DNA of 33,878 bases, from NCBI GenBank assembly GCA_000934665.2, contig JYFJ02004212.1, positions 1 through 33,878 on the forward strand, in the 5' to 3' direction. The first letter of the stretch is position 1. Each line of letters opens with the position of its first letter. A program made the translations under genes and the position numbers. Below are positions 1 to 33,878 of the stretch, one piece after another. Below the pieces are notes generated by a model. That model saw only the letters and a program-made list of their open reading frames with translations. It did no database searches and was not told the DNA's origin. This stretch comes from Catajapyx aquilonaris (lineage: Eukaryota).

Positions 1-324
1 CCAGGTCGAGATGTCAAAGTGTGTCGTCTGTTAATGATCGGTGCGGCCACGCGGGGAACAGGGGAACTGGAGGGCTGCACCGCTCTGGGATGGGCCTCAG
101 CGCGCGGGTAGGCGGGAGCAGCCCTCCAGTTCCCAAGGTCCCGAGGGCGACGCTGGCGGAAGGCCAGCTTCTAGCGCACTATTTGAATTTCCCCACTTTG
201 ACCCCTCGCCCTGGGATTACCGTTCCGCGTAGCGAAAAACGGATTGCACCTTCCGATTCAGGATTTTTTTTGCCCGATTTTTAGAGCCAAACTGGTTTTT
301 TTTTTGAGTGGAGTGTCCCTTTAA
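1..324. mobile_element. Right end of a probable TTAA-targeting (Kolobok-like) non-autonomous DNA element, cut by the window edge
   Basis: GC-rich block ending ...GGAGTGTCCCT|TTAA (321-324); the other end is not in the window. Confidence 0.4.
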
Positions 325-351
325 AATAGGTGCTTTTCAAACCCTGCACGG

Positions 352-515
352 AAAAGTAACTTAGTAACTTTCGTTACAAAGTTACTGTTTAAAGGTAACT
401 AGTTACAAGTACTAGTTACTTGTGCACAAAAGTAACGAAGTTACCGGGAAAAGTACTCAAAAAGTAACTAGTTACTAGTAACGCGTTATTTCTACTCAGT
501 TACTACCCAACTCTG
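352..515. mobile_element. End of a hAT-like MITE with dense AGTAAC/GTTACT subterminal motifs
   Basis: Many AGTAAC/GTTACT motifs in both orientations, ending ...GTTACTACCCAACTCTG (CAG-type terminus); partner end not found. Confidence 0.5.
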
Positions 516-813
516 TATATTATATACACATTCACCAAAATCAGCAATATAAATTTTGGTCAAAATATAACAAATTTTGTTTTCCATATATTTATATCTT
601 CAGTTTGTCCCTTGAGCAAATATTGACCCATGTAATATAACAGCTTTCATAATATATGACAGTTAATAGAATGATTTTATTGAAGAATAAATTAATTGTT
701 AGCAAAATAAATTGTTTTATTTATGTGGGGTTATTTATGGCTGACTTGTGAGTGAAGGGCCTTGGAAGTAGCATATGTTGGACTTGTTCCCATTTGGAAC
801 AGTTCCATGTTAG

Positions 814-1413
814 AAATTGAGGTTATTCCTTGGTGACACAAGCAAACTATGCGACTTTTACAGCGGCACGAGGCTGGATCAACATTATATTTGGGGAGGA
901 ATTGATAAATTCACACCTTCAACAGACATCTTGTCAGTCACAAACATAGTATGTGGAAGATCACTTGGGCGTGAAATCTTGAAGGTTCGCGAAGATGACA
1001 AATCTATACGTGCACCATGGCAAGACAACTTCGGCCCACGGGCAAACGACAGTCTTGTATCAACGTGTCAACAGTGACTACATATGCAGGGACATGACTT
1101 CTATCAGGCAAATAAGGGTGTATACAAATATTTTTGCCCAAGTTACAGGTCCGTAACCATTGCACTGTTATTGTGGGGAACTCTTGACGGCTGTTCAAAA
1201 AAAGGGAAAAAAGGAAAGAAAAGGAGAGAAGGAAATGGAGAAACGCGATCTGGTCGAAAGTCATTTTTAGTCATGAGTCCATGTTTGAGGAATCCATATA
1301 AGTGCTATGGATTCCCTTTTTTTTTCTTACTTAGGGACAAATGCTGCCCACGTGGTGTTAAAATCAGTTCTCATTTTACCCCACTATTGTCGAGAATCCC
1401 AATTTTATACTAG
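814..1413 (+). pseudogene. Possible third, highly degenerate small-HSP-like reading frame interrupted by an in-frame TGA (1075-1077)
   Basis: ORFs 817-1077 and 1084-1413 share a frame; RLDQHY, LKVREDDKS, NFGP, QGH and FCPSY fall in the order of sHSP motifs; similarity is weak and judged by eye. Confidence 0.25.
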
Positions 1414-2788
1414 TTAACAATTTAAGTATACAAGGACAAAAGCAGGTAAATAAGATAAACATTTATTTTAGAGCAAGATGTTTCTAGTAAAGTCAAAAGT
1501 GAACACTAGTTGAGAAATGTAAAGGGACTTTTGCCTTCCCCTATATAGACACATGCAACAAACCCAATACACCTACCTTTCTTGAGGGAAATGAGCTAGT
1601 GTGTCTTGTGGCGTAAAAAGATATCCTATTTATTTGTAAAAATTGCAAGGTCAGAAGGAGGACAAAAAAATCTAGTGTCATTGTTTTAATAACGGCATGG
1701 TAAAGTACTAGTTCATTAAATATAATGCTGGAAATAACGATAAGGTTGGATAATATGGTAAAAATATTTGTTGATCTGTCACTATGTATAGTTTTCCAGA
1801 TGGGCTTTAAAGATACTTTCATTTCGATATTTTTATAAAGGGTTTTGACACCAAACAAAAATAATACAATAAAATTATCACACGACTATTTACTGTCAAA
1901 AAATACAAACACGGTACAGCAGTCTCTCCGTTGTGGGCTAGGTGGAGACATATTGCGTGCACATTACAATGCAAAATGTTAGAACCATAATTCTGGAACA
2001 TAACAAAGATGCCGACAATAATATTTTATAATAGCACTTATCAAATAGGAAGAATACATATGTGTGAATTGATAATATATTTTTGATCGGTCCTCGCGTT
2101 AAACTTGAGCGAACTACCTTTTGTAGCCTTTTCTTTAACTCAAATGGAACAAGCAATATAAACTCACAAATATTATCATTAAGTACCCTACTGACTACAC
2201 ATTAAATTAGGCTAAACAGAGAGTCGATAATGCGAAATACCTACATACAGAATAATGTACCAGATCGAGTAGCCTACCAGATTTTTAGTGTAAAATGTGC
2301 CATTCACAGGGTGTGGACCGAGGTCCACGACACTAAGCTGCGAACTTACGTATGCAAAGGCGATTTTCGTAGATATACTCAATGGTTGATTTTGGCGAAT
2401 TTGGCGATATATTACGGAAAATATCGCATGCGACCCACAAATCGTCAAATATCACTTCAATTAAATGACGGATTATTTCACTCCACACACGCCTTGAAAT
2501 ATCAAAAGGAACATCCCAGAGCAAGCAGTGCACATATTATAGTATCACCCTGTTAATTGGCAGTGCACAATAATTCATTCGGAATGTATCAGTTTGATCA
2601 AGCAATAAACTATTTTACTATACGTCAGTTCTGAATAGCGTACTCTTGAATGTTTGTCACGAACGGCTACAAAAATGATACCTTATCGAGAGAGTTTTTC
2701 CCCCCATTGTAAATTGACGAGCCAAGTCGAAAATATCACTGCTTGCAGACTTGAACACCTTCAGAGGCAGTCTCATTTCACGGCTGGT

Positions 2789-3052
2789 TTACAGCACAGT
2801 ATTTGACTGCGTGTGCTTCGGCTCCATAGCCTTGACGTCCAGGTGGATCTTTGTGTAGTCAGTTTGGGTCTTGCTAGCGCCTTGCTTCCGCATCAGGGAT
2901 ATCCCAAAGCTGCTGTCAGACATGGCCATCATGGATGGAACATCCAGATCGTCTTCGTGCATGAAGAGGCCATACTGGTGGTCGAAAATAAGTAAGGAAC
3001 GTTCCAATGCTTTCCAGTGTGATGCCAACCACGATACTCCGCTTGAGGACAT
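2789..3052 (-). CDS. Truncated small heat-shock-protein-like peptide, paralogue B (~87 aa from ATG 3052); probable upstream exon ending 3322
   Basis: Acceptor TTTTTTGCTGTCCTCCAG|A-ATG at 3054; donor CAG|GTAAAT at 3321; ERSLLIFDHQYGLFMHEDDLDVP...KIHLDVKAMEP aligns with paralogue A and with the l(2)efl-type RLLDQHFG..DDL and LDVQQFxP motifs. Confidence 0.6.
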   Translation of the reverse strand: MSSSGVSWLASHWKALERSLLIFDHQYGLFMHEDDLDVPSMMAMSDSSFGISLMRKQGASKTQTDYTKIHLDVKAMEPKHTQSNTVL

Positions 3053-5014
3053 TCTGGAGGACAGCAAAAAATAGGGTAAGAGTTATATTGACCACATGAC
3101 AAATTGTAGAGTAAATTAAAGTTCATTTTTTATGATGTACTCAGCCTGTATGCAGCATATTAAGGAGTCCTTTTTTGGTATGTCACAAATTAAAGCATGA
3201 TTCGATGCGAACAAAAGTCAATATAGGATTTATATGGTCCCCAAAATGACACTGCAATACCCACTATATAGACTAGTGTTAAAAAGGGGCGGGGGGGGGG
3301 GGGCGAAAGGAAATTATTTACCTGATTGATCTTGAGATGTAGTCGAGTTCTCCGGAGATATTCACAGTAGCCTGCGATGGCTCCAAAGGTGATAAGAATA
3401 GTCTAGCTGGGAAATGCCGGAATACGTATACACAAGTTCTCAGAACTGTGAAAGAGTCACGAATAATTCGAGAGGAGTCTCCCCACCTTTTTAAATGAAA
3501 TTTCGGGCCATGCGTACGTGATGGCCTACGTGCCAAAATACAGGGAGGCATCGGAGGCCCTCCATTGGCAGCGGGAGTTGCCGGTGGGACGGGCTGACTC
3601 AGTTTGTTGTCATTGAAGGCCGACACTTGCGCGGTTGGAGGTCAATATCCTACAACTGGCAGCTACACTTGTGTACCCAGACTGCATCAAAACATGGATA
3701 ACGTTAATGGAACGAGGCCAATGCAGTTTTTTTGTAACGCTACAGTGTACTGTTACATAACCGAAGTAGGTGGGACCTACGACAAATTCCGCGACGAAAG
3801 TGCAATGCAGTGATAAATTTTTTGGATAATGAGTGGCGGAAAATTGTCCTTTTGTATTTATAGGTTAGTTTTTGCATTTTAAAAATTCCTTTGAAGCAGC
3901 ATGGAATTTTATGGGTGACGTAAGTTAATCCGAGGGCACTGATTTCAAAGATCTGCTTGATCTGCTTTCTATTTTTCTCTATCACGTACGGGTTTCATGC
4001 AACTATGATAATGTGATAATACTAATCTTATTGAGGTAATTAGTTTCAAGTTGGAAAAACGAATATTTTGTGTCGCACATCTCATTCATCATTGATATAA
4101 ACTGCGGCATTCAATCTTACACGACAATATTGTATATCTCACAATGGCAGGTTTTTGTTTCTAAAAATCATATGCCTGGACGCCTGCGAGTTATAGTCCG
4201 AAAGAGAAAATTTAGAGATGCATATGAAAAAAAAAAAACCTCAGAAATAAAGAAGGATTATTATGTGCCTGTTGGGCAAAAATATAACTGGACGGAAAGT
4301 TGTAATAATCCCCATTGTTATACTCAGTCATCCATATAAAACACAGCCACGTTGGAGATTTAGTGGTGATAATATGAGTATAGGTTTTTGACATGCTGTG
4401 GATTAGAGGATAATAGGCCTACTACTACTTATTGGTAAAAAGGATTGTGCTCCGTCAGCTGAAACATTTTCATAGCATTGCATTGGCACGAAAGTACAGG
4501 GCCCTTTACCAAAGTCTTACCATTTTTCGCCTTTAAAAGGGTAATTTTGAACGGTTTCTCTGAAAATGAAGAGATATCGTATGGCTGTTTGAATGCATTT
4601 TAAATATTAAAACAAAATTGATAATGCAATGCCACAAAGCATTGTGGTATTATACCGGTACGGGAGGTACGGGCATCGCACACAATGCACTTGTTATCAC
4701 AGTATATTCAAGTTAAGATAAAGCAATCTCTACTAATACCCTTTTTATTTAAATGAAAAAAACGCCAATGATGAACATACGTACACTTCATGAACGTAAA
4801 AAAAAGTAAACCAAGATTACTTCTGTATATAATGCCACTGTGAAAATGTCCCCACCGAAATCAGTCAGACACATGGCCGTAAAGCTGATGCAAGTTGCAC
4901 GGGCCACCCTATTCCGACATCCATTGACCTTCTGAGGCGATGATAATCCGATTTAAAAGTTATATATCCGTAGCATGTTTTTTCCTCTTCATAATTATGG
5001 TTGTGTGACCATGA

Positions 5015-5782
5015 TCACTGCTTGGGTGGTTCCACTTGTTGCACGTCCAAGGGGACCTTCAACTGCTCCTTACCGGTGCACTTGAAACGGGAGCAGAGGC
5101 CAGACTTTCTGGCCACACTCGTTCCGCACAGCAAACTAGAATCGGCTGATATCAAGGATGGAATATCAAGGTCGTCTTCGTGGGTAAACTTGCGATAATG
5201 ATGATCAAATATTAATAAAGGTCGTTCCCAGGCGCTTGTCATCTTGATCAGTGACAACCAGTATGTCTGGAATTTCCTGAAAATAAGCAATAACGTCAGT
5301 TTGAAAAATTACTTGTATTTCAACCAGATTGCGTCAGTCACTTAATGGTCATTGTAGTTCGTATTTTTTAAATTTCTAGGTAATAATTTTGCAGAGTATT
5401 CGCAAACTAATTTTTCCAAAATTATTTTTGGCAACCAGTAAAATAACGGCCAAATCCAGGATGATTATTGAAATGTGACTAATACGTTATTTAATCAAAA
5501 ATTATTATTTTTTCAGTCGCATTATAAATGTCATTTATTTTGGGGCCAGCCCAAGCTTACTTCGAGTTTGGGGTATATGATTGTATGAATTTCAAAATAT
5601 TTTGTCATGTAACCGGTTATATTTGGGTCATCGAATTATTATACCCACCAGGCACTCTCCCCTACATTGTGTACTACAGTACTGTACTGGTGTGTTATAG
5701 AAAATATTATGCAGCAGGCTACTACTCACTGGCTCTCTTTCTTGTCGGCGCCTTCACCTTCCTTCATAATGTGCATGGCCAT
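5015..5782 (-). CDS. Truncated small heat-shock-protein-like peptide, paralogue A (104 aa); exons 5782-5730 and 5276-5015
   Basis: ATG 5782, donor CA|GTGAGT, acceptor TTTCAG|G, phases match (phase 2); MAMHIMKEGEGADKKESQKFQTYW...WERPLLIFDHHY...EDDLDIP...KEQLKVPLDVQQVEPPKQ*; upstream TATA box and downstream AATAAA (4749-4744). Confidence 0.65.
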
Positions 5783-5960
5783 GATAGTCAAGTTGTGATA
5801 GTTAGCTTGGCAATCACAAATATGCTTGCTGCACCTTGCTCGATGGCTTCGTTGAGAAAAGCACTCGCCGAATTAATAAATCCGCAGTGAATCGACCAAC
5901 CACTCTGGGACTCTTCAGGTATCTCTCGAGAACACACAGATTCATCTACCTTCGTTCTGC

Positions 5961-5967
5961 ATTTATA
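5961..5967 (-). promoter_or_regulatory. TATA box of paralogue A
   Basis: TATAAAT on the minus strand about 180 nt upstream of ATG 5782. Confidence 0.5.
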
Positions 5968-6334
5968 CTAGAGCTCCCTCCGCCCCCTCCCCTTTTCTTA
6001 CTCATTGCCTAAAAGTGCCCGGCATAACGATATTCACGGACGGTATTGCATCAGAAAAGCGGCGGAAGCGAAGATAATACTGATGCTGCAGATTAGATAA
6101 TTGGGAGACATTGCTAACACAAATACGTTCTGTACAAAACATATCACTTAAATTGTAAGATGACTATCGTACATAGAACTCTTCATGAACGATCAAATTC
6201 AAGGTCAATGAGGTGTATCTCGATAAAACTCTGCATGACGCCGGCCAACACTGTTGTTGCATCTTGCTTCAAGCCATGAAGTACGCGGATTACATAATGG
6301 ATTGTGAGGAAACCTACACATTATTGATGTAGTG

Positions 6335-6655
6335 ATTTTTTATTTATGTATTCATTTATTTTATTTATTCATTAATTCAATTAATTCGTTTATTTTATTT
6401 ATTCATTCATTCATTCAATTCATTCATTTATTTTATTTATTCATTCATTCAATTAATTAATCCGATTAATTAATTAATTCAATTAATTAATCAATTAATT
6501 AATCAATTAATTAAATTCATTTATTTATTTTATTAATTCGTTTATTTTAATTCATTCATTTTATTAATCCATTCATTTTATTAATTCATTTTATTTCAAT
6601 TCATTCATTCATTCATTTATTTTATTTTTTGCTTATTTAATTAAGTTATATTATT
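6335..6655. repeat. AT-rich compound microsatellite (ATTC/ATTT/ATTA)n
   Basis: Degenerate tetranucleotide runs visible directly. Confidence 0.9.
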
Positions 6656-8888
6656 TACAAGTGGGTCATTCCTCATGAAACGGGGCATTTTGGTGAAAAG
6701 TGAAGGTTAAAAGCTTCTCTCTTTTTTTGCTTTTTAAACTCGCATTTTAATCAATATTTCGGTGTGTCTTTGGAATACCTTCATGAAGAATAGATGAATG
6801 CTTACTTCAGACCCATTCTCTTAACACATTTTTATCCAAGGTCAAAAATGTATATGGTCAGTTAAATATGCTTTGTCCCATCCGTTTACCTAGATTAATT
6901 ATCACTGTATTTATATATATATATATTTATTTAAAACTTCGTATGTGAATAGTGAAAGGAGAGCTTCCAGGTTGTATTATAGAGCACTGCATTTCAGATT
7001 GCAAGCATTTTACTAAAATGGCTGAGATGGCCGAAGGAGGCTATCCAAACACTAGGCGGTGTTCTTTTTCGTTCTGACTGGAGTTAGCGATACGTGTTTT
7101 GAACTTCATTACACAAAGCGTCGCGTTACAGAAAAAAAGAAAATTGAGTTATACCCGCTAGTGCCCATGGTGATTGCATTGATTAGTTATTTCTTTGCAA
7201 AAATACTGACGCTTATGTAACTTCAGAAACGGTGACACCGGAACTGCAACTTTTGTTCAGTATTACAGATTGAGAATATTTTATCAGAAATTTCAAAGTC
7301 CAAACGTTTTTTGAGTCCTGACGCGTCATAAATGGGAACATTCCATGTGATTGTGACATGACTAGTGTCAGTACCTGTATCTACACGTCTAAAAATTACT
7401 CTAAATATTAATAAAAACTTATCCGAGATGTATATGAATATCATGTTGAGACATTTATCCCATCTCAAACTTTACAGTAGCAAAAATATACGAAAATAAT
7501 TCAAATATTCGAAATCCGAACCATTGCCTGTCACAAGAATTTCGGGTAAACGATTCTCAACCTGAACAAATTTCTGCTTCCATTCAAAATGGGTTAGTGT
7601 TAATATCTTGAAAATTCATTGCAATTCACGGCCGCACGGCCCAGGCGATCTCCTTACCAAAAGATGTAATGTGTGGCGCTGCATTTCGGAGTATACAAAA
7701 TATGTCTTGTCGTCTACCTTGTAACCGTGGTCCCTCGACATTTCTCAACCATTTCAGAATCATCTCGGGCCAACGATTAATTTGGCACCGGAAGTCCCAC
7801 TAGTAAGAGACTCCTTTTGTTAAAGAGTAATCTATAGTGTATTTCACCCTCCTACTCCCAACTGTAAAGGCCTCATGAATTGCAGTGGAATATAAATAAC
7901 ACCCAATGGCATGGTATAATTATAAATAATAGAGAAAAATATAGTGGAAAAATGCAACTGATAATGTTAGACCTACCTTTGTTTGGGAAGACGTAGCTTC
8001 TAAAGCTATGTCAAGGTAAGCATACGCGCTGTAACAATGCAACATACATGAAGTGTGTCTCTATTATGCAATTTCAAAGAGCAGCACTTCATTTGTAATG
8101 CTGTCTGTCATTTCATGGACTTTTTCATTTCCGATGTTTGTCTATATTTTCTGTTGTTATACAGTCTTACTTGGTGACAAGCTACAAATGATGTGATGAC
8201 TGCAAGAAACGAATTTTCTGTCAGGAAAATTATAACATATATAGAAAAAAAAAGGTTATTAACATTTCATTGGAGGGGATCGAATTGCCTGTGCATGTGC
8301 GTGCAATAATAGCTGTTTTTTTTCTTTCTGGGAACCCGACACAAAGTGCAGTCTCGCACGTGAGAAAGGAAATGTCCCGTGATTTGCGATGACAAGAGCG
8401 GACCTTGAACGCCCTTCCTGGAGAAAGTCTCAACCTCCCTCAAAGTAAACGTGGATGACAACAAAGACCCCGTACACACGCGTTACACACTACTAACCTA
8501 TTTGCCAGTTTGTGACTAAGTGTTCCACTAATTTGGGGCAATGTCAGGCGTCGAAAAATGGGTTTTCAAGATGCTATAATAATTCTCAAGTACACAATCT
8601 ATCTGATGTCACTGCATCTTTCCGACTCGATGACGTTCTTACTATTACAGCATGAGATCTGAGATGAGTATATATAGTTGTTTACACAAAGAAGCAAATC
8701 TTAACGACGGAAGTACTTGCGTCATTGTGCCATTAGGTGAAGAGGCAGGTGGACTCCTCCCTCCTTCAAGAACAAGGCCCATCCGCTTTTTCTTCTCTGT
8801 GTTGGCTTTTCCAGCACCCCCATCCCCAATCCTGTACCCCCCCCNCCCCCCCCCCTGCGCACGACCAAAAAGCGCGTATGTCACGGAG

Positions 8889-8897
8889 TATATATAG
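8889..8897 (+). promoter_or_regulatory. TATA box of the WAP-like gene
   Basis: TATATATAG about 45 nt upstream of ATG 8941. Confidence 0.5.
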
Positions 8898-8940
8898 AGG
8901 TAAACGCTGAGACCCACAAGCACATTGAAACGTCGCCATA

Positions 8941-10083
8941 ATGTGGCAGACAAGGTATCTTTTAACCCTTTGGACCGTACTGCTGGTGGCCAGAAGTGAA
9001 GTCACGGAAGGGCCCTCGGTGGTCGAAGTTGGGAAGGTGTCCGGAGGCCCTCGACCTGTCATAGGCGGAGTTTCTCAGCAAGGAGAGGTCAATAACCGAT
9101 TCTTCCTTCCGGGAATCTTCGACTCCTGTTCTACATGCTCTTATTACAAGCAGAACCAAGCCCGACGCTGTTGCTACCAAGGATACCAAAGATGCTGCTC
9201 CTTCGCCCAACAGGGAAATTATTACCCAAATAATAACAACTGGTACCCGAACAATAATGGCAACTGGTACCCAAACAATGGCTATCCCAACAATAATTAT
9301 CCCAACAACTATCCAACCGGTAAGTTGATTTATTTTATATTTTGAACATTGGTTCCCACTTGGAGTCGCTAATAGTTACAATCTGTTACAATATATAATA
9401 TTACTTTTCCTAATGGCCAATTAGTGTTTTTATAGCACCCATGCTTACAGTTATAGTATGATATATTTTAACCAACTTGACTTTATCTAGAAAATATCAA
9501 ACATTCTCCACTAGCAAAAGAGTCCATCCCCCCCCCCAAAAATTTCACTCCTGGATCTCCTGTACAATATACTATGGAAGAGATGGAGTGGGTATGGGGC
9601 GGTAAAGCTGTGGTTGGTGTGCTGGCGCTTCTTTTATAGTCCCAGCCAATGAGGTTGAAAACAGCTGTATCGTAGAGAAGCAATCATTACAGGATATGAA
9701 TACTTTTTGTAGGGTTTGGAAAGCCAGGGTATTGTCCAAACTATTATGGACGTGGTGGAGGAAGAGGAGTGATCGGGAACAAGAGGATTAAAAGAAAAGC
9801 ACAAGAGATCTCAAGTAGGCCGCAAGAGTCGGACAGACGGCAGTTTGGGTACGACTACAACAGTGGTAGATATCCAGGAGGAGGAGGAGGAGGAGGAGGA
9901 GGAGGAACCAACGTGTACTACCAGTGCAGTCAGGATTACGATTGTCCCGGTAGTCTCAAGTGTTGTTCCAGTGGTTTCTACAGACAGTGTACCTATCCAG
10001 GCTCGCCATACTATGGTTCGGGTGGTAGTGGTTTTGGGGGATATGGAGGATACGGTGGCTATGGTGGCCAAAATTATGGTTAA
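8941..10083 (+). CDS. Secreted crustin/waprin-like protein (249 aa): signal peptide, 6-Cys region, Asn/Tyr/Pro repeats, split WAP-like domain, Gly/Tyr tail; exons 8941-9319 and 9713-10083
   Basis: Signal peptide MWQTRYLLTLWTVLLVARS; donor G|GTAAGT 9320 and acceptor TTTTGTAG|G 9712 in phase 1 give GFGKPGYCP; C-terminal CSQDYDCPGSLKCC...C-T-Y-P is WAP-like; AATAAA at 10186. Confidence 0.85.
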
Positions 10084-11819
10084 TTCTTTATTCATTTACC
10101 TACTGAATATTGTACGCAAGGAAAGAAAGGTGCCTACCTCATAAAAATATTACCCAAAGATGTAACCTTGTATTACAATTGTTAAAATAAAAGCAGAGGA
10201 ATCGTTTTACGGGACTGCATATTATTTGTTTTATTGTTATTGGCACAAAGTATTTCATGTCAATTTGTGTTGCTTTTCACCGTTGTTTGCTTGGTTCGCT
10301 GGTTCGTAATTCGTTCTTTCGCCCGTTCATTGTGTGTGTGTGTGTGAGGGGGGGGGGGTGTGTTACGGCTCCGAAAAGCCTTTTACTATCACACCATGAA
10401 ATCATGACCAATCATGCAAGGAAGAAGGGAAGGGCGAAAGCTCAAGTACGACCGGGATTTATCTTGAAATCAATGCATTATACCTGGAGAATGATCAGTA
10501 TTACCAAGAGCTAATGGTATTACACTTGTTGGTGTCGACGTGATGGAAAAGAATCTGGTAACATACAATTAGGCGACATTTTAATTTAACATTTATTTTA
10601 ATTAAATTTTTATTTCACAAACATTTAATAGACGATGTTGAATGCTTCAAGAATCCAAATTGGAATTTCGGATAAAGGATTCTTAGCCTACTAACCTACG
10701 GTGCTAGTCGTTGTATAAGCCAGGATATATGGCCGATTAAATCCAATTAAATGAACAAGCCAAATATATTTGAACCAAGATTGTTTTCGGATGATTTATT
10801 AAATAATATACTTAAAATTTAAACCCATATATTCGGTGACATATAACTTTCCGTATGTGTCACATCTGGTCATGTGTACTATAGTAAAGTGTAATCTGTG
10901 GTGGTTTTGCCTTTCCAAGTACCAAATGTCATTCCAGGTTTTTCCCGGTTCGGCATTCCCTCTCCATTTTTTTTTACACCTAAGGTCAAGAAATCAGTAT
11001 GTTAATATTGTTAGGGTTTTTTTTTCAAGTAATGCTAGAGACTGAGCAGGTCATTGCGTATGCTTTCCAGATACTCGACCAAGACACCAAGTGGAACGCA
11101 TGAACTGCATTCAACAGAAGTCATTTATGAAGAAAATCGACGTTTTATTTACCACGAAGACACTGAAATGAAGATTATGGCATTTGGCAGTCAAGTGAAT
11201 GCAGCAGAAGAGTTTTTTTTTACACCACACAATTCACGCATAATCGGATCATGTTCGATAATGATTTTCAATGTTATTAATTATTATCAATCAACAATTA
11301 ATAACAATGAAAAACGTGTGAATTGTCCTGCAGTTGCGAATAAATCGACGAAAGAAAAATCCAACCGGTCAGGTCTCGTGTTTTTATGTAGGCTTACCAT
11401 AATGTGGTGGTCATCAGAAGACTATATAGTGGATGTAGACAATTCCAACATTAATCCCTCGCCAGACCAATTCGGGTCCAACTGTTGTAAGGGCGGGAGC
11501 TAACAATAATACTGGGTGGAAGAGGGAGGTTATGAACAATACAAGAAAGGCAATAATGGCTCAGGGAACAATGTCCGTCAGTGAGAGAGGTGTCCAGCCA
11601 TTAGCAGAAATACGAATCAAGAAGTTCCAGCCCTTCTCGGCCACTCCTTCATTTTCCAGGGATCCCCTCTTCCCCTGAATTTGGGTAGGTCTCACATGGC
11701 ACTCAAGACTCCTGAGAATAGACTTCAGAAGTGGTGACCACCAAACGAGGTACACTGTACACAGTGCAGTTGATTCCCAAGCAGGCCACTATCGGCTCAG
11801 GATGACTGGTAACAAGCTG

Positions 11820-12598
11820 GTAATAGTGGACTTGACTACGTCAGCAAACAAGTCACCTCCACAAGTGGGAGATTCATCTTTGCAAGAGAATGACACCCAT
11901 GCTTTTTGCTCAAAAAGCATGGATGTCATTCTCTACTTGAGAAGAGTAGCTACAAGCCTACAACCCGTGCCTCCTGAGCTGCATAGGTAATGTCTCCACT
12001 ACCGTCTACCGGAATTATTTCAAGTTACGCGTCATGGCCAAATCCTTCATCCCTCTAGCGGCGACGAGTAATAATGGCAAAGATGGCTGCGGCCACCCGG
12101 AGAGAAGCGGCGTGTAAGCTGGTCGGGTTTTCAACCCGAGCTGTACCCGCCCCGGGTTTTAGGACGGCAGGCAAGGATGAGGCGGGGTTGAGGACGGAGG
12201 TGATGGATAAAGCGGCGCGAGTGACTTGACCATGCGGGCAAGTGTCCACGGGATACTACTTCGAGACCACCTTCGTATAATCCGGAAGAGGAGGAGAAAT
12301 ATCTTGCCCTCACTTTGCCCCTATCTTGGCCGCCTGTGACCTCGGATCAGTGGAGGACGATGAGTCAGAGGTAGGAGCCTGAAAGGACGACATCACGAGA
12401 TGGAGAGGAGTGTTGTGCATACTTGTAATAGTGGACTGGACTATGTCAGCAAACAAGTCACCTCCACAAGTGGGAGATTCATCTTTGCAAGAGAATGACA
12501 CCCATGCTTTTTGCTCAAAAAGCATGGATGTCATTCTCTACTTGAGAAGAGTAGCTAGAACCCGTGCCTCCTGAGCTGCAGGTAATGTCTCCACTACC
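11820..12598. repeat. ~180-bp direct duplication (copies ~11820-12004 and ~12425-12598) in a GC-richer block
   Basis: Near-identical GTAATAGTGGAC...AATGTCTCCACTACC copies about 605 bp apart. Confidence 0.85.
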
Positions 12599-13307
12599 AG
12601 AGAGTCAACTCCAGCAGCTGCTATCAAGGCAGCGATCCTTGGGAGATGCCAAAACCTCATCCCCAGACCGCACTGGTCAGGAAGTGCAAGAGGGGTGTCC
12701 CTATGGCCAAGAGTGCAGGATGGAGGAACAGGTACCGTAGTAATTGGAGCAAAGACTGGTCATGTAACAAGCATAAATTGCAAGAAATTTTCAGGACGGA
12801 CATATCAATGTTGTTAATTAATTTAATAAACTTGCATTAAGGGAGATCAGGGTCAGTTGTAACAGGGAATGGTTGTAACATCGCCAATAATAAATACGTT
12901 TGGAAGGCCCTTAAGCTGAAACTCACACAGTATGTGTCACTATGATCTCTAAGCCAGGCAAAACTTTGGATACTCTTGTTGGTTTTTGGTTTTTTATGGG
13001 GGGAAAAAAACGAAATCAAGGTATGTTCCCAACTTTTTTGAGTGGCAGTAATCAAGTGATTATGCCGAGGGTAGAGGTGTTATTGAATTGCCCTTGGTAT
13101 CCTGAGAAAGGTTCCTTTAGTGGGATCCCACCGACAGTATGGATGACCAAATCGTGTGCACAGTTAAAAAGTAGTAAGCACATCTACAAGAGCACATCTA
13201 CAAGACAACACACAATGGGGACGGTTGTAACAGCTTCCTTGGGGTCAATATTGTAACATGGTAAAATCATGAGAGAAAGGTCGAGTCTGCGTATTGATGC
13301 CCTACAT

Positions 13308-14936
13308 CCCAGTTAGCACAATGATATATTTCCCATATCTCTGCTAGACCCGAGGCTAGACCTCTGAAAGTGCTGAATATGTCGATCAGATGTCTAGCAG
13401 ACAAGCATACGTCACAGGTTTAGATGTCTACATGATATCTATTGTATGTATGACATATTGGGTAGACAAATACCAGACCATATCTAGATATCTACTAGAT
13501 GTTATACCCAGACATCCAGTATGGCTTGGATTCTGTCGTTGTACTTACGGGGCTTCGTAAGTCATACCTGCTATAACAGAACGACTTGCGAAGCGAGGCT
13601 CTGTAAACACCATGAGAATGCAAGCCATACTGGATGTCTGGGTATAACATCTAGTAGAGGTTGGTTGCTTGCGTCGGCACTCCGTATAGCTAATAGTCTG
13701 TTCCCTAAGGGCAAAAATCAGGCCTAACTTTGCATTTTGTGATAAGAAGGTGCCACTTGGCACATATGTTCCCTAGGCCTATAGGAGCAATTCCAGTGTT
13801 GCAGGCAACTGATCGGCCCCTGAGGTCACGAGTTATGCGGTGTTGCCAACATGGCCGGGGATGACCTGAGCGTTTTTAACGTTGCATTTTGTGATAAGAA
13901 GGTACCGCTTGGCACATATGTTCCCTAGGTCTGTAGGAGTCGGTTGAGAGATGGCGGCACTTGATCGGCTCCTTAAGTCAGGAGTTATGCGGTGTTGCCA
14001 ACCTGGTCCTGGACCTAAGAGTATTGAACCATTTTTAACTTTGCATTTTGGGATAAGAAGGTGCCACTTGGTACATATGTTCCTTAGGCCTATAGGAGCA
14101 ATTTCAGAGGAGGCAACTGATCGGCCCATTAGGTCACGAGTTATGCGGTGTTGCCAACCTGATCAGGGAACTAAGCGTTTTAACTCGGCACTTTGTGATA
14201 AGAAGGTGCCACTTGGCAGACATGTTCCCTAGGTCTATAGGATCCATTTGAGAGATGGCAGCACATGATCAGCTCCTTAGGTGAGGAGTTATGCGGTATT
14301 GCCAACATGGTCCGGGACCTAAGCATAACCGCATAACTCGTGACCTAAGGGGCCGATCAGGTGCCACCAACTCTCAAATTGATCCTCTAGGCCTGGGGAA
14401 CATGCTTGCCAAAATCCCAAAATGCAAAGATAAAAATGGTTCAAAACACTTAGGTCCAGGACCAGGTTGGCAACACTGCATAACTCCTGACCTAAGGAGC
14501 CGATCAAGTGCCGCCATCTCTCAAACGACTCCTACAGACCTAGGGAACATGTGTGCCAAGCGGCACCTTCTTATCACAAAGTGCAAGGTTAAAACGCTTA
14601 GGGCCCGGACTATAAGCCTCATTCCAAAACCAAGACTGGGCCAACACACTATAGCTGCTACGCCACACTATACTATGCAGATATGGCCGGCTCACAGCGC
14701 CGACAGGCGGGCGGTTGGGGTGAAGTTGTGGGGGTGGAGGTCAGGAGGTGGGGGCGGACAGGCGCAGTAACTACGGAATCTCTAGGCGATGTCTTGGCTC
14801 GCGTCATTTATCTTTGAGCCTTTGTTCCAGATTTTCCTACCTATATACGATGTCTAGTAGATGTGCATGTCATCCGATTTTTGGTAGATGGACAGATATC
14901 TAGATGATATTACTTAGAGGTGGCGTGCTACCTGGG
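13308..14936. mobile_element. EnSpm/CMC-like MITE (CCCAG...CTGGG termini, possible 2-bp AT TSD)
   Basis: TIR CCCAGTTAGCAC / GTGCTACCTGGG; repeated AGATGTCTAG/TAGATATCTA subterminal motifs on both arms. Confidence 0.65.
13694..14612. mobile_element. Foldback element built from ~150-160-bp satellite units (about 4 forward, about 2 inverted)
   Basis: TTGCATTTTGTGATAAGAAGGTGCCACTTGG recurs near 13731, 13882, 14041 and 14188, then inverted from ~14330; ends TAGTCTGTTCCCTAAG / CTTAGGGCCCGGACTA. Confidence 0.75.
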
Positions 14937-15456
14937 ATATCTCACAAGATATTGAGAGTAGAAATAGTTATTATTTTGTGCAATGCCTCTTATAACCAGT
15001 TTATCGAAAATTTATATGAATAAAAAATCAATTTTCTTGTAATACTTATGGGCTGAATAAATTCCTGTGTATTGAGAGAGAGGCTGGATCAAGTAGGCTA
15101 TAGGACAATTGTCGAGAAGATGAGTGGGTGTAAATTGTTCTTCCATATTAAATTTTCTCCGTTACAATCGACCCTGCCCTCTGTTACAACCGCCCCTATG
15201 ATGGGGTTGGTTGGAACACACTGCCTTGCTGTGGAAAAATATTTTTAAATCGATCAATTTTTAATCTTAAGATTTTATAATGTGATTTTAGAAAGAGGAA
15301 TGTTGCCTTATTTCCACCATGTCAAAAACCTTTGCCTAACCTAAATGCATATGTAACTGAATTTAAAAATCTAGACTAAAAAGTGTTACAACCGACCTCG
15401 ATCTCCCTTTCTACTAATGACCAATGAACATGAGATGATGCAAAGATCACAATGTA

Positions 15457-15597
15457 CTATCAGTCCACCAAGAATTGTCGTAGCAGCAGCTCACGAACTA
15501 CAGTTACGAGCACTTCCGGGGGGAGAAGTCAATGGAGAAGTGCTCGTAGACTGTAGTTCGTGCGCTGCTGCTACGACAATTCTTGATGGACTGATAG
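15457..15597. mobile_element. 141-bp hairpin MITE, TA-flanked
   Basis: ~55-bp near-perfect inverted arms CTATCAGTCCACCAAGAATTGTCGTAGCAGCAGC... Confidence 0.8.
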
Positions 15598-16138
15598 TAC
15601 TGTAAAATATGGATCTGAAATGCTAACATAATTTTCTAGAACTATTCCAAGTACTTCCATTACAGATGATAAAATTTTTTCACTCTTGTGCCTTAAACAT
15701 TGTCTTCTGGAGAATGCCTTGAGGAGCCATTCGTGGGAGCAGTGATCATAATTATGTTCAGCTAGGCATATTTTGTGGTATGTAAATAAACTCCTGCTCC
15801 TTGTTGAAATGTACATCATGAATAACATTATTGCTAATTTCTGCACAGGTAGTTTAAATTTGCTGCATACATCCAGTTTACCACGTGAAGCATCATGAGT
15901 GGCTTGGCAGAGGCAATAAGGAGGTTATATCAGCACGTGCTGTGAAGAGCATCCAGGACCATATGCAGGCTTGAAGTCAGGAGGAAGATTCAGAATGATG
16001 GTGGCTGTTGTATGGGAAGGTAATGATTGGGATGCTTAGGCAAGAGTGGTAAAAAGTCAGTGAAGAGGAGGGTTGGGAAAGTTTTTTTATTTATTTGAGT
16101 TGGGAGCAGCCAAACCAAAAAAGACTATCTGACTATAA

Positions 16139-16839
16139 CAGGGTTATTCAACTAGTTTATGACAAGGTGATGTACTTGTTCTTTCCTCCAGTTGGCGTAG
16201 AACTCAGGGTTGTTGGAGCAGCATCAATCGTCAACAGCAGCCTCAACTTCTGCATTGGAGCTGTACCAATTGCCCTTCATCAGGTGTGTCTCCATTTTGG
16301 GAGGAGTCACAAGGCGCAAGTTCTGGGTTGTATGCCGGATGAGGAAGCGCAGGGAATTTGAGTCTATGGAGAAGATGTCGTGCATGTTGAATTCCTGACC
16401 AGTCGCAAAACTGTGAATTCTGATGTGCACGTGGACACTCGGCGGAGGTTTTGGGTATGAGTGAACAGGATGCCCCCAGGAAAGGAGGTCATTCTTCACC
16501 ATGAGTTCACACTGTGGATGCCTTCCATGGACTAAATTTCCCTGTACTTCCTTATCTGGTGTATACAGCCCAGATATTGTGGCTTGTGACTTCTTACTTT
16601 TCCCAAAAATGTAGGCACACCTGAAGGGCAATAGGTAAAGCTCCAATGAAGATGTTGAGGCTGCTGTTTGCACTTGATGCTGCTCCCACAGCTCACCAAT
16701 GGGAGAGAAGAACTAGTACAGGACAAGTGCACTGCTGTTGGTGGTGATTATGTATAAAAGTAAATGTGTGGTTTTGAAGAGAGAATTTTTTCAGGCGGTT
16801 CACAGGACAATGTGGGTAACTTTCATTTGAAGTTACCTG
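16139..16839. mobile_element. Decayed mariner transposase 3' fragments in inverted orientation
   Basis: Plus strand YSPDIVACDFLLFPKM*AHLKGNR*SSNEDVEAAV...KCTAVGGDYV; minus strand YNPELAPCD...PKMETHLMKGNWYSSNAEVEAAV; YSPDLAP is the mariner signature motif. Confidence 0.75.
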
Positions 16840-17518
16840 CATTGTCCTGGGACATGTATGACATATTCTATGTCAATGTTCCCTCCCCAAATATCCCTAT
16901 CCTTTCCCATTGTCCCTGTTTCCTTGCACCGGAGAATGAAGTTGAAAATATATATATACAGAAAAACTGATGGTGGTATGCCACCCCCCTATAGCACCCG
17001 TAAGGCTCATCACGGGGTAAACAAAATAAAATATTCTATGTCTATGGGGGCAAAAATTATCAGCATGCCCTCATAATTCAAATGTGCTTATTTTGGATCT
17101 GCTTTCCATTTTTCTGTATCATGTAAAGTTTTATTGCATGATATGTGATCATTTGATTATAAAAACAATTGCAAATAAGGTAGACCTGTGTAAGTGAAAC
17201 CTCAAAAATCAGTAGTTTGGGTTTAAACTCCCCTAAAATTGTCGATTATTTATTTTATTAGATTGGATGTGACTCTCTCGATGTGACCATAGTGGGTGGT
17301 AGCTGTAACTTTTCTATGCAAGTGCACATAAGTAAGAAAATCCTAACTGTTCAGTAAGACCTTTTCCTTGGGGAAATTTACATCAAGTACATTGGGTTCC
17401 ACTTGCATTTCAATGTAGGGTAATTGGGACCTGACCCTGAATTACCTGTATAACTGTCCAAAAATGATGCAGGGGCAGGTGGGCATTTCAAAATGTAAGA
17501 CCTCATTTTGTTTCTTAA

Positions 17519-19084
17519 CTCCTTGAACCCCTGCCGCCTAGAATCTAGGTGCTGAGAACTCGACCACCAGGTACCAGCTATACCCGCCACCGCCTAGTTT
17601 TCTGCTTACTCGTACACTGAAGTTACGAACAAGATATTTGACAAATAATAACAGCTCTACTTACCCATTCAGGGAAAATGTTATGAATGTGTTGAAAGCA
17701 ATTTCCCTCCCATAGAAGTCCGTAAATTAATTTCCAAAAGTAGCACTGTAAAAACTCGAAATTAGAGTACTGCCAGCCAACTGTTAGGTTGATTTAGTTA
17801 TGAAATACGTTAAAATATACGGAATAACAATTTTGAGAAGGATGCCAAATGGATTTGCTGAAATCGTCGTACTTTTCGAGAAACAAGTATATTTGGGAGT
17901 AATCCGAAGTGACAGGCAAGTTGCAGAAAAGTATTAATTTATTTCTCGGAAAGTACAACGATTTCAACAAAGTCTTCTGGCATGATTATCAAGATTGTTA
18001 TTCTGTATATTTTAACGTATTTCATAATTAAATCAGCCTAACAGTTGGCTGGTAGTACTCGGATTTTCATACAGTAAAACTTCTATGAGTCAAATCTCCA
18101 TGGGACCGGGAAAAAACTTTGAGTTATAGAAGATTCGAGTTAGAGAAGTTTGGATTTTTTAAAGCACGGAACTCTATAAGGAAGCCTACCTTCATATCCA
18201 GCGACGAAAGGTGTTCAAAACTTAAAAATATTTGTCACTATCACACTTACAATGTTCCTCGTTTTGTTGCAAAATAATCTCCGTTATGGACGTTAGCCTA
18301 CTCTTAGATTCAAGGATTCAATTGTCACAATCGAGTCAAACACTTCTTTCGCTGCGCCTGGTAGACGGAGGTCAGGAAATTGAGATTTTCTGTGGCCTAC
18401 TCTTGACCCTTCCGCTGGGAAATGAGCAAATTTGCCGTACTCGCCAACATGAACTTCGGCTTAGGGAGACTGAAAATGCATTGATATCCCATCGTAAGGC
18501 CCTGCCTGCACTTCGAGTTATGGAGAACTTCGAGTTATAGAAATTCGAGTTAGGGAAGTTTATTTCTTATTCTTTTACATTGTGACCAACCAAGCTCATC
18601 ATTTTCTTCGACTTAGGGAAGTTCGATTTATAGAAGTTTTGCTGTATTTTACAGTGATCTTTTTGGAAATTAATTTACGAACTTATAGCCAAGGAAAATT
18701 GTTTCCAATACATACGTTGTGTTTTGCATGAACGGGTAAGTATAGCTGTTACTATTTGTAAAATATCTTGCCCTTACCTTCAGAGTACTTGTAAGTTGAA
18801 CAGGAGGGAGAATCTAGGCGGATATCTAAGCGGAAATATAGCGGGTATATTGTGTGGCGATCTTTTTGGAAATTAATTTACGGACTTCTCTGGGAGGGAA
18901 ATTGCTTTCAACACATTCATGGCGTTTTCCCTGAACGGGTAAGTAGAGCTGTTGTTATTTGTAAAATATCTTGTTCATATCTTCAGCGCACGAGTAAGCG
19001 GAAAACTAGGCGATGGCGGGTATAGCTGGTACCTGGCGGTCGAGTTCTCAGCGCCTAGATTCTAGGCGGCTGGGGCTCAAGGGG
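17519..19084. mobile_element. piggyBac-type non-autonomous palindromic element with TTAA TSD
   Basis: TTAA|CTCCTTGAACCCC...GGGGCTCAAGGGG|TTAA; inverted arms over 200 bp; internal palindrome 17765-18060. Confidence 0.85.
18072..18644. mobile_element. pogo/Tigger-like MITE nested in the piggyBac-type element
   Basis: TA|CAGTAAAACTTCTAT...ATAGAAGTTTTGCTG|TA; repeated TTCGAGTTA subterminal motifs. Confidence 0.75.
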
Positions 19085-19665
19085 TTAAACAACCAAATTT
19101 CTAGGGAACTTTATAGTGACCCAATGAAATAGGAAAGGAAATGAGAGACTTTTGTCTTTTGGAACATGCTGATAAGCATGTTGGTTTAGGCGAAACAAGT
19201 ACAATTTATCAGTCTTTCAAAGACAGCACTAGCACTGTAAGTCTTTTCACACCACCCCTAAGCCCTTTTACTTTTTAAATGCAAAGGATTCTGGGCCTCT
19301 GGGAAGACACTGTTGGAAAGTAATATGGCAAATGAAATTATGGGGTCTAGGTTTGCATTCTATGTGTTTAGATTCCACATGCTTCCAGATTGAAAAATCG
19401 CACCTCATATCCGCTTTTCCACAGAATTGCCCCTAACTCGCTTCTTCCCCCGCTTCACTTATGCTCTTGCATACACCATAGCTACCACTATCCTTGCATG
19501 GATGCATTTGTCAGTTATTGGGGACACTACATACTTCATATCCCACATGAAGAGCCATAAAATAAATAGTCATTGTTGTTTTGGCTACCATGATTAGTTT
19601 CCTGGGTGATTTGTTTGTCAACAAGTGAAATTTCTGGCAGACTGGGCAGACTGTTCAAAAGCAGA

Positions 19666-20426
19666 ATGGCTTCTTACATGCACCGCATACGCATGTGGCT
19701 GCGGAGGGGACCAAAAAATGTCGCCAACAGCCACTACTGGGGCCCCACCGAGTCAGAGACCACTGCATCCGGGTCAATGGAGGAAAGCCAGTCGATCCAG
19801 GAAGTTAACCTGAACATCCTGCCAACTGGCCATGACAACATTCCCCGGCGCCTCATTGCTGAGAGGACTGACAGCGGGGTGACCATAACCACAGCACCAT
19901 CCACTTATCGGTTCACAAAGAAGAACCAAAAGAACGTCATCACCCTGGTGTGCACTTCAACTGGTCCAGTAAGCAGTGTGTCGGTAAGTTTGTAAAAATT
20001 ATAATAAAGATGTTTGGTGCATTAATTTGTTTTGAATTTCAGGTGGTCATTGATGGCTTGGAGGTTGCCTTGTCTAAAATGCCACACTCTGAGGCTAACA
20101 TCCCAGTGCATGATGACATCGTTGTCACTACCACTGGAGTTCATGGAACCGTCGAGAACGTGGCAGTGGAGGGGATTGTGATCACTACCCGTGGGAAGCC
20201 CAGGAGCCTTGCTGCTGCCAAGCGACAGGGCATGAGGTTCTTCCAGACCAAAAAGAACTCGAGGAAACCTTTTGGCGAGGTACGGTATAGAATCACATTG
20301 ACTTTTTGAAGTAGACCTACCAAAAAGTTAGGGACAGACATATTGGTATTTATTGACAGACATATTGGAATTTGTCATCATATTCTATTATTTTATTTTA
20401 AGGAAATAAAGTACAATACAATATAG
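19666..20426 (+). CDS. Orphan spliced gene of unknown function (~192 aa); exons 19666-19983, 20043-20279 and 20403-20426
   Basis: Two GC-richer ORFs joined in phase 0 by a 59-nt GTAAGT...TTTCAG intron; second intron GTACGG...TTTTAAG; an acceptor at 19640 hints at an upstream exon. Confidence 0.6.
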
Positions 20427-20450
20427 CTGTTCGCAGGCCATAGAGGTATA

Positions 20451-20562
20451 CAGGGTGACGCAAATGTTGGACACACAGGTAATTGTATTGTTTTGTTGAC
20501 AACTGTCAACCTGGCAACCAACAATATAATGACGTATCTCTCCAGACTTTTGGGTCACCCTG
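20451..20562. mobile_element. Tc1/mariner-type MITE
   Basis: TA|CAGGGTGAC...GTCACCCTG|TA. Confidence 0.75.
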
Positions 20563-20615
20563 TAGTTTTGTCTGAGCCAATCATCAAGGCCATTTCAATA
20601 TTTCACCCACACTAA

Positions 20616-20810
20616 AGCCTGTTTCACACTGGCTGAGTTTCTCGTACGGAAAAATCCAGCCCGACTCTGTTGGAGAAAATTGAAAATCGGCTGATATTTC
20701 AAATCCGCATGGTGACGTCACAAACTGGATCGGAGACGAGCCCCACAGTGACTTAATTTCTCGTCCAGAAATATCCTCATCGGAGAAACTCAGCCAGTGT
20801 GGAACGGGCT
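20616..20810. mobile_element. PIF/Harbinger-type MITE with TAA TSD
   Basis: TAA|AGCCTGTTTCACACTGGCTGAGTTTCTC...GAGAAACTCAGCCAGTGTGGAACGGGCT|TAA. Confidence 0.85.
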
Positions 20811-21143
20811 TAATGCTGCGATAGGTCAGAATGTGTCTTGTGACGAGCGAGTTGTCATTTGTGCTGAAATTTTAGTTCCCTATTTATTGCTACACTTTAC
20901 AGCCTCATTATGATTTTGAGACATCTTTATTTGTGGGTTCGACATCTTGGTATTATCAACAGGCCATATGATGTCAACTCGCTGCATGATCAGTTGTCAT
21001 TGATGTATTGGCTTAGAGTTTGGAGAGCACAAGCTGACCTGGTCACAAAAATGTGGTTTACTTCTGAATATTACTACTTATTGCTAGTAAAATATTTGCT
21101 CAAACTACTGTTAGCTAATTTATCATATTATGTGGTTGTAATA

Positions 21144-21319
21144 AAGGGTGACTCAAAAGCCTGGACCTCGGTCTGGACACACAGGTAATTGGATTGTATT
21201 GTTGGTTGCCAGTTGTCCAACTCCCAACAACCTACCAGTTGACAACCTGCTAGTTGGCACAGCTGGATACCAACAATACGATCCAATTACCTATGTGTTC
21301 AGACTTTTCGGTCACAATG
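21144..21319. mobile_element. Second, longer copy of the 20451-20562 MITE family
   Basis: Shared GGACACACAGGTAATTG and CAGACTTTT.GGTCAC termini. Confidence 0.65.
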
Positions 21320-21807
21320 TATTTTAACAGCTATTGCGATTTCAATCAAATGTTCTTTTCAGCTGATGTTACATTTCTATTGTTCGCTTCTAAAGGCCAG
21401 CTCTACCCCCACAAGATTCAGGTTCAGGTACAGATCAACATTATTTTGTTATTTATTGTTATCTCATTGTTGCCAACAAATAATAACGAGAGTAGACCCA
21501 TACCTGAACCTGATTCTTGCATTGGTGCAACAGGCCCTAAAACTGGAGATTCTTCCAGCTTTTTAAAATTGGTTTCTAAAGTTACGTAATGTTAGTAGCA
21601 GGGAACATCATTATTGGTAGCTGTTAAGAACTTTGGTAGAGGGAATAAATATGAGCACACATCCACGTTTAAATCTATATTTAAAAATATCCCCATGTAT
21701 GCCTTGTTGGGTTATGGGGGAACTATAAGTATAGTGCACTTATACATGTTGATAAAAGTACTGAAGTAAATATTGTTTCAATTTAGGAGGCCATGTCATC
21801 ATCGACT

Positions 21808-22119
21808 GAGATGTAGGATTAGAGAGCTTTGGAAGCCTGAAACATGTGGAATCAAGCTGGCAAAAATTAGTGACAAGTAAACAATGAACTAGAAGAAAAA
21901 AAACGCATCGTCGTCTGAGATGTAGGAACATGGAGCTGGTGGTGGGTGAAACCTGTGGAATCAAGCTGGACAAAAATTAGTGACAAGTTAACAATGAACT
22001 AGAAGAAAAAAACATAGTCATTTGAGATGTAGGACCATAGAGCTGGTGGTGGGTGAAACATGTGGAATCAAGCTGGACAAAAATTTGTGAGACGTAAACA
22101 ATGAACTAGAAAAAAAAAA
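21808..22119. repeat. Three tandem copies of a ~108-bp unit
   Basis: GAGATGTAGG...TGTGGAATCAAGCTGG...ACAATGAACTAGA(A)n at ~21808, 21917 and 22024. Confidence 0.9.
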
Positions 22120-22478
22120 TCGCAAAATCACATTAAAATAAAAAAAAAATTATTAAAAAATTAAAAATGAAGCTGAAGTTATTTCTTAAACAGGTTTTTA
22201 GGATGAGCACAAACCCACGACCTCATTGCTTCACAATGTTATACTGTATTTGTATGTTGCTTTTTCTTTCGCATACTCTCAACTGGCATGGTTTGTCAAG
22301 TTACATGCCCATGGTCATTACAGATAACGTTAAATGGGTGTTTCAGTAAATTATCATCACAGGGGTCAAAATAATGAGATGCAAAGGTGCAGTTTGCAGT
22401 CCAAAATGGTTAATCTGCACAGTCGAGCCTTTTAACGCAGCTAAATACAGTAATTAAAAATAAAGCACTCTGTGAGTA

Positions 22479-23255
22479 CAGTGGAGCATCGATTATCCGA
22501 ACAGAGTTTGCCAAGGGGGTGTTCGGATAACTGATTGTTCGGATAACCGATCATTTACGGAAAAAAATTATACAGGTCTCATAGGAGCAATATGAAACTA
22601 AGAAACAGTGATAGTGACCACAAAACTGTATATTTTCTGTCACAGGCACATCTTAAAAATACTGTACATATACCTGACTGTCCTTACATGAAGTAGTCCT
22701 ACAGTTTAGGGGGGGGGGGGGGNNNNGGGGGGGAAATGCCAATTTCTTTTGCTTGAGAGCCGAGGCTCGTTTTTCGGCGGCTAAATCTGCACCGCCACAG
22801 CACTAGTGGCCACTAGTGGAACCACATAGCGTGTTTTTTGGGTTTTTTTTGTGTGTGTGTGTGATCAGACATTGCTATCCTTGTGAGGATATTTTTCGCA
22901 AGTTTCCTATCCCTGTGAGGACCGAAAACCTTACGAGGACTTTTTTCAGGCCCTCATATTGTACACAGTCCTCACAAGGATGGCGGAAAATCAAACCAAG
23001 ACCTCCTTTTTACTGTGAAAAAATAGGTCACCAAAATTTCGTGTGTATTTTGTAGGTTAGGTTAGGTTAGTTTAGGTTAGTTTAGGTTAGTTTTGGTTAG
23101 TTTTAAATTTTTATTTTTGCCAGACCCTCACAAGGATAGCACTTTATAACATGTGTGTGTGTGTGTGTGTGTGTGTTTTTTTTTTTGCCGACCCGAAAAC
23201 GTTCAGTTAACCGATGGTTCGGTTGATCGGTGTTCGGATAATCGATGCTCCACTG
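22479..23255. mobile_element. pogo/Tigger-like MITE with a nested insertion
   Basis: TA|CAGTGGAGCATCGATTATCCGAACA...TGTTCGGATAATCGATGCTCCACTG|TA. Confidence 0.85.
22864..23151. mobile_element. MITE inserted in a (TG)n microsatellite with an internal (GGTTA/GTTTA)n tract
   Basis: Inverted TGCTATCCTTGTGAGG / CCTCACAAGGATAGCA; (TG)n on both sides. Confidence 0.7.
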
Positions 23256-23557
23256 TAATTTGCACTGGGATGACATTCAGGAATGCAAACTTTTCACCTG
23301 GACAAAAAATTGAACATTTGACCCTTGTCATCACAGAACCGGATCTCAATGAACATGCGAAGAACAATGGAAAAATCCAAAGTGGTCAAGCATAATCGAG
23401 AATAGCAAAATTTTGCAAAGAATTCAATAATTGTAATGTTCTCATATCTTCAAAATGGATTGCCATTTTATGTGCATTTATAACTATTGGTGCGGGATAT
23501 AAAGTGGATATAAAATGGCCCCATTAACCATTGCATTATGTGCTAGGGTATGCAAGT

Positions 23558-26500
23558 TCACATATATAATGTTTTCTTCATCCATTCTTGTAGTGCTATT
23601 GGTTGCGCATTTCTTTTGTTGTCTTCAGAACCCAACATTTCTGAAAAATGGCAATCATTAATTAAGTAAACAGTCCATAACATTTGAATAATTATGAATT
23701 TGCATGCTGGTATTATACAGTATGTTTCTTTACCCTTAATTGTCTTCAGCTTAATACAGCACATGATGAAGTCATCGTATGCGACTCTTCCTTCTTTGTC
23801 TCCATATCTCATCATGAGGGTGCTTAGAACATCATTAGATACATAAAACCCTGATGATTTTAATGCATCGCGCAGGTCATATGGATTTATGCGTCCAACA
23901 CAACCTCTGTCGTAGTACTTGAAAACTTTCTGAAATTTTTCCACAGCTTGTCACATGTTAGGAATGGGATTAATTTGACAACTTACTGTCCACATCCTGA
24001 GGTTGACACAAAGTTCCATAAACTCTTGTAATCCAAGTTTGCCAGACATGTCTACATCAAGCATAGTAATCATGGAACGGCAACTGTTCTTGTCAAAGCC
24101 TCCAAATGGAAATTCTGGAAGGAAACCTCCGTATGTATGAGGGAAGGAGAGGGGCTACAAAGACAAAAGACCATTAGGTATTGAACAGGGAGCAGGAGAT
24201 GCACAGTCATTGAGGAGTTATTGGAAAGTGGAAGCTGATAAGGGGGTGTCCCGAACAAACTCTTACTAGTAATAAGAGAATCCCTCCAAGAACTGCAGAT
24301 GACGTAAGTATTGGTACATGAGAAAATCCTGCAGAAATCAATGACGTGGAGACTATATGTGTCAGGTTTGGGTCACAATACCAACTATGCAACAATATCA
24401 ACCTCATGCATTAAATGAGGGGTGTGGTGGAAAAAGGTGATAGCCCCCATTTTTGTCATTTTGACCTAAACACCTAGCAACTATGTAAAAGACATGACAA
24501 ACAGACTGGAATAGTTCAAGTTCATGTATCATGCATGAGACGGCAACATGGACTAGATTAAAACCAGCATTTTCTATGATTTGTGAAGAGAGTGCAAACT
24601 TAAATTCGCTCTCCTGAAAAATTACACTTTTGTGGTTATAACCTTTTTCCACCACACCCTTCAAATATGAATTCAATAATTTAATATGCAATAATTCTGG
24701 TTGTATAGCATTACTTAAGCCTGCTTGCATGCTTTATGGTCCATAATGACTATTAATTTGGGTAAAAATATTTGAGACAACAAATAACAATTCTGATAAT
24801 TATCAACCACTTGCTTTGGATTTGTTATCAGGCATTACCAGGCAACCAACCTGCATTTGATCAAGTTTTATATCGAAGCAATAAGGCAGTTGACTAAGTA
24901 TGGATTGATTTTGGCAATTTAAGGTTTTGAATATTTTTTACCAACAATAAATAACAAGGAACAACAGCTATAGTTCTTCGTCAATCTGACAGAAGGACGA
25001 CTTCAACATTTTCCAGATTTTACAGGAGGGTCAAAAGAAACCTGCAAACCGCTATACAAATACATAGGATGACCTTTTTATTTGCCACTATAATTCTGAA
25101 GCCACTTGTCCCACGTGTTCCTCATTTTGTCAGAATGTGACCCAACACTTGATGGTGCTGGCAAAGGCCATAACTCTATTTTAGCAAAAATGTCAAATCC
25201 GTCCTTTTGTCAGATGAATGACTAGTTGTGGATTAACTATTGACCAGACAAGCCACCTTAGGCTGGGGTGTATAATGGCTGGTAAACTCCAAACAGTGGT
25301 TGAGCCTTGTTATCAATTGTTTAAAAATTGCTACCAACATTGAATAACATGAATCAACCACTTGTTCTGGATTTACTCTCAAACACGTACTCCAGCCTTA
25401 GAAAGTGAATAATCTGCTTGAGCCTATTTTTACGAATTACCTGTTTGATACTCACAGTCAGCAATTTATTAAAAGTTGGATTGGAAAATCTCATGTGATT
25501 GGACGGAGAAATAATTATGTAATGGATTTCAGCCACTCAATGTCATTATCATTGTTAGATCCCAATGTTACAAAGGACTGGATTGTGCATGCACAACAGA
25601 AGCAAGCAATATTCATCATGCAATACAAGTTAGAGTTGTCCATTTACATAGTGTTTTGTTCTTCATAAGTGTGATTACACATCAATGTATGCGCTACTGA
25701 TTACATGAATGGTTAAGACTTTAGGCATTATCAAGTTAAATAAAAGAAATCACTTACCAATATGTAGCACTGAAATAAAACAAATAGTCAGTCAATCAAC
25801 AGATCAAAATTGAGGTTTCATATGATTTATATAAGTTATTACGAAACATACTATTATCAGCAGCATAATTCAGAATGTGAAGCAAATCTTCCCAATCAAT
25901 TTCTCTGTGTGGACCAGCTGTTTTCAGGAAAACATTTTGAATGTGTACTTCATCTTCCAACTCTTCTGAACTTGGCTGAATATGAAATAACATTATATGC
26001 AGGCGCAGATTATTGTTAAATATACAGTAAAATATAATACTACAGTACTAATGTGCCTTGTTTGTCCAGGTTGAGTCATGACCTCAAACTCATACCCACC
26101 ACCACGTAGTGCCACTAATTCTCGCACGACACTGACAGTGGCAGCTAGGATTGTGGTGAGAAGGGGTAGTGGTACAGTTCTGGTCATATATCGAGGCAAC
26201 TGCCAGCGACATTTTCCGAAGCGGCAGAAGAAGGAATCGAAGATAAGCATACTTCAAGCATGGGCGAGCAAGAATCCTTCTTCTGCCGCTTTGGAAAATG
26301 TCGCTGGCAGTTGCCTCGATATATGACCAGAACTGTACTATGTGGATGGGTTGGTGGTTCTGGCTGACTTGAGATGATTACTCACCCTGGGCAAACAAAC
26401 ACACTGATTATTATCAGTTTTGTCAACATTTGGCGCAGGGTTCACTAGTAAGCATATGAATGACTCAACTGATCTTTTTCCCTCATGTGCAACGCTGAAT

Positions 26501-29500
26501 ATAGAAATTGTGTGTTTATGCATGAAGCTGAAAGTCAGAGTCTTCTTATAACCATTTTTTGGCAAAATTGACACAACTTTACCCAGTAGGCAGTAGACGT
26601 TGCATATACTGTACCTCCCTATTCACAATATTCTGCTTAAGCATGCGACGGGACAGGCCAGATTTTTATATTCATCACAGCAAAAAGCCGGGGAGGGGGA
26701 AGGGGGTCATAGTTGTGCATTATAGTAGGCTTATACATATTTAAAAAATACCTCAGAAATCATGATGTCAATTGCTATATTTTCCAAGTTTTGCCTGGAA
26801 AAAAATTGAGCGTTATAATAGTGGAAACTTGAAATAAGCAAATTGTAGTTACGTCAAGTCCGCTACTTTCTCGGTGCAAATTCGGAAGATAAACTTTCCT
26901 TCTTGATTGGGCTTCTCTGTGGCAGCAATAAGGCAATAAGAGCCAGGCAATAAATCGTATCGACCACTAACTTCTCGATAGTTGCTAAAGCCGGATTTAA
27001 ATAGCAAATCATTCATCTGGACATAATCAAAATCCAAAGGATCAGGTACACTTTCCGGCTTGTCTAACTGGAAAAGTGTTCAGAATAAGTTGCTATATAA
27101 TCAATATGAATTACATGGGTGTTATAATCAGGGTTGTGAACCAAACCGAACCCTTGCTCCGTGAACCTGATAACAGCGGAGCCACTCCGGAGCAGTAGAG
27201 CCAGGTCCGGAGCGAGCATCAGAGCTTGGTTCGGGTTCGACCCGGGTCAGGGGGAGAGTGGAGCCAAGGTCGGAGACGGTCCGGAGTTTGGTTGGGTGCT
27301 TGCCAGCTTGCTCCGGAGTTTGGTTCGGGCCAATGTCTCCGGAGCTGAACCAGGTTCCGGAGGGAGGTTCGGAGCGGTTCAGAGCTTGGTTAGGTCCAAC
27401 ATACCAACGCAACGGGGGGAAAGGCAGAAAAACTGCTGAATTTACTCCAGCGTGTGCGTCATGTTTTCATGGTGCCAGAATGACATTTCCAATCACCTGC
27501 GATACAGGGTGTACCGCAAATGCCACATTTTTATGTCATATGCATTTTTGTACGTTACAATGTCACACACATTTTTTGGATGTCACATTTTCATGACATA
27601 CACATTGTTGGTATGTCACAATATGTCATACGCATTTGTTGTATGTGACATTTTCATGTCATATGTATTTGTTGTATGTGACATTTTGTCATACGCATTT
27701 TTTGTATGTTATACAATATGATATTGTAACATACAAAAAATGCGTATGACATAAATATGTGGCATACAACAAATGCGTATGACATGAAAATGTGACATTT
27801 GTGGTAGCGTACACCCTGTATCGCAGGGGATTGGAATGTCATTCTGGCACCATGAAAACATGATGCATGCGCTGGAGTAAATCCAGCGATTTTTCTGCCT
27901 TTCCCCCCGTTGCGTTGGTATGTTGGACCTAACCAAGCTCTGAACCGCTCCAAACCTCCCTCCGGAACTGGGTTCAGCTCAGGAGACGTTGGCCCGAACC
28001 AAACGCCGGACCAAGCTGGCAAGCAGCGCAAGCTCCCAACCAAACTCCGGACCCGCTCTGACCTTGGCTCCACTATCCCCCCGAACTGGCTTGAACTCGA
28101 ACCAAGCTCCGACGCTCACTCCGGACCCGGCTCTACTACTCCAGAGTGGCTCCGCTGTTATCAGGTTCACGGAGCAAGGGTTCGGTTCGGTTCACAACCC
28201 TGGTTATAATTATCCAAGATGAACTCCCTAGCACCAAAGAATCATCTCCTGTAGATGCATTATTTCAAGTTTTAGGATGGAATTCTAATTTACACTGCAA
28301 TTTTAATAGGCTGAGTCTATCAGTGAGGCGATGGAAGTGTTGTAAGGCTGTATCAGTGGTATAAGAAATGGTATAACTCACTGAGAATGCAATTATCTCG
28401 GTAACGAGGCCCTTCTATACGTTCATTGATTCTTGAATGCCTCGAGTTCACTCTTGAAATTTGCTCGAATAATTGTTATAAACATCATGTATAGCCCAAC
28501 TCTTGAACTGTACATTACCTTGTACACATAATAGCCGATCGAAAGCCCTCCAGGTTTGTAGTGTCTTGACCGCTTTTGCATGAGAGCTATGATGGCACAG
28601 CACTTTCCATCATTGTCCTGTTCAACCTCCTTAATAGTCAGCAAAAATCGTGGATTGTGCTTGAAAGTGTCTGTCAATGTCCAATTATCCATTGATCAAA
28701 ATACCATTTTTTGTTGTGAGTTAAAAGGAACTAATGCTAAGTTTTGGTAAACAACTGACAGTCTACTACAGTCATGTTGTAAGTTATGTTCAACTTACAT
28801 TAGAGGTATATTTGGTGTGTGTGGGGGGGGGGGGATACACCAATGTTCATAAATCTATAAAATCTAGAAATTCTGCTACATTGTTGGATGGACCTTTCAG
28901 AATATAACAAGATTGCAATATAAGTAACTATTTGTGATGTTTTTGTACAAATTTTCCCCCACTAGTTTAATACTGCGGTCTGTCAACATTGTCCTTAAAA
29001 GTCTGGATTTGGATGCCACAGTGAGTTAATCGCTTGAGCCCGAAAAGGCAGAATTTTCATTATGATTTATTTTCAGGACTAGGACAAGAACTTTGGATTT
29101 AATTCTTTGGTCTTTCAATGTCCACTGCAGGACAGGTGCCCCCCTGCTTTAACTACTATTCTGATCCTAAAAGGAGCTATTTTGGCAATATTTGTATCTT
29201 ATTTTCCAAAACGGAAGCAAAAAAAACTATTGGAACTTTTCCCTTATTGTAATTCCGACCTCCTAATTGCTGCTTATATGGTGTGTAAGAACAAGATTAA
29301 CGCCAATGTTTCATGGCAAGGTAACATATTAGCTATTTCAGTTATGTGCAAAATAAACTACCGGTACATCTGGGATCTGGGTGTTCGATTTCAAAAGGGT
29401 GTCCATATTACTCACGTGCATGAATTATGCTTCCACCAGCAGTTGATCCTTTGACCCAAGAGCCTTCACGAAACTCCAACGCCCACTTCTTTTGAAAAGG

Positions 29501-31349
29501 GTCCTCGGTGTTTTCTAGTCTCAAATGGCATATCTCCACACTCTTGAAGTGTTTTAGAAAGTCTTGGTAAGATATCCAAAACTCACCGTCATCTTTATCT
29601 TCCCAACCAAAGGCATCCTTTTCTTTTTGAGGCATATGTGTCCACTCCGCAGAACTACGGGAAAGAAAGAAAAAAACCATAAGCATTATTATATAATTCA
29701 CACATGATACGTAGAAGAGAGTTTGGAATAACCTGGAACTCTCTGGAATACTGCAGTTTATTGGTCGCATGCACAGTAGGCTGCAGCTCATTGTTTTTTA
29801 AATGCACAGTGTCTTTTCAAGCTCCCCTTTCCATTGTATTATGTAGGCTTTCTGCAGTTTAGCCTGTTCACTTACGAGTCACTCCAAGCTCCTTTCCATT
29901 CTTGACAACCCCATGGATTCCTCAGGCGCAACAGAGGTACATTGTCGGATGGACCTGTCCTCAGGTGCTTGATTCCAGTAATGCTGTATACGTGTCCATA
30001 TACTAATCCTTCTGGAGACTTCTTCGTAATGTTATCAGGTGAGGGCTATGGATGCAAAGAAAAGTTATAACTATAGTTTTATGAGAATGTTTTGTAATGG
30101 TAAAAACGCAATTATTTTTTGCTAGCTTACCGGAGTGGTACAGCCCATTAAAGATGATCTTTCATATGCTTTCAAAAGAACTGTATAGAGTTTAGGAGAG
30201 GCGTTGTTCAGGTGGTACACTTCACACACTCCCCCGCTAAAATCTTCCATGGCTTCGGAGCAATTTCCGCCTTTTAAAGCTGCATATGCTCCACCAATAC
30301 ATCTAACAAGAAATGATATCAACAAAGGAGGAGGTCTGCGGGGTTAGTAAAGCACGAAAAATGATTTTTGAATACAAAGGACATTGTGATTGACTATTAG
30401 GTTTTTAACGGTAAGTTTGCATAACTTCGGGAAGAAATGCTCAAATTACGTGAAATTAATTTGAACGTTAAAATAATTATGTTATTAATTGTTACGAAGT
30501 AGCATTGCAAAAAGGGTAAGGTAATACTTTGCATAAGCCTTCTCCAGCAAGGAACTCCAGAATTCGTTCGGTTGCGAAGATTTCATTGATTGAATCACAC
30601 CATTCTTTGTGGGTAAGCGATCGTCAATAATCACCTCTTTCCATCGACCATACTGCCAAAACCTTTAAAAAAAAGCTCGTAGTAATGAAACTCTGTAACC
30701 TATAACCAAGAGTGCTATAACGTGTTCTTAACGTATCATTAACATGTCCTAACCTAAAGTGAAAGATCCCCGCGTATTTTTCTGTAAAGCCCTGATCTTC
30801 GGGAATGACCTGTTTCAACAGCTCCTTGTTCATAGTCAATGATGAAATTGCGGAGAGCATCCAGCAGTCACCTAAACCCACATAAAATAAAGAGAATGTT
30901 GTTTACATATTAATAATAATTAGCTACGTAATAAACTCATAATACTGTCTCAGCACCGATTTGTCCTTGTCGAACATCAAACCGTGACGCTCCATCCACA
31001 AACATATGGGGATCCTTGATGATTTCCTAGAATGTTTATTAAATTACTAAATACCTTTTTTTAGAAGAGAAAAAACACTGGGACACTATTGTTTCTTACA
31101 AAGGGACGCTTCCACTCCACAGGACCTGTAATGTACGGCTGCAATGATGATATATCCATTTCAAAGTTAGGGTCTTCGAAGAGCTTCCCGTTTTGTAGAC
31201 AATTCTGCTTCATTTGTTCAAATGACTGCGCAAATATTGCATAAATGGTTTGAGAATTAGGTCTGGATGAAAACCTTTAACAGCGAATAGTTAATTCTTA
31301 CCGGTTTTGCACCTTCCCTCCACCTGCCGGATACCTGATTGTTTGCCAT
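23558..31349 (-). CDS. Classical calpain (CysPc-C2L-PEF; calpain A/B-like), ~672-710 aa. Exons 31349-31302, 31225-31100, 31026-30957, 30871-30754, 30662-30528, 30302-30131, 30045-29876, 29654-29416, 28670-28519, 27067-26853, 26794-26752, 25975-25852, [25769-25758], [24328-24267], 24154(or 24114)-23987, 23929-23734, 23640-23558
   Basis: All junctions are GT-AG and phase-consistent; LFEDPNF, WKRP, catalytic [38 protein letters not shown], and EF-hand motifs [10 protein letters not shown] and YDDFIMC. Confidence 0.95.
26175..26335. mobile_element. 161-bp hairpin MITE in a calpain intron, TA-flanked
   Basis: ~60-bp near-perfect arms CAGTTCTGGTCATATATCGAGGCAACTGCCAGCGACATTTTCC. Confidence 0.85.
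27129..28202. mobile_element. 1074-bp hAT-type foldback MITE in a calpain intron with an intact 8-bp TSD
   Basis: GTTATAAT|CAGGGTTGTGAACC...GGTTCACAACCCTG|GTTATAAT; ~400-bp inverted arms around a TGTCATA/TGTGACA-rich centre. Confidence 0.92.
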
Positions 31350-32099
31350 CGTTGGACAATAAATCGTAAAACACTGCTCTGTGTTGAGGATTTGCTAAGT
31401 GGGTCTTCTGGTATTGAAGCCTCGACGCATAAATGCAAAATTTAAAAATTATGCATACTGTACCTATAGACCAGCTTGTATCGTGGCCTACTTCCGTTGT
31501 GATAAAACTAACATCCCGAAATGGTGGAATAACAGTAGAGCGATAAGGATTATTACGCATTAATAGTCATTAGTCATAACTTTAAGGGTATATAACTATC
31601 TAATCAAATGTACCTCTTTAAATATATGACAACTGTCATATTCTATGCAATATTGACATGCATTCATTGCATGCGACATAATGTGATTATTTTGATAATT
31701 TTCAAATCAGAGCCTACAGCGGAAGTGTGAACCTGTCGATTGTGTCTCACTTGTCAGAAGGCTTTATTTTTTACGGTACAAGCAAGGACAACTGATTTTT
31801 TAATCGCTAAAATTCTGTGACCAAGCGGATATTGATAAAGTGATGAATTGTATTCATGTAACAATCACGTAACTGTACGAAGCATCAATAGTCATGTAAG
31901 GGATATACCTATACAGTAGGCTATGGTTTGTAACGGGGCAATAAATAAAATAAATCATTATGTAAGTGATACAGTATACGTAAATGAGATTTTGTGCATT
32001 GTGATATTCTTATCACGTTATATATTACATAAGATGGAGGGAGGCGGAGTGGCGCTGCGGACTGCGGTAACATAGACCTGTGAATCTACTCAGATCTGA

Positions 32100-32510
32100 A
32101 ACAAGATTGGCAAATCACCTGAGCATGATTATAGTAGACTTTTTCTTATGGCGGCCGAGGACGCGCATCGCAAACATGTCCAATGTCAGGAATTAATTGC
32201 ACAGCCCCTGTGCTAGAGCGACAGGTAAAAACCGTGGCTAATTCTGCGATACACATGATCAGGAATCCAGGGAAACTAATTTCGAAATCCGCCCGTAAAG
32301 TAGACTTGTGCGGATAGATGAACCCGGAAAACCGGAAGTGGCGGGTCACCGGAAGTTGACCATGACACCTATTTAGGTCACGCTTAATCCGAATATGAAA
32401 ACCATTTGCCACTATCTTTTGCGGTTTAGGACCTGATACCTGTCAACAGACGGAGAGACAGATGGACAGACAAACATTCCATAATACTTTTAGTTTCGAT
32501 GATGAGAAAA
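32100..32510 (+). mobile_element. Possible Helentron-associated (HINE/DINE-like) short interspersed element
   Basis: Starts AACAAGA, has CCGGAAGT repeats and a degenerate (GACA)n tract near the 3' end; judged on architecture only. Confidence 0.35.
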
Positions 32511-32684
32511 AGTCTAAAAGGAAACACTGTACAGTATCAGAATCTCCACGCCTATCTTTGATAAATGTCACATATGAGCTCACGCTTTCCTATCTGATCG
32601 ATTGTGATTAGTCACAATGTCAAGGAGGTCCCCCGAAGCCTTCGTCTCATTCCACTTGAGCCTAGAAGTTTACCGAAGCTCAAC

Positions 32685-33878
32685 ATGTCCTTCCAGTATA
32701 ACGTAACTTTTAAAAATGGACAGAAAATGCCCTTGATTGGCTACGGCACGTGGTCGGTAAGTAAAAACGCTCTTGTCCAAAAATGTAGTGTTATACGTAA
32801 AACTCTAATATTTATTGCGAATGATTATTTTCATACAAGCCAACAGAAGGATGTCCTATTGAAGGATGCGTAGATCAGGCTCTTCAGGCCGGTTATAGAC
32901 ACATCGACACTGCATATGTCTATCGCAATGAAGATGGGATCGGAACTGCTATGAAAAAATGGTTCGACTCGGGGAAACTAAAGAGAGAGGACGTCTTTGT
33001 AACTACTAAGGTAGTCTCGTTTTGACCTTTAATCAACGAGGATTATTATGTTTTGTGAATTTAATGTGCTTATACATTGTACTGCACAGCTCCCTATGAT
33101 TGGTATGCGACCAGACTTAGTCCCCCACTTCCTAAAGCTGTCTCTGAAAAAACTGGAGCTGGATTACGTCGACCTGTATCTGGTACACGCACCTGTAGGA
33201 TTAAAATACGAAAGCGACACAGATTATTTTCCTGTGGACGCAGAGGGTACGATCAAACTCGACGTGGACACAGACCTGGAGAAAGTATGGCAGGTAAGGT
33301 ACAACACAAACTTGGGGAAATTACTTGAGGAGGTGAGTTTTAAAATTAACGTCCCAAATACACGATTTTACCAATGATGACAAAAATGACCCCATCAACT
33401 TTTTTGATTTGTGATAAACCTGTAGCGATAATATTGCACACGATGAGATGCTCAGACACATTTTCACTTATCGTGCATTTATCCCAAGTGGGCCGCATTC
33501 AGATAAGGCACTGGGGCTGGATTTGCCTTTTAACAAATGTTGAACCCTACGGAGAAAATAATATGCAACAAACATATTCTATTTTGCCAGAAACATGTTA
33601 AAGAGCGTGGTGTATAAATCGCGCATAGGAGGACCGTAGAGTGGTTAACAGGTGGTCAGTATGTAGGATAAATGTTTCTTTCATTCATACACTCTCGTTC
33701 ATTTTCCGGATATTAAAAATGGATAACGTTTAACACTTTAACACAGCCCTGTACTGATTTAAAAAATATAATAAGTGTTTAGATCAAATAAAGTGGATAA
33801 TAGACGAGAATTACGTCAGATTAATAATGCAACAACTGAATATTTAAATATGTTTTACAGGCTATGGAAGCGCAGGTG
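32685..33878 (+). CDS. Aldo-keto reductase (AKR1-like), 5' part; exons 32685-32756, 32840-33010, 33090-33293 and 33861-end
   Basis: NGQKMPLIGYGTW, GYRHIDTAYVYRNE, KREDVFVTTKLP, SLKKLELDYVDLYLVHAP, WQAMEAQV; catalytic D/Y/K/H present; phase-0 GT-AG introns. Confidence 0.95.

Follow-up and report, generated by a model that had tools for sequence, protein, structure and literature searches.

Two short genes on the minus strand of a 33,878-nt contig of Catajapyx aquilonaris (the whole stretch is referred to here as the window) raise the question of whether the N-terminal region of a small heat-shock protein (sHSP) can persist as a gene product of its own. In sHSPs this region controls oligomer assembly and client binding, and it has been hard to study, being disordered and never free of the domain it belongs to. 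An earlier note had described the two genes, here called A and B, as paralogues that have diverged widely while keeping open frames and splice sites, and this description agrees with what we find. BLASTP aligns the two products with 34 identities in 70 positions (E 4e-18), and both gene models are intact. The blocks common to A and B (ER.LLIFDH.Y..F.HEDDLD.PS, DSS, RK.G and LDV...EP) follow a canonical splice acceptor located at a homologous position just 5′ of them, which reads ..ttttcAG/G in A (exon 2 from 5276) and ..cctccAG/A in B (exon 2 from 3053). Both frames also stop as early as had been reported, 3 residues past LDVQQVEP in A and 9 residues past LDVKAMEP in B. At the DNA level, a core of 83-102 nt is the only stretch still alike between the loci (z 10.5; 0 of 300 shuffles reach this value), while introns, promoters and 3′ flanks resemble each other at noise level. 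A tblastn search found no further copies of A or B in the window.

ORF A (5015-5308) and ORF B (2789-3082), given on the minus strand with their stops included, are the last exons of compact two-exon gene models, each with a TATA-like box and canonical splice sites (Table 1). Exon 1 of A ends in the donor CCA/GTGAGT, which opens a phase-2 intron, and exon 2 contains the sHSP-like N-terminal region together with the LDVQQVEP strand. The spliced A coding sequence translates to a predicted product of 104 aa (11.9 kDa) with only one, terminal stop. Exon 1 of B contains no ATG and ends in the donor CAG/GTAAAT at 3322/3321; its transcription start is putative, being placed from the TATA-like box, and the predicted product has 87 aa (9.8 kDa). 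The TATA box and AATAAA that A was said to keep are both present, and no canonical AATAAA is found near B.

Table 1. Features of genes A and B, with positions counted along the window
Feature	Position	Strand	Basis or detail
A TATAAA box	5962..5967	(-)	sequence reading
A exon 1, coding part	5730..5782	(-)	ATG 5782-5780, 17 codons + 2 nt
A intron, 453 nt, GT..AG	5277..5729	(-)	donor and acceptor contexts
A exon 2, coding part	5015..5276	(-)	86 codons + stop TGA 5017-5015
A conserved core (..AWERPLLIFDHHYRKFTHEDDLDIPS..DSS)	5132..5233	(-)	DNA-level likeness to B
A AATAAA	4744..4749	(-)	266 nt past stop
B TATA-like TTTAAAAA	3488..3495	(-)	consensus match only
B presumed non-coding exon 1	3322..3460	(-)	5′ end approximate
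B intron, 268 nt, GT..AG	3054..3321	(-)	acceptor position homologous to that of A
B exon 2, coding part	2789..3053	(-)	ATG 3052-3050, 87 codons, stop TAA 2791-2789
B conserved core (..ALERSLLIFDHQYGLFMHEDDLDVPS..DSS)	2906..3010	(-)	DNA-level likeness to A
B AGTAAA variant poly(A) hexamer	2614..2619	(-)	~170 nt past stop

Collecting 27 arthropod-type sHSP genes from metagenome contigs, which we take to be of the ‘l(2)efl-type’, allowed us to compare A and B with complete members of the family. From these, 14 full-length ORFs were used as profile comparators, all of which match Pfam HSP20. Aligned by hhalign, the A+B profile and the 14 sHSPs match with a probability of 94.2 (E 1.2e-7) across 68 columns, running from the N-terminal motif to LDVQQFxPEE. 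The score of 47.1 compares with 17.9 for the reversed query, and is reached by none of two sets of column shuffles (0 of 200, maximum 24.4; 0 of 648, maximum 26.9). A search with the sHSP HMM through the six-frame translation of the window, 1977 pieces in all, puts B first (E 5.5e-4) and A second (E 2.3e-3), followed by the next piece at E 0.58; A and B are both aligned to profile positions 14-92 only. In the reciprocal direction, the A+B HMM finds nothing but sHSP ORFs down to E 5 among 2278 pieces of the 27 sHSP loci. Ranked by Smith-Waterman score among 676 pieces, A and B likewise come first and second, and none of 500 shuffles scores as high. The derivation from sHSPs proposed earlier for the N-terminal region and first core strand is upheld by these profile-profile and reciprocal HMM tests against the 14 sHSPs, with the match of A and B extending from the sHSP N-terminal region as far as the first strand of the alpha-crystallin domain.

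Two more specific expectations of the earlier note did not hold. The Pfam profiles it had named, Crystallin N-terminal (PF00525) and HSP20 (PF00011), match neither A nor B at E<=10; PF00525 is a weak criterion, matching only 6 of the 14 true sHSP comparators. The strict RLFDQxFG motif is also absent from both genes. The conserved motif of the sHSP N-terminal region is (S/G)RL(F/L)D(Q/D)xFG, in which the Arg is conserved (PMC8213154), whereas A reads R-P-L-L-I-F-D-H-H-Y-R and B reads R-S-L-L-I-F-D-H-Q-Y-G. In both, F-D is kept, Leu rather than Arg occupies the third position before Asp, the Arg lies six instead of three residues before Asp, and Q and F are replaced by H and Y. The motif Gly is kept in B only, A having an Arg there. 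Among the closest arthropod-type sHSPs, the metagenome ORFs L003, L023 and L025, the first shows the same Arg shift and has R-P-L-x-I-F-D in common with A. The arthropod-type sHSPs share with A and B the same order of three blocks, namely the N-terminal block (RP..IFDQxFG..DDL), RQxSGxS and FxVxLDVQQFxP. Unlike them, A and B have HEDDLD.PS and DSS as conserved motifs of their own and an intron ahead of the N-terminal region, and they lack the ~80 remaining alpha-crystallin residues, the YRPW segment and the C-terminal tail.

A complete alpha-crystallin domain, the beta-sandwich of ~80-100 residues that defines sHSPs, is missing from A and B. The truncation claimed at the outset holds throughout the window, where HSP20, sHSP HMM and relic searches find no such domain after either gene. 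HSP20 matches none of the 80 minus-strand ORFs of positions 1-6163, none of 148 further ORFs of 1-9600 and none of the 140 ORFs of the remaining window. No alpha-crystallin relic lies past the stop of A or B, and neither ORF ends in a good splice donor. The LDV strand and the GKHEEK motif fall within one ORF in 27 of 27 sHSP relatives. The C-terminal extension with its I/V-x-I/V anchoring motif is also absent, as A and B end before that region. Two candidate pieces were rejected. An in-frame read-through past the stop of A (..EEEK...GYIT..) scores 33 as a relic against 26.9 +/- 4.4 for shuffles, 20 of 200 of which reach it. The other, an exon-like piece of 39 nt at 4549-4587, is bounded by good splice sites and is not sHSP-like, and no usable A donor joins it to an alpha-crystallin-like frame.

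The suggestion that the pair is maintained by selection, for which a dN/dS-type check had been proposed, is supported for only one part of the protein. In the core, 53 of 66 codon positions 1 and 2 are identical between A and B versus 13 of 33 at position 3 (Fisher p 8.8e-5), with pN at 0.20 and pS at 0.85; in the C-terminal half, which includes the LDV strand, the corresponding counts of 34/66 and 12/33 do not differ significantly (p 0.20). Conservation of core positions 1 and 2 and not of position 3 indicates that the core has been under purifying selection following an old duplication. As a pseudogene test, neutral evolution is rejected for the core and not for the C-terminal half. Both frames are open, and in a neutral simulation they both remain so with a probability of 0.003 to 0.00008.

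Searches of larger collections returned little. Neither A, B nor their two-sequence profile retrieves anything from the PDB at E<=10 (phmmer and profile search), the ESM Atlas offers no usable match for A or B, and the window has no match in Rfam. Searching 1.84e9 representatives by phmmer with B gives a single hit (P0003), a repeat protein of 2023 aa, rich in K/V/G/E, that aligns in 7 stretches and was judged spurious. In a word-indexed library of 5.8e9 proteins, nothing of similar or greater length is retrieved at E<=10. The control query, a calpain exon from the window that is well conserved (Pfam E 9e-12), is blank there too, so that the empty search says little about this taxon. Taken over the 1.84e9 and 5.8e9 libraries, the PDB, Pfam and the ESM Atlas, no orthologue or other relative of A and B was found. 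AlphaFold2 run on A with a two-row alignment gives a mean pLDDT of 45.9 and no confident fold. Heat-shock elements (GAANNTTCNNGAA, <=1 mismatch) number 16 in the window versus 12.1 expected, one of them, with one mismatch, lying 412 nt before the ATG of A and none otherwise within 400 nt of either promoter; the scan is non-discriminating, as only 4 of the 14 true sHSP genes have such a site in the upstream DNA available for them. A full-text literature search turned up no account of any naturally occurring sHSP derivative without the alpha-crystallin domain, and HSP11.0 of Cotesia, considered as a truncated sHSP, is a cpn10 protein.

We classify A and B as a truncated variant of the known sHSP family. 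As to how they arose, we give roughly even chances to the reading we favor, in which they are an old tandem pair descended from an arthropod-type sHSP gene whose truncated products were kept, possibly as regulators in trans. The two genes retain, in sHSP order, the R-P/S-L-L-I-F-D-H-x-Y .. DDL block, R-x-x-G-x-S and the LDV...P strand, after which they stop, and both lack the remaining alpha-crystallin domain and the C-terminal tail. Because the two frames end only a few codons apart and the intron position is common, a single truncation before the duplication is most likely, an argument that becomes weaker if an intron was already present there in the ancestral gene. Since the duplication, synonymous sites, introns and flanks have drifted to noise while the core protein sequence was kept, which indicates, for the core only, that the truncated product is, or long was, translated and useful.

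Several observations weigh against the favored reading. The C-terminal half shows no significant constraint, the strict motif is degraded, B has no canonical AATAAA, and A has an Arg at the Gly position equivalent to HSPB1 G34R. No relatives were found in the libraries, and the predicted fold is not confident. Downstream of B the window extends for 2.8 kb alone, and distant exons are possible.

Of the alternatives, the one that fares best, though we think it unlikely, is that A and B are non-functional relics of a decayed sHSP cluster, in which the constraint on the core predates the loss of the domain. The lack of demonstrable constraint in the C-terminal half, the Arg at the motif Gly of A and the missing canonical AATAAA of B all speak for it, as does a possible further alpha-crystallin relic at 8563-8652, on the strand opposite to A and B. 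However, the near-identical end points are more simply explained by a single truncation before the duplication, which would place all A-B divergence after the loss, and this divergence has reached saturation in synonymous sites and flanks and is low at core replacement sites. A start codon, acceptor, donor and open frame are moreover kept in both genes, and the two ORFs are unlikely to have both stayed open under neutrality.

Next in order, and improbable as well, is that what we see of A and B is the 5′ coding part of full-length sHSP genes. Their exons might then be alternative ones, each transcribed from a promoter of its own, and the alpha-crystallin exons would lie beyond the window start or be too diverged to recognise. 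A stop right past an exon end is common upon donor read-through, weak GT candidates exist (gct/GTAAAC in B and gca/GTGATC in A), the window holds just 2.8 kb downstream of B, and introns of several kb are described for some insect sHSP genes (PMC2745388). Yet no candidate donor combines the usual +5 G with a +3 purine, whereas the introns of the gene models use the strong GTGAGT and GTAAAT, and A and B have no donor in common at a homologous position. Neither the 1.5 kb between A and B nor the 2.8 kb past B contains an alpha-crystallin-like piece, and the AATAAA of A follows its stop by 266 nt. The relatives also argue otherwise, with the LDV strand contiguous with the rest of the domain in 27 of 27, and the intron, where present, preceding the strand (11 of the 27 ORFs begin at profile positions 74-83).

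A lineage-specific pair of small genes with a chance likeness to sHSP N-termini would fit the blank results from Pfam (E<=10), the PDB (sequence and profile) and, apart from the spurious repeat protein, the 1.84e9 library, but is highly improbable given three motif blocks in sHSP-like order and similar spacing, an hhalign score of 47 against 26.9 for the best of 848 shuffles, and reciprocal HMM searches that pick exactly the A and B ORFs and exactly the sHSP ORFs.

Returning to the favored descent from an sHSP gene, the largely disordered products of 10-12 kDa would most likely act by docking in trans onto full-length sHSPs, and so change how large the oligomers are or which subunits the hetero-oligomers contain, as a microProtein would. 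Two published findings bear on such contacts: the conserved sHSP motif also governs hetero-oligomerisation (PMC7352286), and synthetic N-terminal peptides of human HSPB1 dock in the groove of the alpha-crystallin dimer interface, binding which G34R weakens (PMC6791718). A regulatory ‘microProtein’ role is plausible for A and B. A bolder proposal, which we put forward as doubtful, is that they are the first members of a gene-encoded ‘N-terminal-region-only’ class of sHSP derivatives, which would be expressed, fill the alpha-crystallin grooves of full-length sHSPs in trans and so set oligomer size, subunit exchange or activation. If true, this would add a natural microProtein layer to the sHSP chaperone system, with the paralogues tuned differently, B having the motif Gly and A the Arg whose counterpart in HSPB1 lowers binding to the groove. 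An N-terminal region that is naturally free and selected would show that sHSP assemblies can be regulated by a separate polypeptide, and would be a ready-made tool for finding which groove contacts matter.

Besides the sHSPs themselves, there are three known systems with which A and B can be compared. MicroProteins (PMC9638782 and bioRxiv 10.1101/061655) keep one interaction region of a larger family and engage related proteins. Like members of this class, A and B are below 20 kDa and their homology is restricted to the sHSP N-terminal region; both they and microProteins come from a larger oligomerising family and keep the part that mediates subunit contacts. MicroProteins, however, keep a folded dimerisation domain, whereas A and B keep a mostly disordered region plus one strand, and the described cases mostly concern transcription factors. 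The synthetic HSPB1 peptides (PMC6791718) correspond to equivalent segments, namely the conserved motif and the boundary/beta2-beta3 region, detached from the domain, and A carries the counterpart of the G34R change that weakens their binding. These peptides are laboratory-made and of vertebrate sequence, whereas the free region of A and B would be encoded by genes. Finally, the pseudogenes of arthropod sHSP clusters (PMC8336396) resemble A and B in their tandem setting, the loss of the defining domain and the absence of detectable relatives. Even as a relic, the pair would still document the decay of an sHSP cluster; unlike those pseudogenes, A and B have intact frames, splice sites and start codons, and strong codon-position constraint in the core.

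Comparators for A and B, the two minus-strand paralogous genes of the window, were collected by searching metagenome contigs for a degenerate DNA pattern that encodes GKHEEK-x-DEHG, a short motif in the small heat-shock proteins of animals (sHSPs). This search returned 27 loci, which we infer from their motifs to be arthropod-type. Alignment A2 comprises the 14 loci whose ORF starts with an ATG lying 75 or more residues upstream of this motif; the other 13 (L001, L004, L005, L008, L010, L014-L019, L024 and L027) have ORFs without the N-terminal part. Pfam HSP20 is matched by all 14 A2 comparators and the Pfam Crystallin N-terminal family by six. Similarity to these two profiles, to which the earlier note on this DNA had looked, is absent from A and B, which match nothing in Pfam at E<=10. 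No match was obtained in the ESM Atlas or in the PDB, the latter searched by sequence and with a two-sequence A/B profile, and the sole phmmer match of B among 1.84e9 representatives, a repeat protein, was judged spurious. A word-indexed library of 5.8e9 proteins was likewise blank, which weighs little because a conserved calpain exon of the same window also found no match there.

The likeness of A and B to sHSPs is clear from direct comparison with A2. The A+B alignment matched A2 with probability 94.2 and E 1.2e-7 over 68 aligned columns (hhalign; query columns 13-80 on template 15-92), a match spanning the conserved N-terminal block through LDVQQFxPEE. On rerunning, the real score was 47.1, against 17.9 for the reversed query and maxima of 24.4 and 26.9 in 200 and a further 648 column shuffles. 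An A2 HMM run over 1977 six-frame pieces of the window (at least 10 aa) placed B first (E 5.5e-4) and A second (E 2.3e-3), both on profile positions 14-92, with the next piece at E 0.58. Reciprocally, when an A+B HMM searched the 27 loci cut into 2278 pieces, it matched sHSP ORFs exclusively, down to E 5 (best L003, 3.8e-6; L023, 8.6e-5; L025, 3.3e-4). Smith-Waterman scores against the 14 sHSPs put B (69) and A (63) at ranks 1 and 2 of 676 pieces (at least 30 aa), and 0 of 500 shuffles reached them. When A and B were aligned together with ten of these 14 sHSPs (L007, L009 and L013 dropped for want of the motif block, L021 as a near-copy of L012), R-P-x-x-I-F-D-Q-x-F-G..DDL, R-Q-x-S-G-x-S and F-x-V-x-L-D-V-Q-Q-F-x-P formed three blocks that follow one another alike in all. 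At the level of sequence, the profile match, the shuffles and the agreeing HMMs establish that the pair descends from an sHSP, the origin that the earlier note had proposed.

Its RLFDQxFG-type motif stands in a looser form. The N-terminal block aligns with sHSPs, and the strict human motif, given in PMC8213154 as (S/G)RL(F/L)D(Q/D)xFG, is found in neither A nor B. Both have His for Gln and Tyr for Phe, and their Arg precedes Asp by six residues instead of three, as it does in the true sHSP L003; the Gly position holds Gly in B and Arg in A. Unlike the comparators, A and B lack the YRPW segment, and HEDDLD.PS and DSS are common motifs of their own. By the defining alpha-crystallin domain, as judged from their predicted products, they fall outside the sHSPs and count as derivatives of them.

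Each of A and B can be read as a complete small gene (Table). The proteins share 34 of 70 residues (BLASTP, E 4e-18) with all gaps in-frame, and tblastn found no third copy in the window. This agrees with the earlier description of two minus-strand paralogues with common blocks, a splice acceptor just upstream of the common block in each, and a TATA box and AATAAA for A. The predicted early stops are likewise present, 3 (A) and 9 (B) residues past the same E-P of the first alpha-crystallin (LDV) strand. The intron is inherited, since the two acceptors coincide in the protein alignment.

Features of A, B and their surroundings (a slash marks a splice boundary)
Feature	Position	Strand	Detail
ORF A	5015-5308	minus	stop to stop, 97 codons
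A TATA-like box	5967-5962	minus	TATAAA
A exon 1	5782-5780 (ATG)	minus	17 codons + 2 nt
A intron		minus	453 nt; donor CCA/GTGAGT; acceptor ttttcAG/G
A exon 2	5276-5015	minus	stop TGA
A poly(A) hexamer	4749-4744	minus	AATAAA
A predicted product			104 aa, 11.9 kDa
ORF B	2789-3082	minus	stop to stop, 97 codons
B TATA-like box	3495-3488	minus	TTTAAAAA
B exon 1		minus	without ATG, presumed non-coding
B intron		minus	268 nt; donor CAG/GTAAAT; acceptor cctccAG/A
B exon 2	from 3053	minus	ATG 3052-3050; stop TAA 2791-2789
B poly(A) hexamer	2619-2614	minus	variant AGTAAA only
B predicted product			87 aa, 9.8 kDa
Repeat cluster	391-504		palindromic GTAACTAGTTAC-type, foldback-element manner
Spliced-exon-like piece	4549-4587	minus	39 nt; acceptor tcattttcag/ (strong), donor /gtaagac
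Compound microsatellite	6321-6657		AT-rich, units 4-34 nt; ~350 nt upstream of A TATA box
Repeat-rich ORF	8929-9342	plus	hydrophobic signal-like start; Asn/Tyr/Pro-rich repeats (NNNWYPNN..)
WAP-domain protein	9700-10080	plus	Gly-rich ORF; WAP four-disulfide-core, Pfam E 1.8e-8
Related pieces	13836-14767		related to the ORF-like pair
Calpain gene	23561-30902 (about 23.5-31 kb)	minus	multi-exon; Peptidase_C2, Calpain_III, EF-hand exons
ORF-like pair	27131-27466, 27856-28209	opposite orientation	translations near-identical; inside calpain intron
Aldo-keto reductase gene, start	32825-33374	plus

The window is animal DNA in which the calpain, aldo-keto reductase and WAP-domain genes are spliced. 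The repeat-rich ORF adjoins the WAP ORF, and both look from their sequences like secreted proteins. The long ORF-like pair within the calpain intron and the related pieces probably represent a dispersed repeat in several copies. Downstream of A's AATAAA, the 39-nt piece was rejected as an sHSP exon, being not sHSP-like; it may have arisen by chance or be an exon that belongs elsewhere.

DNA likeness between A and B is confined to the core, the block conserved between them (83 nt, 72% identity); extended to 102 nt, the segment scores at z 10.5, a level reached by 0 of 300 shuffles. Elsewhere the two loci compare at noise level, whether in the promoter (150 nt), the end of the intron (120 nt), the 42 nt that precede the core, the C-terminal coding part or the 3′ flank (300 nt). 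Over the 33 core codons pN is 0.20 and pS 0.85 (saturated), with identity at 53/66 of codon positions 1+2 and 13/33 of position 3 (Fisher p 8.8e-5). In neutral simulations with substitutions only, at 0.25, 0.5 and 0.75 changes per site, an 86-codon frame stayed open with p 0.056, 0.013 and 0.009 respectively, and both frames with 0.003 to 0.00008. By these measures the duplication is old and the core is under protein-level constraint. Such constraint, for which the earlier note had suggested a dN/dS comparison of the paralogues, is thus evident in the N-terminal motif block alone, because the C-terminal 33 codons (34/66 at positions 1+2, 12/33 at position 3) give p 0.20.

A serious rival is that A and B are relics of a decayed sHSP cluster, since arthropod sHSP clusters are described in PMC8336396 as duplicating and decaying. 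A plus-strand piece at 8497-8652, if itself a relic, would fit such a cluster. Its likeness, mainly at 8563-8652, is to the last alpha-crystallin strands of comparator sHSPs (12 of 30 residues identical to L006), and it ends F-S-R-C-Y ... D-D-V-L-T-I-T-A, then stop. Its HMM E of 0.58, third of the 1977 pieces, is not significant alone; its Smith-Waterman score of 50 was reached by 0 of 500 shuffles and ties with three longer pieces. The piece may derive from a third, oppositely oriented sHSP gene.

Apart from this weak piece, the sHSP HMM found nothing past profile position 92 in the window. HSP20 had no match among the 80 ORFs of 25 aa or more on the minus strand of 1-6163 (82 with A and B, which were scanned separately), 148 further ORFs (plus strand of 1-6200, both strands to 9600) or 140 ORFs, each 58 aa or longer, across the remaining window. 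In the 300 nt past each stop, three frames compared with alpha-crystallin parts did no better than shuffles; the best candidate relic, in frame 0 after the A stop, scored 33 against 26.9 +/- 4.4, was reached by 20 of 200 shuffles and was rejected. GT contexts at the ORF ends are poor (A caa/GTGGAA and gca/GTGATC; B act/GTGCTG and gct/GTAAAC), with no donor candidate common to A and B at a homologous place. In all 27 comparator loci the LDV strand and GKHEEK lie within a single ORF. The alpha-crystallin ORF begins right before the LDV strand (profile positions 74-83) in 11, and an upstream exon (profile positions 16-85) was found for L001 (1263-1991, minus) and L027 (680-1462, minus), which suggests that an intron separating the N-terminal region from the domain recurs at this position in the metagenome sHSP genes. 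A simple unseen next exon carrying the rest of the domain is disfavored, indirectly, because A and B pass this intron point and break off inside an exon that is continuous in every relative (27 loci). Loss of most of the domain, as the earlier note had it, is thus upheld within the window, and the gene models place the truncation after the first core strand.

Given the common intron and the ends just past the same E-P, a single truncation before duplication is the simplest history; constraint would then have acted on the truncated form. Like sHSP N-terminal regions, the predicted product is probably disordered; AlphaFold2 gave a mean pLDDT of 45.9 for A, with 0 residues at or above 70. No heat-shock element was found near the A or B promoter, and the scan was also blank in the available upstream DNA of 10 of 14 true sHSP genes. 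The full-text literature searched yielded no description of a natural gene product consisting of an sHSP N-terminal region alone. For human HSPB1, PMC6791718 reports that isolated peptides 25-37 (the conserved motif) and 74-91 (the boundary before beta3) bind the alpha-crystallin dimer-interface groove and that G34R weakens peptide binding to it; PMC7352286 describes hetero-oligomer formation as governed by the same motif. Because A and B carry both segments, their free N-terminal regions could, by analogy, bind full-length sHSPs in trans and alter how these assemble. B keeps Gly where A has Arg, so their affinities may be unequal, or A may be subject to drift. The proposed action would follow the logic of microProteins, described in PMC9638782 and bioRxiv 10.1101/061655 as small proteins that retain a single interaction region from a larger family and act through contact with related proteins.
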